Below, in pieces: positions 1 to 64,000 of a stretch of 64,000 nucleotides of DNA. The notes beneath the pieces were generated by a model. The model was not told the DNA's origin. It saw only the letters and a list, made by a program, of their open reading frames with translations, and made no database searches. How positions within the stretch are numbered: the first letter of the stretch is position 1; every line of letters starts with the position of its first letter. Origin of the DNA: an uncultured delta proteobacterium (GTDB lineage: Bacteria > Desulfobacterota > Desulfobacteria > Desulfobacterales > JAFDCJ01). Location of the stretch: contig CAVYNY010000009.1 in NCBI GenBank assembly GCA_963769935.1, positions 256,001-320,000 on the forward strand. The letters are read 5' to 3'. Position numbers and translations under genes: made by a program.

Positions 1-300
1 ACAATTGGGATATTTAACCGCGCTTCTGCGACGATTCGGATTCACCGAAGTCTTTCCTTTGGAGACTTTACCCTTATGTTGCAGATTCAGGGTGTATTAA
101 CAGCATCACTATTGCACACTTTATAGAAAATCGCCGTACCAAATTCAATAGAAAAAACTCTTTCCCGGAGTTTAAGAAGGTCTGGTGCTGAGAGGAAAAA
201 TGAAAAAATATACCATCCACTCAAGCGGCCGTTCGGGGGGTGACTTTTTGATTCATTCATACATAGAATATTTGAAGGTTTCAATTAAACGAAGAAATTA

Positions 301-384
301 AAATTCTTAAGAGATATCTCCAATTTCCATCCTGTCTATCCGAAAATTTTAAACCTCGGCTCTGCGGCCGTTAAAACAATCCCG
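301..384. repeat. 84-bp direct repeat, copy 1 (copy 2 at 1306-1389), flanking the vapBC module
   Basis: Ungapped manual alignment, about 70/84 identical; contains a TTTTAA...TTAAAA hairpin. Confidence 0.85.
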
Positions 385-517
385 GCATTTGATCTCTCAC
401 AAGACCTTAAACGGATCGCACGCCGGATGTCGCATTTTCCCGATCAGGTTAATTGACATGGCACAGTTTATGTGCTAATTTGAATTCATCAAATTTCAGC
501 AAACCGGAGGATTCAAC

Positions 518-748
518 ATGGCGAATCTAACACTCAAAATTGACGACAACCTACTGGAAAAAGCCCGCCTGCTCGCATCCCGCAGGAAAACGTCGCTCAA
601 TGCGATCGTCCGGCGGCAACTCGAGGAATTTGTCTCCAGCGACCTCAGCCGGCAGGCGGCTATCAAGGGCCTTGAAGCCTTTTACAGCCGTTGCGAGGCC
701 AAAGTAGGCAGCAAAACCTGGACCCGGGACCAAATCCATGAAAGATAA
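518..748 (+). CDS. vapB: VapB/CopG-like ribbon-helix-helix antitoxin
   Basis: MANLTLKIDDNLLEKAR...SLNAIVR RHH pattern; GGAGG RBS; overlaps the PIN gene. Confidence 0.8.
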   Translation: MANLTLKIDDNLLEKARLLASRRKTSLNAIVRRQLEEFVSSDLSRQAAIKGLEAFYSRCEAKVGSKTWTRDQIHER

Positions 749-1169
749 ATGTTTCCTGGACACCAACGTCTTCATTTACGCCATCGACACCTCACCTAAT
801 CTGAATGAGAAGAGACAAATTGCCAGGAATCTCATTAAAGAACACATCAAGAGGGAAACAGGTGTAATCAGTATCCAGGTGCTCCAGGAGTTTTACCAAA
901 TTTCGACTCACAAGATCCAGGTCCCCTTATCCAGTGAAGAAGCCCTCGAATATCTCCATTACATGGCCGTTTTAGATACGGTTCATCCCGAATTGGAAAT
1001 GATTGTTTCCGGCATTCGCCTCCATCAAAAATACCAGCTCTCTTTTTGGGATGCTCTTATCGTCCAGGCTGCTCTAACAGCCGGATGCTCCTTTCTGCTA
1101 TCCGAAGATCTCCAGCACGGCTTTGCGATAGACCATCTCACTGTGGAAAATCCATTTCTGCAGCGGTAG
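738..1169 (+). CDS. vapC: PIN-domain toxin
   Basis: FLDTNVFIY, QVLQEF, SFWDALI, LLSEDLQHG motifs. Confidence 0.9.
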   Translation: MKDKCFLDTNVFIYAIDTSPNLNEKRQIARNLIKEHIKRETGVISIQVLQEFYQISTHKIQVPLSSEEALEYLHYMAVLDTVHPELEMIVSGIRLHQKYQLSFWDALIVQAALTAGCSFLLSEDLQHGFAIDHLTVENPFLQR

Positions 1170-1305
1170 CGTGCACATTCGCTTTTTTAACCCCCGCCAT
1201 GCTGTAGCTTCTCAAGCCGGAATCCAGAGAATTCAAGCGCTTACTGAACATCTACACTCCATGAACATCTTCTGGAGGATGCCTTATCAGACGAAGTCTT
1301 TGATC

Positions 1306-1389
1306 AAATTTCTAAGCGATGTCTCCGATTTCCATCCTGTTTATCCGAAGCTTTTAACCTTCGGTCCTGCGACGGTTAAAACAATCCCG
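1306..1389. repeat. 84-bp direct repeat, copy 2
   Basis: Matches 301-384 at constant offset 1005. Confidence 0.85.
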
Positions 1390-1461
1390 CGGCCCCGCCT
1401 TTCATAACTCCGGCAATATCCTCTTGAATATCGTCAAAAAGCTCATCGTTTTTTCCTCCTT

Positions 1462-2073
1462 TTATTCGCTCTGGAACGCCGTCTTCCATCTCCTCTGCGG
1501 ATTATCGAAACGGATCTGTTTGGGATCAAACTGCTCCATATCAAAACTCCCGCCCGCCCAATCCAGTGTTTCCCGACGGTTTTCATGCCCCGACACCAGG
1601 ATCCTTTCCAGAAATTCCTGATATCCTTCCAGCCCCCCGCAATCTTCCGGCGGACAGGCCCTTTCTCCGTCAACACACAAGGGATAGCGGACTCCCTTTG
1701 CGCGCGAAACTATTCCCTCAAGTTCAAGATTGTGCTCCCAATTATCCCCTAAATCGTAAATATACCGGGCAGTAGTACCGGCGGCCGGAAAATAGTCCGC
1801 AACCTTCTTCTGCCAGCCGGGGTGAACCTCAGGATCTCCCTCGAATTCCTCGCCGGGGACCCCGATCACATCCGTTTCACCCGTGGCAGGGTTTTTGAGC
1901 CTGAATTCGTGAAGGTGGCTGTCACTCCAGCCCATTGAATCCTGAATGGCGACATGCAGGTCCCAAAAGGAGTATGTCTCCGGGACCTGAATCCGCCTCC
2001 AGATAGGCGGCTCGATGCCATCTAAAGCGATTTTAAATTGATACACCCGTTCGTACTTTCGTTTCATCTTCAT
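1462..2073 (-). CDS. Plasmid pRiA4b ORF-3 family protein
   Basis: YQFKIALDGIEPPIWRRIQVP, SHLHEF, YDLGDNWEH, ACPPEDCGG motifs; exact start uncertain. Confidence 0.85.
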   Translation of the reverse strand: MKMKRKYERVYQFKIALDGIEPPIWRRIQVPETYSFWDLHVAIQDSMGWSDSHLHEFRLKNPATGETDVIGVPGEEFEGDPEVHPGWQKKVADYFPAAGTTARYIYDLGDNWEHNLELEGIVSRAKGVRYPLCVDGERACPPEDCGGLEGYQEFLERILVSGHENRRETLDWAGGSFDMEQFDPKQIRFDNPQRRWKTAFQSE

Positions 2074-2329
2074 ACAGCCGTGAGGGTCCAAAGGATAAAG
2101 ATGCAGTTTCCTTTTGCTATGCTCTATCCAAGCGCGAATTAAAATATCGATGCCAACGCATCTTTTATTGAAAACGGTATCTGAAAATTATGTTTCATGC
2201 AAGCACTCCTTTACCAAGCCGGGTATCTCGATGAAAGGAAATATGATGTCTCAAGATTCGGGCATGTTCGTTGACCATGTCTGATTTATCTAAAGATGCT
2301 CATAAAAATCATGGCGGTGTCGTGTACAC

Positions 2330-2359
2330 TGTTGACATATTATACAGGGTGTCTACAAT
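2330..2359 (+). promoter_or_regulatory. Sigma70 promoter with overlapping palindromic operator for the phd remnant
   Basis: TTGACA-N16-TACAAT; imperfect inverted repeat TGTTGACA/TGTCTACA. Confidence 0.65.
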
Positions 2360-2395
2360 AACTACATCACCCAAAAAGCTGATGGAGTTAATCAA

Positions 2396-2470
2396 ATGGC
2401 GCAACATGTCGGCGCAAGAGAAGCCAGGAGTAGATTTTCAGAGCTTATCGGAAGCGTCCGCTTCGGTGAG
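2396..2470 (+). pseudogene. 5' fragment of a Phd/YefM antitoxin
   Basis: GGAG RBS, then MAQHVGAREARSRFSELIGSVRFGE (Phd-type N-terminus); frame then runs into antisense cas1; absent from the ORF track. Confidence 0.7.
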
Positions 2471-2581
2471 ATACAAAACTCTGCCATCTTTTTGCATGAC
2501 ACGGCAGTGTTCCAAGTAGTACATATTGGCTCGTTTGGAATGCAGGATTGTTTTTAAGTCCGACGGTGACAGGTCATCCAT
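2438..2581 (-). pseudogene. cas1f: 5' fragment of type I-F CRISPR-associated Cas1
   Basis: MDDLSPSDLKTILHSKRANMYYLEHCRVMQKDGRVLYLTEA is the I-F Cas1 N-terminus; similarity ends after about 41 aa. Confidence 0.9.
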
Positions 2582-3839
2582 CCGTTCTATCCCTCTCCAG
2601 TTATCATGTCCATAGCCGGAAGCCGGTCTGACTATCAGATTCTTCTGTTTCATTGGTAACTGGGGGCCGATCAAAGTAGATCGCCGCCAACTGTGGCATT
2701 AGCTTATGCAAAAAGATACATTTAAGGGGAAAAGACAGTTTGGTGCATGTTCGGTGGTTGTCTTTTTCTTAAATCGCACTTTTGGGTACCAACATCATTT
2801 TGGGCTCAATAGCCTGGATTTTTTTAGCATACATCCTTAACTATCAGGCATTCATCGTTGCCCGACCCGAGTTCCAATCTGTCGGCCTTGCCCAGTACTT
2901 GAAATAATCAGTCTTGGGATCGTTCACTTTTTGTCACCCTTGACCATCAGATTAGCTACCGGGATAAAATCATCCTGTTTGGAAACAGCAAAATACCAAC
3001 TTCCGTTGCATATTCATTGCAGACTGAATTAGAAATATGAATGTCATCCTTTGAAGCTCCGTACCACTGACAACCAACAACGGATGCTTTAATCGAGCAC
3101 TCCGACTCGATTGAGGATATACCACACACCTTTGACAGATCCGGTCACACCGAACGCAAGTTTTTGAAATTTTTATTTTTGGAGGCCAATATGAAACGAA
3201 CAACAAACCAAATTTATAGGTTAATGCCCTCTCCCCGGAGGTCAAAAACCGAAAAGGCTCGTTGTGTTTTTAATGAGATGAGACGCAGCAGGCTGCGTTT
3301 AATTCAGAATGGATCAATTAGCTTGGCTTAACGGAAAAAACAGCGGCTGTCAAGTTTGATGAACTCCCAAAAAGTCACGATACCGCCTGGATGCCAGCCT
3401 TCGCGGGCAGGACTTAAATTTTAACTATCCGATATTGTAAATCTAATTGTCATTTTCACGGAGATGGGGATCAAAATAAATAAGTCACTGTGATACACAT
3501 GGATTGACGCAGATTCTTGTGAACTTAAACTGAAAATTATTTTTCCTCCTGCCGGATTGTTTGAATAGTGCGGATAGATCGAAGGGTTTTGTCCTTTCAA
3601 TTCGAAACCATGCAATTCGAAGATCAGATTTGAATTTTGCCCGCAGGGCTTGAGTCTTATTATTTGCCGTCCTCTCAACGGCAAATAATAAATAATCGCT
3701 CTCTGCGCCCTTTGCGCCTCTGCGGTGAAAAAATATTACTGCTAATATGTTATCGTAATTAAGAGTACTATGGGTTTGACAAAGACGCATAAAAGTGGTT
3801 AATGTAATACATCAAAATATGCGCGTTGGAGGGCTCATA

Positions 3840-4088
3840 ATGGACACCGAAACTGTTAGACTAAACATTACTTTACCGAAGGGATTAGTCGAGGCAATGA
3901 ACCGGGTGACGGGACCCAGAAAACGCAGCAAGTTCATTGCAGAAGCTGTCAGGCAAAAGATTGTGCAAAAAGAAATGGAAGAGATAGAAAAGCTTTTGGT
4001 AGAAGGTTACCGGGTCGCTGCTAAGGAGGGACTCTCAATAACAAAAGAATTCGAGGGTGCAGATCTGGAGGGTTGGGATGATTATTAA
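3840..4088 (+). CDS. RHH/CopG antitoxin of a MazF-type module (copy 1)
   Basis: VRLNITLPK...RSKFIAEAV, EGY, DLEGWDDY; overlaps the toxin start. Confidence 0.85.
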   Translation: MDTETVRLNITLPKGLVEAMNRVTGPRKRSKFIAEAVRQKIVQKEMEEIEKLLVEGYRVAAKEGLSITKEFEGADLEGWDDY

Positions 4089-4419
4089 AAGAGGCTTTAT
4101 ATGCCTGGCGGCCCTGGATCCGGTCATCGGGAATGAAATTGCAAAAACACGACCTGTTGCTGTTATTTCTAATGATAAAAATAATGAATTTGCCGGAACT
4201 GTAACTGTTTTGCCGATAACTTCCAAAAATCTGCGTAAGATATACCCGTTTGAGGTGTATTTAGCGAAAGGGACCGCAAACCTACCCAAAAATTCCAAAG
4301 TAAAAGCTGACCAGATCCGAACTTTGGATAAAAGCAGACTGGTTAGAGTGATCGGCGAATTGGGAATAACTGAAATTGAGGCAATCGAAAAAGCCCTGAG
4401 AATTCACCTCGAATTATAA
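4078..4419 (+). CDS. mazF: PemK/MazF endoribonuclease toxin
   Basis: KRG..LDPVIGNEIAKTRPVAVISND, VLPITS, DQIRTLDKSRL. Confidence 0.9.
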   Translation: MIIKRGFICLAALDPVIGNEIAKTRPVAVISNDKNNEFAGTVTVLPITSKNLRKIYPFEVYLAKGTANLPKNSKVKADQIRTLDKSRLVRVIGELGITEIEAIEKALRIHLEL

Positions 4420-4611
4420 TCTCATTAATCATGCAGAAAAGCTAATATTTTTAAACCCTTAAGAAAAATTTGACCTCAAGACTCCGTATAAAAATGCCGA
4501 TATAACTTATTAATAGATTCAGCCTTGAATAATTGTAAACAAAATGGGATAATTTTCGATGTCCTCCACCCAACTTAATCCAATAATGAAGCAGAGAGGC
4601 CGGCATTCAGA

Positions 4612-6888
4612 ATGCTGTCCGAACACTTAAAAAAATTACTGGCAATTATGCAGTCTCCTTCCGCCTCCAGCCCGGGAATCAACTATTGGCGTGAGCGGAT
4701 CCTTTTCGGACTTTTCGGAACCGGTGTCGTCCTGGCGTTTTTCGAACTATTTGCTTTAGTGCCGCTGGCCGTCAATGGAAAGCATTGGGGATTGCTGATT
4801 GTCGATGTACTGATGTTCTTCGGAACGCTCAGCATGATCTTTATCCGCCCCCTCAACTACCAATTTAGAGCGGTTGCGGCCCTGATGATCACATATGTTC
4901 TGGGAGTTCTCATCACCGCAAAGTTCGGCTTCGTCAGCGGCGGTCCCGCCTGGTTGTTTTCCTTTGCCGTCATCGCCGGGCTGCTTCTCGGATTACGAGC
5001 CGCCATACTCGCCCTGGCCTTAAATGCGTCCACGATGATTGCCGCCGTCCTGATCGTCCACGGTTTAAATGGGGATCTGCTTTCACCATTTACCTCAGGG
5101 CTGCGGGCCTGGGCTGCCTTCGGCAGCTTTATCCTGTTGGATGGCGCTACAGCCGTATCGGCGGCATACCTGGTGACCGGTCTCGAGGCGAGCGCCACGG
5201 AAAACCAGAGAACGGCCTCTGAATTAAAACGGGAACACACGAAACTTTCAGAGGCCCAAAAAAAACTGCAAAAAGAAATTAGCGAACGTATTCGATTCGA
5301 GGAAGACCTCAAAAAAAGCGAGCAAAAGTACCGTTTACTCGCCGAAAAAATTAACGACGTGATCTGGACGACGGATCTGGAGTTAAATTTCCAATATATC
5401 AGCCCCGCCATCAAAAAACTCCAGGGGTGGAATGTCGAGGAGGCGATGAAGCTCGGGATCGATGATCTGTTGCCGCCCGAATCCAGAGAGGCGGCGTTCA
5501 ACGCCGTAGTGGAACAACTGGCACTTGGGGAACAAACCGGTGATTTCAACCGGGGTGTAACCCTGGAGGTGGAATTAAACTGCAAAGACGGCGCGCTCAT
5601 CTGGGCGGAAACCACTGCCTCTTTCATGCTCGATGACGCCGGCCGGCCCTTTGGTGTTTTGGGCGTTAACCGCGATATTACGGAACGAAAAAAAGCCATT
5701 CTCGAAAAAGAACAGCTGCAGCTGCAGCTCGAACGATCCAAGAAAATGGAAGCACTCGGCACGCTGGCCGGCGGGGTGGCCCATGATCTCAACAATGTGC
5801 TGTCCGGAATTGTCGGATATCCGGATCTCTTATTGATGAGCCTGCCCGAAGACAGCCAACTCAGAAAACCGATAGAGATAATGCAGGAGTCGGGGAAAAA
5901 AGCGGCCGCTATTGTCGAGGATTTATTGACGCTGACACGGCGGGGTGTCATTTCTGCGGAGACAGTTAATTTAAACGACATCATCCGGGAGTATTTGACG
6001 AGTCCCGAATTTGAAAAACTAAAATCATTTCATCCGACAATGGATGTCGAACCGCAGCTTGAATCCGGGCTTTCGAACATCAGCGGTTCCGCGCTTCATT
6101 TAACCAAAGCGCTTATGAACCTCGTTTCCAACGCTGCCGAAGCAATGCCGTCCGGTGGAAATATTATCATCAGGACCGAAAATGCCAGGCTGGATCACCC
6201 CATCTCCGGTTATGATCATATTCGAAAAGGCAATTATGCCATTTTAATTGTATCGGACACAGGTATCGGCATCGCTGCAAGTGAGATCAACCGCATATTC
6301 GAGCCGTTTTATACCAAAAAGAAAATGGGTCGAAGCGGCACAGGTTTGGGAATGGCCGTTGTCTGGGGCACTGTTCAAGACCATAAAGGCTACATCCAGG
6401 TCGACAGCACCGAGGGCAAGGGGAGCGTTTTTACGCTCTACTTTCCGATCAGCCGCAAGAGCAAAAAGAGAGAAGAACCGTCGTTTTGCATGGAAGACTA
6501 TGCCGGCTGCGGCCAGTCCATTCTTTTGGTCGACGACGTCATAGAACAAAGAGATATCGGCTCCGAAATGTTAACCCAGCTTGGCTATCAGGTCACAGCA
6601 GTCGGCAGCGGGGAGGAAGCGCTTGAGTATCTGAAATTAAAAACTGTGGATCTGCTGATATTGGATATGATCATGCACCCCGGCATGGACGGACTGGATA
6701 CCTACAAACAGATAAAAGCAATCTCTCCCGGGCAGAAGGCTATCATTTCCAGCGGGTATTCGGAAACCACCAGGGTAAAAGAGGCGCAGAATTTAGGAGT
6801 AGGACAATATATCAAAAAGCCTTATACCCTGGAACAAATCGGCCTGGCGGTAAAGGAGGAACTCGCCGGAATCGGCAGCGCCGGGTAA
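4612..6888 (+). CDS. Membrane hybrid sensor kinase (TM-PAS-HisKA-HATPase-REC)
   Basis: N-terminal TM helices, AGGVAHDLNN H-box, GTGLG, LLILDMIM receiver domain. Confidence 0.92.
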   Translation: MLSEHLKKLLAIMQSPSASSPGINYWRERILFGLFGTGVVLAFFELFALVPLAVNGKHWGLLIVDVLMFFGTLSMIFIRPLNYQFRAVAALMITYVLGVLITAKFGFVSGGPAWLFSFAVIAGLLLGLRAAILALALNASTMIAAVLIVHGLNGDLLSPFTSGLRAWAAFGSFILLDGATAVSAAYLVTGLEASATENQRTASELKREHTKLSEAQKKLQKEISERIRFEEDLKKSEQKYRLLAEKINDVIWTTDLELNFQYISPAIKKLQGWNVEEAMKLGIDDLLPPESREAAFNAVVEQLALGEQTGDFNRGVTLEVELNCKDGALIWAETTASFMLDDAGRPFGVLGVNRDITERKKAILEKEQLQLQLERSKKMEALGTLAGGVAHDLNNVLSGIVGYPDLLLMSLPEDSQLRKPIEIMQESGKKAAAIVEDLLTLTRRGVISAETVNLNDIIREYLTSPEFEKLKSFHPTMDVEPQLESGLSNISGSALHLTKALMNLVSNAAEAMPSGGNIIIRTENARLDHPISGYDHIRKGNYAILIVSDTGIGIAASEINRIFEPFYTKKKMGRSGTGLGMAVVWGTVQDHKGYIQVDSTEGKGSVFTLYFPISRKSKKREEPSFCMEDYAGCGQSILLVDDVIEQRDIGSEMLTQLGYQVTAVGSGEEALEYLKLKTVDLLILDMIMHPGMDGLDTYKQIKAISPGQKAIISSGYSETTRVKEAQNLGVGQYIKKPYTLEQIGLAVKEELAGIGSAG

Positions 6889-6941
6889 CGAATCACAGCA
6901 ACATTTCCCCCAAATATATTCCAACACCCCCGGCAAAAGAA

Positions 6942-6966
6942 ATCGCGGCTGAAAGCCGCTCCCACA
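6942..6966 (-). repeat. REP-like palindrome (other copies 42381-42405 and 48826-48850)
   Basis: Three near-identical copies of TGTGGGAGCGG-N6-7-CCGCGAT. Confidence 0.8.
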
Positions 6967-7096
6967 GCCCCTATATAGTCGGCGTATGTGAACAAACCTG
7001 GATGCTTTTAATTTTAATTAATTCCGGAGTGTTTGACAAAAGCGCATAAAAGTGTTTAATTTAATACATCAAACTATGCGCATTGGAGGGCCTATA

Positions 7097-7345
7097 ATGG
7101 ACTCAGAAACCGTAAGACTCAATATTACGCTGCCGAAAGAATTGGTCGAGGCTATAAACCGGATGACGGAACATAGAAAACGCAGCCTGTTCATTGCGGA
7201 AGCCGTCAGGCAGAAGATTGTACAAAAAGAAAAAGAAGAGATGGAAAAGCTTTTGGCAGAGGGTTACCAGGCCAATGATAGAGAAAGCCTCACTTTGACA
7301 AGAGAATTCGAGAGTGCTGATTTGGAGGGCTGGGATGATTATTAA
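7097..7345 (+). CDS. RHH antitoxin (copy 2, paralog of 3840-4088)
   Basis: Same length (82 aa), highly similar; upstream promoter region also duplicated. Confidence 0.85.
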   Translation: MDSETVRLNITLPKELVEAINRMTEHRKRSLFIAEAVRQKIVQKEKEEMEKLLAEGYQANDRESLTLTREFESADLEGWDDY

Positions 7346-7460
7346 AAGAGGCTTTATATATCTTGCGGCTCTGGGCCCAGTCATCGGAAATGAAATTGCA
7401 AAAACACGACCGGTTGCTGTAATTTCTAATGATAAAAGTAATGAATTTTCGGAACTGTAA
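7335..7460 (+). pseudogene. mazF: Truncated mazF copy (41 codons)
   Basis: Near-identical to 4078-4204; a 1-nt deletion creates TAA and homology ends at the lctP ATG. Confidence 0.9.
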
Positions 7461-9008
7461 ATGACGGACTGGTTTATCATAAAATGGCTTTTTGCGTTTT
7501 CGCCTATTGCAGTGGTGCTGGTGCTGATGATCTTCTTCAACTGGAGCGGCAGCCGGGCCGGCGCCGCCGCCTGGCTGACGGCCCTGGTCGCAGCCGTTGC
7601 TTTTTTCGGCGCCCATCCCGCGTTGCTGGCCTATTCACAGATGAAAGGCGTATTGCTGTCTTTAAATGTGCTTTATATCATCTGGACGGCGCTTCTGCTT
7701 TATAACGTGGTCAAGGAAACCGGCGCCATCGAGGCCATCGGCATCGGCATTCAGCGTTTCAGCGGCGACAAATCCATCCAGCTGCTGATCTTCGGCTGGA
7801 TCTTCAGCTCCTTCCTGCAGGGCGTGGCCGGGTACGGCGTTCCGATTGCCGTGGTAGCGCCCTTATTGATCGGCCTCGGTTTTTCACCGGTGGTGGCGGT
7901 GGCCGTGCCGGCTATCGGCCACAGCTGGTCCGTCACTTTCGGCTCCATGGGGGCCTCCTTTCAGGCCATGATGGCCGTTACCGGCCTCAGCTCGGAATTT
8001 CTCGGCCCCTGGGCCGCCATCCTGCTGGGGGCCGCGGCTTATCTTTGCGGCATCTGTGCCATCCATGTTTTCGGCGGCTGGAAAATGTTAAAGCACAGCG
8101 CCGTTGCGCTGCTGGTAATCGGCACGGCCATGGCCGGCGCCCAGTATTTTCTGGTGGTTGCGGGAATGTGGACCCTGGGCGGACTCGGCGCCAGTCTGGT
8201 GGGATTGATTGCCTGCCTGGCCGTGGCACGCCTGAAAATTTACAACCGGAGCCAACCCTCCGACGCAAAAAACGAAATGGGCCTGGGCTGGGCGCTTTCA
8301 GCCTATTTGATTTTAATTGTCATCGTGTTTATGGGCGTTATGTTCGCGCCTTTGCGGCAGTTTCTGGGACAGGTAAAACTGTCGCTGGCCTTTCCGGAAA
8401 TAACTTCCCGTACCGGTTGGGTCGTGCCGGCCGGACACGGCAAAGCAATCAACATTTTCGGCCACGGCGGTGCACTTCTGGGGTACGCGTCGATCATCAG
8501 TTATCTGGTGTATGCCGCCCGGGGCTACTACAGCAAAGGCGCGCTGCGGCGGATCATTTCCAACTCCATAAAAAGCGGGGTACCCACCAGCCTGGGAATC
8601 GTCAGCATGGTCTGTTTTGCCATGATAATGGATCACTGCGGCATGATCTATCTTCTGGCCGAAGGCATCAGCCGTGTTTTCGGCAGCCTCTACCCTTTTT
8701 TTTCCACCTGGATCGGCCTGCTGGGCGCCTTCATGACCGGCAGCAATACCAACTCCAATGTGGTTTTCGGCGTCCTGCAGAAACAGACCGCCGAGCTGGC
8801 CGGGTTGAGCACCGCCCTTATTCTGGCGGCCCAGACAACCGGCGGCGCCCTGGGCAGCATGATTGCTCCGGCCAAGATCCTGGTCGGCTGCTCCACCGTG
8901 GGCTTAGCGGGCAAGGAAGGGCCGGTTCTGCAGGCCACGATTCGCTATGGCCTGCTGATCACAGCCCTGATCGGACTTATTACGATGCTGGCAGCGGTAT
9001 TTATATAA
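7461..9008 (+). CDS. lctP: L-lactate permease family transporter
   Basis: FSSFLQGVAGYGVPIAV, GAFMTGSNTNSNVVFG, GGALGSMIAP; multi-pass membrane protein. Confidence 0.85.
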   Translation: MTDWFIIKWLFAFSPIAVVLVLMIFFNWSGSRAGAAAWLTALVAAVAFFGAHPALLAYSQMKGVLLSLNVLYIIWTALLLYNVVKETGAIEAIGIGIQRFSGDKSIQLLIFGWIFSSFLQGVAGYGVPIAVVAPLLIGLGFSPVVAVAVPAIGHSWSVTFGSMGASFQAMMAVTGLSSEFLGPWAAILLGAAAYLCGICAIHVFGGWKMLKHSAVALLVIGTAMAGAQYFLVVAGMWTLGGLGASLVGLIACLAVARLKIYNRSQPSDAKNEMGLGWALSAYLILIVIVFMGVMFAPLRQFLGQVKLSLAFPEITSRTGWVVPAGHGKAINIFGHGGALLGYASIISYLVYAARGYYSKGALRRIISNSIKSGVPTSLGIVSMVCFAMIMDHCGMIYLLAEGISRVFGSLYPFFSTWIGLLGAFMTGSNTNSNVVFGVLQKQTAELAGLSTALILAAQTTGGALGSMIAPAKILVGCSTVGLAGKEGPVLQATIRYGLLITALIGLITMLAAVFI

Positions 9009-9189
9009 AGGGTTGAGGGTTGAGGTTATAATGGGTATTAGTTATTCGTTTAAGGCAAAAGGCTAAAGGAAAAAGGTGAAAGGACAAATGCTAAAGGATG
9101 GAAGGTTCATATGAGGGTTGATCGTAAAACTCTGACCCATTGAACCTTTGAACCCTGAACGCTGAGCCCTTAACCTTAGAGAGCTGACA

Positions 9190-9360
9190 ATGTTCAATTT
9201 TTTAAAAAAGCATGTACCCAATCGGCCGAACGTTCTTCTAATTCTGATGCTGGTCGTCCCCTTTGTGCTCTATTATTTTGCCCGCAGCGGTTCAACGGGC
9301 GGTGTTATCTTTTTTCTCGCGATGATGGTGGGGATTATGCTGGTCGCAATGAAATCATGA
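9190..9360 (+). CDS. Small two-TM membrane protein (56 aa), below the ORF-track cutoff
   Basis: MFNFLKKHVPNRPNVLLILMLVVPFVLYYFARSGSTGGVIFFLAMMVGIMLVAMKS; AGAG upstream. Confidence 0.6.
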   Translation: MFNFLKKHVPNRPNVLLILMLVVPFVLYYFARSGSTGGVIFFLAMMVGIMLVAMKS

Positions 9361-9579
9361 CGGAATAGAGTACCGAACAAGCCGGTTGGAGCGAAGCGTC
9401 AATCCCGATTTAGCGGGAAATCAAAAAGGACAAATTAATCAAAATTAAAACTAATCAAGTTTGGATCATTGAATATTGGAATTTGAGATTTATTTGATAT
9501 TTGGTGCTTGAAATTTGAGTTTTTTTATTCGACGAATCAACTACAACTATGTATCCTGTCCGACCTCTTTAACTTACTT

Positions 9580-10974
9580 CTAAGAGGCTACACCAGGCTC
9601 AATCACCCGCATGGTTTTCCATTTGCCCTGATAGAATCGCCAGAAGGTTAAAGCGGCCAGCTGGCAAAGAAAAAAAACGGTGCAGCCCCAGGCATAGTAC
9701 AACCCCATCCCGAAAATCTCAATGCCGATATAAATCGGCAGCATCATGCCGAAGAAGGAGATCAATCCCATGCTCCACATGATAAATCGGGTATCGCCGG
9801 CGCCTTTCAGCACCGCCGTGCTGATCATATATAACCCATCCAGCAGCAAATAAGCCGCCACAAATCGCAGAACCACGATTCCCATGCTCTTGATGGCGGC
9901 AAAGTCTGCCGGGCTGATGTCCCGGGGTCGGAATAGATCCAGCAGGGGTTGCGGCATGAACACATACAGCAAAATGAATACGGAAATATACGATGCCACG
10001 ATGACCATGGTGGCCCGGGCGGCTGCAACCGCCTCCTGCGGGCGGTTGCGGCCTAGAGCCTGCCCCACCAGGGTGCTGGCGCCGAGGGCAAAGCCGATTA
10101 GAGGCCGAAAAGACACGGAATCCAGGGCAATGCCGATATTGGTAACCGCCAGCTCGGCTTTGCCGATGCGTCCCACCATGAGAATGAAAAACATGAAGGC
10201 CAACACATCCAGACTGAACTGAAGCGAGCTGGGCACGCCGTACCGCAGCAGGCGCCGGAAAAGATCGGCATCAAAATGACGGTTTTTGAAAATCTTGAAA
10301 ATCTGATCGTTTTCCCGGGTGAACACGAAAAAGCCGAGCAGCAGCGTGGCGCTGGCCCAGGAAAACACCGTCGCGATGGCGGCCCCCAGCATGCCCAGTT
10401 CGGGGAATATCCAGATCCCGTTGATCAAGGCATAGTCCAGAGGAACATTCAGAAACATGGCGATGATATAAATGATCATCACCGGTCGGGTGACGCCGCG
10501 GCCGGTAAAAAAACTGGCAAAGCTCATCCCGATGATATGGATGCCCGAGCCCAGGCAAAGAACCCTGAAATAGGTCACCTCCAGCTGCTGCACTTCAGCC
10601 GCATGCCCGACCAGGCGAAACAACGGACCGGCCCGCAAAAGAAAGTACCCACCATGATCAGCCAGGCTGCAAAAGCAAAATAGATGGCCTGCCACAAAGC
10701 GCTGCCCACACGCTGCAAGAGCGCCGGCGCCGGTGTACTGGGCGACAAAGACATTGCAGTATCCGGCCGTGTCGGCAAAAAAAGAAAGAAACACAAAGGC
10801 GATAATACCCGCCGGCAGTGCGGCGGCAATGGCATCGATGGAGTAATTGGCCAGAAACACCCGATCGGTAAACGTCATCACCACGGTGGTGGTCATGCTG
10901 ATCACCAGCGGCATGCTGACCCGCAGCACGTCGCGGTAGCTGTTGGCTGGGCTTGCGGCAGCCGATTTGGGCAT
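9580..10974 (-). CDS. MATE family efflux transporter (locally garbled by compensating indels at about 10630-10720)
   Basis: FTDRVFL, LKGAGDTRF, STLVGQALG; the family-like stretch QRVGSALWQAIYF lies in another frame. Confidence 0.88.
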   Translation of the reverse strand: MPKSAAASPANSYRDVLRVSMPLVISMTTTVVMTFTDRVFLANYSIDAIAAALPAGIIAFVFLSFFADTAGYCNVFVAQYTGAGALAACGQRFVAGHLFCFCSLADHGGYFLLRAGPLFRLVGHAAEVQQLEVTYFRVLCLGSGIHIIGMSFASFFTGRGVTRPVMIIYIIAMFLNVPLDYALINGIWIFPELGMLGAAIATVFSWASATLLLGFFVFTRENDQIFKIFKNRHFDADLFRRLLRYGVPSSLQFSLDVLAFMFFILMVGRIGKAELAVTNIGIALDSVSFRPLIGFALGASTLVGQALGRNRPQEAVAAARATMVIVASYISVFILLYVFMPQPLLDLFRPRDISPADFAAIKSMGIVVLRFVAAYLLLDGLYMISTAVLKGAGDTRFIMWSMGLISFFGMMLPIYIGIEIFGMGLYYAWGCTVFFLCQLAALTFWRFYQGKWKTMRVIEPGVAS

Positions 10975-11167
10975 AATTCTACCTTGACGTTGCATAAAGC
11001 AGCATAGTTATTTAAGAGTGGGGGGAAAGTCGCAATCCCGCGCGGTGTCCCTTTAAGTCTGCACTTTTAGCATACGGCATACTATTGTAAAGAAATTAAT
11101 ACTGGGAAAAGAATACTGGAAGATGTGAATGCGAATACGTGACGGTCTCAACTGCTGAGCGTACCAT

Positions 11168-11204
11168 AAAAAAACCCCGTCCATATAATATTCAGACGGG
11201 GTTT
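11168..11204 (-). terminator. Rho-independent terminator of the hdr-met operon
   Basis: AAACCCCGTC...GACGGGGTTT stem with T-run on the minus strand, downstream of metF. Confidence 0.7.
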
Positions 11205-11324
11205 GATTTATACAGGGCCACTTATAATAAATTTAATATCGTGAAAATTCGGGTTAATTCGTGGCTTTTATCAAACAGCTAAATTGTTACCAAATAACTA
11301 ATAACAATTATCCAAGCCGCCGGC

Positions 11325-12251
11325 TCATTCCACCTTGGGTCGCGGCAGTACCTGGGCGAGCTCGGCAATTTCCGGTACCCGGTGCTCCCACTCGATGGCC
11401 ATCAGATGTACACCGGCGATGCCCTTCATTTCTTTGAACTCTTCGATCTGCTCACAGGCGATTTTGATGCCTTCGTCGGCAGCCTTGCCTTTGCCGGCGG
11501 CCTGCAGCCTTTTAATGATGGCTTCGGGTACGTCCATGCCGGGAACCTTGGATTGCATGTATCTGGCCATGCCGACGCTTTTCATCGGTGTCACACCGGC
11601 CAGGATATAAATTTTTTCGGTCAGTCCCATGTCGTTGGCTTGCTTGACCCATTCCCGGAATTTTTCCATGTTGTAGATGCACTGGGTCTGGATAAAATCC
11701 GTTCCGGCCTCGACTTTTTTTGCCAGGCGATGCACGCGCCAGCGAAAGGGCTCGGCAAAAGGATTGGCGGCCGCCCCGATAAAAATTTTAGGGGGTTCGA
11801 CAATGTCTTCGCCGCTCAAAAACTTGCCCTCATCCCGCATGCGCTTGACCATCTGGATCAACTGCATGGAATCAAGGTCAAAGACGCTTTTGGCGGTCGG
11901 ATGATCCCCAAACTGCTGGTGGTCGCCTGAAAGACACAGCATGTTGCGGATACCATGGGCATAGGCCCCCAGGATATCACTTTGCATGGCCAAACGGTTG
12001 CGATCCCGGCACACCATCTGGTAGTTGGGCTCCAGGCCTTCCTGCACCAGGATAAGTGAAGCCGCCCAGCTTGACATGCGCACGACGGAAGTCTGGTTAT
12101 CTGTGATGTTGACCGAATCCACGTTTCCCTTTAAATAGGAAGCCTTTTTCCGAACCTCGTCCGCGCTGGTTCCGCGCGGCGGTCCTAATTCACCGGTAAA
12201 TGCAAAATGTCCCGCATTTAAGACCTTTTCCAGATTACTGCCTGATTTCAT
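11325..12251 (-). CDS. metF: Methylenetetrahydrofolate reductase
   Basis: GELGPPRG, NITDNQ, RDRNRLAMQSD, LSGDH, FIQTQ. Confidence 0.93.
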   Translation of the reverse strand: MKSGSNLEKVLNAGHFAFTGELGPPRGTSADEVRKKASYLKGNVDSVNITDNQTSVVRMSSWAASLILVQEGLEPNYQMVCRDRNRLAMQSDILGAYAHGIRNMLCLSGDHQQFGDHPTAKSVFDLDSMQLIQMVKRMRDEGKFLSGEDIVEPPKIFIGAAANPFAEPFRWRVHRLAKKVEAGTDFIQTQCIYNMEKFREWVKQANDMGLTEKIYILAGVTPMKSVGMARYMQSKVPGMDVPEAIIKRLQAAGKGKAADEGIKIACEQIEEFKEMKGIAGVHLMAIEWEHRVPEIAELAQVLPRPKVE

Positions 12252-12279
12252 CTCGGTTTCCTTTGCCCTCGTTGATATC

Positions 12280-12961
12280 TTATTTTGCGGCCGCCTTTTC
12301 CGGTTTCTTATAGCCGGGTTGAATCAAGGTGCGCGGCACCTGATTTTGCCAATCAACCGCCGGAGTAATTTTTAAAATACAGTCCAGCCGGCCCTGCCTT
12401 TCCAGACGCTCATAGATCATATACCAGGCGCAAGGCTGATCCGGGTTGATTTCACAGCTGCCCTGGTTGGTTCCGCCGCACGGTCCGTTGTAGAGGCCCT
12501 TGGCGCACATGGTGACCGGACAGATCCCGGCGGTCTGCCCCAACACGCAACTGCTGCAGGAGCGGCACCTTTCTTCATACCACCCCACTGCCTGGTTGAC
12601 CGCCAGACCGCAGGTGTCGACGGCGGGATAAACCGGAACATCCGGGAATCTCTCCGCCAGAAACTGAATACCGACGCCGCAGGCCATCGAGATGACGGCT
12701 TCATAGTCTTTGACCAGATCATCCAGCTCGGCCAGATATTCGCGGTCGCACTGTCTTTCAACCGTTTTGGCGCCGACCTCGATGGGGTTGTCTTTCAGCC
12801 TGCGGGCCATATCCAATTCGGCATTCAAGACATCGACTTCTTTCTCGCCGCCTGCCAGGCAGACGGCGACACAGGTTCCGCATCCGACGGTCAGAACCTT
12901 CTTGTAGGGCGTTAAGCAGACCCATTATCTCTTCAAAAGGTTTTCTTTTGGCAACTATCAT
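12280..12961 (-). CDS. metV: MetV (MTHFR small Fe-S/Zn subunit); +1 frameshift near 12914
   Basis: MIVAKRKPFEEI, then in the shifted frame VGCGTCVAVC, ERQCDRE, ACGVG, CPVTMCAKGLYNGPCGG, CAW. Confidence 0.85.
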
Positions 12962-13040
12962 AGTATCCTCCTGTTGTACCGAACGCTTTGCGTCCGGTCG
13001 AGCACTGCGCATCGTCGCACGACCAAGCCCGGGCGAGTTA

Positions 13041-14360
13041 CTACATGGCCATTTCGGGATGAAAGACCAAGACGTCTTTAAGATCGTCTCCCAGATAGGT
13101 CCTTTCGTTCGGTCCCAGTATTCCCATTGAGAGGCAGAGGAGGGTCCAGATGTGGACCACTGAATAACCTCCGCCGAAATGCTCGCTGAGCTCATGAATC
13201 TGAGCGTGGCAGTTATGGCAGCCGGCAACGCAGTAGCCCGCGCCGGTTTTCTGGATCTGCTCATCCTTGAGCCGGCCGAATTGCAGACGCTGCTCTTTGA
13301 AACCGGCCTGGAGGAATCCGCCGCCGCCGCCGCAACAATAATTGTTGGACCTGTTGGGCTCCATATCGATAAAATTTTCTTCGCCTACAATGGATTTGAT
13401 CACAAATCGCAAATCCTCGGCAATCGGGTCCCCATAGGTCTTGCGCACGATCTGACAAGGGTCCTGAACCGTAAATTTGACCTTCAAATCCTTGTTCCAG
13501 TCGGAATTGACCTTCAGCTTGCCCTCGCGAATCCATTTGGCATAGTATTCATAGATGTTCTTGACGACAAAGTTATGCTCGATGTTGAATTTTTTCAGTC
13601 CTGCCAGGACTGAGAAGGTGACGTGCCCTCACTCGGTGTTGAGATAGACCTTGCAGCCGAGATCATCGGCCTGTTTGGCCGTGGTGCGGGTGATGTGCTC
13701 CCAGGCCTCATTGTCGGAAAGAAACATGCAGTAGTTCTCGCCGCCCCATCCTTTGCTGCCGTATGTCCAGTCGACCCCGGCCGCATGCAGGATCTTCCAG
13801 AGCGGAACCATTTCATCGGGTTCGGTGACCGGCTCCCTGGAATTCTGGTTCAAAAAGAATTCAGCGCCCTGCTTATCGATGGGAGCCTCCATGTCTTTAA
13901 ACTCGGGCTGGGCCTCGCGGTATTCCTCCAGAACGTCTTCCACCACGAATTGAAAATCCTCCGGGCTCGCTCCCATGGCGCTGCAGCTGTCATTTTTCAG
14001 CGCCATGTCGCAGGAGCCCAGGATGCCCTTGGGACGCTCCTCCCGGGGGCGCATGCCGCGGACATTGTAAACCAGCTGCGGTATATCAATTTTCATGGGA
14101 CAAACATAAATGCAGCGCTGGCACATGGTGCACATCCAGGGCCAGTCCGACTTCAGAATTTCCTCGTCCATCCCGAGCGCCGCCATGCGCAGGAATTTGC
14201 GGGGGTCCAGCCCTTCCAGACCCGTCGCCGGGCAGCCGGAAGAACAAGCCCCGCAGGTGAGGCACAAGTTCAGATTGCCGCCGTCGGGCAGCACCTTTTT
14301 GACCGCATCCAATAATGTGCTTTTTTTCTTGGCTCCCAGCACTAGGATATCCTCTTTCAT
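13041..14360 (-). CDS. HdrD/DsrK-like 2x[4Fe-4S]+CCG-domain oxidoreductase, selenoprotein (U244), 439 aa
   Basis: TGA 13629-13631 reads NTE-U-GH at the ECGH motif; frame continues to QDPCQ/CCGGGGG/GCHNC; SECIS-like hairpin follows. Confidence 0.88.
13595..13613 (-). promoter_or_regulatory. SECIS-like hairpin (CCG protein)
   Basis: TCAGTCCT-GGC-AGGACTGA, perfect 8-bp stem at +16..+34 from UGA. Confidence 0.8.
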
Positions 14361-14806
14361 AATTCTTTTCCTCTTTTATCCGTTTTGGGTATTTTTCTAT
14401 GGTTTAAAGGGTTCGGTCCCAGGGACCGGATCAGATCCGCCATCTCTTTGGCATAGGCTGCAAAAGTAGGGCCTTCCCCGGATGATAGATTGTACATCCG
14501 GACCCGCTCGCCTTCCAGACCGATTTCTTCGAGCAGCATCTTTACGTGCGCCACCCGCTCCCTGGCTCTAAAATTGCCTTCATTATAATGACAGGTGCCT
14601 TCCAGACACCCGACCACATACACACCGTCGGCACCCTGCTGGATGGCCCGCAGCAAGTGCCTCACATCCACTTTCCCGGTACACGGGATTCTGATAATTT
14701 TTACGTTCGAAGGGTATTGAAGTCGCATGGAACCTGCCAGGTCCGCGGCTGAATACCCTCAATAATCACAGCAAAAAGCTATGATGTTGGGTTCAAATTC
14801 GGTCAT
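14357..14806 (-). CDS. mvhD: MvhD/FlpD [2Fe-2S] subunit, selenoprotein (U16), 149 aa
   Basis: MTEFEPNIIAFCCDY-U-GYSAADLAG (TGA 14759-14761), PCTGKV, GCLEGTCHY; GGAGG RBS. Confidence 0.92.
14729..14744 (-). promoter_or_regulatory. SECIS-like hairpin (mvhD-2)
   Basis: GGACCT-GGC-AGGTTCC; shares the CCTGGCAGG apex with 13595-13613. Confidence 0.7.
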
Positions 14807-14808
14807 CA

Positions 14809-17800
14809 CTATCCTCCTGCCAGCAAGGCATCAATTTTACACATAATCTGCTCATCTTCGTAAAAACTCAGGCTGATCGCCTCCCGCGGGCAAACGCTGG
14901 CACATATGCCGCAGCCATGGCAAATGGCATCGTCGATTTCAACAACGCCTTCATCGGAATTGAAGGCCGGCACCTGAAAAGGACACGACCTGACACAGGT
15001 CAGACATTTCACGCAGTGTTCCGCATCGACCTTGGCGGTAATGGCCGAAAGCTTGATTTCCGGTTTGGCCAGGAAGGTTGCGGCCCGCGAGGCCGCGGCC
15101 TGGGCCTGGGCGATGGATTCTGAAATCAGCTTGGGGCCGTGGGCGGTGCCGCACAAAAATATACCATCTCCCGGCATGTCAACCGGACGCAGTTTGACAT
15201 GGGCTTCAATGAAAAATCCCTCCGGGTTGCGGTTCAGCTTCATGATGCGGCTCAATTCTTCCGTGTCTTCGGCCACCACGCCGGCGCTCAACGCCAGCAG
15301 ATCGGCCCGGATCGCCAGATTGCGCTGCAGGATGTGATCCTTGACGGACACCGTCAAGCCTTCCGAATCCTCCATGACCTGCGGCGCAGCTTCCGGGGTA
15401 AATCGAATAAAAATAACCCCTAGCTGCCTGGCCTCCTTGTAGTAATCCTCCAGCAGTCCGTAGGTTCGCATATCGCGGTACAGAATATAAATCTGGGCCT
15501 CCGGATTGAGTTTTTTAATCGCCAGGGCGTTTTTGACGGCCGACTGGCAGCAGATGCGCGAACAATTCTCATTTTTTTCGTTGCGCGATCCCACGCACTG
15601 AATCATCACGACGCTGGCCAGATCCCCAGCGCCCTTTTCCGCAAGCCGATCGCTCAATTCCAGCTGGGTGACCACCCGTTCGCTTTCCGCATAAAGATAT
15701 TCCTGGGGCCGGTACTCCCGGGCGCCGGTAGCCACGATAATCACCCCGTGATTGATGCTGATTTCCTTAGCGTCGGCCCCCACGGCCAGATGGGTTGAAA
15801 AATTCCCCTTGTAGCCGCCGAAGGCGGTAATCCCGGCCTCGGTTAAGACTTCAATCTTGGCGTGCGCCTGCACCCCGGCGATGAGTTCCTGCAGATAGGC
15901 ACGGATATCAGCGCCTTCGATGGTGTGATGCAGACGGGCGGCCAGGCCGCCGAGCTGCTTTTCCTTTTCCACCAGCACGACGTCAAAACCCTGATTACCC
16001 AGACCCAGGGCGGCGTTCATCCCCGCGATGCCGCCGCCGATCACCAGCGCCCGCTGTTGCACGGGAATGACCTTCTCCCGGAGCGGCTTCAATGCCGCCG
16101 CGCGGGCCACCGACATCCGCACCAGATCCTTGGCCTTGGTGGTCGCCTCCGGCTTGGTCTGGGAATGAACCCAGGAATCCTGATTGCGGATATTGGCCAT
16201 TTCAAAAAGGTATTTGTTCAACCCGCAGGCTTCCAGGGTTTCCATGAACATCGGTTCATGGGTCTTGGGACTGCAGGAGGCCACGACCACCCGATTCAGC
16301 TGATGCTCCAGGATTTTTTCCTTTATTTTATCCTGGGTATCCTGGCTGCAGGTAAAAAGATTCTCATCCGCATAGACCACATGGGGCAGCCCCTCGGCAT
16401 AAGCCCTGACGGACGGCACATCGACCACCCCGCCGATGTTGATGCCGCAGTTGCAGACAAATACACCGATGCGCGGCGCTTGTTCGGAAACGTCAACTTC
16501 TTCCGGAACCTCAACCTTTTCGGTTTCCGTGCCCCGGGCTGCGGCCAGATGGCCGCCGGCCGCACAGGCGGCGGCACTGGCTTCGGTCACGGCGCCCGGA
16601 ATATCTTTGGGCCCCTGAAATAACCCGCAGGTATAAATGCCGGGACGCGATGTGGACACCGGTGCAAACGGGCGGGTGGCAACAAAATTGTATTTGTTCA
16701 GTTCGATGCCCAGGCGCCGGGCCAGTTCGACCGAACTTTGGGCAATGCCCAACCCTACCGAAAGCACCACCATGCTGAAAGTTTCTTCCGCCTGGCTGCC
16801 GTCCTCATCCACGTACTTGACCAGCAGGTCGCCGGTTTCAGGAATTTCGGAAATGGTATGAATGCGGGATTTGGAGAACCGCACGCCCTCTTTGTCTTTG
16901 GCCCTCAGGTAGTACTTCTCGTAGTCCTTGCCGAAGGTCCGGATATCCATGTTAAAAATAACACAGTCCAGCTCGCCGTGGGCGTGTTCCTTGGCAATCA
17001 TGGCTTCTTTGATCGCATACATGCAGCAGACCGAGGAGCAGTAACCGTTGCCGCAGCGATTGGTATCCCGCGACCCGACACATTGCAGCCAGGCGATTTT
17101 TTTGGGCGCTTCCCGGTCCAGCGGCCGCATCAAATGACCGAAATACGGTCCCGAAGCGCTTAGAATTCTCTCGAATTCCTCGCTGGTGACCACGTTGGCG
17201 TATTTGCCGTAGCCGAGAAAATCAAGGCCGGAAGGATCATAGCCCTCGCTGCCGGCGGATAGAACGACCGAGCCGACCCTGAGGCTGGTTTCGCGTTGGG
17301 TGTCATCGTAGGATACGGCCTTGGCCAGACACATATTTTCACACAGACCGCAGCCGATGCAAATCTCCGGATCAATGGCAAATGCCAGCGGAACGGCCTG
17401 GGGATATTCGATATAGGTCGCCCGCCGGTCATCCAGTCCCTTGTTATAGGAATTGACGGCCGTCACCGGACAGTGCCGCGCGCAATCGCCGCATCCGGTG
17501 CATTTGGCCACATCGATATAGCGGGGATGATTGGTCAGAGTGACCGTGAAATCGCCGGGCTCACCCTCGACGGCGGTTACCTCGCTGTTGGTAATGATTT
17601 CGATATTCAAGTGCCGGCCGACCTCGACCAGTTTGGGCGAGATCACTCACATGGCACAGTCGTTGGTGGGAAACGTCTTGTCCAGCCGCGCCATCATGCC
17701 GCCGATCGTAGGCGACTTTTCGACCAGATACACCTTGTATTCCGAGTTGGCCAGGTCCAGAGCCGCCTGCATGCCGGCGATCCCGGCCCCCACCACCATG

Positions 17801-17835
17801 ACCGAACCGCTTGTTATTCCTTTTTCCGATCCCAT
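14809..17835 (-). CDS. hdrA: Large HdrA-like flavo-Fe-S protein with two FAD domains, selenoprotein (U63), 1008 aa
   Basis: [17 protein letters not shown] (TGA 17647-17649) joins two track ORFs in frame; two GxGxxG motifs, QCVGSR twice, ferredoxin motifs. Confidence 0.93.
17614..17631 (-). promoter_or_regulatory. SECIS-like hairpin (hdrA-2)
   Basis: CTGGTCGA-GG-TCGGCCGG at +16; identical in the other hdrA. Confidence 0.8.
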
Positions 17836-17844
17836 GAACACTCC

Positions 17845-18594
17845 TTATAATACCGAAAAAACAGGTTTGCTGTCTTCCATTGCCTCGAAGGCAACCCTGT
17901 TTGTCTTTTCCAGATCCGCGAGCAGATAAGACACCCGTTTGAGCGCCAGCCCCGTGCTCCGGCTGATTTCCCTGACGGATCGGTTTCCCGTTTTAACCGC
18001 TGCGTATATGAGATTCTTGTGATACTCCCTCTCCAGAACCGAATCCATTATGGTTTCATAAGAGTCCGTATCCCATTTGCGCCCGTAAACATCACCCCGG
18101 GCGGTTATTTTCAGTTCTTTGCTCACCAGCCAGCGCAGATTCTCGGCACTGACGGTCATGAGGGCTGCTTCCAACTGCAGGGCGAAGGCCTGGACATCCA
18201 GAGCGCCCTGCTCCCTGACGGATTCGGTGACCTCGGTGGCGATCTGAGCAAAACGCTGGGCCTCGGCCGATGAAACCCACGCCAGATGAAGCCGGTCCCG
18301 CCCGATTCCAGTCAGATCCAGCAGGTTGCGGGTTAATCGGATCTTTTTGTCGGCGTATACATTACCCTCCAGGTAATGGCAGTCACCGATGTGTCAGCCG
18401 GCCACCAGCACGCCGTCGGCGCCCTCCCGCAATGCATTGACAATGAAGACGGGGTCAACCCGTCCCGAGCACATGACCCGGATGGTTCTCAGGTTGCTGG
18501 GATACTGCAACCGGGAAACACCGGCCAGATCCGCACCGGCGTATGCACACCAGTTGCACAGAAACGCAACAATTTTAGGTTCAAAATCGGACAT
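17845..18594 (-). CDS. mvhD: MvhD with C-terminal HTH-like extension, selenoprotein (U67), 249 aa
   Basis: [26 protein letters not shown] (TGA 18394-18396); frame stays open to 17845. Confidence 0.92.
18360..18378 (-). promoter_or_regulatory. SECIS-like hairpin (mvhD-1)
   Basis: CATTACCT-GGA-GGGTAATG at +16..+34. Confidence 0.8.
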
Positions 18595-18670
18595 ACTTTT
18601 ATCCTTTGGTACCTTCAGAGCTATTTAATGCAAAAAAATATTATTGGGCTATTTTCCTTATTTTCAAGTG

Positions 18671-18841
18671 ATTGAAAATTGTCGATTGAATATTGAATAT
18701 TTAAGGTACGCCTTTGGCGGATCCATTTTTATTAAAACGACTTGTCAAAGAATGGTGGAACGACCCCCGGCGCTTGAACCACATGTAGATACGCAAGCGA
18801 CTTCCACAAATATTCAATTTTCAATCTTCAATATTCAATTT
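18671..18841. repeat. Palindromic element with tandem ATTGAAT-type heptamer arms
   Basis: Left ATTGAAAATTGTCGATTGAATATTGAATATTT; right AAATATTCAATTTTCAATCTTCAATATTCAAT. Confidence 0.85.
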
Positions 18842-18842
18842 C

Positions 18843-21800
18843 CTATCCCGCCTTTACCGAACACACCGCCGCCATGATCTGCTGATCCCGGAAATGCAGC
18901 ATATCGATGGCCTTTTTGGGGCAGCTGGACGCACACAGGCCGCAGCCTTTGCAGGAAGCCGATATGTTCCGGGCGCGGTAGCCTTTGCCCTCAACCTCTT
19001 CCAGTTCGATGGCCCCGAACGGGCACACTTCGACGCACAAACCGCAGCCGATGCATTGGTCGGCATCGACTTTTGAAACCAGGGGCGAAACCGAAATGGC
19101 GGATTTGGCCAGAACCGTCGCGGCGCGGCCGGCAGCGGCCATGGCCTGGGAAATCGATTCATCAATGGGTTTGGGATAATGTGCCAAACCACAGACAAAC
19201 AGTCCGTCGGAGGCAAAATCCACCGGCCTCAGCTTGGCATGTGCCTCCATAAAGAAATTATCCGCATTGACCGGCAGCTTGTAAAAAGCCGCCAGCCGGC
19301 TGTTTTCCGTCGGAACAATGGCCGTTGCCAGGTTGATCACATCGGCTTTAATCAGCACCTTCCGTTGCAAAATCGGATCGAAAACCCGCACTTCGAGTCC
19401 GCCGTCCGTCTCGGACACAGTCGGTTTGTTGTCCAGGTTGTAGCGGATAAAAATAACGCCTTTGGCCCGGGCTTCTTTGTAAAGGGCCTCCCGTTCCCCG
19501 AACGTGCGGATGTCGCGATGCAAAATATATACGTTCGCATCGGGGTGCCGGTCCTTGACGGCAATGGCCTGGGAAACGGATGTCGTACAGCATATTCTGG
19601 AACAGTAGGGCCGTTGCTCGTCGCGGGAGCCCACACACTGGATGAACACAACATTGGAAGCGTCATTCAGCAGTTCAGGATGATGGTCGAGTTCATGCCA
19701 GCGCAGCACCCTTGGATTTTGGCCGTATAGATATTCAGCCGTAGCGGAAGCCTCCGCCCCCGTGGCAATCACCACTGCTCCGTGCCGGACGACGCGGGTC
19801 AAATTGCCGGATGCCACCTGGGTTTCAAAATTACCCACGAATCCCTTGGCATTGGCCACCTCGGCATTGAGGAATACTTCAACATCCGGGTGATTTTGCA
19901 CGTCGGCGATCAAATCGTCCAAAAACGTCCGAACGTCCCGACCGCGCCAGGTGGCGGTAATATCCCGTGCGGCGCCGCCCAGTTCGGCTGAACGTTCGAT
20001 AAGAACCGCCGGAAAGCCCTGGTCGGCAAGACTGAGAGCGGCGGTCATTCCGGCGACACCGCCGCCGATGACCAGCGCCGTCTTGTTGACGTCCACCGAA
20101 ATATCCGGAATCGGCTCCAGCAGCGCCGCGCGGGCCGCCGCCATCCGCACGAGATCTTTGGCTTTGGCGGTGGCGGCGTCATGATCGCCGGAATGCACCC
20201 AGGTGCACTGGTTGCGGATATTGGCCATGTCGAACAAATAGGCATTTACGCCGGCATTGCGGATGGTCTCCTGGAACAGCGGTTCGTGGGTTCGGGGGGT
20301 GCAGGCGGCCACCACAATCCGATTTAATTTTTGTTTACGAATAATTTCCACCATTTTCTCCTGCGTATCCTGACTGCAGGAAAAAAGGTTTTCTTCCGCG
20401 TGAACCACATAAGGCAGGCCGGCGGCATATTCCGTAATCGCCGGAACATCGGCGATCCCGCCGATATTGATCCCGCAGTTGCAGACAAAGACCCCGATCC
20501 GCGGCGGCTCACCGCTGACGTCCTTTTCGGCGGGAAACTGCTTTTCCTTGACAAGGGTTCCGCGCGCCGACGACAGCGCCAGGCCGGCACTGCAGGCGGC
20601 GGCACTGGCCTCCATCACGGACTGGGGAATGTCCTTGCAGCCCTGGATCACACCGGCAACGTAAATCCCGGGCCGTGAGGTGGCCACCGGGCGCACATCG
20701 TCGGTTTTCACGAAATTATAGTGATTGAGCTCAATTCCCAGGTTTTGGGCCACCTCGACCGCCGAATCGGCGGGCTCCATGCCCACGGACAGCACGACCA
20801 TGTCAAAATCTTCCGTTATTCTCCGGCCGTCATCGGTGACGTACTCCAGGCTCAGGGTACCGCTCTCATCAGCCTGGGTGATGGTGTGGACCTTGGAACA
20901 AATAAAGCGGACGCCGCCGGCCTTAGCCCGGTCGTAATAGCGCTCGAAATCCTTGCCGTGGGTCCGCATATCCATATAAAATATGCTTCCCTGAAATCCG
21001 GCCGCCAGATGCTCCCCGGCGATGACCGCCTCCTTGATCGCATACATACAGCAAACTGAAGAACAGTACTCATTGTCGCATTTGTTCTGATCGCGGGAGC
21101 CGACACACTGCAGCCAGGCGATTTTAGCGGGCGGCCTGCCGTCGGAAGGCCGTAGCACGTGGCCGCCCGTCGGCCCGCCGGCCGAGAGAATTCTTTCAAA
21201 TTCCATACTGGTCACGACGTTGGCAAGTCGGGCGTACTGATAATTGTCGAAGGCGGAAGGATCGAAGGTTTTAAAACCGGCGGTAACGATGACGGACCCG
21301 ACATTGAGGGAAATTTCCTCCTCTTTGTCATCAAAATTAACGGCACCGGTCGGGCAGATTTTTTGGCACGCGCCGCATTTGCCTTTTTTAAGAAAAATAC
21401 ACCGGTCCGGATCGATCACATATTTAAGGGGCACGGCCTGGGCATAGGGGACATAAATAGCCTTGCGCTTGCTGATCCCCTTGTTGAATTCATCGGCGGT
21501 CTTGGCCGGACATTTTTCAGCACAGGCGCCGCAGGCAATGCACTTGTCCAAATCTACGTAGCGGGGCGACCTCTTTATCTTAGCGGTGAAATTGCCCTCT
21601 TCCCCCTGGATGGCGGTAAGTTTTGAAAGCGTGAGAAGTTCGATGTTCAGATGCCGGCCGACCTCGACCAGTTTGGGCGAAATAATTCACATTGAACAGT
21701 CGTTGGTCGGAAAGGTCTTGTCCAGTTGCGCCATGGCACCGCCGATGGCCGCCGATTCCTCGACCAGGTATACGTAGTAGCCGGAATCAGCCAGGTCCAG

Positions 21801-21875
21801 GGCTGCCTGCATCCCGCTGATGCCGCCGCCGAGAACCAGCACCGATCCGATTGTGACCGCATTGTCCTTTTTCAT
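18843..21875 (-). CDS. hdrA: Large HdrA-like flavo-Fe-S protein, selenoprotein (U63), 1010 aa
   Basis: [17 protein letters not shown] (TGA 21687-21689); in frame with the 902-aa track ORF. Confidence 0.93.
21654..21671 (-). promoter_or_regulatory. SECIS-like hairpin (hdrA-1)
   Basis: CTGGTCGAGGTCGGCCGG at +16. Confidence 0.8.
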
Positions 21876-21953
21876 GGTATTTATCCCGTCCTCAAAAATT
21901 ATTCCGGCTGTTGCCGTTTAAATGCGCTTTTGGTTAAAAATTAAAAAGAGTAC

Positions 21954-21982
21954 TTTTTATCAAAATATACAAAGGATGTCAA
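21954..21982 (-). promoter_or_regulatory. Putative sigma70 promoter of the hdr-met operon
   Basis: TTGACA-N17-TAAAAA with extended TG motif. Confidence 0.5.
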
Positions 21983-22265
21983 GGAAAACCGTGTCTTATT
22001 AAACGAATGTAATCCAAATAATATCCAAAAATTAATAATATGCAGCCGATTCGGCTTGTTAAACCATACCAATTTAGTCATAAAAAAACAATTGATATTA
22101 ATAATCCAAACGTATATAAATTTTACGTGATTTGAATTAAAATTTTCATTTCAATTCCAAAGAAGAAGCGCTTTGATCGGCAAAGCACCATCATCGTTCC
22201 AACGGTGCTGCTGCTCAAGTCCCTGGGGAGGGCGCGTTGCATCGCCCGCCAAAGGATGTGCATCA

Positions 22266-23198
22266 ATGAGTGTAAAGACACCGAGCAAACTTGAAAAGAT
22301 TCTGAGTGAAGGCCATTTGGCCGTGACTTCCGAATGCGGACCTCCCCGGGGCAGCGATCCGGAGACAATCATCAAAAAAGCCGAGCTGATTAAAAACCAT
22401 GTGGACGCCATCAATATTACCGACAATCAAACGTCGGTCACTCGCCTGTGCAGCCTGGCCGCCTGTATCCGTTTGAAACTGCTGGGGCTCGAACCGGTTT
22501 TGCAGATGGTGACCCGCGACCGCAATCGCATCGCACTGCAAAGCGACATCCTGGGAGCCGCCTCGTTTGATATTCACAATATCCTGTGTCTGTCCGGCGA
22601 CCACCAGAGTTTCGGTGATTGCGCTCAGGGCCGGAATGTTCACGATATAGACTCCATGCAGCTGATTCAGACGGTGCGACATATGCGCGATGAGGGCAAA
22701 TTTCTCGGCGGCGACGAGATCAAACGGCCGCCGCAAATGTTTGTGGGGGCGGCCGCCAATCCGTTTGCCGATCCATTTGAAATCCGCGTTCCCCGGCTGG
22801 CCAAAAAAATCGCCGCCGGCGCGGAATTCATCCAGACCCAGTGTATTTACAACCTGGACAAATTTGAAGAATGGATGCGGCAGGTCCGCGACCGGGGTCT
22901 GCACGAAAAAGTTTACATTATGGCCGGACTGACTCCCATAAAGAATGTCGGCATGGCCAGGTACATGAAAAAGCGCGTACCCGGCATGGATGTGCCCGAT
23001 GAAATCGTGGACCGGCTGGCCGGCACGCCCAAAGAAAAGCAGGCTGAAGAGGGAATCAAAATTTGCATCGAATCCATTCAGCGCCTCAAAGAGGTGGAAG
23101 GTGTGTCCGGCTTTCATATCATGGCCATCGAATGGGAAGAAAAAGTGCCCGAAATAGTAGAAGCCGCCGGTCTCTATCCCCGGCTTAAGCTTGATTGA
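22266..23198 (+). CDS. metF: Methylenetetrahydrofolate reductase, second paralog
   Basis: SECGPPRG, NITDNQ, RDRNRIALQSD; highly similar to 11325-12251. Confidence 0.93.
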   Translation: MSVKTPSKLEKILSEGHLAVTSECGPPRGSDPETIIKKAELIKNHVDAINITDNQTSVTRLCSLAACIRLKLLGLEPVLQMVTRDRNRIALQSDILGAASFDIHNILCLSGDHQSFGDCAQGRNVHDIDSMQLIQTVRHMRDEGKFLGGDEIKRPPQMFVGAAANPFADPFEIRVPRLAKKIAAGAEFIQTQCIYNLDKFEEWMRQVRDRGLHEKVYIMAGLTPIKNVGMARYMKKRVPGMDVPDEIVDRLAGTPKEKQAEEGIKICIESIQRLKEVEGVSGFHIMAIEWEEKVPEIVEAAGLYPRLKLD

Positions 23199-23289
23199 AT
23201 CCGGGTCGCAATGCGACCATCACAAAGTTACGATCTGCACCGGGCAGTTGTGTTCGCCGAGTGGGTTTACCTAACCAAAGGAGGTCAAG

Positions 23290-23679
23290 ATGAGCGGGAA
23301 AAAAAGAATTCTGGTTGTGGATGATGAGCCTGATTTCGCTGCCATTGTGCAGCAAAACCTGGAAAAAGAAGGCTTTGAGGTCGATATTGCTTACGACGGG
23401 GTTGAAGGCCTTGAAAAAGTCCATGCCAATCCACCCGATGCCATCGTGCTGGATGTCATGATGCCGGAAAAAGACGGATACAAGGTCTGTGCGGAGTTGA
23501 AGGCCGATGAGCGCTATGCCGGTATTCCCATTATTCTGCTGACCGCCGTGGCATCCCATGTAACCTCCACCCGCTACTCGCATGCTGACGGCAAGAGCAC
23601 GGAGGCCGATGAGTACCTGGCCAAACCGGCGTCTGCGGAGCAGATCACCGAAACCATCAAGGGGCTGCTGGGCTTGTAA
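23290..23679 (+). CDS. Single-domain response regulator
   Basis: ILVVDDE, LDVMMPEKDG, AKP. Confidence 0.92.
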   Translation: MSGKKRILVVDDEPDFAAIVQQNLEKEGFEVDIAYDGVEGLEKVHANPPDAIVLDVMMPEKDGYKVCAELKADERYAGIPIILLTAVASHVTSTRYSHADGKSTEADEYLAKPASAEQITETIKGLLGL

Positions 23680-23686
23680 GATCGGC

Positions 23687-24502
23687 ATGAAGGTATTCTG
23701 CATCTTAAGCGACGAGCGGGTGTACAGTTCGCGATCGCCGGCTATGTTTTCCAGGGTGCTTCAGCGGGTTGGAATCCAGGCTGTTTACGTGCCGTTTAAA
23801 GTCGAACCGCAAAATATCGGTCTCGCGCTGCAAAGCCTTAGAACATTAAATATTGCCGGCGCCAACATCACCGTTCCCTATAAAGAAAAGGTTATCCCGC
23901 ACCTGGATGTTCTATCGGAAGGCGCCAATATCATCGGCGCCATCAACACCATCGTATGCAATGGCAACAGCCTCAAAGGCTACAATACCAACGCCATCGG
24001 CTTCATGGACGCCTTAAACAGCGTCGGCTTTGAGGTGGCCGGTAGATCGGCGGTAGTATTCGGAACGGGCGGGGCCGCCAAGGCGGTTGTTTTCATGCTG
24101 AACTGGCTCAGGGCCGGCAATATCCGGGTCGCAGGCCGCGATCCGCAGAAAGCGGCCGCCGTCGCCGAACGGTTTAAAGTCGAAGCATCTACCATCGAGG
24201 AACTTGCGCTACGGCCGATGGCCGCCGACATCGTGGTCAATGCCGCCTCCGTCTCAAGCCCCCGGGAAGCACCTGAACTTGCACGGTTGACCCAAGAGCT
24301 CCAATTGCCGGCTTGCCGGCTGGTGATAGATCTCAACTATGGCCGCCGCCAGAATTTTTGGCGGGATATGGCCGCCCGCCTGGGCATCCAATTCATGGAT
24401 GGACTGCCGGCCCTGGCTTTCCAGGCCCGGCGGACCTTGGCCCTGTGGACGAGGGTTGAAGTCGATCCAGCGGAATTTTTAAAGGCACTGGAGGAGGGAT
24501 AG
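23687..24502 (+). CDS. aroE: Shikimate dehydrogenase family protein
   Basis: SRSP, GANITVPYK, GAINTI, GYNTN, GTGGAA. Confidence 0.85.
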   Translation: MKVFCILSDERVYSSRSPAMFSRVLQRVGIQAVYVPFKVEPQNIGLALQSLRTLNIAGANITVPYKEKVIPHLDVLSEGANIIGAINTIVCNGNSLKGYNTNAIGFMDALNSVGFEVAGRSAVVFGTGGAAKAVVFMLNWLRAGNIRVAGRDPQKAAAVAERFKVEASTIEELALRPMAADIVVNAASVSSPREAPELARLTQELQLPACRLVIDLNYGRRQNFWRDMAARLGIQFMDGLPALAFQARRTLALWTRVEVDPAEFLKALEEG

Positions 24503-24562
24503 TTTGAGAGCGCATGGTTGACAGCTGATAAACTAAAAGGCTGAATCATAATCGGCGGATTA

Positions 24563-24730
24563 TAAATTCCAAATCCCAAGCACCAAATAATTTACCCTGT
24601 TAAATAATTCGCTAAAGGCCATGACCGTCTTCGACGCGGAAATTTAAGAATTTATCTATTTTGAAAATCGTACCAATGCAATTTAACAGGGCAGGTAAAT
24701 CCCAAATTACTTGGAATTTGTGATTTAGTT
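24563..24730. repeat. AAATYMC-heptamer palindromic element with nested CCCTGTTAAAT...ATTTAACAGGG insert
   Basis: Arms similar to those at 9420-9525, 37730-37960 and 46210-46420. Confidence 0.7.
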
Positions 24731-24799
24731 TTCACCTGCCCTGAGAACAGATCGATTGGGCCGAAAGGCCGGCAAACCTCTCAAACGCCAATGGCATTG

Positions 24800-26296
24800 T
24801 CATTCTGTTCTGTTCACCGGCAGGACAACGGTGAATCTGCTGCCGCTGCCCGGCGTGCTCTCCACCTCGATAAACCCGCCCAGGGAATCCACCAGGCCCT
24901 TTGCAATCGGCAGCCCGAGACCGGTTCCGGTGATAAACCTGGTATTTTCATTTTTGACCCGGTAAAATCTCTCAAAAATTTTTTCCAGATGGCGGGCCTC
25001 AATCCCGAAGCCGTTGTCAACCACACTCACCTGAATGCTCAACCCGACCAGGTCCGCCCTGACGCTGATTGTCCCGCCTGCCGGTGTGTAATTCAGGGCA
25101 TTGGTAATCAGGTTGCCGAAAATACTTTCAAGCGCCAACGGGTCAGCGGTAAGCGCCGGGAGCGGCTTTGCGGGAAGTTCCAGCAACAGGGCCTGATTTT
25201 TTTCCGTGGCCCGGTCCCGCATAAAATCGACAATGTCATTTAATAAACCCTCAAGCTGCACCTTCTTGGGCTCCTGGCAGATCATGCCGGCCTCGATCCG
25301 CGACAGGTCGAGCAAATCACCGATCAGGGAAATCAGGCCATGGGTTTTTTCCTTGGCCCGCATGAGAATATTTTGGTCGACGCTGGAGGATTCCTTCACC
25401 ATTTCTCCCAACACATGCACCAGCTGCTCATGAATGGTGGCAAGCGGCGATCTGAGCTCATGGGAGACTTTGGCAACGAATTCGGATTTCATGCGGTCGA
25501 TAATTTTCATGTTGGTGATGTCCACCAGGTTCACAACCGCCCCCAGACACTGCCGGCGCTCCCCCAGCACCGGCCGGTTGCGGGCCTGAATGAACTTCTC
25601 ATCTGAAATCCTCAATTCGTAGGCCGGAATATCCTCGTAGTCCACGTGCCGGCCCTGGGAAATTTCGCGGATCAGGCAGCAGAGATCCTTTTCGCCGATA
25701 TAGTGTTCGATCTGTTTGCCCGCCTCTGTATCGGGCGGCAGATCCAGCAGTCGCAAAAAGGCGGGATTCAGCAGGACCACTTGTCCTTTGGCGTTGACGA
25801 CCCCGACGCCGTTGGGCAAAGATTCAAGCACCGTGCGGATGCGGGTTTTCTCCTTATTCAGATCGGCCAGGGTCTGGTTGCGCTCCCGCTCCAAGGCCCG
25901 GGCCTCGCGGGTAAGCTGCAATTTTTCGGCGGCGCGTTTGACAACAATCCGCAGCTGTTCGGGTTCGAACGGCTTCGGGATGAAATCATAGGCGCCCTGC
26001 TTCATCGCCTCGATGGCGGTTTCCACCGTGGCGAAGCCGGTTATCACGATGACCAATATCGCCGGATCCAGCTGACGGATTTGCTTTAATGCTTCCATGC
26101 CGTCCATCCCCGGCATTTTCATATCCAGCAAGATAATCGGAATGGTTTTTTCCTGCAGCAGATCGAGCGCCTCCCGTCCGGTGGCTGCTGTCAGCACGTC
26201 GAATCCCGCCCGGCTCAGGATGCGCTGCGACCCATCCCGAATATTCAGTTCATCATCGACCACCAATACCTGGATGGCGTCATCAATTTTCTGCAC
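24800..26296 (-). CDS. REC-PAS-HisKA-HATPase hybrid kinase
   Basis: VVDDE...LDMKMPG, VSHELRSPL, GTGLGL. Confidence 0.92.
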   Translation of the reverse strand: MQKIDDAIQVLVVDDELNIRDGSQRILSRAGFDVLTAATGREALDLLQEKTIPIILLDMKMPGMDGMEALKQIRQLDPAILVIVITGFATVETAIEAMKQGAYDFIPKPFEPEQLRIVVKRAAEKLQLTREARALERERNQTLADLNKEKTRIRTVLESLPNGVGVVNAKGQVVLLNPAFLRLLDLPPDTEAGKQIEHYIGEKDLCCLIREISQGRHVDYEDIPAYELRISDEKFIQARNRPVLGERRQCLGAVVNLVDITNMKIIDRMKSEFVAKVSHELRSPLATIHEQLVHVLGEMVKESSSVDQNILMRAKEKTHGLISLIGDLLDLSRIEAGMICQEPKKVQLEGLLNDIVDFMRDRATEKNQALLLELPAKPLPALTADPLALESIFGNLITNALNYTPAGGTISVRADLVGLSIQVSVVDNGFGIEARHLEKIFERFYRVKNENTRFITGTGLGLPIAKGLVDSLGGFIEVESTPGSGSRFTVVLPVNRTE

Positions 26297-27773
26297 GTTG
26301 ATCTCCTTGCTTAACCAGCTCGGCTACGGGAAACGTTATCGTAAATACGGCCCCGCCATTGGGGTTGTTATGAGCCGTGATCCGGCCCCGATGGTTTTCG
26401 ACGATTCCGTAAGCAAGGCTGAGTCCCAGACCGGTTCCATCTCCCTCCACCTTGGTCGTAAAGAAGGGCTCGAAAATGCGGGGTAGAGCCTCCGGCGGAA
26501 TGCCGGGACCGGAATCCGCTATCTCGATGCCGATCTCATCCCGCTCGGATATCCGGAAGGTTCTTATCGTCAGCCTGCCTTTGCCCTTCATGGCCTGGGC
26601 GGCGTTGAGAATGATGTTCATGAACAGGTGGTTCAGCTGCTGGACATCCGCCTGCACCGGCGGCAGCTGCTCTCCGAACATTCTGGCAATCTGGATATTA
26701 TGAAACAGGCTCTGGTTTTCGAGCAGAAACAAGGTGCGTGAAATCGCCTCATTGATATCATGGGGCCCCATGAGATGTCGGGTCTGGCGGGTAAACTCCA
26801 AAAGCTCCTTGACCGTATCCCGGCACCGTTCGGCATCCTTGAGAATCCGAATCAGGTCACTGCGGACGGCTTCCGGCAGGTCGTATTCCTCCAGCATCAG
26901 CTTGGCAAACAGCGTGATGCCGCCGAGGGGATTGTTGATCTGATGGGCGACACCGGCCGCCAGCTTTCCCAGGGAAGACATCTTTTCAGCCTGCAAAAGC
27001 TGCAGCTGGGTCTTCTCCAGTTCGGCCCTGATCTTCATTCTCTCGCGCAGGTCGTGAAAAAAACCGATCGTGGCGATTTCACGGCCGTTCTCATAGATTA
27101 TCGAGGCATACAGGCTGATGGGTATGCGTTGCCCGCCTTTTGACAGCACATCCACATGGTAGGTTTTCAACTTACCCCGACCGCCGAATTCGTCGCTGCG
27201 CAGCTTGCGCATGACGTCACGCGCACCTTCATCGGGATACAGGTCTCGAATGTTTAAATCATTTAAGGCTTCCTCTACGCTGTAACCAAAAACCTCCGCC
27301 GCCGAATCGTTAAAAATGAGAATCTTGCCCGCCATGTCGGCGGCGATGACGCAGTCCACAGCATTGTGAATCAGGTCGTTCAAAAAAGCATTGGCATGGC
27401 GCAGCTTTTCCTCGAGTGAATCCAGGGCGGTAAAATCGAAATCCAGCAGCACGAACGCCTCGATCTCCTTGCCGGAAAAAATAGGATAGGAATACAGGCA
27501 TGGTATCCTGCCGGACCGGGAAACCGGACGGTAGCCGGGGCTCAACGCCGGTTGGCGGTTACGGCCGACTTCCAGAGTGGGACAGTCCTGGCAGGGCAAA
27601 TCCCGACCGTAGAGCACATCATAGCATTTCGCGCCGGGTATGCTGAATTTTTGGACATCACCCAGCCTGCCCTTGAGGGCCAGTATCTCAAACCGCGGCG
27701 AGACCACAAGAAATCTGCGGTTGAAGGCGTCGATCGCCCGCAGAATAATGCTGTTTTGATCATCTGAATCCAT
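26283..27773 (-). CDS. Cytoplasmic PAS sensor histidine kinase (NtrB-like)
   Basis: CY...CQDCP PAS-like N-terminus, AAGVAHQINNPL (Q in place of the usual E), GTGLGL. Confidence 0.9.
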   Translation of the reverse strand: MDSDDQNSIILRAIDAFNRRFLVVSPRFEILALKGRLGDVQKFSIPGAKCYDVLYGRDLPCQDCPTLEVGRNRQPALSPGYRPVSRSGRIPCLYSYPIFSGKEIEAFVLLDFDFTALDSLEEKLRHANAFLNDLIHNAVDCVIAADMAGKILIFNDSAAEVFGYSVEEALNDLNIRDLYPDEGARDVMRKLRSDEFGGRGKLKTYHVDVLSKGGQRIPISLYASIIYENGREIATIGFFHDLRERMKIRAELEKTQLQLLQAEKMSSLGKLAAGVAHQINNPLGGITLFAKLMLEEYDLPEAVRSDLIRILKDAERCRDTVKELLEFTRQTRHLMGPHDINEAISRTLFLLENQSLFHNIQIARMFGEQLPPVQADVQQLNHLFMNIILNAAQAMKGKGRLTIRTFRISERDEIGIEIADSGPGIPPEALPRIFEPFFTTKVEGDGTGLGLSLAYGIVENHRGRITAHNNPNGGAVFTITFPVAELVKQGDQRAEN

Positions 27774-28120
27774 CAAAGCATCCTTGGGGGCTTTAATTCG
27801 AGCCGCCTGCAATATTGGTAAGACGCATCCGGCTCCTACCGCCCCTGTGTCGGTCGTTCGCTGAGACGCACGAATCCGGATGCCATTGGCAACCCGTCAT
27901 GAATTTATGCCACCCATTGGAAAAATGCAAGCAAATAGGTTGATCATCCAGCAATCCGGTCAGACCTCGAAATTTATCCTGGGTTTTATCTTTTTTATGC
28001 GCTTTACTGCCGCCTGGGCAGCGCATCTTTTAGCGACCCGCCGGCCCTTGGGTCTAATTGATTCTTTAGATCAAAGAACTATCTATAATTTTGAAGAAGC
28101 TGTTTTCCAGGGCGGATTAA

Positions 28121-28504
28121 TTATCCGTGAAACCGGTTGTACCAGTCAAATTCCCGGGAGGTAACTTTGTCTTCCATTTTGCGAATACGCTTTTCCAGAT
28201 GTTTCCATTTCCGGTTCAGCCGCTGGGCCGCGTCGTTTCGCGCGCGGTGATACCGGCTGCCGGACTTTTGGTCCGGCCCGCTGCGGGCGTAGTCCGCCGG
28301 CTCCGACTTCATTAAGAGGGCCGCCAAAATATAAAGGCCGACCACCGGCCAGAAGCCGGTAAATATAAACACAATGACGACCAGGGCTCTGATCCAGAAC
28401 ACCGAAAAGTCAAAATATTCGGCTGCCCCCCGGCACACACCCAATAGGATGCCGTTTCGTGAGCGGTAGAATCCGCGTTTTGACAGGCTGTCATATCTGC
28501 GCAT
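28121..28504 (-). CDS. pspC: Phage shock protein C
   Basis: YRSRNGILLGVCRGAAEYFD, TM helix, RIRKMEDKVTSREF. Confidence 0.9.
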   Translation of the reverse strand: MRRYDSLSKRGFYRSRNGILLGVCRGAAEYFDFSVFWIRALVVIVFIFTGFWPVVGLYILAALLMKSEPADYARSGPDQKSGSRYHRARNDAAQRLNRKWKHLEKRIRKMEDKVTSREFDWYNRFHG

Positions 28505-28505
28505 G

Positions 28506-29228
28506 TTAGGTTTCCTTTCTCTCATTATCATCCATTATGGTTTCCAGCGCTTCGACTCTTTTCTCCATCAAGTCTATGGATGAAGATTTTATCGCTTTTA
28601 ACTCGCTTTCAATCTCTTCATCCCGGGCAAGCCTTTCCAACTCATCCTGCAGGGTCGGCTTGCGGCCGGAATTTTCCAGGTCGGATTCGGCTTCCATTTG
28701 CTCGATGCGCTGTTCAAGCTCTTCGAATTTAAAAATCGCATCGGCGCTGTCCACGCGCCGGATTTCTTCCTGGGCCCGCTTTTTGCGGGTGGCATGGATA
28801 TGGCGTTGCACGAGCAGGCGCTCTTTTTCGCGGACGGCCTTCAATTTGTCTTCCAGTTGATGGATGTCGTCCTTGTAATGCGCCAGCAAGGTTTCATGGT
28901 CGCTCAACTCATTGGCGAGTGATTCGGCTCTCCGGGCATAACGACGTTTCTCAAGCAGCGCTTCCCTTGCCAGATCGTCACGCCCTTTACTAACCGCCAA
29001 ACCGGCTTTGTCGTCCCAGTAACCGACGCGTTTTTCGAGCACCTGCAGTTGGCGCTCAACTTGCTTGCTTTGCGCCATCACTCCGGTGCAGGCGACTTTG
29101 AGTTCGATCAGCGTATCTTCCATCTCCTGGATCATCAGCCGGATCAGTTTCTCGGGATCTTCCGCCCGATCGAGCATGGAGTTTATGTTGGAACCGACAA
29201 TATCCCGAAATCGTGTGAATATGCCCAT
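28506..29228 (-). CDS. pspA: Phage shock protein A with PspB-like C-terminal tail
   Basis: MGIFTRFRDIVGSNINSMLDRAEDPEK; coiled coil. Confidence 0.93.
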   Translation of the reverse strand: MGIFTRFRDIVGSNINSMLDRAEDPEKLIRLMIQEMEDTLIELKVACTGVMAQSKQVERQLQVLEKRVGYWDDKAGLAVSKGRDDLAREALLEKRRYARRAESLANELSDHETLLAHYKDDIHQLEDKLKAVREKERLLVQRHIHATRKKRAQEEIRRVDSADAIFKFEELEQRIEQMEAESDLENSGRKPTLQDELERLARDEEIESELKAIKSSSIDLMEKRVEALETIMDDNERKET

Positions 29229-29266
29229 GGTAAAACCTCCTTATTATTTTTTTCTGACCTATGTAG

Positions 29267-29282
29267 AGCATTTAGCATGCCA
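29267..29282 (-). promoter_or_regulatory. Sigma54 (-24/-12) promoter of pspA
   Basis: TGGCATGCTAAATGCT (GG-N10-GC); ATGGT-N7-ACCAT palindrome about 70 bp upstream may be an activator site. Confidence 0.75.
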
Positions 29283-29578
29283 ATGACAGTTTTAGACTCA
29301 ACCTCCTGATATCATAATGATTTGAAAATTATGGCATAATGAGGACGATGGTGAAAATAACCATAAAGTAGCAAAAAAGGCCTCGTTTTGCCAAACCCAG
29401 ATTTTCAGTATTCCCTGGCCCGGAGGACCCGCTTTTCGATGTTGGAATAAAAATAGAATTGTTGAAATCCAGCGCGAATACTGATATTAGGCCTTGGAAA
29501 AAACGAAGAAATGCGTGAATTGCGGCGCCAAAGCGGAAAAAGGCAAACTCGCGTCAACTCTAAAAAAAGGAGAACAAC

Positions 29579-30046
29579 ATGGAATTTGAAAATTTAGATG
29601 CCATTTTGGATTTTGCCATTGAAAAAGAATTGGAAGCGGCGGAATTTTACACCAGCATCAGCAAGCAGGAAGTATTTTCCGGGGCCGGTAAGATGTTTGA
29701 TGAATTTGCGCAGGAAGAACGAAAACACAAGGCCATGCTCGAGGAGTTTAAAACCAAAGGTCTTAGCGCAAGCCTGCAGAAATATAATTTTAAATGGATT
29801 ACGGACATCAAACGCAGCGACTATGTTGTCGATCTCGAATACAGCCCCGGAATGCCTTATAACGAAATCCTCATGCTGGCCATGAAGCGGGAGGAAAAAG
29901 CGCTGAAGCTCTATAATGATTTTTTGACCCAGGCAGATTCGGATGAAAGCAAGACCTTATTTAAAGTACTTTGCCAGGAAGAGGCGAAACATAAACTGGC
30001 CTTGGAAACCATATATGACGATTATATGGCGAAGATGGGAGACTAG
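29579..30046 (+). CDS. Rubrerythrin/ferritin-like protein
   Basis: AIEKELEAAEFY, EERKH, AMKREEKA, EEAKH di-iron motifs. Confidence 0.9.
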   Translation: MEFENLDAILDFAIEKELEAAEFYTSISKQEVFSGAGKMFDEFAQEERKHKAMLEEFKTKGLSASLQKYNFKWITDIKRSDYVVDLEYSPGMPYNEILMLAMKREEKALKLYNDFLTQADSDESKTLFKVLCQEEAKHKLALETIYDDYMAKMGD

Positions 30047-30259
30047 TGGATTGAAGATTGAAAATTGAATATTGTAAAACGGTGCAAATAAGAGGTTAAT
30101 TTTCGCAGGTTGGGTTGATCCGGCCTCGGCGGGCAATACCGGTCGGACTCTACCCAACCTGCCGGGAATCAAGACGTTTCGTTGAGGCTACAATTAGGGT
30201 CGAGCGAAGCGATTTCCGCAATTCTAAAATATTCAATATTCAATTTTCAATATTCATTT
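30047..30259. repeat. Palindromic element with ATTGAAT-type arms
   Basis: GATTGAAGATTGAAAATTGAATATT ... AATATTCAATATTCAATTTTCAATATTCA. Confidence 0.85.
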
Positions 30260-31594
30260 CGATAGGGGGCAGCCGGTACAGTCTTTTATCAGGTTTTTTA
30301 GCTTATCGTACAGGACCGAGTAGGAGTAGTATTGTTTGGCGGTTTCGTAATTGTGCTGCACCATCTTATCGCGAAACTCCGAATCGGTCAGCACCTTTTT
30401 GGTTTTGCGAACCGCCTCATCGGACACGTACCCGTCAATCTCTATTACGGAAAAGCCCTTCGGCTTAATGTCCATGGTGTATATGGCATAGGTGTTTACC
30501 ACAATCGGCCGGCAAAAATAGATAGCTTCCAGAAAGGCATTGCCGAATCCCTCAAACGTGGAAGGATAAGTTACCAGGTCGGCGTGGGGATAGATGTCTT
30601 CCAGCGTATAGATCTTGCGGCCATTTTTCGTCAGCCCTCTTTTCTCATTGATGATGTTGGAAACAAAGTACGTATCGACCTTCATCATTTTGGAATATTC
30701 TCTAACCCGGCGTTCATAGTCATACCCTTCATCCCCCGATGCGTGCGAGATGACCAGTTTGGCTTTCATTCCCAGCCGGTGGACCAGTTCAATCGCGTGC
30801 TCAATCCCTTTGCGTTTCACAACCCGTGTCGGTTGAAGTATTAACAGCTCATTATCTCCAACCCCCAGAGCCTGTCTCACATCGGCAGCGTACTCGTCTA
30901 CCGCGGGTGCCTGATCCACGGCCGCTATGCCGCAGGATTTTGCACTCGAGGCTATTGGCGGTGGATTTTCAAAATCCATCACATTGGGAATTATGGTCGA
31001 TGATATGCCGGTTCGCAGACTCAGCTGATTGCCCGCCGATGAGTTGATGACCACGTGCTTAATCGGCGGCAGGTGCGGCGGAAACGCCATGTTCAAGTAC
31101 TCCCAGGCAGCGTTGACCATAAAATGCTGGCGTTCCCAAAAAAAGTCATGGTGATGCGCAATGGTCGGCATCCCGGTTTCAGAAATGACCTCGGTCAGGG
31201 CGATGCCCAGGGGAATGTTCAACGGAATCGTCAGGGCATTTTCCGGCACGAGCAGGTCAATATCAAAATTTTCGATGAATCTGTAAAGATCATCCTTCAG
31301 CTTCCGCTTGAGTTCGTAAATTTTTCGAGTGACAAAACGTTCCCGCACCCGGGCGCCGAAACAGTTGCGGTAAATATCTTTAATATCCGGATGCTGGAAA
31401 TGCGCTTCTTCAGCCAGAAATGAAGATTCAGGCGGCCGGTCAAGCTCACCGGCCAAATAATGGCAGGAGAACCCCACCCTCTCAAATACATCGGCCCACT
31501 TGGCCGTCTCCAGAGAAACCCCGTCCGTTCCCGCCAATCGAGTTGATACGAAACCCACGTTATGGGTCCGGCCGCACAACGAGCAGTATGCCAT
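30254..31594 (-). CDS. GT4 glycosyltransferase (similar to mannosylglucosylglycerate synthase type)
   Basis: TRLAGTDGVSLE, HHHDFFWER, QPTRVVKRKGIE, EGFGNAFLEA. Confidence 0.85.
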   Translation of the reverse strand: MAYCSLCGRTHNVGFVSTRLAGTDGVSLETAKWADVFERVGFSCHYLAGELDRPPESSFLAEEAHFQHPDIKDIYRNCFGARVRERFVTRKIYELKRKLKDDLYRFIENFDIDLLVPENALTIPLNIPLGIALTEVISETGMPTIAHHHDFFWERQHFMVNAAWEYLNMAFPPHLPPIKHVVINSSAGNQLSLRTGISSTIIPNVMDFENPPPIASSAKSCGIAAVDQAPAVDEYAADVRQALGVGDNELLILQPTRVVKRKGIEHAIELVHRLGMKAKLVISHASGDEGYDYERRVREYSKMMKVDTYFVSNIINEKRGLTKNGRKIYTLEDIYPHADLVTYPSTFEGFGNAFLEAIYFCRPIVVNTYAIYTMDIKPKGFSVIEIDGYVSDEAVRKTKKVLTDSEFRDKMVQHNYETAKQYYSYSVLYDKLKNLIKDCTGCPLSK

Positions 31595-31604
31595 GTTTCT
31601 CCTT

Positions 31605-31812
31605 TCAGTTAACCCGTCGAGCCCGTTCTCCCGTTGAGCCAGTAAGCCTGTTGGTCCGTTAGCCAGTTAATCCGCTGGCCCGCGATAAACCGGATAGGCG
31701 ACTTATCGGCAAACAGGTTGACCGGTTAACCGGCCGACCGGTTCACGGGCTAACGGGCAAACCGGACAACCGGTTCACGGGCTAACCGGCAAACCGGTCA
31801 ACCGATCAACCG
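31605..31812. repeat. Degenerate octamer tandem arrays in inverted arrangement (CCGTTRRC / AACCGGNN)
   Basis: 8-bp periodicity; same family as 57960-58295. Confidence 0.8.
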
Positions 31813-31817
31813 TATAG

Positions 31818-32378
31818 TCAAACTTCCTCATATCGAAAGCATCCGACAATATGGTCATTTACCAGACCTGCAGCCTGCATGAATGCATAACAGATCGTGG
31901 GTCCGACAAATTTAAAGCCCCGCTTTTTAAGGTCGGTACTCATGGCGGCCGACTCTTTCGTCCAGGCCGGAATTGCAGCAATCGTTTGCCACCTGTTTTT
32001 CAAGGTTCCGCCTCCGACAAACTGCCAGATATATCTGTCAAAGCTGTCGAACTCCCGCTGAACGGACAGATATGATGCGGCATTCTGAATTGCGGCCTCA
32101 ATTTTAAGTTTGTTGCGGATGATGCCGGTATTTGCCAGGAGCGCCTTTATTTTGGAGGTGTTGTAGGCGGCAATTTTAAGCGGGTCAAAACCATCAAAAG
32201 CCTCGCGATAGTTTTCACGTTTCTTCAAGATTGTGAGCCAACTCAAGCCGGCCTGGAAACCGTCGAGGATTAAAAATTCAAACAGGCTGCGATCATCGTG
32301 CAGCGGTATGCCCCACTCGGTATCGTGGTATTTTATATAGAGCGGATCGGACCCCGCCCAGTCGCATCTGGTTTTCAC
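31818..32378 (-). CDS. tag: DNA-3-methyladenine glycosylase I
   Basis: RCDW, YHDTEWG, FQAGLSW, GFKFVGPTICYAFMQAAG, NDH...C. Confidence 0.95.
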   Translation of the reverse strand: MKTRCDWAGSDPLYIKYHDTEWGIPLHDDRSLFEFLILDGFQAGLSWLTILKKRENYREAFDGFDPLKIAAYNTSKIKALLANTGIIRNKLKIEAAIQNAASYLSVQREFDSFDRYIWQFVGGGTLKNRWQTIAAIPAWTKESAAMSTDLKKRGFKFVGPTICYAFMQAAGLVNDHIVGCFRYEEV

Positions 32379-32449
32379 AAAATTCCTCCTTTATTCACCT
32401 GCTTCTACGATCCGGCATCAATTGCCAATTACCTGCAGATACCAAGTGG

Positions 32450-32845
32450 GACAAGGCTTCAGGTGTCAGCACGTGAAACCTTATATGAAAATTCTTTTGT
32501 TCAAAGATGAACGTCGAACATCGAACATCGATGTTCATTCTCAGTTTCTTTTTAGATCAAACTGGCCGCCCCCGCTCCATAAACTCAGAGGCGCTGAGCG
32601 GCTTGGCTGACACCTGAAACCTCATATGAAACTTCCTTAAATTCGATGCCATTTTTACGAAGTGTCTCACCGCTGAGAGCGCAGAGAGCGCAGAGATTAA
32701 TTTAACTTTTCTTTCTCGGCGTTCTCCCACCGGTGCGTAGGCCCTATGGGCCGGAGGCTGCGGGCTCTGCGGTGAACTATTATGCTTCTTTTTCGATCAG
32801 ACCGGCCGTTGTTTTGGCCGGCGGCGGCGCTGACACCTGAAACCA
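32450..32845. repeat. Composite of nested short repeat elements (inverted relative at 48712-48965)
   Basis: TGACACCTGAAAC three times, GAACATC tandem, CACCGCWGAG...CTCTGCGGTG arms. Confidence 0.65.
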
Positions 32846-32869
32846 TTCTTGCTCCTGACCACCGCTCCC

Positions 32870-33346
32870 CTAGCTAAAGAGGTAAAACCCAAGGGCCTTG
32901 TCCACCGCTTCCGTGGGAGCCAGCTCCGTACCGATCTCAGATCGATATATGTTGCGAATAATCACTTTCTTTCTAATGAGCGATCGCTGGGCATCGTCAA
33001 GGTAGAATTCGACCTTGATAACGTCTCCGACTTCACAGCCGTGATTGCCGTTGATATGCAACTTCATGCCGGTCATGGACAAATCCCTGACGGTCATCAG
33101 GCCGCTGGTCGTCTCCCTGCCGTCAACAAGGCGGATAAATGATCCATGCAGATTTGTTTCCTTGCGGTATTTTTTTCGTTTTTCCAAAATTGAGGTATAA
33201 GCATATCCGCATGGGCATTTTACCTTGACCTTGACCATTTTATCTAGATTGGCATATTGCGCGACATTCACCGTCTTTGATTTCTCACACTTCGGACAGA
33301 CAAAAGTGGCCATTTGCTTACTAGTGATATAGACCTTTTCCAACAT
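32870..33346 (-). CDS. Zinc-ribbon + PilZ domain protein
   Basis: CPKC...CPC, RKKYR and DLSMTG PilZ motifs. Confidence 0.88.
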   Translation of the reverse strand: MLEKVYITSKQMATFVCPKCEKSKTVNVAQYANLDKMVKVKVKCPCGYAYTSILEKRKKYRKETNLHGSFIRLVDGRETTSGLMTVRDLSMTGMKLHINGNHGCEVGDVIKVEFYLDDAQRSLIRKKVIIRNIYRSEIGTELAPTEAVDKALGFYLFS

Positions 33347-33680
33347 GGCATATTCCCCGACAGCACACAGGCAAAATGTATTAACGATGTTTTAATTCAC
33401 CATTGTTTTTATCATGAAAAAGGATTTTTTGAAACAGAATTTTAACCGCCGGCCGATCGTCGCGCAAGACCCAGCCGGGGCAATGTTTTCCAGGGTTCCG
33501 AAGAAAACGAAATCTGCGACCCTGAAAAAGGTCTGGCATTAGCCACTTTTCAGGAATATCTTCTTGCAAAACTATGAAAAGCAAGCTTTTACTTGTTGAC
33601 TTTTTAAGTGATTTGCGTTAAATTGAATTCAACAAAGCTTATAGAAGCTTTATATTTAAACACTCAAGAAGGAGGCAGTA

Positions 33681-33953
33681 ATGACCAAAGTAGATTTAAT
33701 CGACAAAATGGCAAAAGATGCGAACGTCTCCAAAGTAGCGGCCGGCGCGGTTCTGGACTCATTCATGGCCAATGTCACCAAAGCCCTGAAAAAGAAAGAC
33801 GGCAAGGTAACCCTGGTGGGGTTCGGCACTTTTTTGAAAGCCCGCCAAAAGGCTCGTAAAGGCCGTAATCCCCAAACAGGCGAGCCTCTCAAAATCAAGG
33901 CCCGCAATGTAGTCAAATTCAAAGCCGGCAAAAAACTCAAAGAATCCGTCTAA
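33681..33953 (+). CDS. hup: HU DNA-binding protein
   Basis: VTLVGFGTF, RKGRNPQTG. Confidence 0.95.
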   Translation: MTKVDLIDKMAKDANVSKVAAGAVLDSFMANVTKALKKKDGKVTLVGFGTFLKARQKARKGRNPQTGEPLKIKARNVVKFKAGKKLKESV

Positions 33954-33960
33954 CCCGATC

Positions 33961-34122
33961 TGAGGGCTCACTCAAAAATAACTTCACATTTTATACGCCA
34001 CGGCATCCCGCCTGGCTGCGTTGCGAAAGCTCTGAATATCCAGATATTCATGCATTTTCGCGCCTTGCCAGCCGGGCGCCGCAACGCCTAAAATTGTGAA
34101 CTAATTTTTTCGTGCACCCTTA
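33961..34122. mobile_element. MITE of about 160 bp; partial inverted copy at 48989-49060
   Basis: About 30-bp imperfect TIRs AGGGCTCACTCAAAAATAACTTCACATTTTA / TAAAATTGTGAACTAATTTTTTCGTGCACCCT; TNA flanks. Confidence 0.75.
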
Positions 34123-34127
34123 GCACC

Positions 34128-34174
34128 AAAAAGGGCAGTTCTTCAGCTTTCAACAGGCTGAAAACTGCCTTTTT
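34128..34174 (+). terminator. Terminator after hup
   Basis: AGGGCAGTT.TTCAGC...GCTGAAAACTGCCT followed by a T-run. Confidence 0.7.
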
Positions 34175-34268
34175 TATTTTTTAAAACCGCACTTGATTTT
34201 CTGTGCTTGACCATTAGATTGTACATATTGAGTGCAAACAAATTATCAGGGCAAAGGAGGCTCATCTG

Positions 34269-34583
34269 ATGAGCGGCGACATTCCGGATCGAGAGAGGGA
34301 AATAGAATCAGAAATCGAAGAAGAGATCACCGAACCCTCCATGTATAAGGTGTTACTGCACAATGATGACTATACGACTAAAATATTTGTAGTGGAAATA
34401 TTGATGGCGGTTTTCAACAAGTCACAGGATGATGCTACCCGGCTTATGTGGCAGGTGCACAAAAACGGCGTGGGAGTCTGCGGAATTTATCCCCTGGAAG
34501 TGGCTGAGACCAAAATCCTCCAGGTGACTGAACTGGCCCGGGAAAATGGATTCCCATTAAAATTATCATTGGAAGAAGAGTGA
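34269..34583 (+). CDS. clpS: Clp protease adaptor ClpS
   Basis: YKVLLHNDDYT, VHKNGVGVCG, GFPL. Confidence 0.95.
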   Translation: MSGDIPDREREIESEIEEEITEPSMYKVLLHNDDYTTKIFVVEILMAVFNKSQDDATRLMWQVHKNGVGVCGIYPLEVAETKILQVTELARENGFPLKLSLEEE

Positions 34584-34585
34584 CC

Positions 34586-34870
34586 ATGCTGGAGTTGATG
34601 GATAACGACATACTAACGAAGGTCTCCAGATACAATTTGATTCGCAGCCAGAGGTTGATTTATATTGACGTACATGAAAGCCTGGCCGGGAATCTGGCGG
34701 GAAAATTTGTTGCGGTTCCGAATCTGATCAATATCGTTGCCCGCCAGGTGTTTCAGGGTACCGGAAAAACCGAGACGGAAGCGTTGGAGAATTGCCTGTC
34801 CAAAATAAAGAACCACGGCATCAGCGAATTGTTCCCCACCACCGGTCCGAAAGAACCGGGGACGACCTAG
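34586..34870 (+). CDS. Hypothetical protein downstream of clpS
   Basis: Clean ORF immediately after the clpS stop. Confidence 0.7.
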   Translation: MLELMDNDILTKVSRYNLIRSQRLIYIDVHESLAGNLAGKFVAVPNLINIVARQVFQGTGKTETEALENCLSKIKNHGISELFPTTGPKEPGTT

Positions 34871-35301
34871 CTACTTCACTATTTTGATGATCTTGGGTCG
34901 GTATTCTTTTTTTTTGCCAGCTGATTGCCCCTGATTTTAACGATCAGCAAGGCGGCGCCAAAAAACGAAAACCCTGTAACGGCTGAAAATCCGGAGGAGT
35001 TGAAATTGAAATAGGAAGCCGTCTCCTGCCCGATAAAAGCACCTAAAATCAGCACCAATATGGGAAACATATAAAGCAAAAAGGTTGCCTTTAACAGAGA
35101 TCCGGTTTCAAAGCTCAGAACTATCCGGTCGCCCGCTTTGGCGCCGACGTCATTGATAACCTCCACCTCCATTTCCTCGCTGGCGCCTGAAGAATGACAG
35201 GACTCCCTGGCTGAACAACCCGCGCAGCCACCGCTTTTGACGGTTTTCACCCATGCCGCTCCTGCATCGGTTTTAATGACAACGCCCTGTTCGGTAGCCA
35301 T
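34871..35301 (-). CDS. rseC: RseC/MucC family membrane protein; homopolymer frameshift near 34910
   Basis: CAGCSARESC, A..GD.I, LLYMFP, two TMs; shifted frame gives the typical YRPKIIKIV end. Confidence 0.85.
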
Positions 35302-35406
35302 TTCAGTGGTCCTTTGTGAATGAATATTGAAAATTGAAGATTGAATATTTGTGGTATGCTGTCTGTCTTATGTCGGGCTTGTTCTTTATAGAAGCAAAAG
35401 CAAATA

Positions 35407-35553
35407 GAATGACGAACGTCGGATGTCGAATTAAAGGATACTATCTATTTTAAAAATGTATGAACCAAGATAAGTGGCGAAGCGACACGCCGCGCTGCGC
35501 GAGCGACTTCCTTTATTCGTCATTCTTCATTCGTCAATTGTCCTTCGTCATTC
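35407..35553. repeat. Palindromic element with GAATGAC-type heptamer arms
   Basis: GAATGACGAACGTCGGATGTCGAAT ... ATTCGTCATTCTTCATTCGTCAATTGTCCTTCGTCATTC. Confidence 0.8.
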
Positions 35554-37632
35554 TAATGTTTCGCCGACGGCTTCCTCTTCAGCCTGCTGCGGCGGCGCTG
35601 GATGGGCATAGCATATTAATCCGCATTGCAAGCATCTTGAAGCTTCGGCTCGGGCCATTTCGCTGCTGAAGCCCCTCTCGATTTCACCGCAGGCTGCAAG
35701 CTGCCGTCCGCTGCAAATCGGCATGATCCGGCGCTGACTGGCCGCAACCGCTTCGACGTGGTCGACATCCTGCAATACGGAATGCGGTGTGATGACATGT
35801 TCGGTCAGGGACGGTCCAATTCCGTACATGATCTGCTGCACCGAGGCGGCTGCTCTTCTTCCGGCCCCGATGGCCTTGATGGCGGCACTGTAATCGGCCA
35901 GAACCTCTCCATCTGAAAACAGACCGACTTCGTCCTTGAATGCCGGCGGCTTATAGGGCGGGACGGCCTCCCATTTCAGCGGTTGATCGGAAGGCCGGTC
36001 GGTTTCACCTTCCGTTGATTTTTGCTCGACAAAGATCAGCTCCGGAAAACGCCCCGTCGCCATGATCAGGGTTTGGGCTGCAAGGGTGCCGGTTGCCCGC
36101 GATTTGGTTTCAACATACTCCAGTTGCGCCAGGCGATCTCCAATCCCGCGCAGACGATGAATCGCGGCATTATAAATGACATGCAGCCCTTCTTCAAGGC
36201 CCGCGTCTTTAACATCGGCATCGGTGATCGGGCTATTTTCCAGATCCTCGCGGAACATGAGGGTAACCTCTTGCGCACCTGCCGCCCTGCAAATGCCGGC
36301 CGCCTTCAGCGCCAGCTTGCCGCCGCCGAAAATAACCACATTCGACTGGCCGGCAAATATATCGGTACCGGCCGCCAATTTTAAAAGATCGACCATCAGA
36401 TAGGTACCGGGCACCGGCGATTCAATTTCGCTCGCCGCTCCACGCGCCATTCTGCCGTCCCAGCCGCCGGCTGCCAGAAAAACTGCTTCAAAATCCTGTT
36501 GGAGCAGCTTGTCGACGGTAAAATCCTTTCCCATGACCCGGCCGGTCTCCGCTTTGACTCCCATTTCAAGGATGCCTTCGATATCCCAGTCCAGAATCTC
36601 CCGGGGAAGCCTTTCAGCCGCAATGGCACTGCGCAATAGCCCGCCAAGTTGCGGACCCGCTTCATATACGGTAACTGCATGGCCCAGGCGGGCCGCAAAA
36701 AAGGCCGTGGACAGGCCCTCCACCCCGCCCCCGACCACCGCGATGCGGCGGCCCGAGGCCGGGGCTGCGTACGGCTGAATGCGTTCACCGCTTTCTCTTT
36801 CATAGTCGGCGGCATAGCGCTTGAGATAATTAATCGCCACGGGCTCATCGATGAAATTGCGCCGGCATTCCAGTTCGCAGGGACGGGGACAAATCCTGCC
36901 GATAATCGCCGGAAAAGGATTGCGCTCTTTAATGACCTGAACCGCACGATGATAATTCCCGAGAGAAATTTGCCGGATGTATTCGCGAATGTTGATGCCG
37001 GCCGGACAGCCCCGCTGACAGGGCGTGGTGCATTCCTCGGTCGTATACTCGCGCATGATGCGGCGGGTTACGGAAGACAGATTAATGATGTGTTTGGGGC
37101 AAACCCTTTCACAGGTACCGCAGCCGGTACATTTATCTTCAATCACCACCGGCAGTCCTTCGGGCCCCATGACAATCGCTTTAAAAGGGCAGGCTTTGGC
37201 GCAGGTTCCCAGCCCCAGGCAGCCGATGGTGCAAACTTTCATGCCGCCGCCCAGCAGGGCGACGGCCCGGCAATCATCCAGGCCGTCATAGACATATTTC
37301 GTATCGGCAGCCTGAACCCCGAAATAGCAGCCGGGTCGGGCAATATCCGGCTCTTTGGCCTCGATTTTAACTCCCATAATTTCGGCGATGGCTCCGACCA
37401 CTTCGGCACCGGCCGCGACACACGAATTGGGCGCTGAAATTCCGGACACGATCGCTTCGGCATTGGCGCTGCAACCCGGCAGCCCGCAGCCGCCTCAATT
37501 CGCGCCCGGCAGCGCGCCTTCGACGGCCTCTACCTTGGGATCAACATATACGTAAAAAAGTTTCGATGCCAGAGCGAGAACGGCACTGATGATCAGTCCC
37601 ATGCCTCCCATCAAAATAAGCGCTGTGGTCAT
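35548..37632 (-). CDS. rnfB: RnfB::GltD/NfnB-like fusion, membrane-anchored, probable selenoprotein (U46), 694 aa
   Basis: N-terminal TM, FYVYVDPKV, LPGAN-U-GGCGLPGC (TGA 37495-37497), ferredoxin motifs, PCQRGCP...GRICPRPCELECRR, degenerate Rossmann motifs. Confidence 0.85.
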
Positions 37633-38038
37633 TTCATACTCCCGAATCGGATATAATTGGTGTCATGTCCTTTATATAATTTACAAAACATGGGTTGAAT
37701 TGACAATGCTTTCTTCTCCATGATTTCGTATAAATTCCAAATATCAAATCACAAATTACAAATAAATATCAAATCACAAAACTCAAATTCAAAACACTTC
37801 TTAGTTTTCAGCGAATCAAGTCCATTCGACTGACTCTGATAAGCTTCATTCTGCCTGAGTTCAAACCGAAGGAACCACTTGGCTGCGAGTCAAAACCTGT
37901 TTGGGTCATTGGAGCTTGGATATTGTTTGTTATTTGTTTTTTGGTGCTTGGAATTTTTTATACTCAAAGAATCAACTATAGTATAGCTATCCAGTTTCAC
38001 TTTTTTAACATATTTGTGGGAGGCAACACTCTCTTTGT

Positions 38039-38110
38039 CCACCATCCAGCATCCACCATCCAGCATCCACCATCCAGCATCCAGTATCCAGTATCCAGTA
38101 TCCAGCATCC
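38039..38110. repeat. Heptamer tandem repeat ATCCA(G/C)(C/T), about 10 copies
   Basis: Visible directly, just after the hydB stop. Confidence 0.9.
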
Positions 38111-38112
38111 CG

Positions 38113-39900
38113 TCAGAAAATCGCATCAAACTTGCACTTCTCAAAACAGGTCATGCATTGGATGCATTTTTCTTTATCGATCCAGGCAACCTCTTTCTTT
38201 TTCCAGACAATGGCATCGGCCGGGCAGCTCCGGAAACAAAGCCCGCATTTGGTGCACATGTCCGGATTGACTTCAAATTTCAAGAGCGCCGTGCAGCGCT
38301 TGGCCGGACATCGTTTTTCATAGATATGGGCCTCATATTCGTGCCGGAAGTAGCGCAGGGTGGAAAGCACCGGGTTGGGTCCGGTCTGGCCCAGGCCGCA
38401 CAAGGCGGTTTCCTTGATGGCGGCCGAGAGCTCCTCCATGGTTGTCAGATCATCCGGTTCCCCCCGGCCTTCGCAGATTTTTTCCAGCAGCTGCAAAAGC
38501 CGTCGGGTGCCCTCACGGCAGGGAGTACACTTGCCGCAGGACTCATCCTGCACAAAGTCCATGAAAAATCGGGCCATGTCCACCATGCAGGTGTTCTCAT
38601 CCATAACAATGGCCCCGCCGGAGCCCATGATGGCCCCCACTTTGGCAATGGCTTCGTAATCAACCGGTGTATCCAGGTGCTGCTCCGGAACGCAGCCCCC
38701 GGAAGGACCACCGAGCTGGACCGCCTTGAATTTTTTCTTGCCGGGAATACCGCCCCCGATATCATAGACAATGGTTCTGAGGCTTGTTCCCATCGGCACT
38801 TCTACCAGACCGATATTATTAATATCGCCGGACAGAGCGAAGACCTTGGTTCCTTTGCTGCTTTCGGTGCCGACGCTGGCATACCACGCCCCTCCTTTTA
38901 AAATAATCTGGCCGATATTGGCCAGGGTCTCCACATTGTTTAAGACGGTCGGCTTCTCCCACAGTCCCTGATGGGCCGGAAACGGCGGACGGGGCCGCGG
39001 CATCCCGCGCTTGCCCTCGATTGACCGCATCAAAGCCGTTTCTTCGCCGCAAACAAAGGCACCGGCTCCCTGATAGATATTAATATCAAAATCGAAGCCG
39101 GTTCCCAGAATATCTTTGCCCAGCAGTCCGTAGTCCCTGGCCTGTTTGATGGCGATTCCCAGCCGGCGGATAGCCAGGGGATATTCCGTCCGGGCATATA
39201 TGACGCCCTGATGGGCATCAATAGCTCTGGCGGCAATAATCATCCCTTCCAGAACCGCATGCGGATCGGCTTCAAGGACGCTGCGATCCATAAAGGCACC
39301 GGGATCACCTTCATCCGCATTGCACAGCACATATTTGATATCTCCCGGACTCCGGCGGGCAAACTCCCACTTTAATCCGGTTGGGAAGCCGGCACCGCCG
39401 CGCCCTCTGAGCCCCGAAGTTTTTACCTCTTCGATGATCTGCTCGGGAGTCAACTCCTGCAACGCTTTGGCGGCTCCGAAGTAGCCGTCCCTGGCAATGT
39501 ATTCCTCAATCACCTCCGGATCGATGAGTCCTTTGTTCCGCATTACCCTGAACATCTGGTTGGCAAAAAAAGGAATTTGCGCCATATTCGGGATGGTTTC
39601 TTTGGAAGTGGGCTCCTTGTAAAACAACTCTTTAACCGGGCGGCCTTTTAGGAAATGCTCTTCTACCAGATGGGGAACATCTTCCGCTTTCAGCTTCTGA
39701 TAAAAAATGCCTTCGGGCTGAACCAGCATGACCGGCCCGACGGCACAAAAGCCGTTGCAGCCGGTTTCAATGATCTTGATCTCCTCGGCCAGCCCTTGCC
39801 GCTCGAGCTCCTGTTGAAGTGTTTCCGCAAATTTTTTTGTCCCACTGGCATGACAACCCGTACCGCCGCAGAGCATCAAATGGGTTCTAACCTTATTCAT
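38113..39900 (-). CDS. NuoF/HydB-type NADH-binding FMN subunit
   Basis: N-terminal [2Fe-2S] Cys, GRGGAGFPTG, ADEGDPGAFMD, GGPSGG, SCGKCTPCREG, two C-terminal [4Fe-4S] motifs. Confidence 0.93.
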   Translation of the reverse strand: MNKVRTHLMLCGGTGCHASGTKKFAETLQQELERQGLAEEIKIIETGCNGFCAVGPVMLVQPEGIFYQKLKAEDVPHLVEEHFLKGRPVKELFYKEPTSKETIPNMAQIPFFANQMFRVMRNKGLIDPEVIEEYIARDGYFGAAKALQELTPEQIIEEVKTSGLRGRGGAGFPTGLKWEFARRSPGDIKYVLCNADEGDPGAFMDRSVLEADPHAVLEGMIIAARAIDAHQGVIYARTEYPLAIRRLGIAIKQARDYGLLGKDILGTGFDFDINIYQGAGAFVCGEETALMRSIEGKRGMPRPRPPFPAHQGLWEKPTVLNNVETLANIGQIILKGGAWYASVGTESSKGTKVFALSGDINNIGLVEVPMGTSLRTIVYDIGGGIPGKKKFKAVQLGGPSGGCVPEQHLDTPVDYEAIAKVGAIMGSGGAIVMDENTCMVDMARFFMDFVQDESCGKCTPCREGTRRLLQLLEKICEGRGEPDDLTTMEELSAAIKETALCGLGQTGPNPVLSTLRYFRHEYEAHIYEKRCPAKRCTALLKFEVNPDMCTKCGLCFRSCPADAIVWKKKEVAWIDKEKCIQCMTCFEKCKFDAIF

Positions 39901-39958
39901 TCTTTTCTCCTGCAATTCAATTACCAGGAACCATCACGTCCTCTGAGACCGTTTACTT

Positions 39959-40453
39959 CTATTTGTACTTTTCAAGGGTCTCTACAACCTTGTCGGCCTT
40001 AACACCGCCATAGGTGTCCTGATCCACCACCATCACAGGCGCAAGGCCGCAAGCTCCCAGACACCTGACCGCTTCCAGCGAAAACCGCCGATCCTCGGAG
40101 ACGCCGCCCCCTTTCAGGTCGAACTTGTTTTCGATACGGCCGATAACCTCCTTGATGCCCTTGACGTAACACGCCGTTCCCATGCACACCTTAATTATAT
40201 GGCGGCCTTTGGGCTCAAATGAGAAAAGGGCGTAAAACGAGGCGACACCGTAAACTTCGCTGCTGGAAAGATTGAGTCCGTAGCTGATATAATCAATCAG
40301 CTCGACAGGCAGATATCCAACGACATCCTGACATTCCCGCAAAACGCCGATGACCGATCCGGGGATATCCCGGTTAGCGGCGATAATCTCATCGATTTTA
40401 GTCCACATATCATTTTGGATATCAGGATGCTGGGGATGAATGTCATAAGTCAT
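39959..40453 (-). CDS. NuoE/HydC-type [2Fe-2S] subunit
   Basis: CMGTACYVKG, CLGACGLAP. Confidence 0.93.
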   Translation of the reverse strand: MTYDIHPQHPDIQNDMWTKIDEIIAANRDIPGSVIGVLRECQDVVGYLPVELIDYISYGLNLSSSEVYGVASFYALFSFEPKGRHIIKVCMGTACYVKGIKEVIGRIENKFDLKGGGVSEDRRFSLEAVRCLGACGLAPVMVVDQDTYGGVKADKVVETLEKYK

Positions 40454-40552
40454 GCATAACCTCCGGTTGATGAGTGATGACCTGGTCGGGGGATAAAAAA
40501 ATTAAACGTCGCAATATCACATAAGCGCATATAAATGTCAACGGACCCTCTG

Positions 40553-40681
40553 GAATGACGAACGACGATTGACGAATGCAGAACGGTGGAAATCGCTTCG
40601 CTCAGTCATCTAAATTTATGGAGCACTTTAAAATGGTCAGAATGCCTTAATTCGTCATTTTACATTTGTCATTCGTCATTC
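40553..40681. repeat. Palindromic element with GAATGAC-type arms
   Basis: GAATGACGAACGACGATTGACGAAT ... ATTCGTCATTTTACATTTGTCATTCGTCATTC. Confidence 0.8.
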
Positions 40682-40705
40682 CAAAGGTTCGTCATCCGTA
40701 CTTCC

Positions 40706-41281
40706 TCAGTCTCCTTCAAATTCGATTATTGAAAAGACTTTTCGGTTGCCGAGTTTCTCTCTGCCTTTAAGATCGGGCAGTTCAACGACAAATGCGCATT
40801 CAACAATTTCGCCGCCAAGTTTTTCGACCAAATTTGCAGCTGCCGTGATGGTGCCCCCGGTTGCCATCAAATCATCCACGATAACCACGCGTTCGCCCTT
40901 TTCGATGGCATCCTCATGAATCTCGATCGTTTCTTCCCCGTATTCCAAGGTATAGGATTCGCGGATGGTCTTATAGGGCAGTTTGCCGTTCTTGCGGACC
41001 GGCACGAATCCTACGTCCAGCTTGTATGCCAACACGGACCCGAATAGAAATCCCCGGGCATCGATGCCCACGATTTTAGCAATATTCTGTTTGGCATAGC
41101 GGTTGTAAAAAATGTCACATATTTCCCTGTGCGCCAGGGGATCCTGCAATAAAGTTGTAATATCTCTGAAGATGACACCTTTGATAGGCCAATCCGGGAT
41201 GGACCTGACTTTGCTTTTAATGTAGTCACAGGCCTTCTGATAATCATAGTTCACAGCCGAGGAGGAAGTCGGGGATTTCAT
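40706..41281 (-). CDS. apt: Adenine phosphoribosyltransferase
   Basis: GVIFRDIT, DARGF, LEYG, VVIVDDLMATGGT. Confidence 0.95.
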   Translation of the reverse strand: MKSPTSSSAVNYDYQKACDYIKSKVRSIPDWPIKGVIFRDITTLLQDPLAHREICDIFYNRYAKQNIAKIVGIDARGFLFGSVLAYKLDVGFVPVRKNGKLPYKTIRESYTLEYGEETIEIHEDAIEKGERVVIVDDLMATGGTITAAANLVEKLGGEIVECAFVVELPDLKGREKLGNRKVFSIIEFEGD

Positions 41282-42033
41282 TTTGCACCTTCTTGTTGGG
41301 AAAGTCGATGAATGGTTTCCAATAGTATTTTTTTAACATTATCAACATTATTATTAAAAATTGCCAAAATATCCTGCCAGACGGGCATTTGCTCGTCTTC
41401 TTTCCAGCAGTCGTAATCCGTCGACATGGCGATAACCGCATAGGGAATACCGGCCTCTTTTGCCAGCGCAGCTTCTGTTGCGACGGTCATATTGATGATA
41501 TCCGCTCCCCACAGGATAAACATCTTTGATTCCGCTCTGGTTGAGAATCGGGGACCTTCAATGGTTACCAGCGTTTTATTTTTGTGAACCCTGAATCCCA
41601 TTGCGGAGGCAACGGAATAGAGCAGATCGCTTAAGTTTTTATCAAAGGGGTCCGCCATAACCTCATGAAACATACCCTGACTGAAATCATCGTGGAAGGT
41701 ATTGATTCTGCGTTTGGTAAAGTCTATAAACTGGTCGGGTATAATAAAGTCGCCTCTTTGAATTTCGGACTTTAAACTGCCGCAGGCATTGGTCGCAATA
41801 ATATGGGTGGCGCCTGAATCCTTCAAGGCCTGAATATTGGCGCGATAATTTACATGGGTCGGGCTAAACTGATGACGATTGCCGTGGCGGGCCACAAAAA
41901 CAAGCTCAATATCATTTAGCTTGCCGGAATTAACCGATATTTCGCCGTAGGCCGTCGCCCGATTTTGACTTTGCAGATCTTTTATAATATCAGGATCATC
42001 TAATCCGGAACCACCGATAACTCCGATCTTCAT
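41278..42033 (-). CDS. mtnP: Methylthioadenosine phosphorylase
   Basis: IGVIGGSG, ARHG, NYRANI, EGPRFSTRAES, TDYDCW. Confidence 0.93.
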   Translation of the reverse strand: MKIGVIGGSGLDDPDIIKDLQSQNRATAYGEISVNSGKLNDIELVFVARHGNRHQFSPTHVNYRANIQALKDSGATHIIATNACGSLKSEIQRGDFIIPDQFIDFTKRRINTFHDDFSQGMFHEVMADPFDKNLSDLLYSVASAMGFRVHKNKTLVTIEGPRFSTRAESKMFILWGADIINMTVATEAALAKEAGIPYAVIAMSTDYDCWKEDEQMPVWQDILAIFNNNVDNVKKILLETIHRLSQQEGAK

Positions 42034-42531
42034 TAAAGACTCCTTTCCGCGACTCACACAATGTGGTTATCATCCTGAATTTTGCTCAGCAAAATAAAAT
42101 AGCAAAAAAAGCGCTTAAGGTAAAGGATTTTAACTCAAATAATTAAGCCGCCGGGGCTTCGATCAAATAAGCTTCATCAGTTTTCAAAAACCCTATCCAC
42201 CTCTGAATGGCCCATATATCAAGGCGGCTTAATTAACAGGATGCTGATAGCGGCCATCTGCTCCTTGACACCCATCTCTGCCCTAATCTATACTTTGGGC
42301 AACTTAAATTCCCGTGAGCACCCGACCTTCGGATCACTGCGACAAAATTGTTGGGGACCCTGACAACAGTTTAATGACCTTGTGGGAGCGGTTTTTAACC
42401 GCGATCAACCCGCTCAAGTCAACATCTGTAATCGTGGTTAAATACCGCTCCGGCCAACTATTAACTCCAGTCTGAAAATGACATGAATTTAATAAAATTT
42501 CATGTGCGCGCAATTGTAAATAAAAAAGGAA

Positions 42532-42882
42532 ATGGGCAACATGACGGTAAATGATCTCGTGGCACGTTTTGACCTGCAGGTTGCGGCCGGTGAAAAAGGC
42601 CTTGAACGTAAAATCGCAGACGGCTACTGCGGCGATCTGCTCAGCGAAATAATGGTCAATGCCCCCGAAGGCTGTGTCTGGTTGACAATTCAGGGACATC
42701 AAAACATTGTGGCGGTCGGCGTCCTGCGTGAAATGGCCGGCATCATCATAACCGGCGGCCGGACACCGGATGATGAAACCCTGCACAAGGCAAATCAGGA
42801 AGGCATTCCTATCCTGCTTTCGCCCGACTCGGCCTATCAACTTGCAGGGCAGCTGTATGCCATCGGAGTGGGCAATCCTTAA
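42532..42882 (+). CDS. DRTGG-domain protein (hydrogenase-operon accessory type)
   Basis: GYCGDLLSEIM, VWLTIQGHQNIVAV. Confidence 0.85.
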   Translation: MGNMTVNDLVARFDLQVAAGEKGLERKIADGYCGDLLSEIMVNAPEGCVWLTIQGHQNIVAVGVLREMAGIIITGGRTPDDETLHKANQEGIPILLSPDSAYQLAGQLYAIGVGNP

Positions 42883-42897
42883 GAAAGAGAATGACGA

Positions 42898-43242
42898 ATG
42901 ACGAATGTCGAAGATACTCTGAAAAAATACAAGGCCGACCTGCACATCCACAGCTGTCTATCGCGCTGCGCGGATTGGGATATGAGTCCCAGACCGATTA
43001 TCCAAAGAAGTCAGGAAGTGGGGCTTGATTTAATTGCGATCTGCGATCATAATACAGCGAAAAATGCCGAGGCAGCCGTGCGCGAAGGCCAAAAAAAGGC
43101 CTTCACGTTCCGCCGGGCATGGAAATCCGCTTTTATTGAAGACCTTGGAAAGGTGTGGACCGTATTCCGGATGGCGGGGCCCACCGTCGAAGAGGTCCGC
43201 CAATCATTATTGCAACTTGACGGAAGGAGGAATGTGGTCTGA
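42898..43242 (+). pseudogene. PHP-domain phosphoesterase remnant (frameshift plus large internal deletion)
   Basis: ADLHIHSCLS, ICDHN, shifted PGMEI, then a jump to the C-terminal FIEDLG...PTVEEV. Confidence 0.8.
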
Positions 43243-43824
43243 TTGCATGAGCTGTCACTTCACATTCTGGATATTGCCGAAAACGGCATTACCGCCGGGG
43301 CCGACTGTATTCAAATTCTGATCAATGAAAATCGAAAGGAAGATTTACTGACGATTGCCATTACGGACAACGGACGAGGTATGCCGGCTGAAAAACTCAA
43401 AAACCCCACCGACCCGTTTATTACTTCCCGCACGACCCGCAAGGTAGGAATGGGTCTGTCGCTGCTGGCCGCAGCGGCCGAGCGATGTGACGGAAGGCTT
43501 GCAATTGAGACTGAAGCCGGCCGCGGGAGCCGGGTTACGGCCACCTTCCGCTACACTCATATTGATCGCGCGCCCGTCGGGGATATGGCCGTAACGATAA
43601 CGACCTTAATTATGGGAAATCCGCGGGTTGATCTTGTTTACCGCCACATTATCGACGCCGAGGAATTCATGCTGGACACCAGGGATCTCAAAGAGGGATC
43701 GGCGGACAATTCCCTGGCGGATCCGGTCATCCTGCATCATTTATCCCAAAGTATCCGCAATTCTCTCAACCGGCTGGCATTAAAAGACGGCACGTCTGAA
43801 CCAACGGAGGATAGTCATGGCTAA
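43243..43824 (+). CDS. HATPase_c ATP-binding protein (hydrogenase-operon accessory type)
   Basis: ELSLHILDIAEN, DNGRGM, RTTRKVGMGL, HIDRAPVGD. Confidence 0.88.
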   Translation: MHELSLHILDIAENGITAGADCIQILINENRKEDLLTIAITDNGRGMPAEKLKNPTDPFITSRTTRKVGMGLSLLAAAAERCDGRLAIETEAGRGSRVTATFRYTHIDRAPVGDMAVTITTLIMGNPRVDLVYRHIIDAEEFMLDTRDLKEGSADNSLADPVILHHLSQSIRNSLNRLALKDGTSEPTEDSHG

Positions 43825-44185
43825 ATTAACAATTGATGATTTGAAAAAAATAAAGGCGGAAACCGCCAAGAGCACTTCCCTGCGTGATGGTGCAGCCAAT
43901 GTAAAAATCACCGTTCACATGGGAACCTGTGGCATTGCCGCCGGAGCGCGTGGGGTGATGAACGCGCTGATGGAGGAGATGGCCCAGACCGATCGCCAGG
44001 ACATTCGGGTGTTCACATCCGGCTGCATGGGCATGTGCAGCAGTGAACCCAACGTAACGGTTGAAATTAAGGGCGCCGCACCGATTGTCTATCAAAAAAT
44101 GGAAGCCAACCGGATGCGCCAGGTGTTTAAACGGCATGTGCTTTTGGGTGAAGTCCAAAAGGACTTCGTGTTGGCGAAGAAGTGA
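43817..44185 (+). CDS. Thioredoxin-like [2Fe-2S] ferredoxin (HydD/HndB-like)
   Basis: MGTCGIAAGAR, GCMGMCSSEP. Confidence 0.9.
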   Translation: MAKLTIDDLKKIKAETAKSTSLRDGAANVKITVHMGTCGIAAGARGVMNALMEEMAQTDRQDIRVFTSGCMGMCSSEPNVTVEIKGAAPIVYQKMEANRMRQVFKRHVLLGEVQKDFVLAKK

Positions 44186-44256
44186 CCATAATACACGACA
44201 AGTTAAAGAATGCTTAATATCCGAGTAAGCAAATAAAGACATACAGGAAGTTTCTT

Positions 44257-45363
44257 ATGAACGTCGACGGAAAAGACATTCGCACGATCTGGCTTGCTGA
44301 AGATCAAAAAGCAGTAAAAATTATCGACCAGCGTAAACTGCCCCATGAATTTATAGTGGTGGATCTGAAAACGGTGGACGACGCCGTCACAGCCATCAAA
44401 GACATGTACGTCAGGGGGGCGCCTCTAATCGGAGCCACCGGAGCTTACGGCGTTTATTTAGCCGCCCTGAACGCACCCGACACCCGCATCGACGATGACT
44501 ATATGACAAAGGCAGCCGAACGCATCAAATCCGCCCGGCCGACGGCCGTCAACCTCGCCTGGGGGGTGGACAGGGTTTTGTCTGCAGTACTGACCACCGC
44601 GGATCCTGCTGCGAAAATTGATGCAGCCCGCCAAGCCGCCGATGCCATCACCGAAGAGGAAGTGGCCAATTGCCGCCGCATCGGCGAGCACGGTTTGACC
44701 CTGATAGAGCAGATCAGCCGCCGGAAGCAAGGGCAGACCGTCAATATTCTCACCCACTGCAATGCCGGATGGCTGGCCTGTATTGAACACGGCACGGCTA
44801 CGGCCCCCATCTATGCCGCCTTTGATCACGGTATTGATATCCACGTCTGGGTGGATGAGACCAGACCGCTCAATCAGGGCACCCGCCTGACAGCCTGGGA
44901 GCTGGGCAAACACGGGGTCCGGCATACCATTATTGCGGACAACGCCGGCGGCTATCTGATGCAGCACGGCAAGGTGGATATAGTGATCGTGGGCACGGAT
45001 CGAACGGCGGTGTCCGGTGACGTCGCCAATAAAATCGGTACCTACTTAAAAGCCCTGGCTGCCTGGGACAATCAGGTGCCCTTCTATGTAGCCCTGCCCT
45101 CCAGCACATTTGACTGGAACATCAAAGACGGCATCAACGAAATCCCCATCGAACAGCGCGATCCGGACGAGATAAGATATGTTTACGGTCTGGCCGGGGA
45201 TCACACCACCCATGTATTGATTTGTCCCCGAGAGAGTCCGGCCGCCAATTTTGCTTTCGATGTCACGCCGGCCAGGTATGTCACCGGATTTATTACCGAG
45301 CGTGGAATCTGCAAGGCCACGGAAGCCGACATCCGCAGGCTGTTTCCGGAAAAAGGCAAATGA
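44257..45363 (+). CDS. mtnA: Methylthioribose-1-phosphate isomerase
   Basis: VRGAP, RPTAVNL, THCNAG, DETRP, NKIGTY, FDVTP. Confidence 0.95.
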
Positions 45364-45377
45364 CCTAGAAATAGAAG

Positions 45378-45655
45378 GGGAGAGGGTGAGAGGGTAAGAG
45401 GGTAAGAAGGTAAGAAGGGGGGGAGATGCTGGGAGGCTGGGAAGTTGGGAAGTCGAGAGGCTGAGAGGGTATGAAGCTGAGAAGATCAGAAGATTAGAAG
45501 CTGGGAAGCTGCGAAGCGGATTGGGGCAGTTTTTCGGCATTCCTGTTTCCACAAGCCATCAACTAGTAACTGTCAACCATGAACTATCATCTATCAACTA
45601 TGAACAATGCACTATTAACTCAATAAACCAAATCAACTTAATCAACAAATTAACG
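45378..45655. repeat. Purine-rich octamer array followed by a CTATCAA-like heptamer array
   Basis: GAGAGGGT/AAGAAGGT/GGGAAGCT units; CCATCAA/CTATCAA/CTATGAA units. Confidence 0.75.
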
Positions 45656-45665
45656 AGGATTTGGA

Positions 45666-46148
45666 ATGCTGACCGATCTGGAAAAAAAAATCATTGCTTC
45701 GATACAGGAAGATATGGCGATAACCGCGCGCCCCTATCTTAAAATTTCAGAAAAACTGGGGATCTCTGAAGAGACATTGCTTGAAACTCTGCAAAAACTC
45801 TGTGAACGGGGGATCATCCGTCGTTTCGGCGCAACCCTGCGCCACCAGAAAACAGGGTTTACCGCCAATGCCATGGCCGCCTGGAAGGTTGATGAAGACC
45901 GCGTTGAGACGGTCGGCAACCAGATGGCATCATTCAAACAGGTTTCCCACTGCTACCGCCGCAATCCCACTGACCGCTGGCCCTACAATCTCTACGCCAT
46001 GATTCATGCCAACGACAAAGAATCCTGCCGCCAGGTCGCCCGCCGGATGTCGCGGGAAACAGAGGTTGAAGACTACGCGCTGCTTTTCAGCCGCAAGGAG
46101 CTGAAGAAAATCTCGATGGTATACTTTCCTTCCGATGAAGATGATTGA
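45666..46148 (+). CDS. ahbB: Siroheme decarboxylase subunit (AhbB/NirH, Lrp-like)
   Basis: IIRRFGATLRH, GFTANAM, VSHCYRR, WPYNLYAMIH, ELKK. Confidence 0.85.
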   Translation: MLTDLEKKIIASIQEDMAITARPYLKISEKLGISEETLLETLQKLCERGIIRRFGATLRHQKTGFTANAMAAWKVDEDRVETVGNQMASFKQVSHCYRRNPTDRWPYNLYAMIHANDKESCRQVARRMSRETEVEDYALLFSRKELKKISMVYFPSDEDD

Positions 46149-46458
46149 TGGGAAGGCGGAGGTTATGTCGAATCGTAGGAGTCAAATGGCAGAGCACAAC
46201 CGACTAGAATAAATCCCAAATTCCAAGCACCAAATAACAAAAAAATCTCAAATTACAATGATCAATGACCGAAACCGGCCAAAATAGGAATAAGCAACTG
46301 TATTTTTTTATGTCCAGACTTACATTCCTGAATGATAGAGGATCGCGTATTTATCTAAAGCAATGACTAAAACAGATTAAATCCCGTTTGGAATTTTGTA
46401 TTTGGGTCATTGTAATTTATCGGAAGAATCGTAGAAACCATTAAAAGCCCGGCATATA

Positions 46459-47136
46459 CTATACCTTTTCGTAGGGTGCGTGCCGGATAATTTCCCCTTC
46501 AATCAGGTAGATTACCTCTTCGGCGATATTGGTGGTGTGATCGGCCAGACGCTCAATGTGGCGGGTGATCAGCAGCAAATTGATTAAGTAGCCGATCTTA
46601 TCCGGATTTTCTTTCATCGCCTGTTTGATTTGATCGTAGGCTTCCCTTTTAATTTTGTCGACTTCATCATCCAGCATGACAACCTTGAAGGCGATTTCGG
46701 TATCCAGATTCACCAGGGCATCCAGGCTCATTTTCAGCATGTTTTGGGCTTTTTCCCCCATGGCTGAACAGTCGAAGAAAAAATCGGACAGATCCCGCTT
46801 GGCAATAACATCGATCCGCTCGGCAATGTTAACCGCCTGGTCGCCGATCCTTTCAAGGTCGTTGTTGATTTTGATGACCGCGATCAGAAACCTTAAATCC
46901 ACCGCCACGGGCTGATGCAGGGCGAGAATTTTAAGGCACTCCTCTTCGATTTCAACCTCCATCTCATCAATTTCATAATCGGTCTTAATTATCTGGTGCG
47001 CCAACTCGGCATCATTGTTATCGATTGCATTCAGAGCCATGCGCACTCTTTCTTCGACCATGGCGCCAAGGGAAAGAATCTGCTTTTTAATTTTCTCCAA
47101 TTCGCGGGAGAAATGCTTTCGAATCATTTTTTCCAT
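46459..47136 (-). CDS. phoU: Phosphate signalling protein PhoU
   Basis: QPVAVDLR, DLERIGD, IERLADHTTNIAE. Confidence 0.95.
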   Translation of the reverse strand: MEKMIRKHFSRELEKIKKQILSLGAMVEERVRMALNAIDNNDAELAHQIIKTDYEIDEMEVEIEEECLKILALHQPVAVDLRFLIAVIKINNDLERIGDQAVNIAERIDVIAKRDLSDFFFDCSAMGEKAQNMLKMSLDALVNLDTEIAFKVVMLDDEVDKIKREAYDQIKQAMKENPDKIGYLINLLLITRHIERLADHTTNIAEEVIYLIEGEIIRHAPYEKV

Positions 47137-47262
47137 GGATTTACACCTGTATGCCAATTAATGCGCCCTGAAAAGCAGCACATTCCGGGTTATATAGGGT
47201 TCTTGAAAACCTGAAGCAACTTCACTTTTAAGCGCCTATCACGGTTAACATGCCCATATTTC

Positions 47263-47300
47263 GTTAGAAAATTGTTAGGGCGGTATTAGGAATCGGCTAA
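47263..47300 (-). promoter_or_regulatory. PHO-box-like array upstream of phoU
   Basis: GTTAG/GTTAG/ATTAG/GCTAA at 47263, 47274, 47285, 47296 (11-bp period). Confidence 0.75.
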
Positions 47301-47672
47301 TTCGTTCCGAATGCACCTATATAGTTAGACTTTTAAAAATTAACACACTTTTTTTGAGAAGTCGGATTCCCCTGCAAAGTGATTTTCATCCATATACACT
47401 AAAACAGCCTCCCGCGGCTAATATATTTTTAAATAATTTTTCCGCACCCAAACATCTTAATTACCTCCTGTCTTCAAATATCCTCCAACCATCTTTAACA
47501 CCGCAAAAACGAGGAGTGGAAAAATTAGTGGAAAAATTAGTGAAAAACAAATGAAATCTTAATCATTGTCTAATCCCAGCGCCTTACAATGAATTTGAAT
47601 TTTTAAGGAGGTGCCATGACTAACTCTGCTCCACCTTAGGCAGAGAACCAAACTGATATCAAAGCGATTGCT

Positions 47673-48712
47673 ATGAAAATTCTTTACGGGGTCCAAACCA
47701 CAGGCAACGGGCATATCAGCCGCTCCCGTGAATTGATTCGGGAGCTGAAAAAACTCGGCCACACCGTTCAGGTTCTGCTGAGCGGCCGCAAGCCGACGAT
47801 GCCGTCGTAGCTCAAAGACTTGAGCCCTATCAGAGATTGAAGGGACTGACCTTTTGTACCAATCGCGGCCGGCTCAAATATTTCCAAACCGCATTCAGTT
47901 TAGACTTTGTTCATTTTTATCGCGATATCACCTCATTTAATGGGGCCGGCTTCGATCTGGTAATTACGGATTTTGAACCCATTTCGGCCCGCATCGCCCG
48001 GCGCAAATCGCTTCCGTCCATCGGGGTGGGCCATCAATACGCATTTGTCCACGCTGTCCCATTGGGCGGCGACAACCCTCTGGCCCGTTTTGTCATCAAA
48101 AACTTTGCCCCGGCGGACCATCCGGTCGGACTGCACTGGCACCATTTCAACCGGCCGATTTTACCGCCGATCGTTCCCCAAAAAATCAACGGCAGCGATA
48201 AAAAAATCGACAACAAGATCCTGGTTTATCTGCCCTTTGAACAGCTGGATGATATCCAGGAGTTGCTCAAACCGTTTCGCCGCTGTGAGTTTTTTATCTA
48301 TCACGGCCTGCCCCGGGCCGAGGACCGCGGCAACCTGCATTTACGGCCTTACTCCTGCGCCGGCTTTCTAAATGATTTGATCGAAAGCAGCGGCGTAATC
48401 AGCAATGCCGGATTCGAACTGGCCAGCGAGGCCATGCATTTGGGAAAAAAAATTCTGGTCAAGCCCCTGGTCGGCCAGATGGAGCAAATCTCCAACGCCC
48501 TGGCCCTTACTTCCTTGAAACTGGGCATGGCCATGAACCGCTTGAACAGCGTCAGAGTGGCTCAATTTCTGGATGGGCCGGCCGTGACCCCCATCAAATT
48601 TCCCAATGTCGCCCGCATGATTGTCAAATGGATTGAGAGCGGCCAATGGGAGGATGTGGAAGGTCTGGCCAAGCTGGCATGGGAGCAAACGGTTTTGCCG
48701 GATATTGTATAG
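47673..48712 (+). pseudogene. MJ1255/VC2487-family glycosyltransferase, disrupted
   Basis: MKILYGVQTTGNGHISRSR, TDFEP, NAGFEL, GQMEQ; TAG at 47808-47810 plus a frameshift near 47820. Confidence 0.8.
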
Positions 48713-49217
48713 AGGTTTCAGATGCTCCGTCTCCGACGGACCGCTGGCCTGAAAAACGGCCAATTTGATCAATAAAAGTTAACAATGAACATCGAACATC
48801 GAATGAAGGGATTCTATCGATTTAAATCGCGGTTGCAAACCGCTCCCACAAGAACTTATAATGAAGTTTCATACGAGCGCAACCACCGGCCTGAAAAGTT
48901 TACCCGCCTTGGGAGGGCGGCAGATCTGATCGAAAAGGAAACATAATATTTCACCGCGAAAACGCAGAAATCCGCAACGGCGGATTCCGAGCTTTCGCAA
49001 CGCAGTCAGGCGGGATGCATCGGCGTATAAAATGTGAAGTTGTTTTTGAGTGAGCCCTTAGTGCCTTTATATTAGTCTGGAACTTGGTTTCGTCCCCTCT
49101 TATTTCGAAAGCCGGCCGCCGCGCTGGCCGGCGGGAGGCCTATCCAGAGGAATTTCATCCATTTCCCTCAAATCCAGGGGTGATTTTTGATGAGGGGGAA
49201 AAAAAGCGCATCGTTGT

Positions 49218-49591
49218 ATGATCTGCCGCAGCGTCAATGTCTACTAGGGAACGAAGAACGCCATCAAGATAATTCCCTGGATATCGGGCGCAACGAAGTC
49301 ATTGCCATGATCAGACTCTCCGGCTGCGGCAAATCAACGTTCATCCCTGAAGTCATATTAATGCATGAGCCCTGTTCCGCCCTGGATCCTATTGCCACCG
49401 TTGTCATCGAAGATTTGATCGACGAACTGCGGACCCAGTATTCCATTGCCATCGTCACCCACTCCATGCAGCAAGCTTCCCGCGCTTCACAGCGCACGGC
49501 CTATTTTCATCTGGGCAATCTTATTGAAGTCGGACCCACCGAACGGATATTCACCCGCCCCAGGCACCAATTTTCACTTCGCGGTCCTTGA
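49218..49591 (+). pseudogene. pstB: pstB remnant
   Basis: SGCGKSTF joined directly to [18 protein letters not shown]...VTHSMQQA; signature region deleted; upstream stop and frameshift. Confidence 0.88.
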
Positions 49592-49767
49592 CTTAACCAA
49601 TTCATTCCGTACTATTGGAGAAAGTTTAGTATTTTTTAGATGTCGATGAAGCTCGCGGACTGACCGAGCGCCGGGCCAGGTTCTGCGATTAAGAGTCAGT
49701 CACCAGTGTGTCTGCATCGGTTGAGTCGTAGAGCGTCCTAATTTCCCCCAAAATGAGGAGGTTTAAG

Positions 49768-50046
49768 ATGAAACTGTTCGGAGGCTGTTTAAAAACCGGT
49801 GGAGCCATGGCTATCGGAGCCGGTGTCTTGCTGTTGGCTCCCGTCATCATCCCGGCGGTGGCAAGTGTGTTGAGACCCGCAGCCAAAGCGGTTATCAAGG
49901 GCGGAATCCTGGCCTATGAAAACGCCCGCATCGCGGTGGCGGAAACCAAAGAAACCGTTGAAGACATTGCGGCTGAAGCCCGTTCAGAGATCGCGGCCGA
50001 CCATGAACAGCCGGCCAAAGCCAGCCTTAAAAAAGCAGCCAAATAA
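49768..50046 (+). CDS. DUF5132-like small protein
   Basis: GGAGG RBS; LAPVIIPAVASVLRPAAKAVIKGG...EDIAAEARSE. Confidence 0.75.
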   Translation: MKLFGGCLKTGGAMAIGAGVLLLAPVIIPAVASVLRPAAKAVIKGGILAYENARIAVAETKETVEDIAAEARSEIAADHEQPAKASLKKAAK

Positions 50047-50690
50047 ACGAATCGTTCACACTTGAAAATCGCGACATCAACATTCGGCGCCGCCTGTTTA
50101 CAAAAGGAAAAGGGTTCATAAAAAAGCCTTTGAGACATCTGACATCACGATGCGCATTGGCATATGACAATTTGAATTTGTTCGGGGAAATAAACCATAC
50201 CCTGCATTTAGGTCGGCCAGCTGATGGTCGATGCCGCCCGCTCCCGCGATGCCCGGGTAGGTGTCCGAGCTCGGCCAGACGGTAGACTGTAAACACGCGA
50301 AAGCACCCCACATCAGCAAGAATGTCTATCCCTGCTTCCAAAATAAGTGGGGAACGTGACGGAATTATTAGCGCCAGAAGGCGGAAATGCTGATTTTCGG
50401 TCTTAATCGTTTTTTCCGGCTTCTGGCGTTTGTTTAAAAAAAACCTGCCAAAATCATCTGGCAGGGCCTAATTTTTTTGATCTAATGCTGTTATGTCTTG
50501 AGTATCTTTATGCATCCCTGGTGAATGCCATTAAAGATATATAGCAGAAAGCACAACTTTAGACCTAATAATCAGAAATGATCATATCACAACTTTTTTG
50601 GAGGCTTCATTTTTGCCGATACGTTGGAGAAACCACAAGTTTTAGAACTGAGAAAAAGCTTTTGTTAATCGAAGAATAACTTTATGTTGA

Positions 50691-52589
50691 TTATTCAGGT
50701 AGCCCTGCCTTGCGCAGAGCAGCCACATAACGCTCTATATCAGCTTTATTCTTATAGGGGAGGGTCTTTGCATAATATTCAATAGAGAATTTAGGGTTGA
50801 TCCGGAGGACTTCCTTGGCTGCAGCGGAAGCCTCTGCATGTCGATCCAATGAACTATAACAGGCTGCGAGAAAAGCATGGGCGGGCAAGTAATCGGGGGC
50901 TCCCTGCAGAGCCTTTTTCCATGTGGCTATGGATTCATCAAGCTGCCCTGTCATGAAATAGGCACGGCCCAACCAGTGATAGAATATGACCGGTGGGAAT
51001 GGTTCGAGGCGTATGGCCTTCTTTGCCAATTCAATACTTTCATCCCACCTGCCTGAACAGCCGACGGCCCCGGCCAGAAAAGCATAATTCCCAGCCCCAT
51101 TAGGATTGAGGGCGATAGCCCGCTCCCCTTCAGCGATTGCCTTTTCATACTGACCTTGGAGAAAGTAAACGCCGCCAATCAATAGGTAAGCAAAGTCCGA
51201 GGTGTCATTCAGCTGAATCGCTTTTTGCGCATATTTCAGAGCCATTTTAATAGATTCGGCCCGAGACTCAACCCACCCAAACCTCGCATCGAACCAGTAA
51301 GTCCAACCTATAGCAGCATAGGCAAGATCATACTTAGGGTCCAGGGCAATGGCCTCCTCATATAATCGTCGCGCTGTGGCGTTGTCCTCTTTCGTGTACC
51401 GATAACTATAATCTATTGCTTGCAGAAATTTTTCCCAGGCTCTAAGATTCGTCGTCGTATTTTTATCCCACACGCGGGCTTGCTCACCCTCTGTTAGCTC
51501 CACCCGCAGGGCACTCGTGATCTTTATGGTAATGTCATCTTGAATCGCAAATATGTCTTTTGCTTCACGATCGTAGCCTTCCGACCAAATATGATGCCCT
51601 GTAGTCGCATCGATTAACTGGGCAGTGATCCGAACTCGGTCGGCTGTTCTCTGCACACTGCCTTCCAGCACGTACTTTACCCCTAAATCCTCTGCGACCT
51701 TTTGAACCTTCACGGGTTTCCCTTTGTAGGTAAAAACTGAACTGCGCGAGATCACAAATAGGCCTCGAAGCTTGGACAGTGTGCTGATGATCTGGTCGGT
51801 CAGCCCGTCGCTGAAGTAATCCTGTGCAGGGTCACCACTCATGTTTTCAAAAGGCAACACCGCAATAGAGGGCTTATCCGGTAATGGGTGCGCCATCCTT
51901 GCCACGGATGCCACCTCCACCTCGGAAGGCCGCAAATAAAAGTTCCAAATTGTTGCTATTGCAATCGCCCCAACTAAAACTGCTGCTATCCCAAAGGCGA
52001 TCTTTCGCCATTTTCTTTCCAATGTTTTTTTCGCTTTTACCACTCGATGAGCAGCTGCATCCGGAAACGAAAGCACCCTAAATACGCGGATAGGCCTTGT
52101 AATATTTTTAACCTGATGCTCTCCCAAATCCTCATATTCCAGCCCGAGCTTATTTTCCACCTGATCGTAAGCCCTGCCGGAAATGCAGATGCCCCCTGCT
52201 TCAGCCATCGCTTCCACGCGGGCTGTAATATTAACACCATCACCGTAAATTCGCCCTTCTTCCTCGATAACATCTCCGAGGTTGACCCCGATGCGAAACT
52301 GCATCCTTCGTTTTTCCAGCAGCTCAGTATTGCGTTCAGCAAGCTCACGCTGAATCTCCACAGCACAGTTTACTGCATCCACCACACTGGTAAACTCTGC
52401 CAGGATGTTGTCTCCCGGTGTGTCTATAACACGACCACGGTATTGCTGGACCAGATCATTAATTGCGGTACGGTAAACGGTTAGGGTGCGGACGGTAACT
52501 TCTTCATCGTCGTCCATAAGCCGGCTGTAACCTTGCACATCGGCACTGAGGATGGCGGCGAGCTTACGCTTAAAACCTGCATCTGCCAA
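50691..52589 (-). CDS. Class III adenylate/guanylate cyclase with TM, TolB-like and TPR domains
   Basis: KRKLAAILSADVQGYS, RIGVNLGD, GDGVN, SIAVLPF, TPR repeats. Confidence 0.92.
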   Translation of the reverse strand: MADAGFKRKLAAILSADVQGYSRLMDDDEEVTVRTLTVYRTAINDLVQQYRGRVIDTPGDNILAEFTSVVDAVNCAVEIQRELAERNTELLEKRRMQFRIGVNLGDVIEEEGRIYGDGVNITARVEAMAEAGGICISGRAYDQVENKLGLEYEDLGEHQVKNITRPIRVFRVLSFPDAAAHRVVKAKKTLERKWRKIAFGIAAVLVGAIAIATIWNFYLRPSEVEVASVARMAHPLPDKPSIAVLPFENMSGDPAQDYFSDGLTDQIISTLSKLRGLFVISRSSVFTYKGKPVKVQKVAEDLGVKYVLEGSVQRTADRVRITAQLIDATTGHHIWSEGYDREAKDIFAIQDDITIKITSALRVELTEGEQARVWDKNTTTNLRAWEKFLQAIDYSYRYTKEDNATARRLYEEAIALDPKYDLAYAAIGWTYWFDARFGWVESRAESIKMALKYAQKAIQLNDTSDFAYLLIGGVYFLQGQYEKAIAEGERAIALNPNGAGNYAFLAGAVGCSGRWDESIELAKKAIRLEPFPPVIFYHWLGRAYFMTGQLDESIATWKKALQGAPDYLPAHAFLAACYSSLDRHAEASAAAKEVLRINPKFSIEYYAKTLPYKNKADIERYVAALRKAGLPE

Positions 52590-53023
52590 AACGGCACCTC
52601 CGTTTTTAAGGTTTCAAACAGAGGAACTCATTATATGGATTACTCAAAAAAGCATAAAAATCAGATTAGAAATTGAACTTGATTCTGTAAATGCAAAACC
52701 GCTTCAGGTCAAATGGAATTGGAGCATCGTAAATAGGTTGCGTATTTATATCCAAATCGATGGACTTTTTCAATCAAAATTAGGGATTCTGGAAACTGGT
52801 GATTCATTGAGATAATATGCAAAAACAACACCGCCCAAAACTGTGATATCATAATGGATATCACAGATCTGCTCACTTTTTGTAAAGGTTGATAATTTGA
52901 AATAAAAGGACAGGGTTATTTGCTGACCCTGCCCTTGAGGTTAGTGTTCTCTCCACCTTAATAAATCGACCTGATTCAATAACAAAAATGAGGAATTATT
53001 TTGCACTTAGAAATCCGTTACCT

Positions 53024-53344
53024 CTATGGTGTCTTTTTGCCTATTGATTCCATTGCTTCCTCAATTGTCATCCAAGTGCGAACCTCATAATAGAAACCTT
53101 CAATGTCAAAAAATTCTGCCATAAATTTGGCCGTATAAGCTGCAGCTTCTTCATATTTGCCTGGATGGATTTTACTGGCTGATAACACTCTTAGCCCACA
53201 CTTGTCACTTGTGACTGCCGATTCAACCAGCGGAGTGACCAGACCTTCAGGTCGAGGGTATTTTTCAAGTGCCTTGAGCCAAGCAGCTACAACTTCTTTG
53301 TTTTTAGAGGCGGGATATTGGCTTTCAACAAATATAATTGGCAT
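53024..53344 (-). CDS. Hypothetical protein
   Basis: AAAGGAGG RBS, 106 aa, downstream hairpin at about 52910-52935. Confidence 0.75.
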   Translation of the reverse strand: MPIIFVESQYPASKNKEVVAAWLKALEKYPRPEGLVTPLVESAVTSDKCGLRVLSASKIHPGKYEEAAAYTAKFMAEFFDIEGFYYEVRTWMTIEEAMESIGKKTP

Positions 53345-54711
53345 AGGAACCTCCTTTCTTCAGTTTTTGGAAAGATCGAATTGAAGTGATATTTCAACTG
53401 AACTCCTAACAGGAAATGGATAAAATCCCGTCAGGAGCAAAATAGGCACAATTTGAGAGGGTTCTCCATCGTAACTTCACCATAATGTTAAGCTAATGTT
53501 CGGTGGAAACCAATATTTTTTCAGTAGAAGTCTTTAAAATGTGAAATTCATCGAGATCGCAGAAGCGCAGATGGTTGATACCGGTCAGATTCAGGAGTAG
53601 ATGGTGATTAAGATATGAAACTGTTGTCTTTTGATTATTCTATAGATTTTCTAATGTCAAGAAAAATTAATAAGTACTACTATGTAGTAATTACAGCGGG
53701 CATCTTTGGATTGACATATCTTGCCATTATATGAATTTCGAAAACTATCGAACTATTTAAAGATATAATCCGCATACCAAAAAGTATTTGACCCTGTCAA
53801 TTAATGAATAATATTCAGACCAATTGGTAATAATCATATTCGTTGCCGCCTATTTGTTTGAGTGATAATCGCCTTTCCAGCTTCATTAACCCTCTAATTT
53901 TCCTATTTTCTAAATATAGGATATTGTAACTGGTTTTTAATCAATTTTTGGCTCTTTCAGACGCTTTTGGTAGGTCGATCCGATATTGACCAGTGCAACA
54001 GCAAGATTTTTATGCAATCGCCCTATTTTGGCCCTTTGGTGGATTATCAGTCACTAAGCCACCATAGAAAATTGAATGAAGCCTTCAGAGATTGCAAAAA
54101 AAAATGTCACAGGCAAAAAACCTGTGACATTTTCTAAATCCCTATTTTCAAGTGAAAATATTAGTTCTGAAGGTTTTCGAATTGGTCTATTAATTCCAAT
54201 GCCTTTTGAACAGGTTGGGAACCATTGCGGCAGGAGAACCCGGAAGCTGTGCCTGGCTTATGTGTTTGAGGATGTTTTTTCCTTGTGACGGTTAAGCATG
54301 GAATACGGAAGTACTTTTGAAACCGTGGCAACCGGCGCGCGCCCGGTCAACCTCACCGGTCCAGCGGTTCCTCGGATTGTCATGGAGGCGACGGCAATAG
54401 CCGTCTAAAGGCCTGTTCCAAATAGCTTCTTTGCCACGTTCACAATGGATTCATTGACAACTATTATGAGAAGTTATTTTCTAGTGAGTCATTGGGCGGC
54501 TGCATTCTTTTGCGGTGCTGTTTTGCCGCTTTTGGAAATCGTTGGCCTGGCTTCTTCACAAAAGCACTTTTGCTCGACCAAATATCGAGCGGACTTGACA
54601 CGAATTGAAAAGCAATCCTTTGGACAGAGATCTCTTGACAGAACAAAAACAATGCCAAAATATAGAGCATTCTGCCCCAGAGGACCAGTTTTTTAATCAT
54701 AGAATAATGCA

Positions 54712-55518
54712 ATGAAGAGAGCCGACTTTGTAATTCGTCCCCATAAAACAGAGATAAAAGCCGCCGGCGGAAAGCTGAGGCTTCGGGTCATGACCTACAA
54801 TATCCACAGCTGCGTCGATCAAAACCGAACCGTTAATTTCGACAAGTTTGTTGGAATCATTGAGAAACGCCAAGCCGATATTATCGCACTGCAGGAAGTC
54901 GACGTCCAGAAGCCTTTCGACCAAAACCGGAATCAGGCCGGTATGATTGCAGATAAATTAAAGATGGATCATATTTTCTTTCCGGCCGAACATTCCAGCC
55001 TGCGCGCTTTCGGACTTGCCATCCTGAGCCGCTATACATTAACGGCATCCCATGGCGGCCTTCTACCGCAGTTATATGCCCGGCTCAAGCCAAGAAAGCG
55101 GGCCGCAGTTCGGGCAACCCTTCAGACGCCGGCCGGACCGCTGCATATTGTCAATGCGCATCTCAGCCTTTTTAAGCTGGAGCGCCGCGGGCAGTTAAAA
55201 AACCTTCTGGGCCGTGACTGGCTGGCGGGGGTGCCGGCCGGGGAGCCGGTTATCTTTTGCGGTGATCTGAATGCCGGGCCTTTATCCAAAACATACCGCA
55301 CCCTCTCCCGTCATTTAACCGACGTTCAAAAGGAATTAAAGATCCTGAAAGGAGCTGCCACCCAGCCGACTTTTCACTCCAGAAGTCCTCTGTTTCGGAT
55401 TGATCATATTTTTGTCTCTCAGCATCTGCGAACCATCCAGGTGGAAGTCACGAATTCCCCGGATACACGGACGGCTTCCGATCACTTGCCGCTGACGGCG
55501 GATCTTGCGTTATTATAG
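54712..55518 (+). CDS. Endonuclease/exonuclease/phosphatase family protein
   Basis: MTYNIH, ALQEVD, GDLN, RIDHIF, SDHLP. Confidence 0.92.
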   Translation: MKRADFVIRPHKTEIKAAGGKLRLRVMTYNIHSCVDQNRTVNFDKFVGIIEKRQADIIALQEVDVQKPFDQNRNQAGMIADKLKMDHIFFPAEHSSLRAFGLAILSRYTLTASHGGLLPQLYARLKPRKRAAVRATLQTPAGPLHIVNAHLSLFKLERRGQLKNLLGRDWLAGVPAGEPVIFCGDLNAGPLSKTYRTLSRHLTDVQKELKILKGAATQPTFHSRSPLFRIDHIFVSQHLRTIQVEVTNSPDTRTASDHLPLTADLALL

Positions 55519-55753
55519 AAAAAATTTATTTGCCATAATCGAAAAAATTTTTGCATCGCTAATAAAATCCTAACAATCCTTTTGTATCCTTTTCTAGGCA
55601 ATCGAGACCGGCTTTAAAGCGGCCGATGATGTTTCCGCAAGCGATCTTCATCTTTATGCGGATGTCGACCTGATCAGGTTAAAATCCGGGCTTTGAATTA
55701 ATAAAGTGTATTTTCACAAAAGATCGCCAGAAACGTGAAAGGGAGAGCGCGAT

Positions 55754-56044
55754 ATGATTTCAGCTAACTGCGATATTCGCGAATTCATTTCTGAGCTGGA
55801 AAACAAGGATTTTTTCGAAATGATCTATTTGCTGGATAAGGAGGCGACGGAGGCTGAAAGACAATTATTTAATTCCAGGAGCAAAACGTGTGATGGACAA
55901 ATTTGCGGGTCCGAATACGTGAGTAACCTGAAAAACCTTATCTTCTATCTCAGGTACGGTGCCAGGCCCAATGGATTGCAAAAGGAGTATATTCGCCTTT
56001 TAGATTCAGTTTGCGCCAAAAATGTTCATCCACCGGCGCATTGA
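55754..56044 (+). CDS. Hypothetical protein
   Basis: GGGAG RBS; 6 bp upstream of the next gene. Confidence 0.7.
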   Translation: MISANCDIREFISELENKDFFEMIYLLDKEATEAERQLFNSRSKTCDGQICGSEYVSNLKNLIFYLRYGARPNGLQKEYIRLLDSVCAKNVHPPAH

Positions 56045-56050
56045 GGCAAC

Positions 56051-56527
56051 ATGAAAACCGCTGGCAAAGATCTGCCCTCCATTATTTTACCGCCGCCGCT
56101 CATTTTTTTCGTGTTGCTGGGTGTCGGTTTTTTGCTGGATTATCTTTTTCCATTAAAATATTTCAGACTGCCGTGGACACCCCGGGTTATCGGCAGCGGC
56201 ATCCTTTTTCTGATCTCCGGGTATCTGGCAATGGGATCGATCAATGTGTTGCTGCGCAATAAAACGCCGTATAACCCGTCAAAACCTGCCATAAAAATTG
56301 TTGGTCAGGGCCCGTTCCGGCTTTCACGAAACCCGATGTATCTTGCGCTCCTGCTCCTGCTTGCAGCCGCTGCGGTTTTCACCGGTTCGATCTGGCTTTT
56401 TCTGGCCGTACCGCTGCTTTTGATTGTTTTGGACATCACTGCCGTCAAACCGGAAGAATCATATCTGGAGCGCCATTTCGGCAGCCGGTATCTGGCATAC
56501 AAGGCCAAAGTCAGACGGTGGCTTTAA
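56051..56527 (+). CDS. Isoprenylcysteine carboxyl/phospholipid methyltransferase family membrane protein
   Basis: PPPLIF, GPFRLSRNPMY, EESYLERHFG..Y..Y...VRRWL. Confidence 0.9.
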   Translation: MKTAGKDLPSIILPPPLIFFVLLGVGFLLDYLFPLKYFRLPWTPRVIGSGILFLISGYLAMGSINVLLRNKTPYNPSKPAIKIVGQGPFRLSRNPMYLALLLLLAAAAVFTGSIWLFLAVPLLLIVLDITAVKPEESYLERHFGSRYLAYKAKVRRWL

Positions 56528-56721
56528 AATCCGCAGCATCAACCCGGCTGAAGGTATATTCCTGGGGCGTTATTGTCGTTTTAATTCACTCATTTCTAAC
56601 ATCATCCTAGTAAAAGTCTAAAGCATCAATCCTACTATTATTCCGGCCGCAAACCCTTATAGCACCATCAAAATATATTCGGAAATTCTATAAAACTGAG
56701 CTATTCGGCTGAGGTTTAAGT

Positions 56722-56907
56722 ATGCAATTTAAAGTATCATGCTTTGAAGTCAAAAAATTGGGAGAGGATGAGTGGCAGGAAGCCTCCGAGAGAATGGTCC
56801 TGGCAAAATTGGCCGAATGCTTTGACCCGCTTACCCCGATCCTGACGAAAATGATGGAAGGCAATGAGATCGTTGCACAGCGAGAAATATATCGATTCAG
56901 ATGTTAG
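56722..56907 (+). CDS. Small hypothetical protein
   Basis: GAGG RBS, 61 aa. Confidence 0.6.
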   Translation: MQFKVSCFEVKKLGEDEWQEASERMVLAKLAECFDPLTPILTKMMEGNEIVAQREIYRFRC

Positions 56908-56927
56908 GCTTAGAAAGGAGAAAAAAT

Positions 56928-57119
56928 ATGGGCGAATTGTTTCTGCAGCATGATGCATTCACCTATTTATTTGATACTGATTTGCTTAAACTCTACCGGT
57001 TGCAGGGCCGTCAGTCTGTAGAGATCAATAATCCTGAAACGGTACGCAATGTGCGGCTCTATTCTTCTGAAATCAGCCGGGAGCGGGCGTTCAAGATGGC
57101 CGAAGGATGTCATAACTGA
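56928..57119 (+). CDS. Small hypothetical protein
   Basis: AAAGGAG RBS, 63 aa. Confidence 0.65.
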   Translation: MGELFLQHDAFTYLFDTDLLKLYRLQGRQSVEINNPETVRNVRLYSSEISRERAFKMAEGCHN

Positions 57120-57223
57120 TTTTTCATTCTAACCATGACCAATGCAATGAAAATAGTGGAAGTCGGCCAGGTCGTTTAATTTCGCAATGAGAAGAATGAT
57201 TGAAGATTTCCAGGCCGTGAAAT

Positions 57224-57832
57224 TTATGGTTCGATCCGTGTCATTTTGGGCAAGGCGGTCAGAACATCCTCACAGGTAAAGAAAATATCAATACCCATAG
57301 GGTGCAGAAATGATATCTGCCGCCACTGACACCAGAAGATATCCGCAACGTCCTTAAGATCCAGGCGAGAATTCCTGTTCCCGGCGACATTGGAATTTTG
57401 ATGGTCCGCCACCGGGTAAATATCCTCCACCTGTACAACTATCGTCGTCGCTTTTTCGCAATGCTCATATCGGCCGACCCTGAAATATTCAAGGGGCGGC
57501 ATGGCGGCCGGCCTGGTAATAATCGCGAATTTCGCCATGCAGGGTTCGGTCACAACACTGCTTCCACAGCCGGACTGCAGCCAGCCGATTGCCGGGTTCC
57601 TCCAGTCGATATCAGTCCAGACGGGCGTCTCATCATCGAGCAGGGTCAGACAGGTGGCGGCAGAGGCTGAATTAAATACTGCCGGCGCATACGGATACTC
57701 CCGGATTGTAACCAGCCGGCCGGGATGTTCCATAGCATCGAGAATCGCTCTAAAGGCCTGATGTGATTCGACAGCGGGATCATCAGATCCATTCCTCCAC
57801 TGATTAAGCGCCCGTGAGTGGTTCATTTTCAT
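57224..57832 (-). CDS. phnH: PhnH (C-P lyase subunit)-like protein, orphan
   Basis: FRAILDAMEHPG, LTLLDDETPVW, ATTIVVQV, HPMGIDIFFT...ALP. Confidence 0.85.
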   Translation of the reverse strand: MKMNHSRALNQWRNGSDDPAVESHQAFRAILDAMEHPGRLVTIREYPYAPAVFNSASAATCLTLLDDETPVWTDIDWRNPAIGWLQSGCGSSVVTEPCMAKFAIITRPAAMPPLEYFRVGRYEHCEKATTIVVQVEDIYPVADHQNSNVAGNRNSRLDLKDVADIFWCQWRQISFLHPMGIDIFFTCEDVLTALPKMTRIEP

Positions 57833-57911
57833 GTTCCTCTATACATGGGGGGAAACGCACTTTTTCCGGGGGAGTTGCTCGTCACCCTGCCTGAATCTAT
57901 AGGATATGCCT

Positions 57912-57938
57912 GTTAGGGGGATATTAGCGAATCATTAG
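57912..57938 (-). promoter_or_regulatory. PHO-box-like array upstream of phnH
   Basis: GTTAG/ATTAG/ATTAG at 57912, 57923, 57934. Confidence 0.7.
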
Positions 57939-57959
57939 AAATGAATGAAAAATGTAGGC

Positions 57960-58295
57960 CTGTTAGCCGGTTGGCCCGTTGGCCGGTTGGCCCGTTGGCC
58001 GGTTGGCCCGTTGGCCGGTTGACCCGTTGGCCCGTTGGCCCGTTGACCCGTTGGCCCGTTGGCCCGTTGGCCCGTTGGCCCGTTGACCCGTTGGCCCGTT
58101 GACCCGTTGGCCCGTTGACCAGTGGGCCCGTTGACCCGTTGACCCGTTGGGCCCGTTGACTCTCGTTGACCCGGTGTGGCCTGTTGACTGGTTGTTCTCT
58201 TGGCTGGTTGCCCTGCTTCAATACACCGGCAACCGGCGAACAGGCACACGGGACAACCGGCCAACCGGCGCACGGGCCAACCGGCAAACCGGCTA
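57960..58295. repeat. Octamer VNTR (CCGTTGGC/CCGTTGAC, more than 20 copies) with inverted degenerate arm
   Basis: Visible directly; the right arm of AACCGGNN units overlaps the phoR stop. Confidence 0.92.
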
Positions 58296-60069
58296 ACTGA
58301 TAGGCAGGTGGATGGTGAAGGTGCTGCCCTTGCCGAGCGTGCTGTCCACGGTGATATTGCCGCCATGGGCCTGGGCAATGTGTTTGACAATGGCAAGTCC
58401 GAGACCGGTGCCGCCCATTTTGCGGCTGCGCGCTTTGTCCACCCGATAAAATCTTTCAAAAAGCCGGGGCAGATGTTTTTTCGCAATGCCGATGCCCTGA
58501 TCTTCAACACTGATCTGAATTTCCGAGCCGTTCCGCCAAGCTTTAAGATGAATGACACTCTCGGGTTCGCTGTATTTAATGGCATTGTCCAGCAGGTTAA
58601 CCATCGCCTGCTCGAGCAGTGAGCTGTCAAATTTGGCTGAAATCTGCTCATCGCCGGCGATGGCAACGGTGATATTTTTTTCCTCGGCCTTCGGACGGCA
58701 TAGTTGCATTACAGAGCGAAAAACATTGCCGATGTTTCCCTCTTCTAAGCTTAACGGTCTTGCCTTCATCTTCCTGCTCGATTCTGGAAAGAGCGAGCAG
58801 ATCCTCGACGATGGAGCTCAGGCGGTCCACATGTTTTTGAATGATGCCCAGAAATCGCCTGGCCTCCTCCGGATTGTCGACACTGCCCTGGTGCAGGGTT
58901 TCAACAAAGCCCTTGATAGCCGTCAGCGGGGTTTTGATCTCATGCGAGACATTGGCCACAAAGTCGCGCCGCATGTTCTCCAGGCGTCTGAGTTGGGTGA
59001 CGTCATTGAATACCACCAGGGTTCCGATATGGTCTTTATTGGCGTCCAGCAGAGGGGAGCTCTGCAGGTGCAGCGTCTTTTCGCCCTTATGATACAGACC
59101 GATGTCGTCTTCTTTGGGAACCTTGCTGGATATGGCCCGGCCGACAAACTGCTGCAGCACCGAATTGCGAATGACTTCCTGCAGGTCCCGGCCCTGGTAC
59201 TTTTCGGGGTCGCAGTCGAAAAAATCGGTTGCCGCTGCATTCATGTTTATAATCCTTTCCTCATTGTCGACGGCAATGACGCCTTCCAGCATGCTGGCCA
59301 GCACGGTCTCCAGTTCATTGTGCTGGCTGACAATAGTTTTGATGCGACGGTCAAGCTGGGCGGCCATCTGGTTCAGGGCCTCGGCCAGACTGGCCAATTC
59401 TTCGGAATCCGGCGCCGCCAGGCGGTGGGTTAAATCACCGTCCGCGAAATGATCTGCGCCCTTTTTCATTTCTTCGATGGGCCGGCTGATGCGGCGTGAA
59501 ATCAACAAACTGATGCCGGCGGCCATCAAGGCAATTAAAAGACCGCCGAGTGCGATTTTGATCTGGATCGACTGCAGCTCCCGGTCAATCGATGTCGTGG
59601 GCAGGGACGCTCTTATTACCCCGTAGGTGGCATTACCCTGCTGCAAAGGGACAGCGACATACATCATTTTTTGCTTGAGTGTTTTGCTGTAGCGCCGGGA
59701 CAGGCCGGTATGGCCTTTAAGTGCTGTTGCAATTTCAGGCCGCTCGGCATGATTATCCATCACCCGGGGTGATTCACGGGAGTCGCCCACGACTTGCCCG
59801 TCGGGCAATATGACGGTGATGCGGGTGGCGGATTTTTCGCCGATTTCCTTGCAGACGGCGTCCACTGCGGCAGCATCCAAAGGCGTCAGGTGGGCGGTGA
59901 TTTGCTTTTCGACCAGTACGGCGCGGATTTTCAGATCCGCTGCGGTCTGGTCCATGAAAAAATGGTGCAGCGAACTGGAGGCATACCAGCTGACCGCCAA
60001 TACCGAGAGCACCGTGATCAGCAGATATGAAGGAAACAGCTGCCAGATCAGTCTTTTTTTCCTATTCAT
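58293..60069 (-). CDS. phoR: Sensor kinase PhoR (TM-HAMP-PAS-HisKA-HATPase); +1 frameshift near 58747
   Basis: RRDFVANVSHEIKTPLT; second frame has FERFYRVDKARSR..GGTGLGLAIVKH. Confidence 0.88.
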
Positions 60070-60760
60070 TGTTTTCTTTGAACCGATATCCGACACCTCG
60101 GACGGTTTCAATGTACCGGCTGGATGGACCCAGTTTTTTTCGCAATCCCACGATTTGGACGTCCACGCTGCGGTCGGTAACCGGGTAGTCGTCACCGCGC
60201 ACGGCATCCACAATGTGGCTGCGGGTAAACACCCACCCCGGTCGCCGGGCCAGAAGATACAGCACCTGAAACTCGGTATATGTCAAATCAACAGCCTGAC
60301 CGGAGACCAGAACACTGCGCCGGCCGAGATCTATCTCCAGATCATAGATCCGAAGCATGGATACATCTCCCTCATCCGGCTTGCCGGTTTTGCGGCGCAG
60401 GATGGCCCGCACTCTTGCAATCAGCACCCGGGGGCTGAACGGCTTGGTCACATAGTCATCGGCGCCCAGTTCCAGACCGGTGACAATGTCGGCCTCCTCA
60501 CCCTTGGCCGTCAGCATCAGAATCGGAAAATTCCCGGTCTTTGGGTCGCTTTTTAATTTTTTGGCCACATCCAGTCCGTCGATACCGGGCAGCATGAGAT
60601 CGAGAACGACCAGATCAAACACTTCTGCCCGGGCCTTTTTCAGTGCATCTTCCCCGGTCAACGCCCCGGTAACCTGATACCCTTCTTTTACCAGATTGTA
60701 TCTGATCAGCTCGAGGATATCCTCCTCATCTTCAACCACGAGAATCCGTTCTTTTGGCAT
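60062..60760 (-). CDS. phoB: Response regulator PhoB/PhoP (OmpR family)
   Basis: REC + wHTH, DRSVDVQI, IETVRGVGY; pho gene context. Confidence 0.88.
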   Translation of the reverse strand: MPKERILVVEDEEDILELIRYNLVKEGYQVTGALTGEDALKKARAEVFDLVVLDLMLPGIDGLDVAKKLKSDPKTGNFPILMLTAKGEEADIVTGLELGADDYVTKPFSPRVLIARVRAILRRKTGKPDEGDVSMLRIYDLEIDLGRRSVLVSGQAVDLTYTEFQVLYLLARRPGWVFTRSHIVDAVRGDDYPVTDRSVDVQIVGLRKKLGPSSRYIETVRGVGYRFKENNE

Positions 60761-60842
60761 CGCCTTGTCTCACCGTTTTGACAATGGAATTTATCTTGCT
60801 TTGTAATTTATTTTTTCCCGGTGAGCAATCTATTTCTTTATT

Positions 60843-60880
60843 GTTATCATAACGTTAGATTGCGGTTAAATTTGTGATAG
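60843..60880 (-). promoter_or_regulatory. PHO-box-like array upstream of phoB
   Basis: GTTAT/GTTAG/GTTAA/GATAG at 60843, 60854, 60865, 60876. Confidence 0.7.
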
Positions 60881-61024
60881 CCTTTTGATGCGACAGACAC
60901 AGCCGGCGGCACTAAAAGAAACACGGTGATAATTCCAGTTATTCCGGCACCGGCCGGAATTTGTTCAAATTTCACACTTAATACTTTCAGTTGACTTTAT
61001 AAATTATCGGGTTAATATTAAACC

Positions 61025-62281
61025 ATGATTAAACGAAAGTTGTTTTCAGAATTGGTGGGCCATCTTCCGCAAAAGGAGATGAGCCTGATAATCGGCCCCC
61101 GTCAGGCCGGCAAAACGACCCTGATGGAGATGTTGCAGGCACATCTGGAAAAGAGCGGTGAGCGCACGCTGTTTCTAAACCTCGACGTCGAGTGGGACAG
61201 ACTTCATTTTGAATCTCAGGCAGCTCTTCTAAAAAAAATTGAATTGGAGCTGGGCCGACGGCGCGGTTACGTTTTTATCGATGAAATTCAGCGCAAAGGT
61301 GATGCCGGTTTATTTTTAAAGGGCCTTTTTGATCTCAACTTGCCTTATAAATTTATCGTTTCCGGTTCCGGCAGCCTGGAGCTGAAAGAAAAAATCCATG
61401 AATCGATGGTCGGCCGCAAACGACTGTTTGAATTATCCACCCTGACCTTCGAGGAATTTATCAATCACCGAACGGACTATCGGTATGAAGAAAATATTGC
61501 CGAGTTTATGGCAATTGAAACGGACAATGCCCGGCAGCTGCTGTCTGAATACATGCAGTTCGGCGGGTATCCCCGGATTGTTTTAGCTTTGGAACAAGTT
61601 GAAAAGCTTCGTCTCATCGATGAAATCTACCGCAGTGTCCTGGAAAAGGATATTGCCTATCTTTTAAAACTTGACAAGCCTGATGTTTTCAGAGCGCTCA
61701 TCAAGATTCTTGCCGGCCAGATCGGGCAGTTGATGAACTACACTGAGCTGGCATCGACATTGAATGTGTCTTTTGCCACTGTTAAAAACTACCTCTGGTA
61801 TGCTCAAAAAATATTCATAGTGGAACTTATCCCACCCTATGCGCGCAATGTCAGAAAAGAAATCAGCAAATCACCCGTGCCTTATTTTTGGGATTTGGGC
61901 CTCAGAAACTATTCCCTGGGACTGTTCGGACACCTTGAAAGCCCAATGGAAAAAGGGTTTGTCTTTGAAAACCTGGTTTTTTTACTTTTAAGGCAAAAAC
62001 TAAGATTCAAAGCCGCCAAGTTGAATTACTGGCGAACAAAGGATAAAGCCGAGGTGGATTTTGTGATCGAAGCCGGTAAAAGACTCATTCCGGTGGAGGT
62101 TAAGCATAAGCAGCTTAGACAGGATAAGGTGCCGGTATCCTTGCGCAGTTTCATCGACAAATACCAGCCGGAGCGAGCCTTTATTATAAATTTTGGTTTG
62201 AACAAAACCATTGAAATCAACCAGACAAAAGTTTGCTTTATGCCGTTTCATGAACTGCTGAGTCAAAGCACGGTATTTTAA
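61025..62281 (+). CDS. AAA_14 ATPase with DUF4143 domain
   Basis: GPRQAGKTT, FIDEIQ, GGYP, YFWDLGL, EVDFV...PVEVK. Confidence 0.9.
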   Translation: MIKRKLFSELVGHLPQKEMSLIIGPRQAGKTTLMEMLQAHLEKSGERTLFLNLDVEWDRLHFESQAALLKKIELELGRRRGYVFIDEIQRKGDAGLFLKGLFDLNLPYKFIVSGSGSLELKEKIHESMVGRKRLFELSTLTFEEFINHRTDYRYEENIAEFMAIETDNARQLLSEYMQFGGYPRIVLALEQVEKLRLIDEIYRSVLEKDIAYLLKLDKPDVFRALIKILAGQIGQLMNYTELASTLNVSFATVKNYLWYAQKIFIVELIPPYARNVRKEISKSPVPYFWDLGLRNYSLGLFGHLESPMEKGFVFENLVFLLLRQKLRFKAAKLNYWRTKDKAEVDFVIEAGKRLIPVEVKHKQLRQDKVPVSLRSFIDKYQPERAFIINFGLNKTIEINQTKVCFMPFHELLSQSTVF

Positions 62282-62548
62282 AGATCTCGACTTTAAACCG
62301 GCCCGCATCAAAGATCCGGTTGTCTGAGGTCCCTTTTTATGATGCACAAGGTTGATAAGGTCGTCGAGAAAGGTACCGAAAATTCCACCTACTAATGAAT
62401 CACGCAAGCACCCCGGTGCCATTCTCTGGAGCTGCGCAGCTGGCAAAAATCCCAAAAAAAGACAGGATAAAATTCGTGCTTTATATATTTCGCGTTTTCG
62501 TGATAAAAAAAAATAGAAGATGTCCTTTCTTCTTAGGATCGCGATCAC

Positions 62549-63889
62549 TTGACCGGTAATGCGCCCCATATTCTTCTGATCAATCCCTGGATCCACGATT
62601 TTGCCGCCTACGATTTCTGGGCCAAGCCTCTGGGACTGCTCATCATTGCAGGCCTGCTAAAGGCGCACGGCATTGCGGTTTCCTATATCGACTGTCTGGA
62701 CCGTTTTCATCCCCGGGCCGCTAAAACCGATCCTGCGGCCAGATACGGCCGGGGTCCGTATCTTAAATCCCGCATCCCTAAACCGGCCGGGTTGGATGAC
62801 GTCCGCCGTAAATTCTCACGCTACGGTATCAAACCGCAATGGTTCCAGGAAGATCTTCTTGGACTGGCCCCACCCGATCTTGTGCTGATCACCTCGCTGA
62901 TGACATACTGGTACCCGGGGGTGCAGGAAACCATTGCAGCTGTCAGATCGGTTTTTCCGCATACGCCGATCGTGCTGGGCGGCATCTATGCCCGATTATG
63001 CGCTGAGCATGCCGGAAGCAATTCCGGCGCCGATCATATCGCCGTCGAGCCGGCGGAAAAATGCTTAATGGCCCTGTTGTGTGACTTTACAGGCTACTCG
63101 GCCGCACCGGCATTTGATCCGTTAAATATGGATTCCTACCCCTACCCTGCCCTGGAATTGCAGACCAGGATTAATTATGTACCCCTGCTGACCACCAAAG
63201 GCTGCCCGTTTAACTGTGCCTACTGCGCTTCCCGTTTTTTGGAGCCCAACCCCCTGCGGCGCAGTCCGGAATCCGTTATTGAAGAGATCCGTTACTGGCA
63301 CGGCCGGTATGGACTGATCGACTTTGTCCTGTACGACGACGCCTTTTTGGTGGATGCCGACCACCATGCCATTCCGATGCTGGAAGGCATCTGCGCAGCC
63401 GGTCTCAAGGTTCGTTTTCACACGCCGAATGCGCTCCATATTCGCGGCATCACCCCCGCAACGGCCCGGCTGATGCACCGGGCCGGTTTTACGACCCTGC
63501 GTCTCGGATTGGAAACAGCTGAATTTGAACACCGCCTGAAACTTGATCAGAAAGTCTCTCAGCACGAGTTTAACCGAGCGGTGACCTGCCTGATCGAGGC
63601 CGGTTTTGACAAAAAACGGGTGGGCGCCTATCTGCTGGTCGGTCTTCCCGGCCAGAAACTAAGCGCTATTGAGTATTCCATCCGGGCCGTTTCAGAAAGC
63701 GGTATATCGCCGGTGCCCGCGTATTACACCCCCATTCCGCATACGGCGCTGTGGCCTGAGGCGGTAGCGGCATCCCGCTACGATCTTGCTTCCGATCCGA
63801 TATTCACCAATAACGCCATCCTCCCCTGCCGCAAAGAACCGTTTTCCTGGGAACTGATTTCGCATTTAAAGGATTTGGCGGCGAAATAA
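62549..63889 (+). CDS. B12-binding-domain radical SAM protein
   Basis: NPWIHDFAAYDFW, GCPFNCAYC. Confidence 0.9.
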   Translation: MTGNAPHILLINPWIHDFAAYDFWAKPLGLLIIAGLLKAHGIAVSYIDCLDRFHPRAAKTDPAARYGRGPYLKSRIPKPAGLDDVRRKFSRYGIKPQWFQEDLLGLAPPDLVLITSLMTYWYPGVQETIAAVRSVFPHTPIVLGGIYARLCAEHAGSNSGADHIAVEPAEKCLMALLCDFTGYSAAPAFDPLNMDSYPYPALELQTRINYVPLLTTKGCPFNCAYCASRFLEPNPLRRSPESVIEEIRYWHGRYGLIDFVLYDDAFLVDADHHAIPMLEGICAAGLKVRFHTPNALHIRGITPATARLMHRAGFTTLRLGLETAEFEHRLKLDQKVSQHEFNRAVTCLIEAGFDKKRVGAYLLVGLPGQKLSAIEYSIRAVSESGISPVPAYYTPIPHTALWPEAVAASRYDLASDPIFTNNAILPCRKEPFSWELISHLKDLAAK

Positions 63890-64000
63890 AAATGAAAGAT
63901 GCTTTGCCGCTGAAAAATATTTATCATGGTGTAGTTATGAAAAAATTGATATTTTCGTCAAACAGTGCTAATTAATCTGCCCTGATAAGAAGCATTTGCA

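Follow-up and report, generated by a model that had tools for sequence, protein, structure and literature searches.

Acetate-oxidising sulfate reducers have to pay for the oxidation of methyl-THF, and an hdrA-mvhD-metVF locus from an uncultured member of the Desulfobacterales raises the question of whether electron bifurcation could do so. The reaction is uphill by +23 kJ/mol with NAD+ and by +48 kJ/mol with ferredoxin (PMC9430772). The window (the whole stretch of DNA analysed, 64,000 nucleotides) belongs to a genome carrying the Wood-Ljungdahl genes acsB, acsC, cooS, fhs and folD and the sulfate-reduction genes dsrA, dsrC and dsrK, i.e. to a sulfate reducer with a complete Wood-Ljungdahl pathway and the Sec machinery detailed below.

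Gene content and layout of the operon

Seven genes lie on the minus strand within 11325-21875, co-oriented as a preliminary description of this DNA had stated. The features are:

18843..21875, minus strand: hdrA1, 1010-aa fused double HdrA, BamE-like; predicted Sec63 in CxxU
18595..18842: spacer between hdrA1 and mvhD1, 248 bp, bearing an inverted-repeat element
17845..18594, minus strand: mvhD1, 249-aa long MvhD; predicted Sec67
14809..17835, minus strand: hdrA2, 1008-aa fused double HdrA; predicted Sec63
14357..14806, minus strand: mvhD2, 149-aa MvhD; predicted Sec16 in CxxU, a BamF Sec19-type position
13041..14360, minus strand: CCG, 439 aa, HdrD/TmcB/HmcF/DsrK-like
12280..12961, minus strand: metV, with one extra base at ~12910 in the assembly
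11325..12251, minus strand: metF, 308 aa, methylene-THF reductase
11168..11204, minus strand: terminator-like hairpin and T-run, read from the sequence
22266..23198, plus strand: second metF, divergent, 60% identical to metF

HdrA2 is 54% identical to HdrA1, MvhD1 has a C-terminal tail of ~110 aa and a BamF-like length, and the stop of mvhD2 overlaps the start of CCG. The inverted-repeat element of the spacer recurs at ~207 places genome-wide; both this spacer and the one-base insertion in metV had been overlooked previously. One promoter and one terminator had also been proposed. The terminator-like hairpin is visible (an automated scan passed over it because its loop exceeds 8 nt), but a single promoter was not shown, as the scan returned 12 sigma-70-like sites against 9.0 ± 3.2 expected, which is not above chance, and the 248-bp spacer intervenes. 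In four of four runs of one study the operon is covered by RNA contigs and 9708-11296 is not. The contigs bridge CCG-metV-metF, mvhD2-CCG and mvhD1-hdrA2, and none among the matches listed spans hdrA1-mvhD1 or hdrA2-mvhD2; such contigs attest presence in the libraries and cannot establish one single transcript. The extra metV base is absent in all five covering runs (DNA runs X1 and X2; RNA runs X3, X4 and X6), which come from strains ~99% identical, and is therefore likely an assembly error; on this basis the reading of metV as a pseudogene was rejected.

The genome has two further metF genes, one inside a NuoEFG-like cluster, and many HdrA/MvhD pairs besides the two of the operon. The divergent second metF is what is left of an operon, metF-like-hdrL-mvhD-metV-metF, which a same-genus relative retains in full.

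Across relatives the layout is modular. Sixty metF-anchored loci showed at least eight layouts: 44 have a gene of the hdrA family close to metF, and the seven-gene, two-module order was found in 10, others having a single HdrL, no CCG gene or cysteine throughout. The HdrL version occurs, for instance, in a MAG named Desulfosudis oleivorans (L073). Two further loci (L140, L151) are all-Cys versions holding all seven genes together. The Hdr-metVF linkage is conserved, although the seven-gene unit is one of several arrangements. That the NuoEF-like genes at 38113-40453 are conserved neighbours was considered and rejected, NuoF-like matches, the NAD-binding partner sought, lying beside the cluster in only 2 of 140 loci.

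In-frame TGA codons

The open reading frame track splits five of the genes at in-frame TGA codons, each followed by a SECIS-like hairpin (all on the minus strand):

hdrA1: TGA at 21687-21689 (U63), hairpin at 21654..21671
mvhD1: TGA at 18394-18396 (U67), hairpin at 18360..18378
hdrA2: TGA at 17647-17649 (U63), hairpin at 17614..17631
mvhD2: TGA at 14759-14761 (U16), hairpin at 14730..14744
CCG: TGA at 13629-13631 (U244), hairpin at 13595..13613

Past each TGA the frame runs on into Pfam-matching sequence, bearing out the earlier claim of five continuing frames with TGA at a conserved cysteine; by a rough estimate, the chance that five internal stops would without exception be TGA and sit at Cys columns is 2e-10. 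The expected alternation of Cys and TGA among homologues was likewise present. In 80 CCG-anchored loci, the CCG orthologues carried TGA throughout (80/80), the hdrA site 34 TGA and 18 Cys, mvhD site 16 22 TGA, 29 Cys and 2 Ser, and mvhD site 67 15 TGA and 38 Cys, while CCG position 244 is Cys in all 120 full-length protein homologues. U63 of HdrA aligns to Cys197 of 5ODC_A, a position that is Sec197 in M. maripaludis (PMC13518236). Hairpins were stronger downstream of TGA than of Cys at the hdrA and mvhD-67 sites. In the CCG hairpin one pair of the stem reads G-C in 58 of the 80 loci and T-A in 20, and the mvhD2 hairpin is identical in sequence in 21 of 22 TGA carriers. The genome encodes tRNA-Sec (selC), selB, two selD and selA, the last with two frameshifts in this assembly.

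From this sequence context we infer that the five UGA codons almost certainly encode selenocysteine, a reading that repairs five genes split by automatic annotation. It is hardly conceivable that they are true stops in a decayed or split cluster. The frameshifts of selA and metV in this assembly would fit such decay, as would the hairpin energies at mvhD site 16, which are alike whether the carrier has TGA (−11.0 kcal/mol) or Cys (−10.8 kcal/mol; p = 0.98). However, dozens of genomes keep TGA at the Cys columns and none has TAA or TAG there, the hairpins differ at the other two sites as described, and Sec forms of these families are already published (PMC2702500).

Flavin domains and the CCG protein

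With the bifurcation criterion E356/K409 taken from PMC9430772, the N-terminal FAD domain has E227/K281 in HdrA1 and E222/K276 in HdrA2, and the C-terminal one D730/S768 and S728/K768, respectively. Among large HdrA/HdrL proteins the signature is complete at the N-terminal FAD in 73 of 73 and at the C-terminal FAD in at most 4 of 73. The ‘double-FAD HdrA’ pairs described previously therefore do have two FAD domains, but the bifurcation signature at the N-terminal one only. In this, and in having two TrxR/FAD domains, the window HdrAs match the BamE-type fused HdrA. BamDEF of class II benzoyl-CoA reductase (bioRxiv 10.64898/2026.04.10.717634) shares the fused HdrA dimer, in which one FAD bifurcates and the other does not, a CxxC/U around residue 60, the long MvhD, a Sec within the N-terminal motif of MvhD and a fused HdrCB-like subunit. 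Identity with class II benzoyl-CoA reductase was nevertheless rejected. No W-containing BamB or BamC was found among the annotated ORFs of the window, the candidate bamBCDEF cluster of the genome lies on another contig (C22, L088), and CCG is merely 25% identical to its BamD candidate.

The CCG protein has two cubane motifs, a degenerate first CCG domain with E-U-G-H and a complete second domain ending in CHNC. Its U244-G-H246 aligns to ECGH of the DsrK of this genome; in DsrK, C329/H331 form a strictly conserved, non-ligating Cys-x-His (bioRxiv 10.64898/2026.08.25.746951). The alignment supports a predicted Sec at the conserved non-ligating Cys of DsrK, hence a DsrK-like catalytic position, and Cys/Sec-Gly-His is invariant there in 120 of 120 homologues. 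Two cubane motifs, one complete CCG site and E-C/U-G-H are shared with the single non-cubane proteins DsrK, TmcB and HmcF described in the same source. In contrast to these, CCG falls below all three NCBIfam cut-offs (170/735, 170/750 and 122/400, the last being DsrK at 122 vs 400 bits), has Cys384 where DsrK has Asp (D500, a supernumerary ligand; CHNC vs CAID), and its cluster is without a DsrM-type membrane partner. A PDB sequence search with CCG returned HdrC and HdrB only, and no DsrK, HdrD or BamD structure. A complex prediction with CCG, MvhD, the HdrA C-terminal domain and MetV of the all-Cys L151 scored 0.54 against 0.47 for the control, which speaks neither for nor against binding.

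Metabolic role and predicted wiring

The nearest described systems are the MetVF-HdrCBA-MvhD complexes of Moorella thermoacetica and Sporomusa ovata (PMC9430772), which share metV-metF beside mvhD and a large HdrA that has a pair of TrxR/FAD domains, just one of them, as in S. ovata, with E356/K409. The present operon, known from its genes, with complex and coupled activity predicted, differs in having one TmcB/DsrK-like CCG protein with a single complete CCG site instead of separate HdrC and HdrB (the latter with two non-cubane sites), two HdrA-MvhD pairs, five Sec codons, a sulfate-reducing host and no NADH-binding GltD insert in its HdrAs. Earlier publications already cover all five selenoprotein families, as well as the linkage of Hdr genes to metF in Desulfobacterota: Desulfobacterium autotrophicum HRM2 has Sec-containing HdrA, HdrL, HdrD and MvhD and a tandem hdrL/hdrA locus (PMC2702500), and Seep-SRB1g has metF-HdrABC, with Hdr genes beside metF (PMC10553843). 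The available portions of these two accounts do not describe the seven-gene order, and a literature search found no published test of this version.

With a probability of about 0.45, we read the operon as a sulfate-reducer variant of Hdr-MvhD-MetVF that would carry out bifurcating methyl-THF oxidation as part of the oxidative Wood-Ljungdahl pathway. How the subunits assemble, how they are wired, which way the reaction runs and which acceptors it uses are predictions, the wiring by analogy with solved BamE/HdrA structures, with that of BamE serving as model (bioRxiv 10.64898/2026.04.10.717634). MetF would oxidise methyl-THF (−200 mV), and from MetV the electrons would reach the sole bifurcating FAD of HdrA2 by way of the C-terminal ferredoxin domain of that protein and then the [2Fe-2S] cluster of MvhD2. 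The high-potential electron would go to CCG, where Sec244-His246 and the single non-cubane cluster may reduce sulfur bound to DsrC, or a persulfide of that kind. Its low-potential counterpart would exit along the CxxU relay and then the inserted ferredoxin domain. Among HdrL relatives, this domain contains an NAD(P)-binding GltD insert, located between its two clusters in both examples examined, which makes NAD+ the likely final acceptor. The insert is absent from both window HdrAs, and an optional HdrA1-MvhD1 or a soluble ferredoxin would pass it on to an NAD-linked partner whose gene lies elsewhere. In 11 of the 60 metF-anchored loci hdrA/L-mvhD-metVF stands without this CCG gene, and therefore MetV need not depend on CCG. 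As for the earlier proposal of coupling to ferredoxin and DsrC, the DsrK-like site of CCG agrees with it, but ferredoxin is thermodynamically marginal: by computation, methyl-THF oxidation with ferredoxin and DsrC requires an acceptor whose potential is no lower than 0 to +50 mV, and with NAD+ just −80 mV.

Several observations weigh against this bifurcating, CCG-terminated scheme. The M. thermoacetica complex showed neither NADH-dependent methylene-THF reduction nor ferredoxin reduction (PMC6295475), the model in PMC9430772 puts HdrCB between HdrA and MetV, and the related subunit BamD passes electrons to ETF, not to a disulfide (bioRxiv 10.64898/2026.04.10.717634). Cys384 replaces the Asp of DsrK, two bifurcating flavins sharing one CCG gene are poorly explained, and the CCG family stands without other operon genes in 32 of 80 loci. 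No NAD-binding neighbour is conserved (2/140), energetics are computed to be near zero even with NAD+, and the RNA contigs listed bridge neither hdrA1-mvhD1 nor hdrA2-mvhD2.

A wiring of the Moorella/Sporomusa type, drawn in PMC9430772 with energetics proposed in PMC6295475, appears doubtful here. CCG would then act as a wire that joins the HdrA flavin to MetV, with methylene/methyl-THF as high- and ferredoxin as low-potential couple and NADH entering or leaving via MvhD; in the oxidative direction methyl-THF and reduced ferredoxin would confurcate, reducing 2 NAD+. The position of CCG directly ahead of metV or metF in 22 of 60 loci fits such a wire, as does the mean of −450 and −200 mV, which at −325 mV is near NADH. 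BamD provides a precedent for such a subunit feeding a protein partner, and the tail of MvhD1 recalls BamF, which docks BamI/BamGH (bioRxiv 10.64898/2026.04.10.717634). Yet the 11 loci without CCG argue against it, an invariant Cys/Sec-Gly-His would be needless in a wire, and HdrL carries its NAD-binding insert in the domain through which the low-potential electron leaves, rather than where MvhD feeds in. We consider it unlikely that the genes encode two or three co-regulated but separable units (HdrA1-MvhD1, HdrA2-MvhD2-MetVF and a free DsrC-type reductase, CCG) and no supercomplex. The diversity of layouts, the frequency of CCG alone, the 248-bp spacer, the many other HdrA/MvhD pairs, and two loci with mvhD2-CCG-metVF and no nearby hdrA in spite of 13 kb of upstream sequence each all suit that view, but ten of the 60 loci repeat the two-module order, L140 and L151 keep all seven genes together, the reading frames of mvhD2 and CCG overlap, and S. 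ovata MetVF pulled down HdrBCA-MvhD (PMC9430772).

It is very improbable that the cluster mainly reduces methylene-THF, for autotrophy or methionine supply, or does not bifurcate. Related Seep-SRB1g clusters have been assigned to carbon fixation (PMC10553843) and the pathway is reversible in Desulfobacteraceae (PMC2702500), but the signature is kept in every N-terminal FAD domain, and the two further metF genes could serve anabolism. Quite improbable, too, is a seven-subunit, five-Sec supercomplex with two HdrA bifurcating flavins in series, taking electrons from methyl-THF directly to DsrC-bound sulfur and yielding NADH or reduced ferredoxin; if true, it would link the most demanding reaction of acetate oxidation to the final reaction of sulfate reduction.

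The cluster, widespread in the order, is a concrete candidate for how acetate-oxidising sulfate reducers afford methyl-THF oxidation. Its natural variants, which have one module or two, contain or lack CCG, use HdrL or HdrA and carry Sec or Cys, let the wiring be dissected, and the all-Cys versions would be easier to express.

In-frame TGA codons and their context

Reading TGA as selenocysteine (U) makes five consecutive minus-strand genes of the operon (window 11325–21875) whole in the window translation. As the preliminary description had it, each has a single in-frame TGA in place of a conserved Cys, and the frame continues beyond it. In the genome (G000), the window occupies C9:256001–320000.

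Genes made whole by the TGA = U reading
hdrA1: minus strand, 1010 aa, U63, whole with TGA = U
mvhD1: minus strand, 249 aa, U67, whole with TGA = U
hdrA2: minus strand, 1008 aa, U63, whole with TGA = U
mvhD2: minus strand, 149 aa, U16, whole with TGA = U
CCG protein gene (HdrD/TmcB/HmcF/DsrK-like): minus strand, 439 aa, U244, whole with TGA = U; followed by metV and metF

U67 of MvhD1 is presumably a [2Fe-2S] ligand. Codons at these sites were compared across 80 CCG-anchored loci, which hold the best 80 of at least 546 matches. Within this set the expected Cys/TGA alternation shows at the hdrA site (34 TGA, 18 Cys), at mvhD site 16 (22 TGA, 29 Cys, 2 Ser) and at mvhD site 67 (15 TGA, 38 Cys); at the CCG site it appears as TGA in 80/80 of these loci versus Cys in 120/120 full-length protein homologues.

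A SECIS-like hairpin starts 17–18 nt 3' of the TGA in all five genes. It is stronger in TGA than in Cys sequences at the hdrA site (−10.2 vs −7.0 kcal/mol) and at mvhD site 67 (−10.3 vs −6.8 kcal/mol), whereas at mvhD site 16 the energies are alike (−11.0 vs −10.8 kcal/mol, p = 0.98; the hairpin p values are overstated because the sequences are akin and not independent). One stem pair of the CCG hairpin is G-C in 58/80 and T-A in 20/80 loci, a swap that may reflect a single inherited event. The selenocysteine machinery expected of the host is present, comprising tRNA-Sec, selB, two selD and a selA with two frameshifts in the assembly (G000, C22:678143–679400). A further CCG gene copy (C41:1734–2582, 81% identical) is likewise frameshifted, and the assembly looks indel-prone. 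The metV gene has one extra base near 12910 that is absent from all five covering runs (two DNA, three RNA), and metV of two relatives reads through; the base is therefore most likely an assembly error.

RNA contigs cover the operon in 4/4 runs of one study. They span the CCG-metV-metF, mvhD2-CCG and mvhD1-hdrA2 junctions, which is no proof of one transcript, and leave 9708–11296 uncovered; one DNA run covers from 10900. The single promoter assumed earlier was not borne out by a promoter scan. The 248-bp spacer 3' of hdrA1 (18595–18842) holds an AT-rich, REP/MITE-like inverted-repeat element that occurs at about 207 places in the genome. The operon is real, conserved and found in RNA libraries of close relatives.

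Protein anatomy and candidate mechanism

Like BamE, HdrA1 and HdrA2 are both fused dimers. The bifurcation signature E356/K409 (PMC9430772), mapped through 5ODC_A, is complete in the N-terminal FAD domain of 73/73 large HdrA/HdrL proteins and in the C-terminal one of at most 4/73, so the two double-FAD HdrA/MvhD pairs proposed earlier stand as fused HdrAs, but with two candidate bifurcating flavins, not four. The BamE structure has the same signature pattern, and its residue matching HdrA U63 is a relay on the low-potential exit (bioRxiv 10.64898/2026.04.10.717634); U63 aligns with Cys197/Sec197 of methanogen HdrA (Sec197: PMC13518236). MvhD2 U16 lies where BamF has Sec19, and the MvhD1 tail is of BamF length (bioRxiv 10.64898/2026.04.10.717634). 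CCG U244 aligns to the ECGH Cys of DsrK, whose C329 is a non-ligating Cys and proposed sulfur relay (bioRxiv 10.64898/2026.08.25.746951); the last CCG motif, CHNC, is shared with the TmcB-like paralogue, whereas DsrK has CAID there. The GltD insert of HdrL relatives sits within the inserted ferredoxin domain (2/2 examined).

With potentials from PMC6295475 and PMC9430772, and methyl-THF at −200 mV as donor, bifurcation to NAD+ requires that the second acceptor lie at −80 mV or above, and bifurcation to ferredoxin that it lie at 0 to +50 mV or above. DsrC-trisulfide is reduced by menaquinol (bioRxiv 10.64898/2026.08.25.746951), and menaquinone has a potential of −74 mV; DsrC-trisulfide could therefore be just sufficient for NAD+, but hardly for ferredoxin. 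We favour, at a probability of about 0.45, a mechanism in which MetVF would feed electrons in at MvhD2, the CCG protein would be the high-potential sulfur terminal and NAD+ the final low-potential acceptor; the placement of HdrA1-MvhD1 is its weakest step. That the CCG protein instead serves as a wire to MetV seems rather unlikely, and that the operon products are separable units, unlikelier still.

Related loci in the host genome

The genome carries dsrA, dsrC and dsrK for sulfate reduction, and acsB, acsC, cooS, fhs and folD of the Wood-Ljungdahl pathway, as anticipated for acs/cdh and dsr genes. It also has three metF, three metV and many further HdrA/MvhD loci. C22 holds a candidate bamBCDEF cluster (L088:5928–13762), and the operon was therefore ruled out as a benzoyl-CoA reductase. 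The candidate BamE and BamF there also have in-frame TGA, with a ferredoxin-like domain at the BamF end.

On C20 (L085:8308–16548), molybdopterin/NuoG-like, NuoE, NuoF-GltD fusion, metV and metF genes resemble the NuoEFG-type MTHFR arrangement noted, untested, for Desulfobacterales in PMC8515935. One cluster on C16 (L091:8501–18488) joins NuoE/NuoF-like genes, a large HdrA fusion, mvhD, Flx-like genes and dsrC. Within the window, downstream of NuoE/NuoF-like genes (38113–40453), lies a gene (35548–37632, minus strand) for a 695-aa fusion of an RnfB-like N-terminus and a GltD-like FAD/NAD(P) domain; a Cys motif in it contains an in-frame TGA (37495–37497), and it is a sixth likely selenoprotein of the window. 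At 22165–23198 (plus strand), 94 bp left of a distant metF-like gene lie ahead of the divergent metF. In a same-genus relative this site holds metF-like-hdrL-mvhD-metV-metF, so about 7 kb appears to have been deleted in the window lineage.

Distribution and meaning

Among the best 80 of at least 546 CCG matches, whose records are mostly named Desulfobacterales, Desulfobacteraceae or delta proteobacterium, all seven genes occur in order in 8/80 loci and none of the other six in 32/80, some on short contigs; L005 and L095 are one and the same contig. Because this survey is biased, metF was chosen as second anchor. A close metF occurs in 73/81 genomes of the order. There were 66 non-self matches down to the surveyed genome G027 (at least 72% identity), of which 60 were fetched and 6, near contig starts or with a stop, left out.

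Layouts at 60 metF loci, classified by hand
10/60: two-module order of the window (first gene HdrA in 6, HdrL or a partial gene in 4)
2/60: all-Cys two-module cluster, CCG gene upstream (L140, L151)
7/60: single HdrL/HdrA module with CCG
6/60: CCG ahead of met(V)F, no hdrA seen (3 at contig ends)
11/60: hdrA/L-mvhD-metVF without this CCG gene
15/60: metVF, then a distant hdrA-like or CCG-like gene
9/60: no Hdr gene within the fetched stretch

The proposed gene order recurs, beside other layouts and lone CCG genes. In 14/60 loci (including L110, L111, L116, L124, L128 and L131) a distant hdrA-like gene, short and with Cys in place of Sec, comes after metV-metF.

Selenocysteine-containing HdrA, MvhD and HdrD/GlpC-type proteins have been catalogued before (PMC2702500, PMC9312934), and Hdr genes adjoining metF are known from Desulfobacterota (PMC10553843) and from marine Chloroflexi. 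In the available text of these and further papers compared (PMC5109826, PMC6085437, PMC5947623, PMC5736913, PMC13343851), a literature mostly without subscription papers, no description or assay of the seven-gene order was found, and a genomic description may exist. What makes the operon valuable is that it offers a testable candidate for how sulfate reducers oxidise methyl-THF.
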